A stretch of 64,000 bases of DNA, taken from Massalongia carnosa. Its lineage: Eukaryota. Below, piece by piece: positions 1-64,000 of this stretch (within the stretch, counting starts at the first letter, position 1; each line of letters starts with the position of its first letter). The DNA lies in contig OZ287077.1 in NCBI GenBank assembly GCA_965645245.1, positions 620,001 through 684,000 of the forward strand, given 5' to 3'. The position numbers and the translations under genes are program-made. The notes beneath the pieces are model-generated. The model was given only the letters and a program-made list of their open reading frames with translations. It made no database searches and was not told the DNA's origin.

Positions 1-3000
1 TTGGTCAGCTGCTGATAGTCGCTCGTGCCGGCGGCGCGAAACATCTGTTCTCTATTGTCAATAAGTCTGCAGAACATGATTACATGTTCTGGAGTTTGTC
101 TGTGCCAGCCACATGAGCAGGCCGGTGAGGTGACGGAGGGCACCCGTCGCTTGTAGAGGAAGTCAGCTAACCCGATCTTGCCAGTGCGGATTTGAGTTGT
201 TAGAGCGCTTTCTGCCTTTTTTAGCTGCGTGTGTATTTTCAGCCGTTTTTTGCTCAGTGGGACTGATTGTGCTATGGAGGGTTCGATGACGCGATTTTGA
301 TATGCGCACCACGAGTCGTTCCAGACCTTCATTTGTCGTGCTTTGATTGTTTGCATCTGCTTGTGTCGGGCCGTTGCCGCAACGGTAGCTTCGCGGTGCC
401 ACGCCGGGTAGACTTCGAACCATGGTGGGTGTGCCTTTGGTGGTTGAACTATTTTTGAGTCGATCAGTAGGCTTTTGGCCCAGATGTGTTTCAGCTCTCC
501 CGGGGTGGGCTTTTGAAGTCGTTTGCGACCTGCCTTGCCTCGAAGTTTGTCAGCTATTTTGTTGCATGCGGAGGAGATGATCTTCAATTGGCCTCCGGCT
601 CGGAGCCGGTGCCTTGCCTGTGCTTGTAGCATGTCGAGATGCGTGTCTATGGGTGCTATGAATGTCTCTGCTTCTAGTACTGAGATGGGAGTGGCTTTAA
701 AGGCACCGGCTATGGTGCGAAGGCAATTGTTTTGCATGACGGAGAGCTTGCTCGTTGACGTTTTTGACTTTTTGACTTCTTTGGGCATGTGCCATACGGT
801 TGACCCATATGTCATGGCCGGACGCACCACGGCACTGTAAACCTGCCTTGCCTTGGCGAAGGTGGCACCCCAAGTTGATGTGGAAATTTTTGTCAATGCC
901 ATGGATTGTTTGACCATTTTCTCTTGCGTTTTGCGAACGTGCGGTCCCCATTTCAATTTGGTGTCGATTTGTAGGCCCAATACTCTGATGTCCGTTTTAG
1001 GTTCAATTTCGGTGCTAGCAATATTGATGGATGCAGTCATGTTGAATCTTTTGGGATTTCTGGACAAGTGTATGAGTTCGTACTTCGTCGGAGCAAATAC
1101 GGATCCGTGCCGGGAAGCCCACGTCTCACATTGTCTGTGTATTGCCTCTAGAGTTTTGCAGTTTTCCTCGGTGCTTTTTCCATATGCCAAAATGTTTGCG
1201 TCGTCTACGAATCCTATGGCACTTGTGTTTTTGCCTGGTCGATCACATATTTCCAACAGATCTGCATTGTAAAATAGGTAAAGAATGGATGACAGGGGAG
1301 AGCCCTGCGGGATACCCGTTCTTACCGCAAACCGCCCAGTGACTTTTCGATTTATTGCTAAAGTGGTGCTTCGATCGCTCAGAAAGCTGTTTAACCAGTC
1401 GATGATCCATTTTGGAATTTTTCTTTTCCGTAGGTTGTGCGTTAGTCGTTGATGTGATACCGTATCGAACGCGCCGGCGACGTCCATGCTTAGCAGTGTG
1501 GCTACTTTGTCTTTTCCCTGTCCCCAAATCGTGTGAACCTGTTCAGTTAGCAGTTCCAGTGCTGACTCTGTGGATCTGCCCTTCCTTGCTCCCATCTGTG
1601 TATCGGGTAGGAGCCGGTGTTTTTCCGCCAGATAGGTTATTTTCGATGCAATGATGGATTCCATAACTTTACTGAGCGTGTTGAGCAGTGCAATTGGTCG
1701 GTAGGCTTTCGGCGTGGTATAGTCTCCTTTGCCTATTTTTTTCAGCGCTATTGTGTTTGCCATTTTGAAGGCCCGCGGGTGGTACGAGTGTGTGACGCAC
1801 GCCTGAAACAGAGGTGTTAGTAGTTCGACAAGTATTTCGCTGCATGCTTTGAGTATTCTGTTAGATATGCCGTCTGGGCCCGGTGCCTTATCGGACTTGA
1901 GCCGACTCAGGGCCGTCGATACTTCTGACTTGGTGATGATTATTGGGCAGTGCGGCGATGTAGGATAGAAGGATCCTTCTATGTCGCTTAGGTCGGCCGG
2001 TGGTGGTGCGGGAAAGAAGACACCTTTCAGCATTTCGGCTTTTTGGTCAAACGTGTCTGCTACTTGGTCATTGAATTTTAGCATCGGCATTTTGGATACT
2101 TCTCTAGATTGATGACTTTTGTCTTTGGCCCATTTCGCTAGCCGCCATAGTCCCTGAGGCGTTTCGGTGGCCTTATTGATTTCTTGACGAAAGTTTGTTC
2201 TCTTTGCCTTTTGAATGATTTTCTGTTTTTTATCATTGGATTTCATATAGTTAGACCAGTCCGTTAGGTCTAACGTGCTGGACCATATGCGGCGTAGTTT
2301 CCGTGTGGCTTTGGTGGCAATGCTGCATTCTTCTGTCCAGAATGGCTTAGCATATTCGCTAGATTTTGCCCATGGAACTGCTTCGTTGATGACATTTTGT
2401 AGAAATTTTTGAATCGATTCCGTGTACGCATCAATCTCGGCAGTGGTACGGGGAGACTCCGGTATAGGGGCGTGTCGTTCGGCCTCCCTTAATTTTTCCA
2501 GGTTTAGAAGTTTCCATGCTCTGCGTTTGATTTTCGGTTGCGGCTCGCTTCCGAGTAGGATGCGGGTTGATATCGGCACGTGATCAGACGATTGATTCAA
2601 TTCTGGTCTGGACATGCAGTGTTCGAGTCTTTCGACTAGGTATTCTGACATGAAAACCAAATCTATCGTGCTAGACGTGTTTCTTGCTTCCCATGTTACG
2701 GTGCCTTTCGGCAGTGTCAACGAAAGATTATGATCATCGATTATTTCCAGTAATTGATCAGCAGCAGCGTGTTGTGTGGGTCTTGAGGGACCATTCCAAA
2801 AGGAATGATGCAGGTTGAAATCTCCAAGTAGTATGTGATGCGCATCGGCGCTAAGCATGCTCCGAGCCGCCGGTAAGGTCGTGGGACTGTCAGTGGATGA
2901 ATAGGAAGCGGGAGAGGGGTTATACACATTATGGACGTGAATTGTTTCCATAACGCCTTCGGTGTAGGTCTTTATTTTCAAAGTGCACATGTCGGCCGAG

Positions 3001-3266
3001 GTGAATTCCACCTCCCAGCTGTCAGTGTCTATTAGGTCGTTGACATAAAAGCACACTCTGGTGTCACCTCCTGGGCGGTATAGGAGGTGAAAGCCGCTTT
3101 GATGAGAACTAAGCGATGTGGGGGCGGATGGATTGCGCCACGGTTCCTGTATTGCAATAATATCATAGTCCTGGGTGTTTGTGTCTGCTAAGAGGGGTAT
3201 CATAGTACTCACTCTGTCATTTCTGACATTATACTGCAATATAGAGAGGGATTTTGTGTCCCTCAT
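1..3266 (-). CDS. LINE ORF2 (AP endonuclease + reverse transcriptase + C-terminal CCHC), partial at window edge
   Basis: Hand translation from ATG 3266: LQYNV, IAIQEPW, HNVYNP, LLGDFNLHH, SDHVPI (endonuclease); GIPQGSPLS at ~1316 and GFVDD (RT); CSCGWHRQTPEHVIMFC near position 100. All checked segments are in one frame. Its absence from the ORF track fits an ORF with no stop inside the window. Confidence 0.9.
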   Translation of the reverse strand, partial: MRDTKSLSILQYNVRNDRVSTMIPLLADTNTQDYDIIAIQEPWRNPSAPTSLSSHQSGFHLLYRPGGDTRVCFYVNDLIDTDSWEVEFTSADMCTLKIKTYTEGVMETIHVHNVYNPSPASYSSTDSPTTLPAARSMLSADAHHILLGDFNLHHSFWNGPSRPTQHAAADQLLEIIDDHNLSLTLPKGTVTWEARNTSSTIDLVFMSEYLVERLEHCMSRPELNQSSDHVPISTRILLGSEPQPKIKRRAWKLLNLEKLREAERHAPIPESPRTTAEIDAYTESIQKFLQNVINEAVPWAKSSEYAKPFWTEECSIATKATRKLRRIWSSTLDLTDWSNYMKSNDKKQKIIQKAKRTNFRQEINKATETPQGLWRLAKWAKDKSHQSREVSKMPMLKFNDQVADTFDQKAEMLKGVFFPAPPPADLSDIEGSFYPTSPHCPIIITKSEVSTALSRLKSDKAPGPDGISNRILKACSEILVELLTPLFQACVTHSYHPRAFKMANTIALKKIGKGDYTTPKAYRPIALLNTLSKVMESIIASKITYLAEKHRLLPDTQMGARKGRSTESALELLTEQVHTIWGQGKDKVATLLSMDVAGAFDTVSHQRLTHNLRKRKIPKWIIDWLNSFLSDRSTTLAINRKVTGRFAVRTGIPQGSPLSSILYLFYNADLLEICDRPGKNTSAIGFVDDANILAYGKSTEENCKTLEAIHRQCETWASRHGSVFAPTKYELIHLSRNPKRFNMTASINIASTEIEPKTDIRVLGLQIDTKLKWGPHVRKTQEKMVKQSMALTKISTSTWGATFAKARQVYSAVVRPAMTYGSTVWHMPKEVKKSKTSTSKLSVMQNNCLRTIAGAFKATPISVLEAETFIAPIDTHLDMLQAQARHRLRAGGQLKIISSACNKIADKLRGKAGRKRLQKPTPGELKHIWAKSLLIDSKIVQPPKAHPPWFEVYPAWHREATVAATARHKQMQTIKARQMKVWNDSWCAYQNRVIEPSIAQSVPLSKKRLKIHTQLKKAESALTTQIRTGKIGLADFLYKRRVPSVTSPACSCGWHRQTPEHVIMFCRLIDNREQMFRAAGTSDYQQLT

Positions 3267-4750
3267 AGGATTTCCATCGTTTCGGCCGCTGTGTTCGATG
3301 TGACCTGAGTTCCTGCCGTTAATGCTACGGAATCTGCACGAGGCCTACCCAGCACTGGTTTTGCTAAGGCCTTTACCATATTTTCAGGATTCATGATGCC
3401 TATATTAGCCCAGGTAGGTGCGTCGTCTCCCCGATGAGGGCCCGGGGGTGTGCCGGATGAGGGCGTAGCGTTGTGTATTTTTCTTTTCTTGCCGTTTACT
3501 ATCTTCCACGTTGACGGAATTTCGTCCGTTTGTGTGACTGTGGGTGTCGACTCTCGTTGAAGTTGAAATTGAAATGAGGGCGGCTGTGATTCGATTGCAT
3601 AGAGGGGGGCGCGGTTTTGCATTGCTATTTCAGTTTTTCGCTTTTCAGCTAATCTGACTTTGCATGCTGTGGACCATGCTTCGTGTCCCTTCTCTCCGCA
3701 TACGGCGCAACGGCGGTATTGCCCCGTTGTCTCCAGATTGCATTCTTTGCTTTGATGTCCACCGGCGCAGTGACCACAGGCGGCGGGATTGCGGCATGCT
3801 CTACCGATGTGTCCGTATTTTTGGCAGTTGAAGCATTGAGTCATGGTGCAACCACGTGTGAAGCGCTCGCAGTCCTTTATTTCGTAGCTTTCCATTAGGC
3901 CCTCGGTGATGAGCCGGTTAGCCATCTCGGCGGTGGCGACCTCTATATGAAGCGTCGAGTACGCTTTTTTCTCTCTAATGGCCTTGATTGACCAGGCTAC
4001 TTTGAAGATCTTCAGGTTAGGGTGCAGGCGTGCGTTAGCGGCCTGAAGGTAGGTGATGGCTGTTGATTGATTGGCCACTTTGATGTTTTCCACCCTGATT
4101 CCATTCGCTCTTACGGTGAAGGTGCGGGTGTGCACCGCAGCTGAGGCGGCCACCATGCGGGTCCAATCGGTCTTCTCCTGCAGGGTCTTCTTTGCTTCCA
4201 ATGACTCTGCGTGAATCCTGATGTCGCCGTTTAACAAACGCGACACTCCCCTTATTCCTTCAGCTCCATTTTGTAGTGTTTCTACTAACTCCTTGGTTGG
4301 CATTAGCTTCATTTTTTCCTTGTGCGCATCCTCCGTGATGTGAACGGTGATTTCCCGGGCACGTCGCGCTTCTCTTGGTGTAGGTGCTTTGTCTTTGCGG
4401 GCCTATTGAGGCTTGACGTTTTGGTTCTTTGGGGGTGCGGGCTCATCTCGGCCTTGCCTTGTGGCAGCAGCGGCATAGCTGCGAGGAGTGGTCTCATTGC
4501 GCTCTATGCGTGTCAATGATTGTTGGATTGCCTGTAATGTGTCACCTATGTTGTTGGGAGTTTCTGCAACTTTGTCATCGACTAGATTTTGCGCTTGCAA
4601 AATTTCCGCTGAGTTTCTCAGCAACTGCAACGCCTCCGGGTCACCAACGGTGCCCACTCGATCAAGATACTCCTTGATCTTTACGTGTAAACATTCCCTC
4701 CTTTCGCTGTGCGCTCTCGAGAGCGCGTTTGTTTGTTCGAGTGTAGTCAT
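3263..4750 (-). CDS. LINE ORF1 (gag-like, CCHC zinc knuckles), interrupted by one in-frame TAG at 4403-4405
   Basis: ORFs 4403..4750 and 3263..4312 are in the same frame and joined by open codons (ARKDKAPTPREARRAREITVHI). Motifs CFNCQKYGHIGRAC, CGHCAGGHQSKEC, CAVCGEKGHEAWSTAC. Confidence 0.88.
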
Positions 4751-6430
4751 TTTCGCCGTTTAAGGTTTGATGTTCCACATGCTGAAGATTACTTGAAGAA
4801 TCAAAGTCTTTATCGCAAACTTGGCACCAGTTATTAACTCCATCGTTTAAGCGATGGTCTTTGAGGTCGTCCGGGTTTCAACATCTAGTTAACAGGATTC
4901 GCAAATAAAATGCCTGTTGGACCGATAATAGTGCTGTTCTCGCTCCCAGTCGGATGGAAAGTCTTCTTAGCAGCGTTGGCACCATGAATGACGGTTGGAA
5001 TTTAGAAGATGGCTTTCGAGAGCCTGCCGACTTCTAAAATACCAGTGACAAGTGAAGCAATCATAGCTCCAGCTAAGTTGTTGACCTATCAGTCTTGTTC
5101 AAAAAAGGCATAAAATTGGCTGGAGGCAACGCAGACCTTGACATTTTAAGCTCCTGGCTACTAACAAGGGCTTGAGATGAAAATAAAGTTGCAGTTCTGG
5201 CCACTACAAGCTATCACTATAGGAGCACGATGTGGTCGTGCTTTTGGCAGCACTGGGAAGCTATGAGAACAAGATGAGCAGTCCTTAAAGACAGTACCCT
5301 CTCCACAGGTTGTATCCAATGCTTGTGCTTCAAATAAATATTGCTCTTGCTTGCTACAAAATTGCATTTGAGAAAATGACGAAGGAGAGGAGCTATCATA
5401 ACATACCTTATAAGCATCTAGTTTGCTATAGGCTATGTGACCCGAGCGCGAGATTCATCCATAGTTCATCCATTTCCCCAGATCCGGTGAGCGATACTCT
5501 TTACAGGTTATATAAGATAGAGCATGGAGCACGACCCTGTCATCGCGGATGAAGAAATGAATGACAACTATCCTTTAGTGCGTAAGGTAAATGTAGATAC
5601 CAAATTAATTAATAGGGACACACCGTGCCATGTATTCTTCACCCATGCGGCTGTACAATACCACAATACATCAGGCTGGACACAGGACGTCAAAAATAAG
5701 TAGCAGTGAGATATTTCATCACCTCACTCTTCGGACTCGTATTTTACACACAGCTCTTGATCATAACGTACGTTAACGTTATCTCGAATTAAAAAATCGG
5801 TTTCCGATTCTAATATAAAAAATGCTGAGAGGATGATTTATATAATAATTTGACTAGGTCGAACGGTAATGCTGGGACTGATTGGAAGGCAGGCAGGTCG
5901 TGTATAGCCGAATAAGCCCGAAGATCGAAGGGAAATGATGTCCAAAGAATTGGATAAGAAGAGGAGAAAAGAGCATTCACAGGCGACTTTTTGACACTCT
6001 TCTCTTCATCACCGCTATTGATTCGAAGCTCAGCAGTAAAAGGTCTTTTTCCTACTCATCTACGTATTAAAATGAAGGTTTTCTCCTCACTGCTGCCAAA
6101 AAAAAGCATTATGGGTAGAGCCCTCAGCAAAGCTAAGAACTAGAAAAGCAGCAGCGAGAAGAAGGTTGCCCAGTCGTAGATAATTGTATGCGAGCCGTTT
6201 AGTTTGAGCTGTTCAAACCTTTAAACTCTAACGCGCGGGTGTTGCGGCTGTGTGATCTTACACAAATCCACAACTCGGACTCACGATTTCTTAAAGATCT
6301 TTCGTCAGATAACTAATTAAACGATAGTTCTCTTGCCTATTTTTGTCTGTAATCCCATGACTTAAAATACTAACAAAACAAGTTTAAGCAACCCACCATT
6401 AGCTTTTTAAAACATCACACCAACCGCATA

Positions 6431-7630
6431 ATGAAGTCCACAACCCTCCACCTAAGGAGTGAAATCAAGCCTCACGAGGAACGTTCTGCACTGACCCCAG
6501 CGACCACCAAAAAACTCATCGCTGCCGGCTATAATGTTAATGTGGAGCGAAGTCTTGGTCGGATCTTCTGTGATGATGAGTTCAAGGATGCTGGGGCGGT
6601 ACTCGTGCCGGAAGGCTCATGGGTAGACGCTCCAAAGGAGCATATCATACTTGGGCTGAAAGAGCTTCCCGAGGAAGACTCACCTCTACACCATAATCAT
6701 GTCCAGTTTGCCCATTGTTATAAAGGCCAGGCAAATTGGAGAGAGGTTCTCTCGCGCTTTTCCCGGGGGGGGGGGACGCTCTACGACCTTGAGTTTCTTA
6801 CTGATGATAACGGTCGAATTGCTGCTTTTGGAGAACAGGCAGGGTATGCTGGCGCCGCGGTGGCGATCATGGTGTGGCGTTGGCAGCTGGAGCATGCTAA
6901 GCAGCCATTTCCTGGGCTGAAGAGCTACGCGAATAATGATCTACTTATAGAAGACCTGAAGATCCAACTAAAAGAGGGAGCTGAAAAGAGCGGTCGTTTG
7001 CCTCGGGCAATTGTAATTGGTGCTTTGGGTAGATCAGGCAAGGGCGCTCTTACTCTGTTACGTGCGATTGGTATTCCAGACTCGAATTTGCTGGAGTGGG
7101 ACATGGCCGAAACGGCAAAAGGAGGTCCATTTCCAGAGATTATTGAATCGGATATCGTGTGTGCAACCCTTCAATTTATCCTCTCATAACTGACACTCGG
7201 AAATTTTAGCTTGTGAACTGCATATACCTGTCCGAAAACACCCCAACTTTCTTGGACATGCAAACCCTGGCCAATTCATTGAGGAAACTGAGCGTTATTA
7301 GTGATGTATGCTTTTACTAGTCACCCAAGTCTTTTGTAGCAACTGACTTAAAAACAGGTGAGCTGCGACCCAACCTCACCATTCAACCCGATCAAAATTT
7401 ATAGTACCTGCACCACCTTTAGCAACCCCACAGTGCAGATAGATGTTGAGCATGATCCTCCACTGAGCGTAATCGCAATCGATCATCTTCCCTCCCTACT
7501 TCCGCGCTGGTCCAGCGAGGCTTTCAGCGCACAACTACTTCCTCATCTGTTAAAGCTGGACAAGCGGCATGAGAACCCAGTCTGGCTCAGAGCGGAGAAT
7601 CTATTTAAGGAAAAAATTGCCACGCTATGA
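6431..7630 (+). CDS. LYS1: Saccharopine dehydrogenase (NAD+, L-lysine forming), 3 exons
   Basis: LHLRSEIKPHEERSALTP, GLKELP, FAHCYKGQ, LYDLEFL, IGALGRSGKGA, WDMAETAKGGPF, IDHLPSLLPR; introns ~7157-7210 and ~7306-7357. Confidence 0.95.
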
Positions 7631-9444
7631 GAGCAGTTGGCTTACGATAAGCGGCATATTTACCTTTCCGCTAGATTAGATAGCTTCCTCCCGCTCCTAC
7701 GATTGACATCGAATTCCCGACTCGACAGCCATGTGTTGGTTTACTTCGGGATTACTTCGGGATTACTTGAAACCGCTATTTTTGGCTTTCTTGGCCCTTT
7801 CGCCCTCGTCCCCAAGTTCTCTTCCAAAAAAACAACAATAGTATGTTTCTGCAGTGTGAACACTTACATAGCTCTCAAAGCATCTTGGAGGTAGTTTGTG
7901 ATTGCACCCTTGGGCAGGAAAAGCGTAGTAAGTTTAGAAAGGGGACAATAACGACGGTAATTTTCAGGGGCGTTGTGATTAGAAATCTGATATCCTCTCC
8001 TGCGCTGTGGCCAACATGCTTTGATAACATTGTAGGATCTTGCATTTATGGTAACATCCTCTACCTCTATTAAATTCTTCGCTTTTTCATTCTCCCCACT
8101 GGTCTGCCTTCTCTGTACATAGATCGAAGGCCATCAATCTCAGATTATCGTCTTACTACACGTTATTCCGCTCCTAATACCCACCTACTTACCCACCCAC
8201 CCTTCTTCCCCTTTCCCAAATGCACTTAACGGCCTCCTCTCTTTATTGAAATGTCTCAGTTCTCCATGACATGACCCTGAGGCTACGACCAACATTACGA
8301 GCCTCTTCCGCCAAATTTTCTCCGGCATTAGAAGCACACGCGCAGTCCCCAGATACATAGATACTTGTCCATCTTAATTCCCCCCCCCCCCCAACCGCAG
8401 AATGAGTGTCCTTCCCCGTTTTGCGAGGAGACATCTGTGCACAAACCCCTTCCAAAACCCCCTAAAAATCGCTTTTCAGGATCAGCTCGTTTCATTTATG
8501 CCCTGGCTTCACTTGCTAAAAGGAGGAGCAGAGATTCTGCCATGTGTAGAGTATGAACCCTTTATAGGTGGTTCTAGTCGCCAGGAAACCCCCCCACATT
8601 CTCGACTTAGCTAGTTGCCTATCTTATCTATCTTATCTATCTATTTATCTACATACTATATCCATACTCCTCCTCGCTCTTCCTTCCGCAAGCGTTTCGT
8701 CTCATCTGTAACCGATAAGCGATAGAGACACAAGGGGGGTAAAGCAGTGTTACTACCGATCGTACAAAGTGCACAGATGATATCCAATCAATCCACGGAG
8801 GCGCGGCGTTGCCAACCGCGTTTTTTTCTTCTCCAAACTCTAAATCTATCATCTAACGTAACGAGGATGCCCGCGCATATATATAGATATTTATACCTAG
8901 ATACAGGACGACGAGAGTATTGACCCTAATAATTGCTATTTTTTTATTGGGGGGGGGAGTAGGCAAGCAGGTTTTTTGGGGGGGAGGCGGGAAGGGTGCG
9001 GGACGAGACTCGGATACATATCAGGACGATTGATCATATAGGTATGCATACCTTTGTTTAGCTCATCAGAAGGCGCGAATAAGTTTAGTACTTAGAAAGG
9101 GGGGGGGGGGGGGAAAGAAGGGAGGGGGAGCTTTTCGACCTCTCTCTCTCCCTCCCCCCGTCTCCCCATCCCTCCCCTCTCATGGGGCGATTTTGGTCTT
9201 ACCAAAGGCAAAATATACCGACCCTGAGCCCTTCTTGCTCAAACCCCTTTTCCCCGCCACGATTTCCATCGGGAAATGCCCCGAATTGGTTTATCCCCTG
9301 GAACTTAGCCCATGTAGCGCTTCTGGAGCAAGGAACGTTGTTCACGAGGGTCACGGGGATGTGGGAGGGGGGATTTTCTGTTCCTGAATACCTGCCTAGC
9401 TGGGTAGATGGGTGTTCTGATGGAGAGTACCTTACATACCTATA

Positions 9445-11467
9445 CAGTGAACCCTGGCTATAACGAATCGATGATTCCATGAAAAAAATTCGTTATAACC
9501 AGTTTTCGTTATAACCTTAATTTCTACGAAAACATCTCATTTTCTACCTAAAATAGCTGGTAATGGTCATCTGCTTTCTAGTATTGATTTCCCCATTTAG
9601 CATAACCTGCTCCGAAGCATTCAAACGTTGAATCAGATCGATGTCGCCATCTTCCTGTTGCTCATGAAATGTACGTAGTATTCTCAAAGCTTGAATAGCT
9701 TCAGAGTATTTCACTGTAGGTTTGACGATCTCATCTTCATCCGATTCTTCAATTTGACCCTCGGCGTATGCATCCACAATAGTATCAAGAATGTCATCAT
9801 CATCATCCTCAATGATTTCTTCCGCGGGATTGAGACATCGTTCAATACTTATGACGTCTTGAATGCGATCATTCTTCTTCAACTGCTGCAATGTAGTGCT
9901 CATCTCTTTTACTAGTTGATTGTAGTCTTCCGTCTCTTGATCAACTGCCTTCGACCAACCCTTTTCTTTCGTCCAGCCCATTTTCTTCGCTTGCAATTGC
10001 GTAGTAGGTCCGTAATTTGCTGAGAATACCAAAGACTTAATCCAGCAGTTGACGATAGTAGCGGGTTTGCCGTCATACTCCCAAGCAGTCATTGACCAAC
10101 GAATAGCTTGCAAAATATGCATGTTCTTAAAAGGATCTTTGTCCGCATCATACTGATCACATAAAAAGGCTAGCCATTTTCGCTTGTAGTGAGCCTTAAA
10201 CGTCTTGATGATGCCTTGATCCAATGGTTGACAGATGCTTGTAGCATTGGCAGGAAGAAATATCACTTTAACGTTTGATTCAGGATTTGATTCAGAATAC
10301 TGACGATAGCCAGCAACATGAGCTGAAAATCCATCGACTAGCAAGACTACTTTGCGATTTGTTTGACGACTAAACCATTGCAAATACTCTTGAAATAATA
10401 CTCCCGTCATCCATGCCTTTCTATTGCTTCGCCATAGCATATTCAGGTTGCTAACGTTGATCCCCTCACGCGTAAAACAGCGAGGTGTTTTTGCCGTACC
10501 AATGAACAAAAGTGGAAGTTTATGAGTGCCCGTTGCATTAACGCAAAAATTAACGGTTATTCTAGCTTTCTCAAGCTTCAATCCAGCAGATGAAGCTGTA
10601 GCCAACGTTCCATTCGGATTCATCTTCCAATACAAGGCAGCCTCATCCATGTTGTATACATCGTCTTGATCGTACGGAGCCAACTTAATTCTCAAGTCCC
10701 TCAATTCTTCTTCCACTGTCTCCTTGTCAACTGATGCCGCTTCTCCATGTCGAATACGAAAGGAGATGGAATGACGAGCTTTAAAAGCATCTAGCCAACC
10801 GTTAGAAAATTTGGGCATTTCTTCATGAGAGTATTGAGGAAGTTTTGTCCAGATTTTCTTTGCCATCTCCTTCAATAACTCTCCCGTCACAGTCGCCTGC
10901 TTTGTCTGCATTCGTTGTTGCCATTCGAAAAGAGCCGCTTCAAGATCCGGCCAAAAAGAAGCTTTCAATCTTTTGATATCAGGTTGAAATGTCTCCTTCT
11001 CATTTAAACGATCGTATTTTCGAGAAAGAATATCCGATATTGTAGATTCCGAAGGTGTATGACCGAATTCAGCTTCAAACCAGACTTGAAGAGCTTTGCC
11101 GAAAGGTCTTTTAACGAAATTATTCTGAACATACTGACGAAGCGCGTGTTTTTCTGCATCTGTGATAGGTCGACGACGTTTTTTGGAGGAAGAATTCATG
11201 ATGAGTTGTTGGTTATTAAAAGGATATGTTATCTATCGATAGGATGCGCAGCATGTAGTACTACGTATCAAGAATTTTTATCAGCTAATCCTAAAAGGGT
11301 AATTGCCGAGGTCTAGTTATAGCGAATCACTAAGAAACTTTCTAAAATTGCTTACGAATTCGCAACCGACATTCGTTATTTTACATACAAGAATCGCTCA
11401 TCCATGAAAAAAATTCGTTATAAGCCGAATTCGTTGGAAAAAGGTTCGTTTTAACCAGGGTTCACTG
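9445..11467 (-). mobile_element. Complete pogo/Tigger-like (Tc1/mariner superfamily) DNA transposon
   Basis: 23-bp TIRs CAGTGAACCCTGG(C/T)TA(T/A)AACGAA at 9445 and ending 11467; TA TSD at 9443-9444 and 11468-11469; single transposase ORF. Confidence 0.95.
9544..11199 (-). CDS. CENP-B/pogo-family transposase (two HTH domains + DDE_1 catalytic domain), 551 aa
   Basis: FSNGWLDAFKARH, VYNMDE, KAWMT, LLVDG(FSAH), PANATSICQPLDQGII; ORF uninterrupted. Confidence 0.93.
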   Translation of the reverse strand: MNSSSKKRRRPITDAEKHALRQYVQNNFVKRPFGKALQVWFEAEFGHTPSESTISDILSRKYDRLNEKETFQPDIKRLKASFWPDLEAALFEWQQRMQTKQATVTGELLKEMAKKIWTKLPQYSHEEMPKFSNGWLDAFKARHSISFRIRHGEAASVDKETVEEELRDLRIKLAPYDQDDVYNMDEAALYWKMNPNGTLATASSAGLKLEKARITVNFCVNATGTHKLPLLFIGTAKTPRCFTREGINVSNLNMLWRSNRKAWMTGVLFQEYLQWFSRQTNRKVVLLVDGFSAHVAGYRQYSESNPESNVKVIFLPANATSICQPLDQGIIKTFKAHYKRKWLAFLCDQYDADKDPFKNMHILQAIRWSMTAWEYDGKPATIVNCWIKSLVFSANYGPTTQLQAKKMGWTKEKGWSKAVDQETEDYNQLVKEMSTTLQQLKKNDRIQDVISIERCLNPAEEIIEDDDDDILDTIVDAYAEGQIEESDEDEIVKPTVKYSEAIQALRILRTFHEQQEDGDIDLIQRLNASEQVMLNGEINTRKQMTITSYFR

Positions 11468-12010
11468 TATACGTAACTGCCTATCGTCGGGGCCCTATAT
11501 ACGTAACTGCCTATCGTCGAGGCTGGATCCGCTAGCGGTTACGGTACGGTGCAGTCTTGTCCGGTTACGGATGATAGGAGTGGATAAGTGCTTGGGGGGG
11601 GGGGATATCTTGCCATAGCGTTTTTGGAAGAGGAAGAGGAAGTCGCTGTGGGGGGAGGTAGTTTGTGAAGGAAGCGCTTGCGTTTTGTGTAGATCAAAGG
11701 CCATGTCATGTACCACAGCGGGAAAATTGGAAGGAGTAAATAGGTGATGGTTTGTGGAGATGCGGAGGCAGGGGCGGCTAGGTATGGGGATGGAAAGAAT
11801 GGGAATATGGAGGAAGGGATTGAAATTTTTGGAAAGCGTATTGGGTTGCGAGGAGAATCGAAGGCATTTGTTCCGGAATGTTGGCTGGAGGGTAAGCAAA
11901 GGGTTGGAAGATGGCTGGAAGGAAACGTAGTAGACTTTTGGCATTGGGTCATTAGAATCGTTACGTCCCAGCAACTATATATCGTCAAGTTGCAACATGA
12001 TTCAATAAGA

Positions 12011-13254
12011 TCACTTCAGGTCCGCCCATGGCTGCGCGTTTTCGACGAATTCTTTCCATGTCGTTGGTTTCTCATCTAAGATCTGCATCACGCACCATCA
12101 GCAAAAGAAATCATCCTCGCGGCAAAATGAACGATAGTGGAACTGAGGAACGGGATGAAATGAAGTGAAAAAGAAACAAGGCAAAGACCTACCGCATGGC
12201 TATCCTTTAGATCGGCTTTTCCATAATACCCGTAATCGGTCATAAACGCCATGTTCTCGTACAATTCTTGCTTCCCCTTTTCCGGCACCCCATCCAAAGA
12301 GGCCTTATATTCCTCTTGCGATAACTGCACGAACCGGCTTCCCTTCCCCCCCTCCTTCTTGACCTCCCGAAAAGTATCAACAATCTCCTTGCACGTGTAG
12401 TAGGCTGTGGCAGCCAGAATACGCTTCCCAAGCGTCTGTTCCCGATGCATAAGGATCGCCTTGACGAACTTACCAGTATCGTTGGCGGAGTCGAAGAGCG
12501 GAATGGGCGTATGATCTGGGACTGGGAGCGCGAAGACGTATTCGTGCTCCGCGGAGTCAGGGTTGGGGTGCATCATGCCGCCGGAGATGTTGGACATGTA
12601 GAAGCCCGGCATAAAAAATGTTGCAGGGATGGAGAGGGTGCGAATGTACCTTTCGACTTCGGATTTAGAGTCAAAGTGCTCGACGCCGGGGTATTTGCCG
12701 TTTGTGACTATTATGAGATGGTGAGTTGAGAAAGGATTTTGAAGGCCGCGGAAGTTAAAGAGAGGGGCTGGGAGACAGCCTACGTTCGGTGACATTATAC
12801 AAACTGCTCCAGATTAAATGCTGCACGCCGGAAGCCTTGAGATGGAATTAGCAAATAGTTAGGAGGTGCCTCGTACTAAGTAATACCCGCGACACGTCGG
12901 CTATCAATCTACCTTGTCTCTTCTCTAACTCGGCATCCATCTTCTCCCAGTAATTGGTCACTGCAAACACTGCATACGCTCCGTCGAGAGCTTTCTCTAA
13001 TGATTCCTTAGAGTTGATATCACCCTGCGTCCAAGTTAACTCGGAGACGGCCTGTCAAGGCAGTAATGACCCACGACGATGCATTCCACGCCTTGCTTGA
13101 TCAAAGCTTGGGCATTGGGCTTTGAGGGATCTCGGCTGATGGCTCTGATCTTGAAGTTCTTGGCAGTACGAGGATCGCCCAGAATCGACTTGATCACCGA
13201 CCCGCCTTGCACGCCGGTTCCACCAAAGACAACGAGGATCTTAGCAGAGGACAT
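12011..13254 (-). CDS. NmrA-like NAD(P)-binding protein, multi-exon
   Basis: VVFGGTGVQGGSV Rossmann motif, HFDSKSEVERY, FMPGFYMSN, DTGKFV; last exon ILDEKPTTWKEFV..LK* ends at 12011. Confidence 0.88.
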
Positions 13255-14078
13255 GGTTACTAATTAAGAGGTATAAAACCCAACGGGTATTGACAAGAGA
13301 TTATGAACAATGAACAATCATGAGCCTATTGTGGAAAATCTTCGTTCTTTCTCTCGTATAATATACGCATATGCAAGAGGGAGGGTTCCGTATCGCAGGG
13401 AAGAAATGGAGCGAGGGTGATGTCGCTTTGTCGTTACTTAGGGCTCCCGATCAGTCGGTAAGTCGGTCATTCGGTCGTTCGGTCGTTCGGTTGTTGCCGT
13501 TCACCGTTCTTGCATGCTGACTCATTCATCTAGCGATAAGGAAAATAAAGTGAGCAAAGCAAATCATATGACAATATTGAGGGAGATATCGTTATACCTA
13601 TCTTCGGTTGCTCTGTGCTCTGTAACTATTCCAGATCCGTAGGTCTAGGGGAAATCCGCTCTCTTGACTCATGTACACTTCTAAATTGAAGCTTTTGCTA
13701 TTGCGCTTTCAGAGCCGTGGACGAAGGGAGTGATGTAAGGCTCCTAGATGGCTTAGCAGCGGAGATGTGGCCTTTCATGAAAGGTGGCGTATCCCTAAAA
13801 GAACAAGTTCTTGTGGCGGGGCCACACGTGCCATAGAGTATATGATCAGGTGACAGAGCAGCCCTATGCGGCTGAGGGTGCAGATAACGTGACAGAGTAC
13901 TACGTACCTTGCGCCTAACTCCTTTTAGCTACACGCAATCGGTTTATATCATCAGTCTTTCGTAGACGTTTCCAGAACGACAACATGAATTTTTATCCAT
14001 CAACCCCAATATGCAAATCCTTCAAGCCAACCTTTATCAATTGATCCACCGGCTGAAATTCTTTCGAAATCATTCGCC

Positions 14079-16457
14079 ATGACAACAATCTCAAGCCTAC
14101 CAGCTCTGGTCTGGTCGTCCCAGTTCTCAGTGCTTCCAGCAAGCAGTACATCTTGGTTGAAGGGGGATAAGATTACCCTGCCTTCTTCCGCATTGGAACA
14201 ACTGCTTTCAGCAGCAACTGTCATAGTTTCGCAAACTAAAATACCACAGACCTCGGGTTTTGACCCCTACAACCCTTATAGCTTTGCGGCTGAACGTAAG
14301 GCTAGAGCAGAGGTACTGGAAAGGCAACAGCACCTTCCACATCCGCTTACATTCCGCCTTGTAAATCCGCAGAACGGACGGATTGTCTTCGCTGGAATTC
14401 GGGAGTTCTCGGCTGAAACCGACCAGGTCGGGTTAAGTTCATTTCTGAGACATGCGCTCGGAATTGACGGAGAAGATGGGGCGGTTGAGCAAAACGCTAC
14501 AGCAGAGGTTGGCGATGGGGTGGCATTGATCGCAGAATCTGTGACGAGGATAACGGTCCATGTTAAAGAGCTTCCAAAGGGAACCTATGCCAGACTCAGG
14601 CCTTTGGAAGCTGGATATGATCCTGAAGACTGGAAGGCGCTTCTTGAAAAACACCTAAGGGATAACTATACCACCTTGACAAATGGCGAGATTATATCGA
14701 TCCCAGCTGGGAAGCAAGAATTTCGTTTCGTAGTTGATGGGTTGAAGCCGAATGAGGAGGCGATATCGCTTGTGGACACAGATCTGGAGGTTGACATTGA
14801 AGCTCTGAACGAGGAGCAAGCTATTGAGACCCTCAAACACCGTCTTCAGAAATCGCAGCGCGCATCAGATATCATAGATGGCAGCTCGACAGGCGGTCTC
14901 GTTGAGCTTGGCAAGCCTGAACTGGGTCAAGTTAGACCTGGCGAATATGTGGATTACACCGTTGGAAACTGGAATCATAGAGACGGCGTTGAGATTGAAC
15001 TAGTGACCCAGAACGAGGAAGTTGATCTTGATCTTTTCGTGACTCCTTTTGGGCCAAGGCAGCGATCTAAACCTCGAGAAGATGAGTACATATTTGGTGA
15101 CCATTCGACGAGATCCGCGAAAAGAATACGAATTCAGCCGACTCACGCCGAACTTGAGAACTCGGAGGCGCTATGGATCTCCGTTCGCGGGTACAATTAT
15201 CCAGATGAGAAGCCTGACAATATCGCGCAAAAAGTTCCCATACAGTACCAATTGCAAATTACTTCCTTTGATCCGAACATTGCCAACGAAGATCCGGGGC
15301 TGGATGAGACTCCTCTATCGAGCCCTGAGGAAGATCGTTGTAAAAACTGCCATCAATGTGTCCCCCGAAGAACCATGATCCTCCACGAAAACTATTGCTT
15401 CCGCAACAACATTCTCTGTCCGACGTGCAAAAACGTATTTCAAAAATCATCCTCGGAGTGGAGAAACCATTGGCATTGCTCCCACGACGACGCTCATGGC
15501 AATACTCCATCCTCTCATGCTAAGCACATCTCCATCTCCCATACGCCCCTGTCCTGCCCAACTTGCGGCTATCAATGCCCCAACACCCCCGCCGTTGCCC
15601 ACCACCGCACAACCACCTGCCCCGGCAAACTCATCCTCTGCTCCTTTTGCCATCTTCAAGTTCCGCAGCAGGGACCAGACGACCCCTCCCCTTCGGACCC
15701 AGACGTTATCCTCTCTGGTCTCACCCCGCACGAACTTGCCGATGGCGCCCGCACTACTGAATGTCATCTCTGTGCCAAAATCGTTCGCCTCCGCGACATG
15801 CCGACCCACCTTATGCACCACGATCTGCAGCGTAAGTCTCGACCTACACCGCGCCTCTGCCGCAACATCAAGTGCGGCCGCACCCTCGATGGCCTAAGCA
15901 AAGCTATGGGAGATATGCAGCAACCGCCTCCCTTTCGTAACGAACTAGCCTTGTGCGACACATGTTTTGGCCCGCTGTATGTTTCATCGTATGACCCGGA
16001 AGGGAAGGGCCTTCGGCGCCGCGTTGAGCGTAAGTATCTCATGCAGTTACTAACGGGGTGCGGCCACTCATGGTGCCGAAACCAATTCTGTAAGTCCGGA
16101 CGTAGCCACGCGGGGCTTGATACGGGTGAATCGGTGTCGCCGCTTAATGCCAAGGATGCGACGGGATTGGTGAAGCCCCTGCTGGAGCGGTTGAGGGAGG
16201 CGGATGCGCCAGTGTATTTCTGCACGGACGAGAGTAGCCAACAGCGCAGAGGATTGGCGGAGATGCTGACCATGGAAAAGGGGAATAATGAGAGCGGGGC
16301 GGCTAGTAAGGGGAAAGGGAAAGATAGAGCGAATGAAGGAGACGGGTATACGCTTGAGTGGTGTGTTGCTGCGTTGGAGGCGGTGGCGGGAGATCTGGAT
16401 CGGGCCAGGAACTGGTTGAAGGATTGGGCTCCTACAAGGGCGGAAATGGCACGGTAG
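14079..16457 (+). CDS. UFD1-domain protein with Cys/His zinc-finger cluster and C-terminal UBA-like segment (792 aa)
   Basis: GDKITLPSSALEQL, HPLTFRL, GIREFSA, LPKGTYARLRP, LEKHLRDNYTTLT, SLVDTDLEVDI (UFD1 fold); repeated CxxC/HxxxC; YLMQLLTGCGHSWCRNQFC. Confidence 0.85.
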   Translation: MTTISSLPALVWSSQFSVLPASSTSWLKGDKITLPSSALEQLLSAATVIVSQTKIPQTSGFDPYNPYSFAAERKARAEVLERQQHLPHPLTFRLVNPQNGRIVFAGIREFSAETDQVGLSSFLRHALGIDGEDGAVEQNATAEVGDGVALIAESVTRITVHVKELPKGTYARLRPLEAGYDPEDWKALLEKHLRDNYTTLTNGEIISIPAGKQEFRFVVDGLKPNEEAISLVDTDLEVDIEALNEEQAIETLKHRLQKSQRASDIIDGSSTGGLVELGKPELGQVRPGEYVDYTVGNWNHRDGVEIELVTQNEEVDLDLFVTPFGPRQRSKPREDEYIFGDHSTRSAKRIRIQPTHAELENSEALWISVRGYNYPDEKPDNIAQKVPIQYQLQITSFDPNIANEDPGLDETPLSSPEEDRCKNCHQCVPRRTMILHENYCFRNNILCPTCKNVFQKSSSEWRNHWHCSHDDAHGNTPSSHAKHISISHTPLSCPTCGYQCPNTPAVAHHRTTTCPGKLILCSFCHLQVPQQGPDDPSPSDPDVILSGLTPHELADGARTTECHLCAKIVRLRDMPTHLMHHDLQRKSRPTPRLCRNIKCGRTLDGLSKAMGDMQQPPPFRNELALCDTCFGPLYVSSYDPEGKGLRRRVERKYLMQLLTGCGHSWCRNQFCKSGRSHAGLDTGESVSPLNAKDATGLVKPLLERLREADAPVYFCTDESSQQRRGLAEMLTMEKGNNESGAASKGKGKDRANEGDGYTLEWCVAALEAVAGDLDRARNWLKDWAPTRAEMAR

Positions 16458-16678
16458 ATGCCTGGGGGCCCGGGCCGCCTGGTACTGATCCTGAATACTA
16501 TTTTAGATTTTATAGACTCTGTTAACTCACATTGAATCACTATTTGCCTCTACGGTCAACGTGAGATAAACCTTGAGTGCCCATGGTTTTGACTATCCAC
16601 AAATCCTAAGTGTGACCTTCTTACTCCCCCGCGCTTACGACTTCAAAAACCAAGTTCCCACCAAACCCTCCGCACCCC

Positions 16679-17815
16679 TCAACTCAACGCCCGCTCACCC
16701 CCCCGCTTACTCGAAAAAATCACCATAATGCCGAACCCGACGTAAAACAGCCCCAACGGATACGCCACCAGCCCCCGCATGGAGCGCATCCTTCCCACGG
16801 CGCAAAACATGCCGCTGCTGCTATACGTACACCAGACGATAGCCGCGCAGCTTAACGCATACCCACCCGCAGAATCCATCGGCGCGACGATCCCGACGAG
16901 GCTGATGACGACGAGCGGAAGAAGGCAGTACCCCAACACGGAGGCGCTGCGGGGGTACGTAAGGGAACTGGCCAAACCGGACGATGACGAGGAGGAGGAT
17001 TGTTGGTGGGGATGGTGGCTGTGGGGGGAGTGGAGGTGGGAGTCTAGCGCGGAGGAGGGGTCGGGCGGGGGTGACATGAGGCTGAATATCGTGTGGAGCG
17101 ACAAGGAGCCGATGAGCGCCAGGCCGTAGATGTAGCCGAAGTGCACTTTGCCGCTGAAGAGGAGGAAGGTGCCGAACAGGAGGAAGAAGAGGATGGGCCC
17201 GGCCAGGTCCGAGTCGTCCATTATGTGCTGGTCGACGCGCGCGAGGGGGTTGAGGACGGTTAGGGTCTGTATTTTTTGGGGGGGTGTTAGGTTGGGGTTT
17301 TAGAGGGAGGGTTTAGGAGGAGGGCGGGAAGGGAATGGAAAGTTTCCTCGATGCTTGCAATTTCTATTTGCACGGGTTACCTCCCCCTAGGCGTTCTGGC
17401 AACAAAGGCCCTTTGCTCATGTTCGCGGTGCGCAAAGGAAAACCGCACGTACCTTGATCTTGATATGCCCGAAATTCACCCCCAGTTCCTCCAACAGCGG
17501 CGGCTCCCCCTCATAACCCTCCGTCCCGAAGGCTGCCAGCCAGCCCGTCCGCAGCCCGCCCTGCTCCCCCATCCTCCCGCTCACTCCCCCGACCCCTTGC
17601 CCGAAGGCGGGGCCACCGCGGGCGCCGAAGCCCGAGCCCGCGCCGCCGCTGGAGTAGGCGCCGGAGCTGGGATGCGAGGTCGAGCCGTAGTTGTTGCCAT
17701 ACTGAGCTTGGGCGGGGGTGGTGTGGCCGGATACGGGCTGCGGGTAGGTGGAAGGGTAGAATTGGAGGTTTGACGGGTTGTAGGGTTGTTGGGGGGGAGG
17801 GTAGAATTGGGCCAT
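16679..17815 (-). CDS. YIP1: Yip1/YIPF5 Golgi membrane protein, 2 exons
   Basis: EPPLLEELGVNFGHI, MDDSDLAGP, GKVHFGYIYG, SVLGYCLLPL, LVAYP; intron ~17451-17268. Confidence 0.95.
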
Positions 17816-20800
17816 GGGGGATATGATGGGGTGAATTTTGGTGGTCTTTGCAGACAGAAGTAGTGATTATGCCGTTGAGAAGAGAGTGAAGGAAAGAATG
17901 GTGGATTTTGGAGGCGCAAAGTTGGAGTTGTTTTTGCTCTATGGAGAGCTAAGGTTTGTTTCAATAAATATGATGTTCGGTGTTTACGGATAGGACTGGA
18001 TTCAACTATTTGTTGGTCGAGCTCCTCGTCATATAACTATAGCTGGCAGGCTCTCAAGTTAAGGGATTGAGCCATTCTTTGTCTCGTATTACATCTCGTG
18101 TCATCGTTTATTATTTGAACAATTTTTGTCAATTTCACTTTTGTTATGATTTTATTAAATATATATTCACGTTCTCCTAGTCAAGCTTCAGGTGCTTTTC
18201 TCTCTATGGTGAATATCCAAATCTACAACCATCTTAGACATATCGTACCCTAGATAATTATAACGAACATCCCCCTGGTTTTGCATCTTTCAAGGGCTCA
18301 ACCGTGAAGATAAAAGCGCTTTCTGCAATCTTTTCGTTTAAACTTATCTTACCGTGCATGGGTCCTCATACGAGTCTTAAAAAGAAGAAAAAGTCGTTCG
18401 GACTATATAACCTGAAGGTGACATAAATAAGCACAAGTGCGTGGCCTGTCATGTCCACATTTCCCTCTCGAAATGCACCTGCTACAACAAGTTCCCTTGA
18501 TTGAGCTTGAGTTGAATCTAGCCAACCTGATCGAAAACAACTCAGGAGGCAACCGCAGAAACTAGCGAAGGCTCAAGCGTGTTTGCACCGATCAAGCTGA
18601 ACGTAGACCAGCGTCAAAGCGTCGGAGAGAAGACAGCGGAATCGACTCTCCCTCAATCTAGAGCGCCTCCACAACCCAAGCGACCTCTCAAGACTCTAAT
18701 TCTAGCCAGCAGCTAAGACGATCCGTAGAACAAGGGAGACAGCTAAAGCGCAACCGCCATGATTCAATAGACGAATAACGGCTATCAAGCGGTCTAGACA
18801 CAACGAGCAGAATCATAGCTTCTCGCATCGCACGACGTCCGAGGTAGCAGATCCCACGTCGAACGAAAACTCTCTTTCCATCCAACCTGATAGGATACAA
18901 GTCTTCGATGCTTCTGCAGCAGCCAGTGGTACGAAAGTACACCCTATTCGTCACTTTGCTTCAAGAGTATCTAAGACAATGTTAAAGGTCAAAAAGAGGG
19001 CCGGGGTAGTACTAAATGGAAGAGCTCGGGTAGCAAAGTCGAAAAAACGGGTAACAAAACCATCGATTTTTTCATGTCGGGCTCTTCTCCGCTACGGAGA
19101 AGTACCCGGATGAAAAAGCCTCCTGACAGGGTTCTAACGAGTAACTTGACAATTCATGCTGCTCATTTTCCTTTTCTTGCAGTGACTATGTTTTCCTATC
19201 ATCCATAGCGATACTGCATTTTCCAAGCATCTCAATGCCATCTTTTCAATCTGTGCTAGAATTCCAACCCTGTGCACTGAATGAACTGAAGCGTAGGTCG
19301 AAAACGAACTTCTAACTAGTATGCTACGCTACACCCTCCGATAGATGATACTGATGGTGTCGAAAGCAAGCCATTTCAGAGATTATTCGCCCCTTAGGGA
19401 CCTCGAGCGACTTAGGAACAGGAGTTAAATCGGACGAGGTCTACCGTGGATGACAAGGGCGCTATTGCCGAAGATCGCGCAAGTGGGGCCTTTTGTGTGG
19501 TGGAGTGGTTGAAGGTTAAGGTAGGTAGATAGAGCTTTATAGTTAAATCTTGGGGGGGTTTCTTGCATCTTTATCTGCGCGGACTGTGGCTGGGAAAACG
19601 GGAATGGCAAAATTTCACTAGAGAACCGAAATGGCTTTACGCGGTGCGAAAGGGCCCGGGGCAATGCTTTCATCCCCGTGACCGGTCCAATCACCATTAT
19701 TGGAACGCCAAGTGGGACCTAGATGGCGGTGATGAATAGGCAGGCAGGTGGATTGTCATTCGGAGCTATGGACCAGAGGGAGGGGGGGTTGTCTGAGGAT
19801 GGCACGGTTGAAAGGTGGAGTTTTTTGGGGGTTATATTCCTTTCATCTACTACATTTTCATCCTCTTCCCTTCATTTTTTAAGTTCCATTTCATCATAAT
19901 AAGAGGATGAAGCTGAGGCTCGCGCCCCTTGATACGAGAAGAACAAGAAGAAGCTGATGAAAGCGAAGAGAACGAGGTAATGAAGGAGGTGAAGAAAGGT
20001 CATCTAAAGACTCCGATGGAAGTGAAAAAGGTTTCCCGAGACATGATTCGACGTCTCAATCTGTGAATCACAATTTTTGAACATCCAAACATGATGATCG
20101 AGAATTCCCAAAAACAAATCATATTGTTTGAATTTTCTTGCTTGTCTTTCTTGAGCTCTCGACCCTTCCTTAAAGAATCATAACAAATGGATATAGCGAT
20201 AGCAGGATTCTTCAAATATAAAATGTGCATCGCACATCCTCAAAGGCAGAACTCATCCATCCCATTTTATTTACTAAGGTTCGTCTCACTTTCTATATAT
20301 TTTTCTTATAGTACTTATCTTACCTTGACACTTAAGTCATCTAACCCATCATCTCCTTAATCCTATCTGATGCCACACTCTAAAAGCAATATTTTCCCAT
20401 TGAAGCGTCATTCCCTCATCATAACTTCAATTCGGTTTGGTTGGTCCTATATAAAGGTTTCGTTATCTCCCAGCGTCTCGTTCCTCTAAAGCCTACTGGG
20501 ATCAGGACGGCATACCGCCAAGCCTTGAAGGAAGTCTAGTAAAATTGGACATGCCTGCGCACCGGGACCATGTTGAAACACTCAAGAAATATAAGGTCGT
20601 CATCCAGAGCTTAAGTCATCTGAGCACGAAGGCAGAAAGGCAAAGATAAACGACCCCGAGGATTTTGTGCCTCCGTATGAGGCCAGAATGTATGAAGTCA
20701 CCCAAGCAGCGATTATTCAGGCAGAGGACCGACTAGCCCAAGTGGAGAAACTCTTCAGCAGACATATTGGGGCGTGTCCATGCCGCCTCAGAACTACGCA

Positions 20801-21616
20801 TAAGCCCATCATCCTTGTCGGTGAACTAGGCTTTGATTGAAATATAATGAACTATAATTCTGTACAATTATATAAGTCTCTAGCCTAGGTGAGTTTGCCT
20901 CCGGACATTATCGAGCTGCCGTGCCGATCTACTTTGTGAAGCTCCCAGCATCAGAGGATATTCCTTCTACCCTACTTCTCGGGTTATAGAGCCTACTGCT
21001 GGCTTTCCAGCCGCTGACTCGGCTTTGTTCACAAACGGTAGGTCTACTGGCTTCATGATGGGCAGATACATGGGGGAAGGCCCTCTCGGCTATTAAGAAA
21101 GAGAGAAAAGGAGCAATATGTGACCAGAGAGCATAGTGCGGAGGACGTTCTGGACGTTCATGAGCGTGGTCTAAACCTTTTCGGCCGTGGGGTCGACTCG
21201 GGATCAGCAGTCATGAATTACTTCGGTGGCTTTGTCGGGATATCTTGGGCAGGCAATGATTATACAGGGGTAGGATGTTTCACCGCTGCCGCAACCCTAC
21301 TATCAGCTCGTCACATCAGCCAGCAGAGTCGGGTTACTTCTAGGTCCTTGCTAAATGAGCTGGAGGGAGGGTTGTGGCTCTGGATGCCAGCCACCCAAAC
21401 CAACTACGCTACTCTGCTATGCCACAGTGTGGTTCACCAGCCATCCAAGGACCGCGAGGGTAGTAGTTAAAATAGCTCGTCATCTACCAAAGCCAAAAAA
21501 AAAACCACCCAACTATATCATCATCACTCGCTGCTTTCATATCCACCACCACCCAGCGAACCACTAAAAAACCTTAACACCCAAACCGTATCCGTACAAT
21601 AACTTACCAACTAACT

Positions 21617-21730
21617 AGCAGCAGCAGCAGCAGCAGCAGTAGCACAAAACAAGAGCACGGTTTTCGACCTTGGCGACGAACCAAAAAAAAACCCCCCTGA
21701 AATAGAGACCAGCCAGCCAGCCAGCCAGCC
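21617..21730. repeat. Short microsatellites (CAG)n and (CCAG)n
   Basis: Directly visible runs at ~21617-21637 and ~21708-21730. Confidence 0.7.
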
Positions 21731-22513
21731 AAAAAAAAACACGCATCAGGAAAACCAAAACCAACCAATGACGGCGGATAGAGCCGTGTGTTCGTTCGAC
21801 TTCCTAGCCATTGCGTAGAATGAGGGGATTTTTGGGGAGGGGAGAGGGGTTGCGGTTCTGGCCTTTGCTGTAGTATGTGGCAGCTACAATACATATCAAA
21901 ACGATGGGGAAAGAAAAGAATAATTTCTGTGCGCGGGCCGCGATAGATAGATAAAGCCCTTAGGGTTTAATATGGTCTGGTTATCTGTATAAAAACTAGC
22001 TTTTATGCTCGGTGGAAAGGGGGGGGGGGGAGAAAGGGGTGTTCGGTGGTAACATGCCATGCCTGTAGAGTGGTGATGTATATAGGGTGTTCATAGTAGG
22101 GAATTTTTATCTTGGCTTGGATTGTTCGAAATTGTCTAACAGGAAGGTTAGGTGTGTCCCGAAATCGAAATAGGGGCCTAAAAGGGCTATAGGTGCTGTC
22201 TCCAGGGTGTAAAGTGATGAGTTCGTGCGTGCATGATGATTTGACCTTGAGGGACTTCTAACATTGAAGCCCGGTTCTTTTGGTCTTATACATCTATTTT
22301 GATACAAAGTGTAGCGGCAAAGAAAGTAAGGAATTTACAATGAATATAAACACGGAAGAAAGTAATATTCCTAAGTCACCTGGCTCCATATCATACACTC
22401 CGTTTTCAGCCGTTTTGAATAATCGAGTGAGCCTCGTCGACTCCTCGAACCTATCTCGGCCTAGATACCACACCATAGGTAGCTATGCAGTTAATGGCGA
22501 CGGAAACTAGATG

Positions 22514-24394
22514 TTATAAGTTTGGTGCTGGACTGGTGAGATATGGCGAGCCGGAAGCTTGGCTAAACATGTCTTGCGCTATTTGCGTCTGATAGTATTG
22601 GGTCGTCGGGGGCCTGTGGTTGACAAAGGTAGGACTAAAACTGGGGGCCTGGCAAAATGTCTCTGATTGCAGCGAACAAAAATCTTGTGGCGAGAGCAAT
22701 GATTGGAGTTGAATATCTGATCGAGACGGAGGATGCCTCAACCCTGGCCGAGTCGTCAAAGGCTCGTGGAGCAAGCCGGTGTTCAACTTGAGCGGAAATG
22801 TGTGTGGATTCGGATTCCCTTCTGCAAAACTAGGCTCTGGAAAGCTATACCACTGCCCTTCTCGGGGGCTATTGAGGTGTAACTCTGGAGCGAATATATT
22901 TTGTACAGTTGAGAAATGGAAGTTTTCAGGGTAAGGATTGACGTCTGGCGCATCATAGCAGGGCTGACTCAATTGTGGAATAGTTAAGGGTATGTTGACT
23001 TCTGGTATCTGAGATGGCTTATGATCCCAAAAAAGTTCTGCTGATACTGAACTCGACCCAATCGGAGACGCTAAAGAGCTGGCTCTCCTTTTGGTACCTG
23101 CTCGCATTTGAGACGTTGGAGAGCGACTTTGAGATTGATAGATGGCCGGGAAGCTTCTAGAGCGGGAGAAGGGATTGAGAGATTGCAGACTTGAGCGGTG
23201 TGGCTTATCCGAACCAGAAATCTGGCTAGGATCTGCAGATATCGCCACCAACGATGTGGGTTCAGATCCCGAAGTGGGTCGCAACGGAACTTCGTGGTCG
23301 TAAAATGCTGAGCTGATGCTGCGCTGAGACGCTGTATGGCTGTTCTTGCCTTCGAGTTGCAAACCATAAGAATGAAGGTCGTCATCTTCTACGCTAACTG
23401 GAGAGCAGGCACTTAGCGGTGCACCGATGCGGCCTAAAGGTCTTACAAGCGTGGAGTGCAACGCTTGTGTTGTGTCAAAATCTTCAGGAAGCACCCGGGA
23501 TTTCGTAATTCGTTCTCGATCGTCGATTGTCAAACGTTTCAATTTCGCTCGTCTAATAATGCTTAGCAAAGCCTTCACATAGCGGTTTTCACAAATTACC
23601 TGTTTTGAAACCACACCTGTACCTGTCGAGAAGATAACCCAGGGATTTCTCTAGATAGCCTATCTCGCTGCGCTGCATCTGGATGAGCCTGTCGCGCAAA
23701 TTCGCTCTGGAGGAATCGGGTTTGGCTATGCGTCAACCTAAAGCCAATTATTGGTTTACTCAAGAATAGTTCATCCTTTGAACAAAGCCCACCTAAACCG
23801 CTTCATCTTCCGCCCTTCTGCATGTACCTCAGCGAGTGTCTTTGTATTCTCACCCTCGACGACATTTTCATCCAGGTCTGATGCAGTCATTGCGTACTCA
23901 TCATCATAGTCAAGCTCATTTTCCGCATCAGCAACCTTAATGTCTAGAACAAAGCGTGGAAAGGCTCTAGCTTGCGCAAGTTTCTCAAACTCTTTGTCGA
24001 AAGTCCTATCTGCTCCTTGCGTTGTAACTCGATTCTTGGGATCAAGGCCGCTTCGCTGCTGTGGAATGATAGCTAGAGTTTGAGCCGGGCTAGGGAGAGT
24101 TTGAGAATTTTCCATCGGACTTTTGGCTGGCTCATAAGCATGCAACTGACTTTGAGGTCGCACTAGCGACCTACCTTCCCTATCGACTGTTGGCGCATCG
24201 CTAATGCCGAGTCCAAATGGGACATGGCCAGCAGGCTCTTCAACGGATATAGGAAGCAGTCCGGTCCTTGGCCAGTCGGTGTAACAATCAAAGTTGCCAG
24301 ACGTTACAGGGTGTGCAGACATATACGGCGAATTGGGTGGAGATATGAGTGATCCGGGACATGGTCCAAACCGCAGCGCCCCTTTTACGTCCAT
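22514..24394 (-). CDS. Homeobox transcription factor, 3 exons
   Basis: Splicing introns 23792-23738 and ~23599-23552 gives KMKRFRLTHSQTRFLQSEFARQAHPDAAQRDRLSREIPGLSSRQVQVWFQNRRAKLKRL, a canonical homeodomain. Confidence 0.92.
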
Positions 24395-27300
24395 ACTTTA
24401 CTACGCACGTTATATGAGTCGTTGCTTGACGTAGCAAGAAGAAGATTCGAGATCATACCTAGCACTTTGAGTGGAAGATGGTCAAACACCGGCGTAAATC
24501 ATCGACCGGTTGATGTCCAAGCATGCCCACAGTTCCGAATTATATTTGATGCTTGATAGGGCAAGATCATGCGAGGAGCACGTGCAATTCTATTAGAAAT
24601 CGAAAAGAAGGAAGCGGCGTCGATGGTGTGCCTAACGATCCTTCTTGTCATACAGGATTATAACCACTTTGGAGGATGCAAGAAAGCTGAAAGTTCAAGA
24701 CATTTTACATATCAGCAGAGCTCCTAACTACGAGGTTCAATCGGGGATAGCCTTGTCGCTTCGTAAGGGTTGCTGATCCAGGTTGGACCGAACAAGATGT
24801 TCCGCTGCACTGCCTAGTGTTGACAGTCTTCTCTTCTCAAAAGTGGTGCCTGGAAAGTGATGGTGGGGGAAGCATTTACCACGTGGGGTGGGACACACCC
24901 TCATAACTAGTTCGACAAAGCGGGAAGAAGTCGACGACATTGATTCCTAATGCCTTGGAACCTTGCCTGAGGTAAGGCTGACATAGCCCCAAGCTCGTCG
25001 GTGATAACGATGAAGTGCTTGAAACCGAGAGCGTGGTACCCTGGACCCGGATGCAGCATTAGCAGCTTATCCTTGATCCGTGCCCACGAATCGGACAGGA
25101 CTGTGGCTGATGTCCTTCTGGGGAAAACTCGCGAGTAGCGGCTTCCTAACCCATGAGTAGACGTCATCGTCGACGTCGCCTAAGAAAATGCCATAGGAGG
25201 ACCACCAAGGAAACTCGACAGTTTAGTTCAACACGTGGTGGCACAACCACAAGCTACTAACCCAACTGGTGAGCCTCGGTATTTCAGTAGCCGCACACCA
25301 TACGGTTGCTCTAGAGCTAAGGTCATCATGTGAGTCGACATAGCGCCATCTCTTACCTAACCCATGTGCGGGGCGGCGCGTACCACAACGACACATGGAT
25401 GTTGAAACTTGAGGCTTGATTGAAGATGCAGCTAGTTGGAGCGAAACTCAGGTCATACAACATAGTACGGATTAGTCAAAACAGTCAAATAACAAGCCCC
25501 GATGCTGATACCAAGCTCTCGGCGGATTGAACCCGGAAGTGGTCCGATCGACATGGCCACTGTTCAGTGGAATGGAATCTTGAGGAGCTTACAGAGTACT
25601 CGATGCTTGTTGAGCGCCCACAAACTCCGGCCAGTACAGAGTATCACAAGCTTCTTGCCACATCTCTATTCTGTAGTCGTCTCCCCTCTACCTCCAAGCC
25701 CCTGACGCTAGGTAGGTATGTCGATTCCTTGTTAGCGCTTATGCACAGACGTTGGTGATGCCGAAGGGTGCTTCAGCTCCATCCTCGGAACGAGATAGCT
25801 TTGAACGGGATGACTATAAACAGAACTGCTTGGCCAGTGACGAGTTGATCTGGACAGCGTGACGATCTTCAAACACTGTTGATCCAGGCTGGACGCCTTA
25901 ACCCCCAAAATATTCTTGTTCATCCCATTGGTAACCGCTGGATTTCGTAGGTGCTCGTTCTGGCCTATGTATTGTGTTGAAGACTAATAGCACTTGACGA
26001 CGAAACGGGAACTTTGGGTTGCCCTAGGTCTCCGCCCGAAGAACTCTAAATCTTTCAACCAGAGTGTCGGTGAGGCAACAAGTGTTGATGTAAGAAGTGG
26101 CAAAATGTTAACTGGATTGAGGATACGTTGAGGAATCATATCGGCCGGAAGACATGAGGACTGCCGAAGACTAGTTACCGCGTAGGTACTATGTAGAGTG
26201 TGAAAGCCTGGTACCCATTCATGTAGCTTCCTGTCTCTGCTACTTCGCATCTTCGGAAGCATAGCTCCGGGCCCATAAATCGCAGTACGGTACTTTTGAA
26301 CCGGCAGGTTACAGAAGTGGGAAAGCGGACGGGGAGGGAATCATAGCTCACATCCGGAACCGAAGCAGAAGGTATTCCCGATAATGCGACTCCCGCCGAC
26401 GAACGTGCGTCACGTGGGGACAACTAACTCCAGTGTCTATGCAGGCTTGTAGAAAGCGATATCTAGGCACCCCCCACTGGCACACGTGCAAGAAGATATT
26501 CCAGCAATGTTACACCGCTACGCCGCCGATGATCTGTCTACATATACCATCTGTCATCACCATACATCTGCAGCAAATGTCTTCCTTCCAACCAATCCAC
26601 CCAAAACCTCGGCGAGCTGGATCCGGCCTGGCCGTTTATCCGACCTCCGATTCCCGACTCCCGACCTCCGACCTTCGGCCCTTCCATCGTCTTTGGTACC
26701 GAGCCTCCTTGGCACAAGCCATAAAACAACCAAGCGAGATGAAGGGCTTCATGGTCTGAACGTCACCCAACGATCGCTGTTACACGAGTCTTTACGGTGG
26801 ACTTTGCCATTTTGTCGAAATCTTCTACGCGTAGTATAACCTGAACTAATTTCCCGGAGATGAGAGTAGCCTGAGCAAGAAAGTACCCTGGATGGTGGTA
26901 AGCCGATGGGTCGGTGAGTGGCTCCCTTAAGGGTTTTCCAACTCTACCTAGTTAGGTAGCCTGCATTCAGAGACGGTGGTTGGATTTTTAGCCCCCACAG
27001 TGGAGAAATAAGATTCCAGTTGGGGGTTTGAAACGAAGAGGCTTGGCTGCGCCAAAGGGCCTACGTGTTCAACCTCGTGCTTGTGAGGAATGTAAGATTT
27101 CTGACTTACTCCGGCTATGCTCCTTTAGGTATCCCATTCTCATGCCTCTTTTGTTTTTGATATTGACATTTTGCCGAGCTTGCCTATTCTCAGTCATCCA
27201 TATTATCTTTCATTACACCACGTCCCATTTTTTCTCTTTTTGGTCCATTCTATCTCGCTTCCGCTTCCTTCGTCATGGTTGTACGTTGATGGCGAGAAGA

Positions 27301-27411
27301 TATGATTGACGACACAAAATATAGGACGAGAGGCAAAGGAAGTGTAAAACTAGTTGACACGATAAAAAAGGGGCATTAATATGTGAATGAATTTTATAAA
27401 TGGAAACAAAC

Positions 27412-27682
27412 TGTTGAAATAGGTATATGACTATGGCTATATGGCTATGTAATAATAAAGGTATGTATGACCGTGATGTTAAGGATGAAGAGTTGCTAGG
27501 CAGCAATCTTTTCCTATTACTGGTCACCCCCTTCTAAGCGAGGTGATCTTATCTTATCTTGGGACTAAGCCTAATGCGGCATCTACGGTTTCCATAGATG
27601 ATCTGTCCATCTAGGGCCGTAGGTGCTATGTTCATCGTACTGATAGGTGTTCATTGTGCTGGTAGGAATTGGATATTCAACA
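27412..27682 (-). repeat. 3' LTR (271 bp)
   Basis: Direct repeat of 32754-33027; adjacent to the PPT. Confidence 0.97.
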
Positions 27683-27750
27683 CCCCCCCTCAAGTCCTAC
27701 CAGTACTTGTTTCCATCGTGGATTCAACCGTGGTTGAACTTCTTTACCTC

Positions 27751-30700
27751 TCATGTCTGTTTGTCCATGTTGAGCTGTCTGATAAAGGAGAAGAACTTGA
27801 CGTGCGTGAGGGTTTTTGTCAGTCCATCTGCAATCATGTCTTCGGTCGGAACATAGGTGAGGTCGATTCTTTCTTCTAGCACCTCGTTTCGTATGAAGTA
27901 GTGCTGAATGTCGATATACTTGGTCCTGGAGTGTAATACGGGGTTATTGGCCAGTGCTATGGCGCTTTGATTGTCGCCTTTCAATGCAATTGTGCCTTCT
28001 CCTCTTAACACGTTTATTGTCGGGGATCCGTCATCAGAAGCCATCAATCCGAGTTGGGTCATCAGTAAACGTAGCCATGTTGCCTCCTTTGCTGCTAAGG
28101 TGAATGCCATATACTCTGCTTCGGTTGATGACAATGTGACGGTTGTTTGTCTTTTGGAACACCAGCTTATTGGTCCATTGTTCAGCATGAACACATAACC
28201 TCAGTTGGATTTTCGCTGCTATTTGTCGAAGGTGATGTCTCTATTCTTGGTACCGCTAAGGTATCTGAGAATGTGTTTGGCCGCTTCCATATTTGTTTTG
28301 CCTGGATTCTTTGCATGTCGACTGATTACGGACGTTGCGAAAGCTATGTCAGGCTTGGTTTCTATCATTGCGAACGTGATGGATCCGACCATGGTTTGAT
28401 ATTGCTTTATGTCCTTGTCGGAGTCCTGAAATTCATTGATGAAGAGACAGCCTTCTCGCATGGGAGTGCTTTATGGTTTTGTTGACTCGATCTCGTTCGA
28501 CTTTAAGGCCTAGATAGTAGCTGATTGGTCCCATGTCTACCATCTTGAAAGCTAGCTTGAGCTGTTTCTTGACTTCGGTGATCATCGGGGAACCCTTTGG
28601 GCCTATGATGTTCAAATCGTCAACGAAAGAGGTAACAATGTGTCCTTTTATCCCTTGAGGTGTGACGAAAATGTTATGATCTGCGTGGAGTTTCTCCAAT
28701 CCTAATTTGCTCAATAGAAAAGCTGACAGTCATTCATACCAGAGACGCGGAGACTGTTCAAACCGTACAGGGCTTTGTTCAACCTACACACCATGCCAGC
28801 TGTGTCATATCCTTTCGGCATGTGGACATAGATGAGTTGATAATGAGACCGTTCAGAAAAGCTGTCACTATATCCAGTCGCTCGATGTACAGATAGTGAT
28901 GAGCAGCTAACGCGAATAGCAAGCGAAAAGCCATTGTTTGACCATAGATGCAAAGGTTTGATCGAAATCTACTCAGTATTGTTGTAGATATCCTTTGACA
29001 ACCCATCTGGCTTTAAAGCGAACGATCTTTTCATTTACGTCCCGTTTCAGCTTGAATACTCATTTGCCACTTAAGACTATATGTCCGGGTTCCATGGACT
29101 CGGTAGGTAATGTATCCCAGGTTTTATTCTCCAGTAGATTTTTGATCTCATCCATTACCCAGACTGACTCCATTCGTTTGCGTATTTGGAGTTCATTGCT
29201 TGATGATATGTTGAGTCGTACGTGGGTAGATCGGTCCCATCTTTGAATGTGGCGTCTTCATGAATTCGTAAGTCCTTGACCCTGATGACCTTGTAGTCTT
29301 TTTCCATAAAGACGCGATAGATGGTGCTTCTGTCATATCCACACAGGATTCCTTTCTGAGCCCTCGGAGAAAATTTAGCAGCCTTGCTGTTTATTCCTTT
29401 TCGCTCTTTTTCGTGAATTAATGCATAGACTGTAGATCCGAGAATTCTCAGGTGATCCAGCTTAGGTGACTTCTTCTCGAAGATCTCATACGGGGTTTTA
29501 CCTGCTAAGGCGTTGGTTGGTCTGATGTTCTTGGTGTGAACCATGGCTAGAACCACTTCTGCCCACAAGTAGTCTGGAATGTCTCCGGCAATGACACTGC
29601 ATCTTGTCATGTCCATGATGGTTCTGCCCATTCGTTCCGCGACTCCGTTTTCCTCTTGAGTATGGAGCAGCTGTTTCAAACGTTATGCCTTGTTCCAAGG
29701 ACCAAACGTCTGACTTGTGACTGCGAAGCTCCGTGCCGAAGTCAGTGCGAAAACTGCTTATGAGTTTAGCCTTTCCGGATTTGTTTTGAGCCATGCTGTA
29801 GTATGTCAACAAGTGATCAAACCATTCACTCTTCTTGTGTCCGGTATAGACATGAGTGTATCTGCTAGCATCACAGGTGAAAGTGAAGAAGTAAAGTTCT
29901 TCAAGAAGTCCTGATGGCTTGATTAGTCCCACTAGGTCAGAGTTTATCTTTTGAAAGAGCTCTGTGGCCTTCTCTTGCCGTGTTCGGTTGTATATCTTTT
30001 TGGCTTTTCCCATTTCGCATGCATGGAAAAACCAACCGTGGTTGATATCGTCATCGTACGTTATGTCTAGCGTTTTCAGATATTTTCGACACGTTGCTAT
30101 GTTGAGATGACCAAGCCTTCCATGCCATGTAGTGAGTTTTGATTTGACAGATAATGCCGTCCAGTCCTTGATAGGTGTCCTCGTCCACTTTGCTCAACTG
30201 CATCCTCAAATCTGGAGTGTCAATGGTCGTTGGAATGTTGGTTGAAGTATGAGATAAGTCCGCCCTTCGTTTCTAACGAGGTAGTCTTTTGTTTCTTTGC
30301 TCTTCCGGATTCGAGCGAACTTCTATGTCTTTTTAACTGTGGAAACTTCTGTAAACAGGTATCTAGCCAATGACGAGTGTTCTTTCTCTTGACACATTAA
30401 GAGAAGGTGCAGTTCCCTGATGGGGCTCGACCTCTTGAGTGAGGTGTGCTGATATGAAGTGCCTTGGTGATTTTCATGTTGACATAATAAGCAATAATGG
30501 TCTTCATTGCTTCCGACAGGTTTGTGGTTTCGTATGTTCAATCTCGTCGAAGTTGGGCTATCAATGGGGAATAGACGTCTGGTGTTACCCAGCATCATTC
30601 CCTTAAGCATAAACTCCACGGTATGCACATCCACTTTGGCCTTGTCGTCCAGTATTCCTTTAATCTTGTTTAAAGCGCTCTCGTAATATGCACAGTATAG

Positions 30701-31132
30701 ACTGGTCGTCTCGAAGTCGGTCATCTTCTTGGAACTAACCTTCAGAATGATGTCGCTGATGCTCATTGGTGCTATATCTTGGAATCTATCCTTCAGGATT
30801 TTCCACATTTCTGCCGCATTCTTGTTGTCGATGAGGCTGTAATGGCACTCCGCAACTAATCCGTGAATGATTCCTATAGCCTTGGTCATCTCGGCCTTCT
30901 GTCTATTCTTCTAGTCACGCAGATCTTTTACCAAGATGCTGACTGAAATACCTTTGGCGTCGAAGCCTGCTTGTATTAAACCTTCCTTGATGGTTTCAGC
31001 GGTGATTTCTGATTGATTCTCCAGAATGGCTCCTTCGCAGTTGTTCTTGAGCAGAATGCCTTTCGTATAGCTTGCCCATGCCGAATATCTTTCGGCTTTC
31101 TCCAAAAGATGTGACGTATCTATGATAGACAT
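27751..31132 (-). pseudogene. Degenerate copia gag-pol
   Basis: Fragments in several frames: gag (AAEMWKILKDRF), WHGRLGHLN, integrase (SDLVG, FRTDFGTE, ENGVAERMGRT), RT (IVTAFLNG, LNKALYGL, SFVDDL), RNase H (SSTEAEYMA, GDNQSAI, DMIADGLTK). Stops, frameshifts and deletions present; no protease motif found. Confidence 0.92.
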
Positions 31133-31546
31133 AATGGGAGAATGGGGAGCAATTGAACAAGGCGAGAAACTTAGTAGTGACTGAAAGGATCTGGATCTGT
31201 GACCTTTATGCTTGTTTGCCATGATGAGAATTTCAACTTCGGCTTTTTCAAGGGTCCAATTGCCTAGAAGCAAATTGAGCGCAGGGTTATTCCAATTTGA
31301 TTTACCGACTTTAGGCCGGTTAAATAATAAGAGGCAACTGCCGCACAATCTCATCTAGTGCCTTAAGAAGGCATAATTGCCAAAAAGAAAGGTCTTTGTG
31401 CCTTCGATCAATGAGTTTACTAAGCTCTTTGATGTCCGAGGGATTTTGTATTTTTTGCGTGTCCAGAACTCAACCACGGGTGAAACTGACGCTTTGATGA
31501 TTTTTGAACCAATGCGGCGCTCAGGGCCAGCAATATACTTTTTTTT

Positions 31547-32504
31547 GCCTTCGACCATCGAGCTTAGCGAGCTCTTCTGGTGTCCGAGGACTTCGGTGCC
31601 TTCGACCATCGAGCATAGCAAGCTCTTTTGGTGTCCGAGGACTTGAGTGCCTTCGACCATCGAGCATAGCAAGCTCTTTTGGTGTCCGAGGACTTCGGTG
31701 CCTTCGACCATCGAGCATAGCAAGCTCTTCTGGTGTCCAAGGACCTGGGTGCCTTCGACCATCGAGCTTAGCAAGCTCTTTGGTGTCCGAGGGCTTGAGT
31801 GCCTTCGACCATCGGGCTTAGCAAGCTCTTTGGTGTCCGAGGACTTGATTGCCTTCGACCATCGAGCTTAGCAAGCTCTTTGGTGTCCGAGGACTTAAGT
31901 GCCTTCGACCATCGAGCTTAGCAAGCTCTTCTGGTGTCCGAGGACTTGGGTGCCTTCGACCATCGAGCTTAGCAAGCTCTTCTGGTGTCCGAGGACTTGG
32001 GTGCCTTCGACCATCGAGCTTAGCAAGCTCTTCTGGTGTCCGAGGACTTAAGTGCCTTCGACCATCGAGCTTAGCAAGCTCTTCTGGTGTCCGAGGACTT
32101 GGGTGCCTTCGACCATCGAGCTTAGCAAGCTCTTTGGTGTCCGAGGACTTGAGTGCCTTCGACCATCGAGCATTGCAAGCTCTTTGGTGTCCGAGGACTT
32201 GATTGCCTTCGACCATCGAGCTTAGCAAGCTCTTTGGTTTCCGAGGACTTGATTGCCTTCGACCATCGAGCTTAGCAAGCTCTTTGGTGTCCGAGGGCTT
32301 GATTGCCTTCGACCATCGGGCTTAGCAAGCTCTTTGGTGTCCGAGGACTTGATTGCCTTCGACCATCGAGCTTAGCAAGCTCTTTGGTGTCCGAGGGCTT
32401 GAGTGCCTTCGACCATCGAGCTTAGCAAGCTCTTTGGTGTCCGAGGACTTGAGTGCCTTCGACCATCGAGCTTAGCAAGCTCTTTGGTGTCCGAGGGCTT
32501 CGGT
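31547..32504. repeat. Tandem array of 19 x 50/51-bp hairpin-forming units in the copia 5' leader (plus one degenerate unit at ~31400-31447)
   Basis: Unit GCCTTCGACCATCGAGCTTAGCAAGCTCTT(C)TGGTGTCCGAGGACTTNNNT, counted by hand; starts at 31547, 31598, 31649, 31700, 31751, 31801 ... 32455. Confidence 0.97.
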
Positions 32505-32741
32505 GTAGTACGATCAATGTGTTCATGCTCTTTCTAATACGCAGTTTTTGTGCTTCTGACAAGAAATCGCTGTGTACAGAAGAGAGAACTGATTGATGTG
32601 ATTTGAGGGATCGTTTCTAAAGACACAGAAAGATTTTAGTCATGTGTCTACGATTCATTGAATAGGAACGATGCTTAGCTGATTGCACTGCGATGCTGCG
32701 GATTAAAAGCTTCGATTCATTTAAATCGATAGCACCCTTCC

Positions 32742-32753
32742 GGGCTCATAACC
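32742..32753 (-). other. Primer-binding site complementary to the anticodon arm of initiator tRNA-Met (half-tRNA priming)
   Basis: GGTTATGAGCCC immediately follows the 5' LTR on the minus strand; complementary to GGGCUCAUAACC of tRNAi-Met. Confidence 0.85.
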
Positions 32754-33027
32754 TGTTGAAATAGGTATATGACTATGGCTATATGGCTATGTAATAATAA
32801 AGGTATGTATGACCGTGATGTTAAGGATGAAGAGTTGCTAGGCAGCAATCTTTTCCTATTACTGGTCACCCCCTTCTAAGCGAGGTGATCTTATCTTATC
32901 TTGGGACTAAGCCTAATGCGGCATCTACGGTTTCCATAGATGATCTGTCCATCTAGGGCAGCCGTAGGTGCTATGTTCATCGTACTGATAGGTGTTCATT
33001 GTGCTGGTAGGAATTGGATATTCAACA
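32754..33027 (-). repeat. 5' LTR (274 bp)
   Basis: Identical to 27412-27682 by eye except a 3-bp indel (ctagggCAGccgt vs ctagggccgt). Confidence 0.97.
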
Positions 33028-34155
33028 CAAACCAATTATCAACAAAAACAATATCGAAGCGGGTATGAGAACAAAAACTTGGACTTTACGAGTTACGGAA
33101 GTTGAGAAACCTCTGACGAAACGCAAGCCGACCTCTTCACTTTTCATGTGTCCATCTATCTACCTTTACTGATCCTCATTCAATCCCATAACTACCTTGC
33201 AGGCAGAATTTCAGGCAAGGAACAAACACGATGAGGATACACGAGGAGAAGAGCAAGGGAAAAACGCGAGAACTAAAGGAGAGCCCATGGACAACTGAAA
33301 CCCTTCTCCGCCGACGAAAGCCTAACCTTGCTACTCGAAATTTTGAGGCAACAACAACAAAAACAATCTTCGCAACGAAAAACCAACCTTGCCCATTCCC
33401 TCTACTCATCATAATGCTAGCCAGGCAGACCAGAAGCGATGATAGCTATGGGAAGCGTGAAAAAGGAAATCGGGAGAAGCTTTGTCTGTGGGCCGATTTT
33501 TCTTATATGTAAGATGTATATATATACATTTACTTTACACCTAGAGCTGAGAATCGAGTTTGGGAAAATCCTATCTCTTATATATACATCATATGTAGGT
33601 TTCTTTGACACCTAGATGTGAAAATTCGAGATACCTAACTAGCTAGGTAGGTAGGTAGGTATTCTATCCCATTCAAGATGAATTGGGGTGTTGGATGTTT
33701 GTACTGTTGTAGATAACAAGGTACCTAGGTAGGAGGGGAATGAGCTGTCTGTGCTCTGTACGGCTAGCTACCTATTATGATTACATAGGTGTGAGAGTGA
33801 GTAAATGTGTTCGTGCAGACATGGTGGGTGGGCACGATGAACGATGAATCTGCTGGAAGAAAATTGTGTCGTTAATACTAACAGCTTGGTCTTCAAGGTG
33901 TGAAGTGATGTACCGCCAGAAGCTCTGAGGGGGGAAACAATGATCATGGTGATATCACTCCGAGAAGTCAAAAAACCCTCGGATTAGGCTTAACCCCAAG
34001 CCCATGTATTTTGTTATCGGTCTTACAGGAAAGAGTTTAACGGAATCTTACACTACGTGCATGTATCAAGGAAGAACAAAAAACCCTTGGGTTCTCATCC
34101 TACACGCTCCCGCCCTGTTCCCATGCGCCTACCCCAAACACCCTCCCGATTCCCC

Positions 34156-36357
34156 TCATTTCTCCTCCCCACCACCTAGCCCCTCGGTCTCTGCCATCAC
34201 CGGCGTCGGCGTCGGATCCTTCCCCCCTCCCGGCCCTTCCAAGCTCAGCCCACTATCATCCTTGGGCCCCCCATCCCCGAGTTCGTCGGGCTGGAAAAGC
34301 ACTTGCAAGTTGTTGCCGTCGTCAATCTTGTCAAATAGGTTCAGCTGGCTCTTGGACGCAATGCGTAGCGTGCGCCACAGCTTGCTCGCGCGCGCGTTCA
34401 GCGCGAGCTGCTTGTCTTCGTCTGACCGGGCCATTTCGGCGTCGAACTCGTCATCCGCAATGGGGCCGCGAAAGGATTCGGCGGGGGGGATGGCGGATCT
34501 GGTGCCAATAGCGTCAGTATGGGTGACCGCACTTTTTTACTTTGAGCTAGGCGGTTGCGATTTTCATGCCTTACCTATCGGGATGCTTCAGTTTTTCTAA
34601 TCCATCCGCATTGTCGCCATCAGAGAGAAATCTAAGGTCTAAAGAGCCCATGGGCGTGGCGCGGAGTTTCTTGTTGGTGCATGCTTTCTGCGCTCCCCGT
34701 TTCGCACCGATGAAATCATTAGCTGAGACGGGGACGCGCTCGATGAGCGGGCAGCCTTCCGCTTTCCAGTGCGCCCAGTTCTTGTCGCGCGAGAGGACGG
34801 TGTCGACCATGCGGTAGTAGAATTTACCTTCTGATCCTTGCTGGAGATATGTGGCGATCTCGGACCGCATATCTGTAGCCCACTTTGCCTAAAGGTTTAT
34901 TGTGTTACCGCAACTCATCGGTTAAGGTAGGATTAGTATACTTACGTCTTCTTCGCTTAGATTGAATGTGTAGAGCACGGATTTGTTCGTAGTATGTTCC
35001 AGCTTCCGTTTTGCTTTTGGAGTGAGGGAGAGGAGAAAGTCAATCAGTATCAGCGCCTGTACAAGGATATGGCGGCGAAACGCAAGGTCGCTAATCTAGG
35101 CGTTGTTAGATCATACAACAATGATTAGTACCCTTCCTACCTCGAGGTCAAACAGATCCCTGCTTGTCAAGTACCGTGGATTGATGCTATTGGACACCTC
35201 ATCCCCGAAGCTGTTGCGCTTCCGTTTCAGAGTTCGCTTGCTATCGTCCAGAAGCCTTGACGTGCCCCTTGCTTGTTGTTCTTGGTGCACTGTCTGAAAC
35301 TTGCGGATGGTTGACTGTAGTCCTTGCCTGAAAGTCTGGAAATGCTTGGTATCGAATAATCGGGTTGGCATGGAAAAGCTTTCTTGAAGGGACCAGAAAA
35401 TTGGATATAGTGCGTCCAGCTCTGAATCATTTGCTTGGACCTTCTCCTGAGAAGCAGCATTGGTACCATTCTCCTGGGAATCACCACTCGCGTGAACTGA
35501 AACCTTGCCTTCCTCTCCTTCAATTTCCATGCCGGTATCTTGAGGAGCCTCCGTTTTGGTTGGAAGATTCTCAAAAACCGTTATATTTTCCACATGATAT
35601 TCCCCTCGTAAATTGACAGAACTTCTGTCACCGAGGGGAAAACTTTGAAACAGAAATATAAAAACTCTACCACAAAATACCGTATCTTCAGCTCGAGAAA
35701 GCCTCCGTAGGAGCTCATTGCAGGCGCGTAAGATTATAAGTTCTTTCTTTTTAAAATGTTTCTACACACATCCGTACCATCAGTCGGTGGACCTCGAGGA
35801 AGGCCATGATTTCCACTAACCGCCGTCATACGCTCCCGTCGGGAATCCAAAAAGTCGAATATACTTCTGCAGCCGTCGATGGTCTGGCTGTCAAGGAGCT
35901 CTTCCACCAGCCAAAAGACAAGACCCGGTTCACATTGTTCTGAAGGCTGCATTAGAATGATGATACTCTGTTAAATTGTGCAATAAAATACCTATATCTG
36001 ATAGAATTGAGATGACATCAAGTAAATTCCATATTTCACCAAAGCCAGGTTCATCAATCGTAGTAGAAGCCTTGATGAGTTAACACAGTGTTCGCTAAGC
36101 AGCCCTAGAAAAAGACTTACTAAAAGATCATAGAAGATGTTTCTGCATGCCGTCTCAATAGCCGCGTAATGCGCTTGGTTGTTCGCGATGAAAGATTTTT
36201 CAGAAAGCTTCCCGATGGCTTCAATCCCTCCATCGAAATCCGATGCACTCAAAGCTGGCTCAATACCAGAGCCAGGCTTTACATGCCGAGCTCGTTTCAA
36301 TAGGTCTTTGAGCGCGATATTATAGGTGTCAACAGAAGCAATGCCATCGCTAGACAT
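34156..36357 (-). CDS. THOC1: THO complex subunit 1, multi-exon
   Basis: LVEELLDSQTIDGC, LRRLSRAEDTVFCGRVFIFLFQSFPLGDRSSVNLRG, YPIFWSLQ, RYLTSRDLFDLE, RDKNWAHWKAEGC, WRTLR. Confidence 0.92.
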
Positions 36358-36781
36358 ATTGGATAAAGTTTTCCGGCGATGTCGGTCTGCTAAGCAGTGC
36401 AGCGAATATAACCAGGAAAATGCATGTAAAGAAATAGACTCTGCTCGTACTGATAAAAGCAGGATGGATTATTTTTGGTGATTAGTGAATGCTGGTTTAG
36501 GAATGCCGAAGGTTAGGAAATTTCTCGGCACCTTCCTGTGGAAAATTGAGGCTCTGCGGGAGGATCAATTGCGTGCACTAGCTCAATTGTGTTTCCCGCC
36601 TCGGAAAAAGTATGACCGATGCTCCGTATTTACTTTTCCAGTCAATGCGAAAAATGCTTGACCTCAACGCAGCTAAGCATAATGCTTAGCGCTTGTACAG
36701 CTCCCCATTCTAGCCCGCGGTCGACTTCTGGGCAACGTTTCGAATCTTCGCATTAGAATTGTCGTAGGCCGAAAAAGAACA

Positions 36782-39700
36782 ATGGCTGGCATGGATGCTT
36801 CAACGGCAAAGGGGCTGCAGCCAGGTATTGAAGATTCCGAGAACCTCGAGCATTGGAGATCACTGGCTCAAAATTACTGGTTGAAGTCTATAAAGGCCAA
36901 AAAAGTAAACCCAGATGTCATCAAGAAGGAGATCTGGGATGTCTTGCAAGCTGAGGGCTTCGAGTTTCGATCACTCCAGGCTTTAGATAATCTACAGCTA
37001 CTAGAAAAGTACGAGTCCAGGAAATCATTTTGACTAGCTCTGGGCTTATCTATTATAGATATCTCTGGCCTACCTTCAATGATGATTCAACAAATTACCA
37101 TGTCCTCTTAACCGCACTAATAACCACTGTTAAGACCCGAGAGAATCTTCCAGTTTGGAGTAGGTTTGTCTCCTGTTTTCTATTGAACGACGGCGCTGAC
37201 TATAAGCAGGTATTTTTACAGATGATCCTGGGCGTTTCTCCTCCTTCTTCCGCCGCGTATTAGCTCTCAGTCTTGACGACTCACTTTCGAACAATGTTCG
37301 AACTCTGTTGCTCTCCTTCCTCATCAGTGCCTTTCAATCCCTCGACAATGGCCTCATCCGCAAAGAGTGCGCTCCACTAGTTTCAATATCTATATGGCAC
37401 CACTTGCATAGTGAGTCCGCACGAACCGCACGGTTTGAGCAATATACACAGCTCAAGAAAGCGTGGCGGGTAGCGGCAAAGAGGTACGATACAGCGGACG
37501 AGGACACGAAGGCAAAATTACGATTCGAGCGTGCTTGGCTCTATTCAATGATATTGGACTTTTTATCACGTCTAAATGGGTCTGGCTCTGGTTTGTTCGG
37601 CACAGCTCAAGGTTGAGCCTACTTTAGATACTGACCGAATGTTAGATAACTTGATCTATTGCGAGCGGTTCGTTGAATTCCTCACGGATCTTGAGAGCCA
37701 GTTACCAACGCGGAGATATGCCAATACCCTCATTCAAGATCTTAACCTTTTGGCTCTGATCAGGATCTCTCCGCTATTCAACGATGAAGACAATGGCTTG
37801 CTACGTGATCTTGTCGCTCTTCTTCGCCATTTTGTGAACTTCTCTGTCGATGATAACACAGGTGCTCAATCTACGCAGGATAAGTCTAATGAACAGCACT
37901 TTGAAGCACTTGCTCTACTTCAGAGGACAGCTTTGAAGCATTTCAGATCTCAATTGACCATCCTCGCGCTATCTAACTATGGGGCGATCGAAACTCGACT
38001 AGAACTAGAGGGCCATTTTCAGCAGCTAACAGACTCGGAGTTAGAGAGTCTTTGTAAGCTGCTTGGCTTCCGAGTAGTCTATCCACCCGTCGCAAAAGTC
38101 TTGGTGAGTCGAGTACTCTTGCTGGAAGTTTTGATCTCTGCCCATGAGAAAAACAAGACTTTCCGGGAGGTCGTGAGAAGCCAAAGCATTCTGCCGATAG
38201 AGTCGTCATTGTACGACGCGACTTTACTTCGTAATGAATCTTACAACGGTTCACGATCTCTTGCCATTCCAAAACTAAATCTTCAATACCTCAGCGTTGG
38301 CGACTTTTTATGGCGCTCATTTGTTCTCTACCGGTGCGAATCATTTTTTGAAATAAGAAAATTCATGGAAGACACCATAAAACGCCTACAGCCGAAAGTG
38401 ATAGACTCGAACAACAGCGTACAGTTTAAGGGTATCTCGAGAATGGCAATTCCGATCTCCAAGCCTGCGTAAGTTTGAAGGGAACTCATAAACTTTCATC
38501 TTTACTAATTCTCCTCATAGTATCATAGAAGTCGCCCTTCCAAAGGTAGGATTCAATCAACCTGCTTTCGTCCGAGCAGAAATTGCACTCGATATGAGCC
38601 GGCTGGCTGAATCTGTGCAAAGGGAATGGGAAACTCTTCGGCCTGATGATGTTGTATATTTGTTGGCTGTTCAACCCACGGATTATCCGCCGAGGAACAT
38701 GAACGGTAATTCAGCCGGGACCGGTATGCATGAATCAGGCCTTCAATTCTTGAGAACGGCGGAGGTTGTTCAGCTTCAAGATGTAAACGGGCGCATGATA
38801 CGAGAGGCCCCGAATACTCAAATAACTGGCCACGGCGGTAGGCCAAGATTGCAAAGGCTAATAGTCAATCTTGACGCTGTAGCTTACAAAAACGACAATC
38901 TCATTAAGTCTAGCGGAAAGCCAGATGTATACGAGTTCATTAACGTGGTTGTGCGTCGGAAGGGGCGTGAGAATAACTTTAAGAAGATTCTCGAAACAAT
39001 GCAGAGCCTGGCATTGACTGATGTTCCTCTACCTGCATGGCTACAAGAGGTTTTCTTAGGGTATGGTGATCCTGCTGGGGCATCTTACACTCGACTTGAG
39101 AGTAGAATTAAAGCTGTTGATTTTCGTGATACGTTCCTGGACTGGGAACACTTAATTCAGTCCCTTCCAGGCAAGGTGAGCTTATTGACAGTTTCAAAAT
39201 CAAACTCGTGAAGCTGACGACTACTAGGCCATCGAAAAGGCTGATGAACAAGACGGAGATCTCAAACCTCCTTACGTTCTTGAATCATTGACAACACCGC
39301 AAATTGTTGCTCCAAGACCGCCAAAGAAACGTCGACGCGATGATGTTGAACCTACTCAGCATCGAGCGGAGTGTGTCAAGGTCTCTACATACCGCCCTCT
39401 AAATAGCGGACCCTATCCTAGTGATGCACCAAAGCTAAATAGGATTCGATTTACCCCTATTCAGATTGAAGCAATCGCATCAGGGACGCAGCCCGGTCTC
39501 ACTGTCATCGTAGGGCCTCCTGGAACGGGTAAAACAGATGTTGCAACACAAATCATCAACAACATCTATCACGCTTTTCCATCTCAGCGAACTTTGTTAA
39601 TTGCCCACAGTAATCAGGCTCTAAATCAGCTTTTCCAGAAAATCATAAATCTTGATATTGATAAACGTCATCTCCTTCGATTAGGCCACGGCGAAGAAGA

Positions 39701-41445
39701 GCTTGAGACCAGTGCCAATTATGGAAAATACGGTCGAGTCGAATCCTTTCTTGATAATAGAGCTCAGTATTTGGCGGAAGTGGATCGACTTGCAGCGAAT
39801 TTTGGAGCCCCGGGTGCGCATGGCAATTCTTGTGAGACGGCTGGATACTTCAATGCCGTATATATTATCCCTGCATGGTCAAAGTTTTGGGATCTTGCCG
39901 ATGCCGTCGAATCAACTGCGGAGGACGTTGTGGCGTCCTTCCCATTGCATTACTACTTTTCCGATGCACCTCAGCCACTCTTTCCTTCCGATGCATCAAA
40001 AGAAGTTGTCCTCGATATCGCCAAAGGATGTGAACGCCATATTAACAGAATATTCACTGAGTTGGAAGACATTTTACCGTTCGAGATACTTCAAGGCTCG
40101 AAGGACAAAACCAATTATCTGATGATCAAGGAAGCTCGTATCATTGCAATGACATCAACCCATGCTGCCATGCGAAGGCAGGAAATCTGCGATTTGGGCT
40201 TCCATTATGATAACGTGATCATGGAAGAAGCAGCTCAAATTACTGAGATTGAGAACTTTATCCCTCTGGCTCTCCAAAACCCAAAGAACGGCGTATCCCC
40301 GCTGCAGAGGGTTGTACTCTGCGGTGACCATTTGCAAAACTCGCCAATCATTCAGAACCTTGCTTTCCGACAATTTGCCAACCTTGAGCAAAGCCTGTTT
40401 CTCCGCCTAGTACGCTTGGGCGTTCCGACCATCAATCTCGACCGTCAAGGCCGTGCTCGCCCCAGCATCGCCGAGCTCTATAAATGGCGCTACCAGAACC
40501 TAGAAAACCTTCCGAACGTCATGACCGATCCTGAGTACCTGTACGCTAATGCGGGGTTCAAGTACGACTACCAGTTCATCGACGTGGGTGATTACAAGGG
40601 TGCCGGCGAATCGCAGCCAAGCCCGCATTTCTTCCAGAATCTCGGTGAGGCCGAGTACGCCGTTGCCATTTACCAGTATATGCGCCTACTTGGGTATCCA
40701 GCCTCGAAAATCTCCATCTTGACTACTTATGCCGGCCAGCGAGCTCTGATCAGAGATGTGCTTGGGCATCGATGCGCAAAGAATCAATTATTCGGGTTAC
40801 CTAGGATCGTCACCACGGTGGATAAATACCAGGGGGAGCAGAATGATTGTATGTCTCTTTCTTCCTCCCACTTCGCCATCAATTTCATCAATCATGGGGT
40901 ACACCCCGCTAACTCAGTTCCGCCCTAAAAAAACAGATATAATCCTCTCCCTCACTCGCTCTGCCCGTGTCGGCTACCTGCGCGACATCCGGCGTCTGAC
41001 CGTCGCACTCTCGCGCGCCCGCCTGGGGCTCTACATCCTCGGCCGGCGCGCCGTCTTTGAGTCCTGCTACGAGCTGCGCGAGCCCTTCCGCCTATTACTT
41101 CGCCGTGAGGACAAACTCCTCCTCACGACGGGGGAGGTATACCCCACCGGACGGAAGCTGGGGGATGAATCCATACCTGCGACCGAGATGGTAGGGGTGG
41201 AGCATCTGGGACAGTATGTATTTGAGATCGCGGGTGCGAAGTTCGAGGCGTTGAGGAGGGGTGAGGGCGGTGGCAGTGAGGTGATGATGTTAGAGGATGG
41301 AGCGGGAGAGGGGGAGATGAGTGGGGTTGAGGAAGAGGGGGGCGGAGAGGAGGAGGATGGGAATGTGGATGAGGACATTTGGGATGAGGGTGGTGGGGGA
41401 AAGGAAGGAGGGGATGCGCTGGAGGAGGAGTTACCTGAGCGATGA
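36782..41445 (+). CDS. AQR: Intron-binding spliceosomal helicase Aquarius (Cwf11), multi-exon
   Basis: YCERFVEFLTDLESQLPTRRY, PKLNLQYL, RRKGRENNFK, GPPGTGKTD, IMEEAAQ, GDHLQ, QNLGEAEY, TVDKYQG, RRLTVALSRARLGLY. Confidence 0.95.
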
Positions 41446-41597
41446 TGCAATCTTGTTGGTTGACTTGATGTGTATGATACAGTATATTCTTCAAAGTGAA
41501 CAGACACAGACACCGATCTTCTCCCTAGCATCTTTCCATCACTTGCCCATTCATGCATGCTTTCCCTCAAGGGTCCAAATCGCACTCCAAGCCCACG

Positions 41598-42560
41598 CTA
41601 TTTCTCATCCCTTCTCTCTCTATCCTGCTCGCGCTCCTCCTCCCCCTCTTCATCCCACACGGACGTTCCATCGACCCGCGGATTCTCTGGCGGGGGCCGG
41701 CTGTTCGAGAACCGAATGATTGGCGATATGCCTTTCACGTACCGCTCGGGGGTGCGGCGAGCGTTGAATGTGGCGATGGATGTGAATCGTTTCTGATTGG
41801 AGGTTGAGAAGACGGGGACAAGGGTGGGGCCTGAGGTCAGGGCCGGGGTTGGGTCGTCGTCGCTTCTTGGGCTTGGTACGCGGTCATCACGGGCCTGATC
41901 TGGCGGGTTGGGGGGAGTCGACGGAGAGAGGAAACCTAGCGGGGGATATCTCTCGGCCACGGTGTCGGCGTTGTCGCCGAAGACCATGTTTCGGTAGTCA
42001 TGGTGGGCGGGGGCTATGTATCTGGGTTTAGAGCAAGGATGGTTAGGAAAGGTTTGGATTTATCGAACACTTTGCAAGAGTCTCTAATTTTGTTTTCCTC
42101 TTTCCATTCACGACAATGTTTGGAATAAGGATATCTGCTTTTTATGGGGGAAAGGGGCTTACTTTGTTAGGCTTCCGCGTGCAATGAGAGTTGCGGATTT
42201 GTCCTTAAAGTGGACTGTGGTGTGGGCGATGTTTTTGCTTACTTTGTGATTTTGAAGGAGTTAGTAAGGGGCGGAGGATTTTGAAAATATGGGGAGTCAG
42301 GCCTGGTAAGGGGAGGAGCATACATTCACTACAAGTTGCTTTCTAAATTTCGATGAAGATGAGGGAGGCGATGTTAGGCGGCTTTTTATTCAGAAAGAAG
42401 GGGCCGGGGGGATTAAAGAGTTGGAATGAGGCCAAGAGGAGATTAGCCTTACACAGAATACAATATCGGCGGGTTTTCCGCCCGGGTTCAGATAAGAGAC
42501 TGTGCGCGACGGAATTTTAGCTTGCGAAGCACAGCATTTTCTTCTCCTTTTGCCATGATT
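41598..42560 (-). CDS. Possible multi-exon hypothetical protein; exon structure and start uncertain
   Basis: Several GT..CTAAC..AG intron-like segments at 42025-42450 upstream of the open 41598..41987 frame; no recognised motif. Confidence 0.3.
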
Positions 42561-44078
42561 TGGCGTGAAGAAGCAATATTCTTAATGGGACAGGTGGATC
42601 GTAGGAGGACCGTGGATGGGGAGGTTACCTTTTAAGTTTGTCGGAATGCCCGTCGTCCAAAGGCCCCGAGACGCCACGGCTAAAGAGCCGCCAACATCGA
42701 CTATCCGCACACAGCGATTTATATTAGCATATAAAGCAGAAACTGGGACAAGCAACAAGAGGCCGGAGGCCGGAGGGAGAGATCGGCACCCATGCTGGCA
42801 ATTACGGCCTCGTGAAGTATATCGTATTGGTTCTAGTCGGCGAGTTAGCATACTTGGAGGCGGAGGAGAGGAGGCTTGAAGTAGAAAGTAGGAGGTGACA
42901 GGTGGGTATCGGGGCTGGGGCGGGAACATACGGTATGATGTTTAGAAACTTCGATTTGAAAAAGTACCACTCCGGCACGAGCCTTGGTAATGTAAAGCTA
43001 CAGGCATAAGCCGAAATTTGTAGTGAGTATAGCGGATGGTAAGAGAGGTGAACATAGAGAAGCAAGACCGGCACATTTTCCGTTTTAGTGAGGAAAGAAA
43101 TCATGTTAGGAGCGGAAAAAGAAAGCTTTGGCGGGGAAGAAGTTTAAGGAGTTGTGCCCTGAGAAATGCGAAAGCCGGTGGAGGAAACAGCATTGTGTCA
43201 GAAAGTAATTGAGGAGATCATGAACCGGGACAAGCATACTTTAGGAAACAGTCTTCCGTCCGCGTCAGCATCTAGCCATCCAATCATGAATCTTATCCCA
43301 AGTTGTTGATAGAGAGCTCACCTTTTTTCCAGCCCGATACGATTTCGGAAAGAGGTCCACACCTACAAGTAATGATTACCAAACTTGATCATGACATATT
43401 TGAAATATTTGAGAAGCATACGGCGTCCACAAATTTGAGTCTGGTAGAGTCAATCAGCGGAAGATGGACGAGGAAAAAGGAGCATCACGTGAAGTTACCG
43501 TAAGGATGACATGATGACCAAGAAGTACTCGCCCAACCCAGTTAAGTAAAACGATTCTCAGCTATTAGATAGGGCAGTACATAATGTCCCAAAACAAAAG
43601 GTGATAACTAGCTTGAATAGGTGAATGAGATGAATGCATCAAGAGTTCACTAAGTGGGAACAAAATTTTCTTTTCCAAGTTGTTTCCATATCAATTTAGA
43701 CTGTGTCTCATTAACAAATGTATGTATCCATATTTCAACCATTGAATGTTGATAAAAGACTCATCAGATTCGTTGTTTTTAAGAAGCATAATTACAGTCA
43801 CATGGTCATGTCCACAGTACAACAGATAAGATCAGTTTACGACAAACTATTATATTCAAAAAATGTAATCCAAAAGTGGTTGATATTTCCTTTGTGAATC
43901 GACACCACCTCCCAAGCGCAGCTCTTCGTAGAAGAAGGACCGACAAATTGATTCTGCTCGTAGATGGCAACTCCATTCCAGGAGAAAATGGTTGACCTAG
44001 CGTCAAAATCAGCACCTCGCGGCGAATCATCGTGGATGAGAATGAAGTAGACCTCTCTTTCTATTTCCTTTTAACTCC

Positions 44079-44560
44079 TTAGGAATAGCGCTTCCTCCGC
44101 TGATCTTCCCAACCGGCTAATGCATCAGTCAAAGACCATTTCCACAGCTGCGTTGATCGCCTCCCATGTAGTCCAAGTCTCGCCCTGGAACCCCACCGCA
44201 ATGGTGCAGTCCTGAACGTTGGAAAAATGCGGGGGTTCGTTGGCGCGGAATATGACAGGACCAATTTTTTCCAGCTCAATGGCAACGTGCAGGCAGTTTA
44301 TCGGGTCCGGACTACCCAAGTTCGAATCATACGAAGCTTTCAAAGTTGGAGAAGTTGGTATCGACAACCGCGTTGGTCATTGGGAAGAAACCATCTGTCT
44401 CGGAGTCGGCAGGACGTCGAAGCGCCTATCACTTTCTTGCGCATATAGATTTTTTTCACCCAGAGCTCAGCCATCCGAGTACCAGCTGGGAGTAAAATGG
44501 CTGGGAGCGCTGTCCAGACAGAGCAACGAAGATAGATTCTCGGTTTCGCCCTGCTCCAAG
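44079..44560 (-). pseudogene. Possible decayed small Cys-containing protein gene
   Basis: The frame of the 80-aa ORF continues on both sides through isolated TGA codons (e.g. VEMVFD*CISR); protein-like composition only. Confidence 0.3.
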
Positions 44561-45296
44561 GATCAAATTCGTATATTTATAATTCATAGGTAGGCTATTC
44601 CTAAAGATTATCTACTTGTCTTATAAAGCTTGTTCCCGCACATCAAAACCTTGAATCAACGAGTTAAAACGAGCTACCATGTAAACCTAAGCTTCTCCTC
44701 AAGTCCAAAAGTTCTTCCGATGCTCTAAAAGTAAGGGGGGTGCTTTTTCATAGGGGAAATCCTAGATTGATCGAATGCGAAAAGGCTGCTTCGCTGAGGA
44801 AACTCTTTAGCGTAGAAAGTATATGATGTCGAGTTTTTCTATACAACTTAAAATACTCAAAACTGTTGTCCCAAATAGATTGACATGTTGAGAATGCCTG
44901 GATAGATCTGCTTAAGGACTTGGCCCTAGCGCGCACTGCCTTACATACACCCCGATGGCTTGAAACCACGTACCACTTACAGCTGTTCGTCCCAGAGCCC
45001 ATGAAAGGCCCTTGCTGATAAATGGCTATCTCCATACCAGCAGGAAAAGGTAGACCTAGGTCTTGTATCCCAATTAGTACTTGCAATATGAAAGAACTCG
45101 TTCGCATAGCGTGTTACCTCGTGTTCGTCAACGCAGACAAAGTTAACTAGGCGAATGCTTCAAGCCACGTGACTACGACCTTAGCCCGAATCACCGTCAC
45201 CTAACCTCGATTGTCGTTCAGGACGATGCATAAGAGTTGTCCGGATGATTGATAGTTCTAAACAGTTGAGAAGGGCCTTGTTCGAATGACGAAAAT

Positions 45297-46871
45297 ATGT
45301 CCGTCTCATCTCTTCGATCCTTCGAGTATCTGGAGAGCCTTCCAGGCACTGTCTTCAACAAGTTGTACAAGCAACCATCTACCGCGCTTGCAATCTTTAG
45401 ACGCATGTTGCCTCACTTAGGTAGGCAGTTCCATCACTGCTCTTCAATCTTTCCGTGCTGACCATTTAAGCAAAGAGCTTTGTCATGGCCTTGCTGTATA
45501 TTAGCCATTCTTTGCCTGTGACCGATCTGGAACTTTGGGTGCGCTCGGACAGTAGACGGTGCGCATGAAAATGCCGGGACAGAATGGATCTGATGCTTGT
45601 GAAGTGAGCGAGACCATGCCTTGAATCTTCTGGAGCGGCTCCATGTCCTAGCCATCACCGCAAACCCTGGCAAACCTCGAGCGTATAGTCTCACAAACCC
45701 ATTTGCCTCCTCGTTACGCCTTGCCCTGACTGGAGGCGGGAACCACAAGTCCTTTGGCGTTCCCTGCAATATACCCAACAAGCATGCAGTTACAATATCG
45801 GGACTGGACGAGTTTGCGCGCAAGCAATGGGAGGGTGTCCTCGGTTACATGGTGGGCAGCACTGGCATCGACCTGGCCGATGAAGGGGTGAAGCTCAGTC
45901 AAGGAGTAAAAACCCTGTTGCAGCTCGGGGGGCTTGTGGAGGCTAAGAACCGGAGAGTTGAAATCACGCAAGATGGCTTTGCGTTCATCCTCCAAGAAGT
46001 TAATGCGCAAGTTTGGACTGTACTGATCCTATACCTCGAAAACGCAGAACAGGTATGCTCGGCCATTTCAGGCATTCTCGATTCCGACTCACTCGTATAG
46101 TTAAGAATGGACTCGGTCGAGGTCCTCTCTTTCCTCTTCATGCTTGGCAGCCTCGAGCTCGGCCAAGCATACAGCACAGCTAACCTCACCAAAACCCAGA
46201 CCACCATGTTGCATGACCTCGGCGACTACGGCATCATCCACCAACCGACCCCGGAAAGCCCATACTACTTCCCTACCCGCCTTGCCACAACTCTCACCTC
46301 GGACGCCGGCGCTCTCCGCAGCGCCTCCATCGCCACCTTCGATGCCGCCCGCCCGCGCGCCTTGCTCCCTGCCTCCTCTTCCACCGACACCGCCGGCTTC
46401 ATCGTCATCGAAACCAATTACCGCGTGTACGCCTACACTTCATCACCGCTTCAAATCGCCATCCTGCAACTCTTCGCCCGCCTTTCGACCCGCTACCCCA
46501 ATATGGTCGCTGGGAAGATTACGCGCGAGTCCATCCGCCGCGCCGTCGGCATGGGCATTACGAGCGACCAGATTATCGCCTACCTCGGCACGCACGCCCA
46601 CCCGCAGATGAAGCTTAAGAATAATCCATTTCTCCCGCCCACAGTCGTGGACCAGATCCGTTTATGGCAGATCGAGGGTGAGCGTATGAAGTCCACGCCC
46701 GGGTTCCTCTTTAAGGAGTTTCTCAGCGCGGCTGAGTTCGAAGCCCCGTGCCGGTACGCGGGCGAGATTGGCGTGTTGGTGTGGAAGAACGAGGCGCGCC
46801 GCATGTTTTTCGTCACGCGGCATGAGCAGATCGCGGCGTTTTTGAAGAACCGCCCAAAGAAAGGGGGATGA
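45297..46871 (+). CDS. TFB2: TFIIH subunit Tfb2/p52, multi-exon
   Basis: Starts MSVSSLRSFEYLESLPGTVFNKLY; QWEGVLGYMV, ITQDGFAF, IVIETNYRVYAYTSSPLQ, GITSDQII, PPTVVDQIRLWQIE. Confidence 0.95.
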
Positions 46872-47980
46872 TGGGGTGGCTGGTGAAATGTCGTCTTACT
46901 GCCCATTGACTAGCTACCTATTTGAACAGAGACTGAGTGGTAGGTGCTATAGTCGTTGCGTAGTGGCGGCGGCGAGGCCAGTTTAACAAATGCAACTTCC
47001 CCTGACTCATTTGAGGGGGGGTTTAAAGAAGGTATATCGAAACCTTCTTCCCTTCTTCCAAAATACATGACATAGCGGTCTTAACCGTGGCACCGTCACG
47101 CGAGTATTTCCTTAGATCTTCTAGGCCAGAAACTAAAGATCCCTGCCGATTCGTCGTTTTCCTCTCTCTTTTCTCGTTCGTATATCATCAGTAAGCAAGC
47201 CAGCAAGAACCTTCCTCTTGAGTGTGTAGCTAGACGTTTTCTTTTACTTTTGTCTTCCTTTGAACAAAGAAAGTATATTCGATACTAAGTTCCACCGTCT
47301 GCCGTGTTTGTTATTGGCTCTCTAGCTCTTCACTTTTTCCTTTGAAAAAACAAAAAATAAAAGAAGACACAGGCAATGCGAAGATCGAGATCGGAGAATG
47401 GGTGTGATATGTAAACCAGACCACTACCTAACCTACAGCAGGCGATGAGCAGTGGATGAACACCCATCTAACTACCCACTTACCTACCCAGTTAGTCATC
47501 ATGCAGGAAACGTAAAACTTCCGAGAATGGAAAGGTAAGAATATACAGCAAAAGAAATCAAATTTGTAAGACCCTCAGATAGATTCTGTTTCTGTCCGCA
47601 GCCTCGCCTGGACACGGAACCTAAAGGGGGAGGAAGGGGGGGGGGGTGTTTTTCGCTTGTAGCACGCATATAGACACGCACTAACACACTTGCGCTAAAG
47701 GGATAACGAAGTGTATGTTTTTGCGCAAAAACTAACCACCTAGCTTTTACCAGCGTGCCCTCCGTGTTGAGAAATGGAACAGAAGGCATGGTTTCATTCG
47801 TCTTTCCCTCTTCTGAAGAAAGCGAATAAAAAAAGTAGGAGAGAAAATGAAAACGAACAGAGAGAGGACAAGTAGACACTTCCCCCCAATCCTTGGCCTT
47901 CCTTTCGCTTTTTTTAAGTTCCTTCCTTCCTCTCAATCCCTCCTTAGAGAAAAGCCTAGAAAACACAATAAGCGATAAGC

Positions 47981-49366
47981 TCATTTCTTCCGCCCCATCA
48001 ATGTTTCAAAAACGCCCCTCTTTTCTTTAACCTTCTTTCCACCTTTCCCACCTCCACTCCCTATCCCCGCCTCGCGCTCCGCCCACATTTCCCAGAACTG
48101 CTCCAAGCTCTTGCGCGCTTCTTTGGTGGCGCAAAGGACATGCAGATGTAGGAAGACACGGCGCATGCGGCAGGCGTCGTCTTGCATTGGGGAGGAGGCC
48201 GCTTCGGCCGGGGTGGGGGCTCCAAGGAGGGCTTCGGTGCGGAAGCGGTCGGAAAGGGCGGTTAAGCGGCCGAGCCAATAGCTGGTTGGTTGGGCGGTGT
48301 TTATCTGTGAGGTTTGTGATTTAGTTTGGGGAGCAAGATAGGAGAGGGGAGGTAAAGGAGGTGAGGAGCGTACCAGGTGAGGATTGAGCGTTAGAACCGG
48401 CTCCTCTTCCTCCGACACATGATCTTCCATCTCCTCCTCCTCCTCCTCTTGAACGGGCTGGCTCATCAAACCTGGCTCAGCGGGCTTAACTGAGGCGTCC
48501 AGCTCTGCACCGCATGGACCTATCTCCTCGTGCAAGATCTGCGACGGCGAAACCACACGAGAATTATCAGCTGCCATCTCCAAACCCAGGTTGGGTGAGT
48601 CGATGAATTGATTGTCCTCCTCGGGGATTTCCGTGAACGCCCCTGATGCGGCTGGCAAGGAAAGGTTACGCCCGGATGGCCTGCGTCCACTAGGACGAGC
48701 ACGCACGTTGCTTGGCGTTGCTGTCTTGGAGGCTGGCTGGGAGAAAGCGTTGTTGATCTTCCCCGCAGCACGTGTGATCGTGTGGCGAGCCGCGCTGCTG
48801 GAAGTAGGGCGCATGAAGCTTGGTGTTTGACCCACCGGCTTTTGGTTGAGATTGTTCGTGGTGCTGCGGCGAGGTAGTGGAGGGTTCGTGATGGGTTGCA
48901 TGAGGCCTCGTTGCGTGATCTGCGTGGTAGAGTCGCGGCGTTTTTGGGATGGAAGCAAAGGCTCTTCTGCCTCTTTGTTTGCGCTGGCTGAGTGAAAGAA
49001 GGATGTCGGTTGAGAAAGACGGTAGGAGAAATCGCGGGATTTCTTTGTGGCCTTAACCTCAGTTGACTCAGGTTCTAGGATCTTGCTATAAGTATGAGAG
49101 GGTGTCACCCGAGGCACGAATGCATTGAGGCTGCTGAAAAACGATGAACTGCGTGGGAGTTTGGATGGTGTGGGCAGCCGAGACTGGAAGTGCTGTGGTT
49201 TTGTAGTAGTTGATGGTATGGAGGCAGATGTTGTTGAGAATTCTGTGGTCGTGCGACGACGAGTGAAGGTGTTGGAGGCGAACTTGCTCAGCGTGTCCGA
49301 AAACGATGATTTTCGGTCTGCAAACTTGGGCCGACGCGAGGCTTTTTCATCCATTTCGTCAACCAT
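47981..49366 (-). CDS. Hypothetical Ser/Thr/Pro-rich protein with a compact C-terminal domain
   Basis: 461-codon ORF; probable in-frame 69-nt intron 48373-48305 (GTACGC...CAG); C-terminal SYWLGRLTALSDRF...RMRRVFLHL. Confidence 0.7.
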   Translation of the reverse strand: MVDEMDEKASRRPKFADRKSSFSDTLSKFASNTFTRRRTTTEFSTTSASIPSTTTKPQHFQSRLPTPSKLPRSSSFFSSLNAFVPRVTPSHTYSKILEPESTEVKATKKSRDFSYRLSQPTSFFHSASANKEAEEPLLPSQKRRDSTTQITQRGLMQPITNPPLPRRSTTNNLNQKPVGQTPSFMRPTSSSAARHTITRAAGKINNAFSQPASKTATPSNVRARPSGRRPSGRNLSLPAASGAFTEIPEEDNQFIDSPNLGLEMAADNSRVVSPSQILHEEIGPCGAELDASVKPAEPGLMSQPVQEEEEEEMEDHVSEEEEPVLTLNPHLVRSSPPLPPLSYLAPQTKSQTSQINTAQPTSYWLGRLTALSDRFRTEALLGAPTPAEAASSPMQDDACRMRRVFLHLHVLCATKEARKSLEQFWEMWAEREAGIGSGGGKGGKKVKEKRGVFETLMGRKK

Positions 49367-50104
49367 CTTTTGTCGACGATCGTGTTTTGTTTTTTTATGG
49401 AAGACATTTGAAGTGTGCGTTTGATAACTTTAATATATAGGTACTCAAGCGAGGGTGTCGATGCTATTCCCAACGGCCGGCGAACTCCGCTGGCGGCGAC
49501 TTCAGTGATTAGGGCTCCGGGGATATAGGATGATCCGGCCGGGGGCAGTCTTCATCATTATGGACATATCAACAGTAACAAGTGAATCATCACAACATGG
49601 AGATCTAGCTTAGAGGGTTGGTTACGATAACTCCAAAGCTCGGCTACAGGCTGTACGGTTCTACTGATCTACTCTTGAGAAGGCCTGCCGCTGAAGTGAA
49701 GAGGTGCAAGTGAAACAAGTATAAAGTGTTTTGCTTTAAAGTTTTGTCTTACTTTGTGCCTTTGGGCCCTCAGTCAAAAGTATGCATTTTTATGTTCGTC
49801 CTTGTTCATGTCATATCCTGATAAAGGGGCTAGCTCAAAGAACGGAACCCCCTATCACGGCTGAAAATAATAGTGTACGGCAGCTGTGATCTGGTAGCAT
49901 CTTGTTCATACAATAAAGAAGATGATGCCTATGGTTAGTTCTTTCTTATTGTAGAGTTCCTTATTTATTTTCCCTCTTTGTTTTTCCAATCTTCCGCTGA
50001 TCCATTGTCTTTTTACAGCTATGGGGACTAGATATTCGATCCATTTCTGGCAGACATTTTCACCAAAATATTCCAACCCAACGAGTATACTCAGATTCAC
50101 AGCA

Positions 50105-50779
50105 ATGGAAGGCTTAGTCCTGGATTTGAGTCGTCTGGAGATGCTTCCCACCGAGCTCGTTCAAAAGATAAGCGGACACCTTGATTTTTCCGATAAGAGA
50201 CACTTTTCAGCTGCATCCCAGCAGCTCCACCATCTTATTATCCCGATCCAGCCCAGTACCCGGCGTGAGTGGTATATCTTCCTTCTCTGCACCGCTCGCG
50301 ATCACGCAGACCCTAATGTGCGCATCTGCGAAGATTTTCTGGAGCTCGTTTCCTGGACGCCCCAGATGGATTATATAGAGTTCTAAAATGGGCTCCGGTG
50401 GCCTGCGTCAACCTTCAAGGAGCTGGCGGCGGCAATGCGGCGGCGTTACGGCTTTTACGAAAACGCACATCGCTGCTGGCCACAAACGGACTTTGAATTA
50501 GGCAGCGCCTCCTGTTTGTAACTTCTCAATTGCTAGTTACAGCAGGTGTGTACAAAGTGGCCAGACCAGAGGCGGGAGCGCAATTTGGACGTCTTTGTCG
50601 GGTTGGTCATCTTCTCGTTTTTCGCGATGGTAGAAATGTGGTTTCACGTTGCAGTTTTTATTTTCTTCACTGCACGTCATTCTCTCCTCGTTTATCAAAT
50701 ATTGACGATATATGATGACCTCTTTAGAGAAGTGGTGGGGGCGATCAAATATGCCCAGTGGTGGTCTCTTGAAGGCTGA
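50105..50779 (+). pseudogene. F-box-like gene with three in-frame stops
   Basis: LEMLPTELVQKISGHL F-box-like motif; same frame continues to 50779 through TAA 50384, TAA 50519 and TAG 50534. Confidence 0.55.
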
Positions 50780-51360
50780 ATGGTGATGTGTTTAGGTTGG
50801 TAAGACTACGTAGTTTCTTGCAAGTGCCTCCGCAAAAACCAAATGTCTATTTTCAATGTGATATGTGCAACTACATCTCAGCTTCATTGTATTTAGCTTT
50901 GCCTGCTTGAAGTTAGGATAACAAGAGCAAGAGTCAATCAAAGACCTAACGAGACGACGAAAAAGTAAGAAATGTACCTTTCAGTCCACAAAAAACTCAT
51001 CCTCAGCATTAACTTAAACTCAAATACTTCAAGTATTTGTGACAAGTTGAAGACAAACAAGGAAAAGGAAATAGGAATGATGTATTTCTAAAGGCTTGTA
51101 ACAAATATTGTAAAGTGACCGAAATTCAATCACATAAAGATGGAAATACGAGGATTTCCTTCTCATTGTATCAACGCGTTCAAGAGAAACGAAAAAGCTA
51201 TATCTCTATCACATGACTCTAACAGAGACTTCCAAACAGGTCCGAATTGAACAGTACCAACAAGCGCCCCCAAATCCCAGGTATGATGCACCAAATAACC
51301 CAAAGACTATCACTTACTTCCAAACACCCCCTTTTCCCCCTTAAACCCAAAGGAAAACCC

Positions 51361-54300
51361 TTACTCATCATCACTATCGTCCGCCACCACGGCTCTTGCA
51401 CGCCTCCTCCCTCCCGCCGAAGCGCGCGGCGCATCTTCTTCCTCTTTATGTCCAGCCTCATCTTCATCATCTCTCCAGTCCCGTAGCGTCAGAGCAGAAG
51501 CTTTACTCCTTACCCGTTCCTGCGAAGAACTCTCTGCACCATCCGCCAAGCTGTCTTCTGCCTCCTTTTCCCGGGAGGGGAGGATTCTTGGTGATGACAA
51601 GGACGTATTCACGGATTCCTCGTCGCTGCTGATGGAGTCTGGCGGTCGCAGCAGCGGGGAGGAAGAATCATTGCTGCCCTCGCTCTCGACGTTATTGTCG
51701 GTGACAGAAGTCGCCAGCCCGATCCTCGCCCTTTTCCCGAGACCCCTGTCTCCACCAGCGCTTTTTCTTTTCTTAGCACCCTCTACCATAATACCGACCC
51801 TCCCGGCCCTAAGCGCCTCAAGAACTTTCTCTCCTTGCCCCATTCGGAGCGCCTCCTCTCGAGCGAAAAACTCGCGATCTAGTTCCTCGTTGCTCTCATC
51901 ATCGCTATCTCTCACAAGTAGCTGACTCTTCATCTTCCGCCTCTTCTCCCGATCGGCAAGCATTTTCGCGTTCCGTCTCGCTTCTCGCATCTCGTCACTT
52001 ATACCTTCAACCTCGTCCCCGGAAGCAATCTGCCTGCGTTTTCGTCGCTTTTTTTTCAGCTCTTGTAGCGCGGCAGGTTTCTTGTTTATTTCTGTTGGTC
52101 CACCGGCTCGGAATAGGAAATCATCTTCCTCGTCAGAGACGATGCCATCGTCTTGGGAGTCGTCATCGTAATCGGCGCGGGGGGGTTTGACTGTGGGTGC
52201 TCTGCGGAGCATTTCCTCTGCTGTCAAGGGGTCTTCATCGCCATACTCCATGATAGGGTTATTTCGGTGCTTCTCAATGATTTCGTGGGTCTCGTGTAGC
52301 TCCTTTGCTGAGAGTGTAGAGGGGATGATCCAGGTAGTGTCGGGCTCGTCATCAATTCCCAACCGTTCGAATCCGGCCAAGGTCATGAGGAGACGGAGTT
52401 TATTATCCCTGAATATAGCGATCCTTCGCTCTTCATTATCAGGGGTTACAGCTAGACCTTTGTCAGAGAAAGCAGCTATCACTAATGAATCGGCTTACTG
52501 ATTGGAGGAAATTTGGCAGATGCCTCTAGTTCTTCCGTGCTCGCTTGATTCGAACCATCCTGGAGCCTCCTTGCTGCTGCTCCAGCTTCCCAACTTTGTC
52601 GTTCGGACGCGGCTGACGATAGCACTTTCGCCACCCAGTCCACCGCATCAATCTTCCCATTATGCAAAACCGCTACTGCTACCCCTAACTTTTCGTCTCT
52701 AGGCATTGTACCTTTAACTTCTAAAGTCGCTGGCGCCCTAGGTCTTGAGGAAACCGTCTGCTTCTCGTACCCATACTCAAGATAGAAAACTGTTGAAGGG
52801 ATTTTACTGAAGAGTAACTCCACTGCAAGTTCAGGTCGTTGCTGAAGTTTCTTAATTAACCGTTTGAACAACTGCCTGACAAGTTCGTCCCACTCCTTAA
52901 ATATTTTGCCAGCAGGGTCGAGTCCTTCTGGTCCTTTAATCATTTTGTGAAATAGGGCGATTATGTCAAGACGAAAGAGTAGGACACTTAGCTCTTGTTT
53001 GAATGCAACACGGTAGAAGAAACGGTGTGCACGCTTTAGCTGTTCTGTATTGAGATCATTGTAATATTTCGTAAAGGAAACAAAAGTATCAATGCAAGCT
53101 TGTGTCATGAATTTCGAGGAAAAGCGGCCGAAGTCGAACTTTCGTTCTTTTGACACACGTTCCGCCTCCACTACGTCTTCCATTTCAGAATCATTTTCGT
53201 TTCCGTCATCTGGATTCCCTTCTTTTGCCGCAGCGGCTTTTCGCTTTACTCGAGCACGTCGTTTTGAACGCACCTGGAGGCCAACGTTTTCCCTCGAATA
53301 GCGTTCTAACATCCGAAGAAAAATATGTGAGAGCTCCGTACAGGAGTCTAGATAGCCGAAACCTTGATCCTTATAGCCTCGAAGAATTGTTATGATCCTA
53401 TCGTGGGTTGTCTCCTCGTAGAATATACGATTTTGTATGTTTTCCGCTATTTCCTGATCTTCTTCATCAGGGGACTCTGCCATTTCTTGAACGATCAAAA
53501 GAATTTGAGTAAAACATCGTGTACCCGCGTACACCTCTCGCCATGATTTCATGTCCAGTCGATCTTGCATAAACCGGTTCAGAGCGATAAAAGTCTCATG
53601 GTTCAAGACACTTGCGATTAACCCAAAGCTATCAGCTTCGAAAGTATCCATGGATTTTTTCGCTTTGTCTTCTTCCTTCTTCTTCTTTCGCCTTATTCTT
53701 TCCGCTTCGAGAAACCAGGAGATGAGGTAGAAGAACTGCTGTGTATGAACTTCAAGTACTCGATCGGCTTCGCGCTCAATCGCCTTTCTGACATGATCAA
53801 ACAATGGGTTGAAACTGGAATCAAGGAACTCCTCTACGAAAGCCCGTAGATTTCTGGTGGCGGACTCATTCAAACCCACTGGAAGATCGAAACGATCATA
53901 TCCTGGCTCGGCGTCTTTACTCCGTTGCTTGGGCCTGTCCCATTTTTTCGTTTGGTCCATCTTTGACATCGTGCGCTGATTACTCGACAAAACGTCTTGA
54001 CCCGATACTGTTGACATCCGAGCATCATCCCGTTTGACCCATATCATAGTTCCAAACCGATTATGCCTCGTGGGAGCATTTTTTGCATAATTCCTATGCA
54101 TTCCAGCCTCTGTTGCCAGCAAGGTGCGGAGCTCATCTATATTCTTTGTATCAAGCTGAACTTTGTCCATGAAGAGCTTCTCCACGTCCACACCTTTGAG
54201 AAGGTGGAAAAGTATCTCTAGTATTACTGTATCTTGCGTCTTGAAATCATCTCCCATGTTGGAAGAGATTGTAAGTAAGAGCGCCAGGACATCTTGACGA

Positions 54301-55048
54301 TGAAACGCTTCAATCGTAGCAGACCTCGAGACCTCACTCTCTTTACCTTCGGCGGACAAGTTTGGAGGAGGTGTGATCATAGCCACGTTTCTGAAGAAAT
54401 ATAATAAGAGTTTGATTATACCTTCATCACGTGTAGCTCTTTCTCCAATTGAGAGCGCCATGGATGGAAGACCAATCCGAACAGCATTTCGAAGAATTTT
54501 TTGAGAATCATGTTCAAGAATTGCCCGCTTGTATGATTTTTGGGCTAGTTGGAGGTATGGGACATGACGATGGTGGTTGACAGTCATTTGTAAATCGTTT
54601 TTCTCAATTGGCCATGTCAACGGAACAAGCAATTCCACTAGCACAATCAGAGAAATCCAATATAGAAAATGTATGATGAACGCACAGCAGGCTAAGGCAA
54701 TTTTCGATTTGATTCTACCCTCCGTCGTCTCCTCGGGCCAAATAGCCAAAATCTCCAGTAAATCCCCACTGACGAGATTCGCCTCGGCAAGGCATCTTGC
54801 AACATCGAATCGATTAGCCTTTTCATCGTGTAATTTTAACCATTTCTTGAGATCCTTCAAGCATGCCAGAGCATCGTCGCCCAAAATATATTGGCCGCCC
54901 TCATCTACGCCAGTTCCCCCCAGCTATTTCTGGAGTTAGTTACCATCAGTTGAGATTTTAGGTCATGGCGTACCGCGGAGACGAGACTATAAACATATGC
55001 GCGGACTTCTGGGTCGACAGTACCCTGAGGTACCTCTTCCAAATCCAT
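51361..55048 (-). CDS. TOF1: Topoisomerase 1-associated factor 1 (Timeless/Swi1 family), multi-exon
   Basis: Starts MDLEEVPQGTVDPEVRAYVYSLVSA; GDDALACLKDLKKWL, ELLVPLTWP, PTRHNRFG, FLDSSFNPLF, QNRIFYEE, LRLLMTL. Confidence 0.95.
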
Positions 55049-55114
55049 TGTCGTTGTAGCGCTATAAGACGATATGACTTTCAATCGGCTTGTGGTTAAA
55101 GTGCCTTGAGTTTT

Positions 55115-55143
55115 GACGCGATTCTTGCACGCGTCAGCGCGTT
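55115..55143. promoter_or_regulatory. Cluster of MCB-like elements upstream of TOF1
   Basis: ACGCGA 55116, ACGCGT 55129 and GCGCGT 55137, 70-95 bp upstream of the TOF1 ATG; TOF1 is an MBF-type G1/S gene in yeast. Confidence 0.55.
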
Positions 55144-55285
55144 AGCCGAGGTCCAAGGAGTGAGAATCTCCGGTCTTAACTCCGAAGTATAGAAAACTTA
55201 AGGTCAGTCACAAGCTGCTTTTATTTAATTTTACAACTGATCTTTCTTTGAGCATTTCTTCGACGCAGCTTACCGTTCTACCGTA

Positions 55286-56403
55286 ATGTCCTTGATATCA
55301 ACAGCTGTACGGCCGCTGAACAGAATGGCTGGTAATACATGTAGACGCTGTTTCAACACAAGCCCATCCGTCTCGGCAGCTGAAGTAAAAAAATTGGGAG
55401 TCGTTGGAGGCGGCCAAATGGTATGATCTATACCTATATCAATCTCCAACTTCAAAATTTCAGCATTGAAAGACTGATGCGCGAGACTTAGGGCCTAGGC
55501 ATAGCACTTGTAGCCGCTCAAAAAGCGCAAGTAGACGTGATTCTTGTAGACACCAGTCAATCCTCGATAGACAAAAGCCTAAAGTTCGCTGGTCTGGCCC
55601 CCCTTTCCCCTTTCTGCGCATTCTTTTGCTAAGAAATATCACTGAATCTCAAAATATTAGATCAACTTCTAGCGAAAGACGTGTCCAAAAATCGCTTAAC
55701 ACAAGCCGAAGCTACTGCTTCACGGGCACGGCTCTTAGCCTCTACAAATATGATGGACCTTTCAAACGCCGACTTTGTAATCGAAGCTGTACCCGAAATC
55801 CTCTCCCTCAAAGCCTCAATCTTTAAGCAAATAGCAGAAATCTGTCCCGAGCACACCATCCTAGCCACAAATACATCCTCAATCTCGATCACCAAGATCG
55901 CAGCCGCCACTAGCAAAGATAATCCCACGGACCTCTCCGCCCAGTCCCGCGTTATAGGCACGCATTTCATGAACCCTGTTCCCGTTCAAAAGGGCGTTGA
56001 ACTCATCAGCGGCTTGCAAACCTCGCAATCTACCGTCGACATTGCCCTCGCCTTTGTGCGGAAGATGGGTAAAATCCCCTCGCAGTCGACTGACTCGCCA
56101 GGATTTTTGACAAATCGAATATTGATGCCATATATCAATGAAGCAATCATATGTTTGGAAACCGGGGTGGGGACGAAGGAGGACATTGACAGTATCATGA
56201 AAAACGGTACCAACGTCCCCATGGGCCCTTTGCAGTTGGCGGATTTCATCGGCCTTGACACGTGTTTGGCGATCATGACAGTGTTGCATGAGGAGCTAGG
56301 AGATAGCAAGTATAGACCTGCCGTTTTGTTAAGGAAAATGCTAGATGCGGGGTGGTTGGGGAAAAAGAGCGGGAAAGGATTTTATGATTATCCTGAGCAA
56401 TAG
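55286..56403 (+). CDS. 3-hydroxybutyryl-CoA (3-hydroxyacyl-CoA) dehydrogenase, probably mitochondrial, 3 exons
   Basis: Presequence-like N-terminus, GVVGGGQMG, IEAVPE, ATNTSSISI, GTHFMNPVPV, PMGPLQLADFIGLD, GKKSGKGFY. Confidence 0.93.
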
Positions 56404-57290
56404 GTACTTGAGAAGGCAGTATAAAAATTGACCATGCACTTATTTTAACCTAAAATATATTGCTGTGTATGTGGACTGTATTAATGCACCGACCAGCTCA
56501 TCGGACTCGCCATCTAAGGTACCGCTGCAGAAACCTTAACAATCTCGTTCAGGACTAAGGAAAACTAGGTAAGAGAGCCATATTCACCCTAGGAGAAAGG
56601 GACCAGAACGGTTGGACAACAGAGGCCAGCGAAAATGGAAAATGTTTGCTCACCGCCGTGGTTTCATCTGTGTAGAGAGCTCTTCTCTCTAGCTCCGAGT
56701 TTATCCAACTTTAGCTTTTCAGCCTATAGGTAGCCCAATTAGGGATCAAACCTATCCTGACTGGTCTGTATGAAAGGAGCAAACGATGTCAACGAAAGTT
56801 GCTGGCATCTGCAAAGGAATTAATATGCTCTTCTCCAAAAACATCCTTGAGGATCCGCTACACTTAGATTTCTTATTGAGATTCCCATAGGGGTGAGTAT
56901 GTGAAGTAGAGTACGCGCGCAGAGCTCCCCTTGTTTTTTCCTCGAACGTGATGCATATGCACACAAAAAGAGCAATGTGCATATCTTAGCAAAGTAATCG
57001 GTTCCTTCGTCAGGTCCTTTAATTGAGTGCCTTTTTGAGTCAAAAATAAACTAAGGAATTTCACCGTAGCGAGCAGGATGACTGGCTAAGTATTATTTTT
57101 GGCTCACTCTTCTGGCATGTATTTTGCAACAAGGTGGCATAAATTACTTAAAGCAACTCGATCGCTCATTTCTTGTTGTGTCAGTAAGCTTAAATTTATA
57201 TGTTGTATAATAACAGCTTTAGCTTACAACTTGAATATTTCTGATTTGTTGACTTGGGAAACCTCATAGCTTCCATCCACCCAATTAATT

Positions 57291-58430
57291 ATGCCTAAGG
57301 ATCATCGTACCGTGATAAAAATCGCAAATGCCACCTTTGCAAAGATTGAGGGACGAAAGCTAAGCTTGGCCAAAAGGTATTTTCTTATCTAAAGGATGCA
57401 TTGCCTTTTGTGAACCCGCTACGAAGGACGCTGATGCTGCGACTTTCTCTAGTCAGCTTGCTTGGCCCGTGCAGAAGGTCGGCGATAGTTTCTGGGTCTC
57501 TGCGACATACTCGGATTATCTTGCCCTGTGTCGTTTTCAAGATCGCACTCACGCAAAAGGAGCCAAGATCACATTTGTTAGAACGAAACTCTCACTATCG
57601 AAGCCTTTTGGACCTGGGTACATAAAAGTTGAAATGCCTTCAGATTCTCATGAGACCTTGGTTTTTTGGGCTGTCGAGATTTTTGTGAAGCTCCGGACTC
57701 AGGCCTGGATGTACCGTGAAAAACAATTATCCATTAAATTCACAGGAAGCACCAGCAAGTTTTTCAGTTCGAGATCCATTTGACATTAAAATCTTATTCT
57801 CTACAGCATACAAGCTTAGGTTCAAAAACAAGCCCGAGATGAAAGTCTCACCGGACGCGTCAATCTCGGTCGAAGGCCAAAAACTCCCCTTTTTTATTCT
57901 TGAAGCCGCCGACTCGCAGACCAACAAATGTATGCTAAAAAAAAGCAAGACGTTATGTACAAGGAAGCAAAGGCCATCTCAGAATTCTTGCTATGCTCAA
58001 CCAATATAAAGTTATTCCAACTAAAGAATACCGCGTTTACCTAACCTGTTGGAGGATCGGAGCAATTCCAACCCCGACACCACAAAATCCCAGTGCTTAC
58101 CGCATGGCTGAGACTATAGTGCATGATAATGCTGAAGTGTATCCACAGAGACTAGACGGATTTCTACAGATCAAACTAAGGGATATACTCCCAGCCGGGG
58201 ACCTGGAGAGTGGGAGCAATGAGGGTGTTGACGTTGACCTCAACGAACTGTACAGCCTTGCTAAACTTGCGGTCGAACAAAAACTTATTGCTGACGAGGA
58301 GGAGCTTTCGAGTTCCCCCGATGCAGACCAGGATGTAGTTTCAACCCCATCGCCCATTGAAGAGGAATCTGATAGCGATTTGGAAGAGGGCGATAATGAG
58401 AGAGATCCCTCATACAAACCTGGGAGATAA
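57291..58430 (+). pseudogene. Frameshifted PD-(D/E)XK/Uma2-like restriction-endonuclease-fold gene
   Basis: Pieces in three frames: EMPSDSHE, KVSPDASISVEGQKLPFFILEAADSQT, EVYP, acidic tail; one shift lies at an A-run ~57937-57944. Confidence 0.5.
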
Positions 58431-59379
58431 AGCGTGGAAACACAACCGGGAAGAGAGCTTTGGTGACGGGTCTCTAACGGCTCTTCCAGCCTTAGGCTTC
58501 TTTGGGCTTAAAATCTAGTTGCTATTGGAGTTCATGGGTTTAGAAGTTTTCGTCTTTCACCCATACAGCTCCATAAAGTCAACCTTGTTAGAAGCTATTA
58601 AACACCCTACGGCCCCATTTACCTGATTATTCAGTCCGTAGGAAATTAAAGATAACTTGGGGAGCAGGGAGAATTGTTGTTTTAGTCAGCTTGCCATTTT
58701 TGGGCAGTTCAACACGCAAGAACTACATCTTTGGTCGGGTTGGGGAATATCAGGTAAATTGTGGAAATTTGATATCTCGAAGCGGGATTGAAGAGACACC
58801 TAAGAGGAAAAGTTCTTTCAGCCAAAAGCCGGGGCCAAGGGGAGGGGAGGAGGATGAAGGAGGAGTGGACTTTAAATGAATGATTCATATGGCTCATCAC
58901 CATCGGTTCCGCATATCATTCAAGTCACCTATTTTATGTAGCACATTGATTTCAATTCGCTAGGAGGGATTTGGGCGAATTTTTGAGGGAAGGTGAGCCG
59001 GATGGAGTGTGGCGTTTGTTAAGGAGGATTCACTTGAGGAATCAGGAGGCTCTAAGTTGTAGTTTAGTCAAGTCACGGTTTTGGGTCGTTAATGGCGTTG
59101 ACCTACACCTGACCTAATACAACTCCTGATGTGGCAACTTCATTATTTATTTTGTTGATGAGGTCTATTCAGCAGTTACTCGAAAATCCCAAGAACGTCG
59201 CTAGACAAACCACCGACTTTCGTCTTAATTCTCAGATCCCCACTATTACTGCAATCAGTTTCATCAGCTCTCATTCAACAATCGAAGCCGTCTATTTCCT
59301 TCATTCGTCTTCTAACCTTTTGTCCGGCTCATCTGACCTTAACTCAACCTTCACCTCCTTATCCCCAACCTCGATATAT

Positions 59380-59928
59380 CTACCCATAATGGCAATTACA
59401 AACGCAATTCCCATGCGACTTGGAATTGTCCGCCGAGCACTACTCCCTCCCATTCCATCACCCACCATTAATCAGCATTGCGTTCATACTCAACTAAAAC
59501 CATTCCTCTTTTTACCGCTTTTCCGTCTTATATTCCTAGATCTTATGTAAAGAGAACGCTTCGAGAAAAAAAAAAAACAAAACGAAAAGAAGAGAGGAAG
59601 GACATACGTAAGAAGCACCACAATTGATAGAGCTGCTGCCGCCGGCGCATTGGCGGATACAGAAGACTTTTTGGTCCTGTTTTTTTGGGAAGCGCACAAG
59701 GCGTTAGTAAGCGCTGTGGATTTGGAGAGGCCCAAGGGGGGGGGGGGGAGGGAATAGAGAAAAGACTGAACAGAAAAAAAGAAAAGGAGCCAAATAGGTA
59801 AAGTAAACTAAGGGCAGGGGAGCATGTAGAAACGCAAGCAAGCGTACGCCAGAATTTGAGCAGGCAATTCCCGCCACTGTGCTAGCAGAGAGGGCTAGTA
59901 GGAAGACTTTCGTGAGGATTTGATACAT
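59380..59928 (-). CDS. Small secreted 8-cysteine defensin-like peptide, 69 aa, 3 exons
   Basis: join(59928-59848, 59676-59608, 59439-59380). Donors GTACGC and GTATGT, branch sites TACTAAC and GCTGAT, acceptors CAG and TAG, all phase 0. Product MYQILTKVFLLALSASTVAG-IACSNSGDQKVFCIRQCAGGSSSINCGASYCSADNSKSHGNCVCNCHYG*. Confidence 0.8.
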
Positions 59929-60061
59929 GGTTGTTCGGTCTCTTTTTGACGTGAACTTCGACGCGGAACGGGAATAAAGGTTAGATTTATTCTAGATGCG
60001 AAGATAAAAGGGGAGGTTGAGGTTTAGTTTAGCTGATCAGGGTTGGTGAAGCTGAAGGAAG

Positions 60062-60099
60062 CAGGAGGAGGAGAAGAAGAAGAAGAAGAAGAAGAAGAG
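60062..60099. repeat. (GGA)n-(GAA)n purine microsatellite
   Basis: Visible run ~130-170 bp upstream of the peptide gene ATG. Confidence 0.7.
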
Positions 60100-62297
60100 A
60101 AATAGAATATTACGAAAGAGAGCAAAAAACTCTTTGAAGGGTGTTATATAGGTATAAATATAGGTATATAGCTTCAATTACCTCATCTAAGTTATCATAC
60201 AGCATTACCCCTCAACCTCTAAGACCCTACGGACTTTGGAGGTTACTCTGCATTTTTGGGGGTTTTGCGGGGTCGGTTAGTTAACTATGGTATTGGGGGC
60301 GAAGAATTGGGGTTTAGTAGACAAGGCTAAGTAAGTAGGTAGATGGGTAGGTAGGCTAGGAGATAGTTATGGGACGGATAGATGGTGCCTCTGTGCGGGG
60401 TTTTAGCGGGAGGTAGGTAATTATCTGGTGATGATCTTGTTGTGCGTTTGGAAGGTTTGGTTCTAGGGAGGATGGAGGGGTGCGGGGGTTTTTGGGCCAA
60501 GAGAGACGGGTTGGAGGGTGAGGGGGAGGAATTTGGAGAGGAGGGTTGTAACTGAATGTAGGAAGGGAAAGGGGGGGGGTGGATGGGTTGAAGAAGAAGA
60601 AGAAGCTAACGAGCATGGTTGTTAGGTAGGTAGGTGGACCAAGCGGTTGATTGAGAGAATGGGTAGTTCGTGGCAGATATTCTCATGTCCCGTTTTATTT
60701 CCGAAGCTGAGCTAAAGCAACGAAACTAGATGCCATTTCCCAGTTAAATATTGCAGATCTGTAGATATTGTCAGAAATTTTTCTTGCTGAATTGTTACGA
60801 AGAGAGAAAGAAACAAAAGGAAATGGTCCGCTTACATACATACATATTCGGGGTTCTCTCCGCCCTGATGGTGCTTGGGTAGGGAACCAGAACTGGAAAA
60901 GGCCCATCCATCCATCTCTAGTCTTTCTAGAATCCCGTGTACGTTAAAATTAGGAAATGGGATAGGTAGCGATATTTATTGGGTTGCTTCTGTAGGATTT
61001 TGGTTGAGAGGTTTGGTTTTTAGGGAGGTGGATGGATGAATGTATGAAGAGCATGGTATGTAAGTGAGTGAGTGAGTGAGTGGGTGATTCTGGTGTTGGA
61101 AGATAGAGGCAGTTTTGAGAGATCGTTGGGGTACCGAAACAAAATGCGATTCAGGAAATGTTCGAAGATGTTTTTACTCATTTGCTCTTTACTATTTGTG
61201 TGAAAACCCATTAGTTGAGACTTGGGTTTGGTTTGAGAAGGTATCGGGCTCCATTGCCTGCTTGTTTTCCTTTCCTGTGTGCCCCAAATTCCTTTATGTC
61301 CCACGCAGACTAATGAACTCTAGATCAGCAGCAAAACGGTTTATGTGCCCTCCGATTGAGAGATTATAGCCAAGAAAACACAATGTATGACTGGATGTTG
61401 ATTTTCGATCGTGAACAGCCACATCGCATAGATTTGCGGCGGTTCAAAGTGTTTTCTCGGACGAGTAAGAGCACTAAACGGATCGCAAAAGGCGAGACTT
61501 TGTGTCCACATAAACAACCAGGTTACAGTGAACTCTGGATAATACCCTTGTGCATTGATAGGTAGCTCAAACCTAACTCGAATCGATCTCTGAACTCGAG
61601 CAGTTAAGACTTGTGCTGAAAGTTAACCCAACTAAGTAATTGCGTTTCGCCATCATAGACTATGTAGCCGATCTTTGATATCCTGGCTATGCTCATTTAG
61701 CTTGCTAGAACCTTCATGAATAAATATGTCCGAGGTTTTTTTTTCATCATGTGCTATCGTTGAAACGTTAGATATGGCCTAACCAGACCGATAGAGGTAC
61801 TGGCAGCCAGTGCAGTTGTGCCTTTGTATCCCTGTCTGCATGCTGAGAACAATGTGCTTGGATAGTCTCCGTCGTCTCGATTTTTGGCAGTTGGGGGAGG
61901 GATATGACATGTTGTTCTCGTTAAGGAACTCATAGAACATAAAGGGTGTGTTGGATTGTTACACAAGCTTCGTTGACTAAGAAAGGAAAATGATAAAATG
62001 AGGTTTTCAATGTGGCCACATCCTGAAGACATTGCGAATTGAACTCGAATATTGGTGATGCTACCTTGCAGACTTTTAGTGTATAGAAGCCAACCGGACA
62101 TGATCAGCGTGCGTGCTGTTGTCGCTCTGACAAAACTAATCAGAAGAAAAAAAATCCCGAATCAAGTAAAAATCGAAACTAAAAACCAAATGATCAAATA
62201 TAATTGATTCCAACAGCAAAAAGAGTTCCAACCCAAGGTTGTACGTCTCTATCCTAGATATGGTGTTCAAGAAGAACCCGAAGAAAGTCAGCGAAGT

Positions 62298-62378
62298 ACT
62301 AACAGGGAATCGAACTCAACAGCTTTATGTCTACAACCGTAAACGAAGTGGCCGGTGTTACCACTTAACTATATGAGA
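62298..62378 (-). pseudogene. tRNA-like relic (Pol III A/B boxes)
   Basis: A-box-like TAGTTAAGTGGTA (62371-62359) and B-box-like GAGTTCGATTCCC (62317-62305); acceptor and anticodon stems do not pair. Confidence 0.35.
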
Positions 62379-64000
62379 TGTTAGTAATATTAGCTTGTCT
62401 TGTTTGAACATATAAACTAAGAGGGAACTTAGTTTTCAACACTTAGGAATTTCCAGGGGGTTGGGCAAGTAGCTTAGCAGCACAGCAATTTCTTTTCTCC
62501 GATGGCTTGCGCTTGTCAAGTGATCCACCAGACTCTAGGGTGTTCATAGTGTGATTTCTAGCTGATCTGGGACTTATAAGTTTCAATGTCTTGATTATCT
62601 TGTATCTTTCCAATATTTTTTAGGTAGTTTACCCGTATGCCATCAACACTCCCCTTTTTCCTTGAATATGGAAACTCTGTCTTCTGCCTCTTCATTCCTC
62701 TTATTATATTTTTACTCTTACTTAGCTTTAACTCTTGCTTGTAGCTCGTGGGGTTGGAAGGGAGAAAGTTAACGGATATAGGAAAGGGGGAAGGGGCACT
62801 TAGAAAATACGGAGGCAGAGAATCATGAGAGCCAGGAGGAAAGAGAGGCGCGATACAGTGGACTGGTAGAAAAAAATTCGAACAGATTTCAAGATCAAAT
62901 TAGAAGGGGAATAGGGTAAGAATTACTTAATAACTTCCGAGAGCATTTGGTTTTCGCTGTAAGGTCCTGCAAACCCATACCCCTTAAATCCTAATCCCTT
63001 ATTCTCATTAATCCTATCTTACCCTCTGAGACTTCTTCAAGTCTTTAGTTCTAGTTACGTCTCTTGACTTTAATATCTATATTCATGTTTCTCTATCTCT
63101 TATTTCATCTTCTGATTCACCTCTCTTCGGCGCGATACTACGAAAAGGATAGATATTCGGGTAGATAGAGAGATCGACAGAGAGGGAGGAATGGAGGGAG
63201 GGAAGGGGATGAAATGCAATTTAGGAAAGAAAATAGACAGATCCTCGAATTATGAGCAGAATGTGATATCAACAATTTGGGGGGGGGGAGTAATAAACCA
63301 AGGCTTGAAGGGGGTTGAGAGTAATATAGGAACCTGAAGACAGCCAAAGGCCAATGAAGGCCAATGATAGGGCTGTCTATACTTATAGCTAGTTATACTG
63401 CAAAGTTTTTATGTGCCGAGAAAGGGAATGACCTACCGAACTAGGCTCTGATTCAGCGAACAGACTAAGTAGCAAGGAGGAAAATAAGACATTGAACGAT
63501 TTGGATTACTGCTTGTTTGCGCTAGTGCCTCCGCGAAGGGCAAGGTAATAAGCCGTTCGCTGGTTTTCTTCAACCGAGTGAGTATCTAATCCAAGATATT
63601 GTTAAGCACCGTGTAGCTGGGTAGCTAACCGTAGAATTTTAATACTAGCAAAGCGTTAGGTCCCTGCTACGGAGTTGTCCTTTCTAGGAAGTATATCGTC
63701 TACTAGCTGTCCTTATGAACTGGCCTAGCTGGCTACCGGGGCACCTTAGGTGGTCTGACGTATGTAACCGTTGGTTTCTTGAAACTACAGATCTTTTTCG
63801 CTGTTGTCGAACAGATTATACTCGATCTTCGCCATCCCTCTGGAATTCAAGTTCTGTATAACGCTACTTCTTGCCATGCGATTCCCTGCTACATCAGGTG
63901 CGAGATGGCTCGGCCACTGCTACACCTCAATTATGTATACGCGCTCCTGACCGACGCCGTTGATGCGATACTTCCTCTCATCTCAGTATAGATCAAACTG

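Follow-up and report, generated by a model that had tools for sequence, protein, structure and literature searches.

Tandem repeats in the leaders of LTR retrotransposons have been described in flies and plants. In Drosophila, 19 of 49 LTR elements possess tandem-repeat 5' leaders (PMC8872304), and Tirant carries between two and six copies of a 102 bp unit (PMC5408687). The fly elements in which unit number is described as variable, namely gypsy, ZAM, Tirant, accord and Idefix, are gypsy-type, and the functions reported for their arrays in the available text of these sources act at the level of DNA, as enhancers, silencers, insulators, or binding sites for HP1 or RpL22. Among plants, all copia lineages of cranberry possess UTR repeats beside the LTR or gag (10.1101/2021.07.15.452536); the repeats of plant Ty1/copia and Tat/Ogre elements lie in LTRs or UTRs, are 2-49 bp in length, and number about 2-8 copies for copia and up to 15 for Tat, with evidence on RNA structure going unmentioned in the available portion of the source. 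Maize Sireviruses, which are also copia elements, carry repeated hairpin-prone palindromes whose number changes with age (PMC4728375), but these are short, lie in the cis-regulatory region of the LTR, and are discussed in the available text as promoter motifs or siRNA targets. A different precedent is provided by retroviral packaging signals, which are stem-loops of the 5' leader recognised by structure (PMC12789967); as far as the available text goes, the retroviral Psi and dimerisation site consists of a few different stem-loops between PBS and gag together with a palindromic kissing loop.

The element described here combines features of these systems. It lies in a window of 64,000 nucleotides of the Massalongia carnosa assembly (GCA_965645245.1, contig OZ287077.1, positions 620,001 to 684,000), whose host is a fungus, as judged by 40 Fungal_trans matches. 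Its 5' leader contains a tandem array of variable unit number, as in the Drosophila elements, but it is a fungal copia element with up to 31 hairpin units per copy, and its arrays are longer in a non-autonomous clade. The array shares a UTR location with the plant repeats and, unlike the Sirevirus LTR palindromes, is found in the leader after the PBS. Its position between PBS and gag is that of Psi, with the difference that it is a long array of a single unit whose Gag binding is putative. Neither a leader array in a fungal copia element nor a report of longer arrays in non-autonomous copies was found in the literature searched, which lay mostly outside subscription journals. The reading tentatively preferred, at a probability of roughly 0.45, is that slippage of reverse transcriptase multiplied an RNA stem-loop of the leader, whose role is probably in packaging or dimerisation.

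The window holds a complete copia insertion on its minus strand, with a pair of LTRs, a PBS motif, a leader, a broken gag-pol region and a polypurine tract (PPT). In the order of the element, its features are as follows.

33028..33032: 5' target-site duplication (TSD) GTTTG, 5 nt, repeated on both flanks of the element
32754..33027, minus strand: 5' LTR, 274 nt, TG...CA
32742..32753, minus strand: PBS motif GGTTATGAGCCC, immediately after the LTR
32505..32741, minus strand: unique pre-array leader
31547..32504, minus strand: tandem array of 19 imperfect-palindrome units of 50 or 51 nt, one ATG per unit
31398..31446, minus strand: decayed older unit, its stem kept, with ACCA/TGGT altered on both sides to ATCA/TGAT
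31300..31324, minus strand: single-copy GGCC hairpin, weakened in the window copy
30323..31132, minus strand: gag, broken, with an in-frame stop at about 30911, frameshifts, and its 3' end deleted
27751..30193, minus strand: pol remnants, comprising integrase, an SH3-like domain, and RT and RNase H pieces, with the protease region deleted
27683..27692, minus strand: PPT
27412..27682, minus strand: 3' LTR, 271 nt
27407..27411: 3' target-site duplication GTTTG, matching the 5' copy

Assignment to Ty1/copia follows from the TG...CA LTRs, the 5-nt TSD, the position of the PBS, the PPT, the order protease-integrase-RT, and an RVT_2-type RT, the last two read from an intact relative (L070) together with the window remnants. 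L070 matches Pol_BBD, gag_pre-integrs, SH3_retrovirus and RVT_2, and the window gag, with its ATG at 31132, gives a weak match to Retrotran_gag_2. Because the two window LTRs differ only by one 3-nt indel and are flanked by the duplication GTTTG, the insertion is taken to be young. The PBS motif GGTTATGAGCCC occurs, with at most one mismatch, at 298 places in the genome, and presumably resembles the internal initiator-tRNA site used by Drosophila copia. Elsewhere, the window contains a LINE-like element (3-4402; zinc knuckle, endonuclease, RT) and a Tc5/pogo-type DDE transposase (9547-11232).

A first-pass annotation of this DNA had described the array as 19 units spanning 958 bp, and this description holds: on the minus strand, from 32504 to 31547, there are 11 units of 50 nt and eight of 51 nt, situated, as it had also proposed, downstream of the PBS (32753-32742) and upstream of the gag ATG (31132). 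A genome-wide search with a 28-nt piece of the unit gave 620 matches as compared to none for a reversed control, so the array is not peculiar to the window copy; the start of the array has 48 matches. Nor is it an artefact of assembly, as unit-to-unit joints are present in contigs of three of four public DNA runs, and in the fourth, loose contig ends run into another unit, the four runs representing at most three samples from two studies, with the source of the assembly possibly among them. In one run (X1), contigs across the junction of flank and LTR were not found, a result that carries no weight either way. The array is thus real and family-wide.

The set examined comprised the window and 45 array-bearing loci, with four further listed array starts left out; exclusion of three fragmentary loci (L062, L088 and L090) gave 43 copies for analysis. 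All 43 carry the array, 16 being full-length and 27 deleted. The distance separating array and PPT is about 4.8 kb in the 16 full-length copies, four of which possess pol frames of 1110-1111 aa. Seven deletions are common to all 27 defective copies, the window copy among them, and are present in none of the 13 full-length copies compared; one of these, of 423 nt, removes the end of gag and the protease region. In a tree of 41 rows, from which L065 and L089 were left out on account of later insertions, the full-length copies form one clade with a support of 100/100. Identical 5-nt TSDs flank 23 of the 28 copies in which both ends were found. The shared deletions and the TSDs together indicate that the deleted group is a non-autonomous subfamily that continued to transpose in trans after loss of its enzymes, with intact partners, those with the 1110-1111-aa pol frames, at a distance of about 5%. 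In every copy with a PBS (40/40), the array occupies the stretch of 5' leader that separates PBS from gag, and since independently inserted copies carry it there, it would be part of the genomic RNA of the element, given transposition and replication through LTRs.

The intact copies also possess a distinctive coding arrangement, namely a single gag-pol frame split by a TGA, observed in all five intact copies checked, from four families (L070, at 2676-2678, L054, L071, L075 and L079), with similar 3' context at each junction; the junction is deleted in the window copy. The arrangement resembles the stop bypass of Tca2 of Candida albicans, an LTR retrotransposon with an in-frame UGA between gag and pol, for which the available text of the source mentions no leader array (PMC2194720).

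That the array is far better preserved than the adjacent coding region, as had been suggested, is not borne out. The window units differ from one another by 5.7%, whereas relative to full-length copies the window gag differs by 4.95% and the window pol by 4.68%; the coding region looks decayed because its deletions are inherited, and its substitutions place it only about 5% from intact copies. RIP hypermutation was considered, but singleton C>T and G>A changes account for 292 of 822 changes, a pattern that does not fit. Between the two clades, the first unit of the array differs by 0.8% and the pre-array leader by 2.2%, as compared to about 5% for coding DNA.

The hairpin originally attributed to each unit was drawn on the plus strand, the antisense strand of the element; the sense strand can adopt it as well, but only moderately. 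Sense-strand folding of the commonest units gives z scores of -1.6 to -2.7, and two common variants give -0.6 and +0.2. For the whole array, z is -10.5 against shuffled sequence, a value inflated by repetition; with a null that allows for repetition, six tandem copies of one shuffled unit, it is -1.6 (p 0.07), and folding of the array is not clearly better than this null. An Rfam scan, which the first-pass annotation had suggested, found nothing across 27300-33100 with an E-value of 1 or less. Two symmetry centres exist in the array, a consequence of the imperfect palindrome in each unit, and the same base pairs can be drawn in both registers. In the favoured predicted fold, each unit pairs with the next and the variable 6-nt "linker" becomes the apical loop: at a 55-nt span, the next-unit register has a pair probability of about 0.7 as compared to 0.29, and the two natural 50-nt phases have predicted energies of -21.2 and -15.7 kcal/mol in favour of the next-unit register. 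A duplex between two units is predicted at -39 kcal/mol. A kissing-type self-complementary loop was not found, the loops being either GCU or the variable 6-nt linker, and pairing between two RNAs would, on these models, take the form of an extended duplex.

Since the array can, in prediction, form long imperfect duplexes, it might serve as a source of small RNAs or as a silencing decoy, with hairpins or inter-unit duplexes being diced or silencing factors soaked up, and the hairpin-prone LTR palindrome regions of maize Sireviruses are, in the text available, siRNA hotspots (PMC4728375). Such a role is judged very unlikely, given that the helices are only 3-7 bp between loops and that the array is kept in actively spreading copies, the youngest of which carry the most units.

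Variation among the 575 units of the family bears on the fold in two ways. The linker had been said to hold the most variable positions, and its positions 2-4 do vary most, but the GAGCTT/AAGCTC stem is also often broken, with pair 27-33 intact in 397 of 575 units. This inner stem, which in the favoured register is the base of the hairpin, is disrupted by all seven common variants (those present at five or more loci) and is intact in 206 of 462 units of the defective clade. The outer stems are spared: none of their three common variants breaks pairing, as compared to 19 of 25 rarer alleles (p 0.026, for a division into outer and inner stems made post hoc, after the data were seen), and 17 of 20 outer-stem positions lack a common variant, as compared to nine of 18 unpaired positions that vary. 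Sparing of the outer stems fits a protein-binding sequence equally well. Among the 575 units no pair is altered on both sides.

Compensatory changes are found instead in the leaders of sister copia families, which share 56-84% integrase identity and are joined by a further family, G, whose gag is 60-67% identical to that of B. The units of these families are divergent enough for pairing to be assessed. These leaders contain arrays of unrelated sequence, with units of 74 nt in B, 55-72 nt in C/E/F, 50 nt in G and 29-34 nt in D, and families E and F carry a second leader array with a 38-nt unit. By blastn, the leader of the window family (A) matches the others only in its LTR/PBS part and one short hairpin; different leader segments have thus been amplified in each family, and two of the resulting arrays are unstructured, as neither the D array (mean z +0.27) nor the 38-nt E unit (-0.07) folds. 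Three of the five sister array types are hairpins with compensatory changes. The clearest case is C/E/F (42 distinct units from seven loci, selected by a pattern with fixed ends), in which four of nine pairs are changed on both sides through a G-C/G-U/A-U series on the sense strand, and 94% of cells are paired, as compared to 31-54% in slid controls; none of 500 shuffles is as high. For B (10 units, one match outside the leader having been dropped), two of five pairs are changed on both sides, and shuffles do as well in 0/500 cases by score and in 259/500 by number of pairs; for G (10 units), the figure is one of nine pairs, with eight of 500 shuffles as high. All of these covariation figures are inflated, as the units are related and the structures were derived from the same alignments.

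These results also weigh on the possibility that the array functions as DNA, with each imperfect palindrome binding a host protein as part of an enhancer, silencer or insulator, its possible target being either the LTR promoter or an internal one just upstream of gag. This has the best-documented precedent of the readings, as tandem units in the 5' UTR with polymorphic number are what is described, in the available text, for gypsy, ZAM and Tirant of flies (PMC8872304, PMC5408687), and the outer-stem positions are mostly invariant. ATGs in the leader, moreover, number 14 in one intact copy and about 31 in that of the window, so that Gag is probably made from another mRNA, and in families A, C and F a TATA-like word, TTGTCTAT, lies 91-160 nt upstream of the gag ATG. 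No motif common to the A, B, C, D and G units was seen, however, and the two-sided changes of C/E/F, with their sense-strand G-U intermediates, point to pairing in RNA; a DNA-level role is on balance considered rather unlikely. The TTGTCTAT word, a possible internal TATA box by its sequence, occurs in L070 at 1670 and is missing from the window copy near 31210, where about 78 nt are deleted. A branch-point/acceptor-like word is present 113-132 nt after the PBS in families A, B and C (32640-32617 in the window), and splicing that ended there could strip the PBS from an mRNA.

Unit number varies from 2 to 31 per copy across the family. Comparison of autonomous with defective copies, as the first-pass annotation had recommended, shows approximately twice as many units in the non-autonomous clade: among copies with a PBS, the range is 3-11 units for full-length copies (median 8, n=15) and 6-31 for deleted ones (median 16, n=25), with a nominal p of 2e-6 that is overstated because one clade is set against another, in what amounts to a single evolutionary contrast. 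The difference is also seen among young copies, with 7-11 units in full-length (n=8) and 11-31 in deleted ones (n=16). Change is rapid, as nearest neighbours only 0.1% apart have 30 and 13, 19 and 23, or 17 and 24 units, and arrays contain block duplications of up to ten units; one such block, of ten units and marked by four variants seen in no other copy, is duplicated inside the L039 array. Within both clades, more divergent copies have fewer units (rho -0.61 and -0.53 by nearest-neighbour distance; -0.39, not significant, and -0.44 by LTR divergence), a trend that fits shrinkage after insertion or growth over time equally. From PBS to PPT, the longest deleted copies (L049, L032 and L063) measure 5623-5712 nt and the longest full-length copy (L058) 5621 nt, which suggests a length ceiling, possibly one set by packaging. 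In the sister families, unit number is nearly constant in B and C and mixed in D, where five copies with a long pol frame have 8-14 subunits and eight broken copies 5-17; a second clean contrast of defective with intact copies was not found among them.

The two unit lengths raise the further question of whether the array is translated, since the 51-nt variant corresponds to a 17-residue repeat, as part of a coding repeat or upstream ORF. Several defective copies do contain open frames of 200-321 codons across runs of 51-nt units, but full-length copies, with 0-1 units of 51 nt apiece, consist almost wholly of 50-nt units, and these introduce stops into every frame, the two lengths are freely mixed, and the one array frame scanned has no convincing Pfam match. 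Translation of the array is accordingly regarded as a highly improbable explanation.

More difficult to set aside is a neutral minisatellite, in which duplication of a hairpin on which reverse transcriptase stalls was followed by drift in copy number, with expansion, of no use to the element, wherever limits imposed by translation or length were relaxed. The dynamics of the array, with unit number changing fast and in both directions, are explained equally well in this way, and so are the spread of stem-breaking variants, the ceiling-like lengths of the longest defective copies, barely above that of the longest full-length copy, and the amplification of a different leader segment, unstructured in two cases, in each family. 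Direct repeats, however, tend toward deletion during reverse transcription, and yet all 40 copies whose 5' end is intact retain three units or more. Against neutrality stand also the compensatory changes in sister arrays and the low divergence between clades of the first unit and pre-array leader relative to coding DNA, and on balance an array without use is likewise considered rather unlikely.

An RNA role is favoured because of the position of the array, covariation in three sister arrays, the spared outer stems, and the retention of at least three units in all 40 copies. On the preferred reading, the array would consist of many copies of one cis-acting stem-loop, carried in the 5' leader of a genomic RNA that, as expected from LTR replication, is packaged and reverse-transcribed. 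Misaligned template switching or slippage between repeats is the standard route for copy-number change in such arrays, and probably accounts for the shifts in unit number here, with some change presumably occurring after insertion. Acting on RNA, the stem-loops may provide several Gag-binding and dimerisation sites, proposed because a unit is predicted to pair either with its neighbour or with its counterpart in a second RNA. The longer arrays of the defective clade could then arise because its leader need not be translated and because the deletions leave 0.9-1.0 kb of spare length. The case is limited by its one contrast and by modest folding; what raises it above an ordinary minisatellite is the contrast of helper and dependent copies, together with the fact that sister families have repeatedly amplified different covarying hairpins.

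A stronger version had been put forward in the first-pass annotation, where one inference was that the array is an amplified packaging signal by which a defective element parasitises its helper, the alternative being a small-RNA or decoy cassette. Parts of this stand, as the array is in every copy examined, the non-autonomous clade has about twice the units, and sister arrays covary, but intact copies also carry the array, which is therefore not the invention of a defective element, and the difference in unit number comes from a single clade, is explained equally by freed length, and is accompanied by no compensatory change in 575 units. A tunable, multivalent packaging signal may nonetheless be envisaged, in which the defective clade, much like defective-interfering viral RNAs, spends its freed length on hairpins and out-competes the helper for Gag, and sister families independently amplified hairpins of their own for the same job. 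The numbers of copies (27 defective, 16 full-length), the doubled unit number, the long arrays of the youngest copies, the shared length ceiling, and the existence of four unrelated hairpin arrays all fit, though the proposal as a whole is doubtful. Little is understood of the way in which non-autonomous LTR elements compete successfully with their helpers for packaging, and the family, whose helper and dependent copies in one genome range from 2 to 31 units, constitutes a natural series in which the effect of unit number is directly testable. Tandem 5' leaders are usually interpreted as DNA enhancers; the repeated, independent amplification of different leader hairpins suggests RNA-level roles for them.

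Other leader features are shared among the families. A single 47-48-nt look-alike of the window unit is found at a similar place in the B, E and F leaders, and suggests a lone leader hairpin as the origin of the unit; in the look-alikes one of six pairs covaries, which is not above shuffles, and the upper helix is mis-registered in the structural alignment. Families A, B, C, E and F share the GGCC hairpin upstream of gag, whose stems have changed yet remain paired and which is a candidate dimerisation site or protein site. Beyond this genome, a protein homologue search gave 44 matches, and a Gag profile applied to metagenome contigs gave 241 pattern matches, none of which was confirmed. A scan of metagenomes for the PBS pattern found leader repeats at approximately eight of 80 loci, with units of 28-46 nt in 2.7-5.2 copies on what are short contigs; six metagenomic loci (L165, L158, L177, L182, L135 and L139) combine the PBS motif GGTTATGAGCCC with leader repeats of 34-46 nt.
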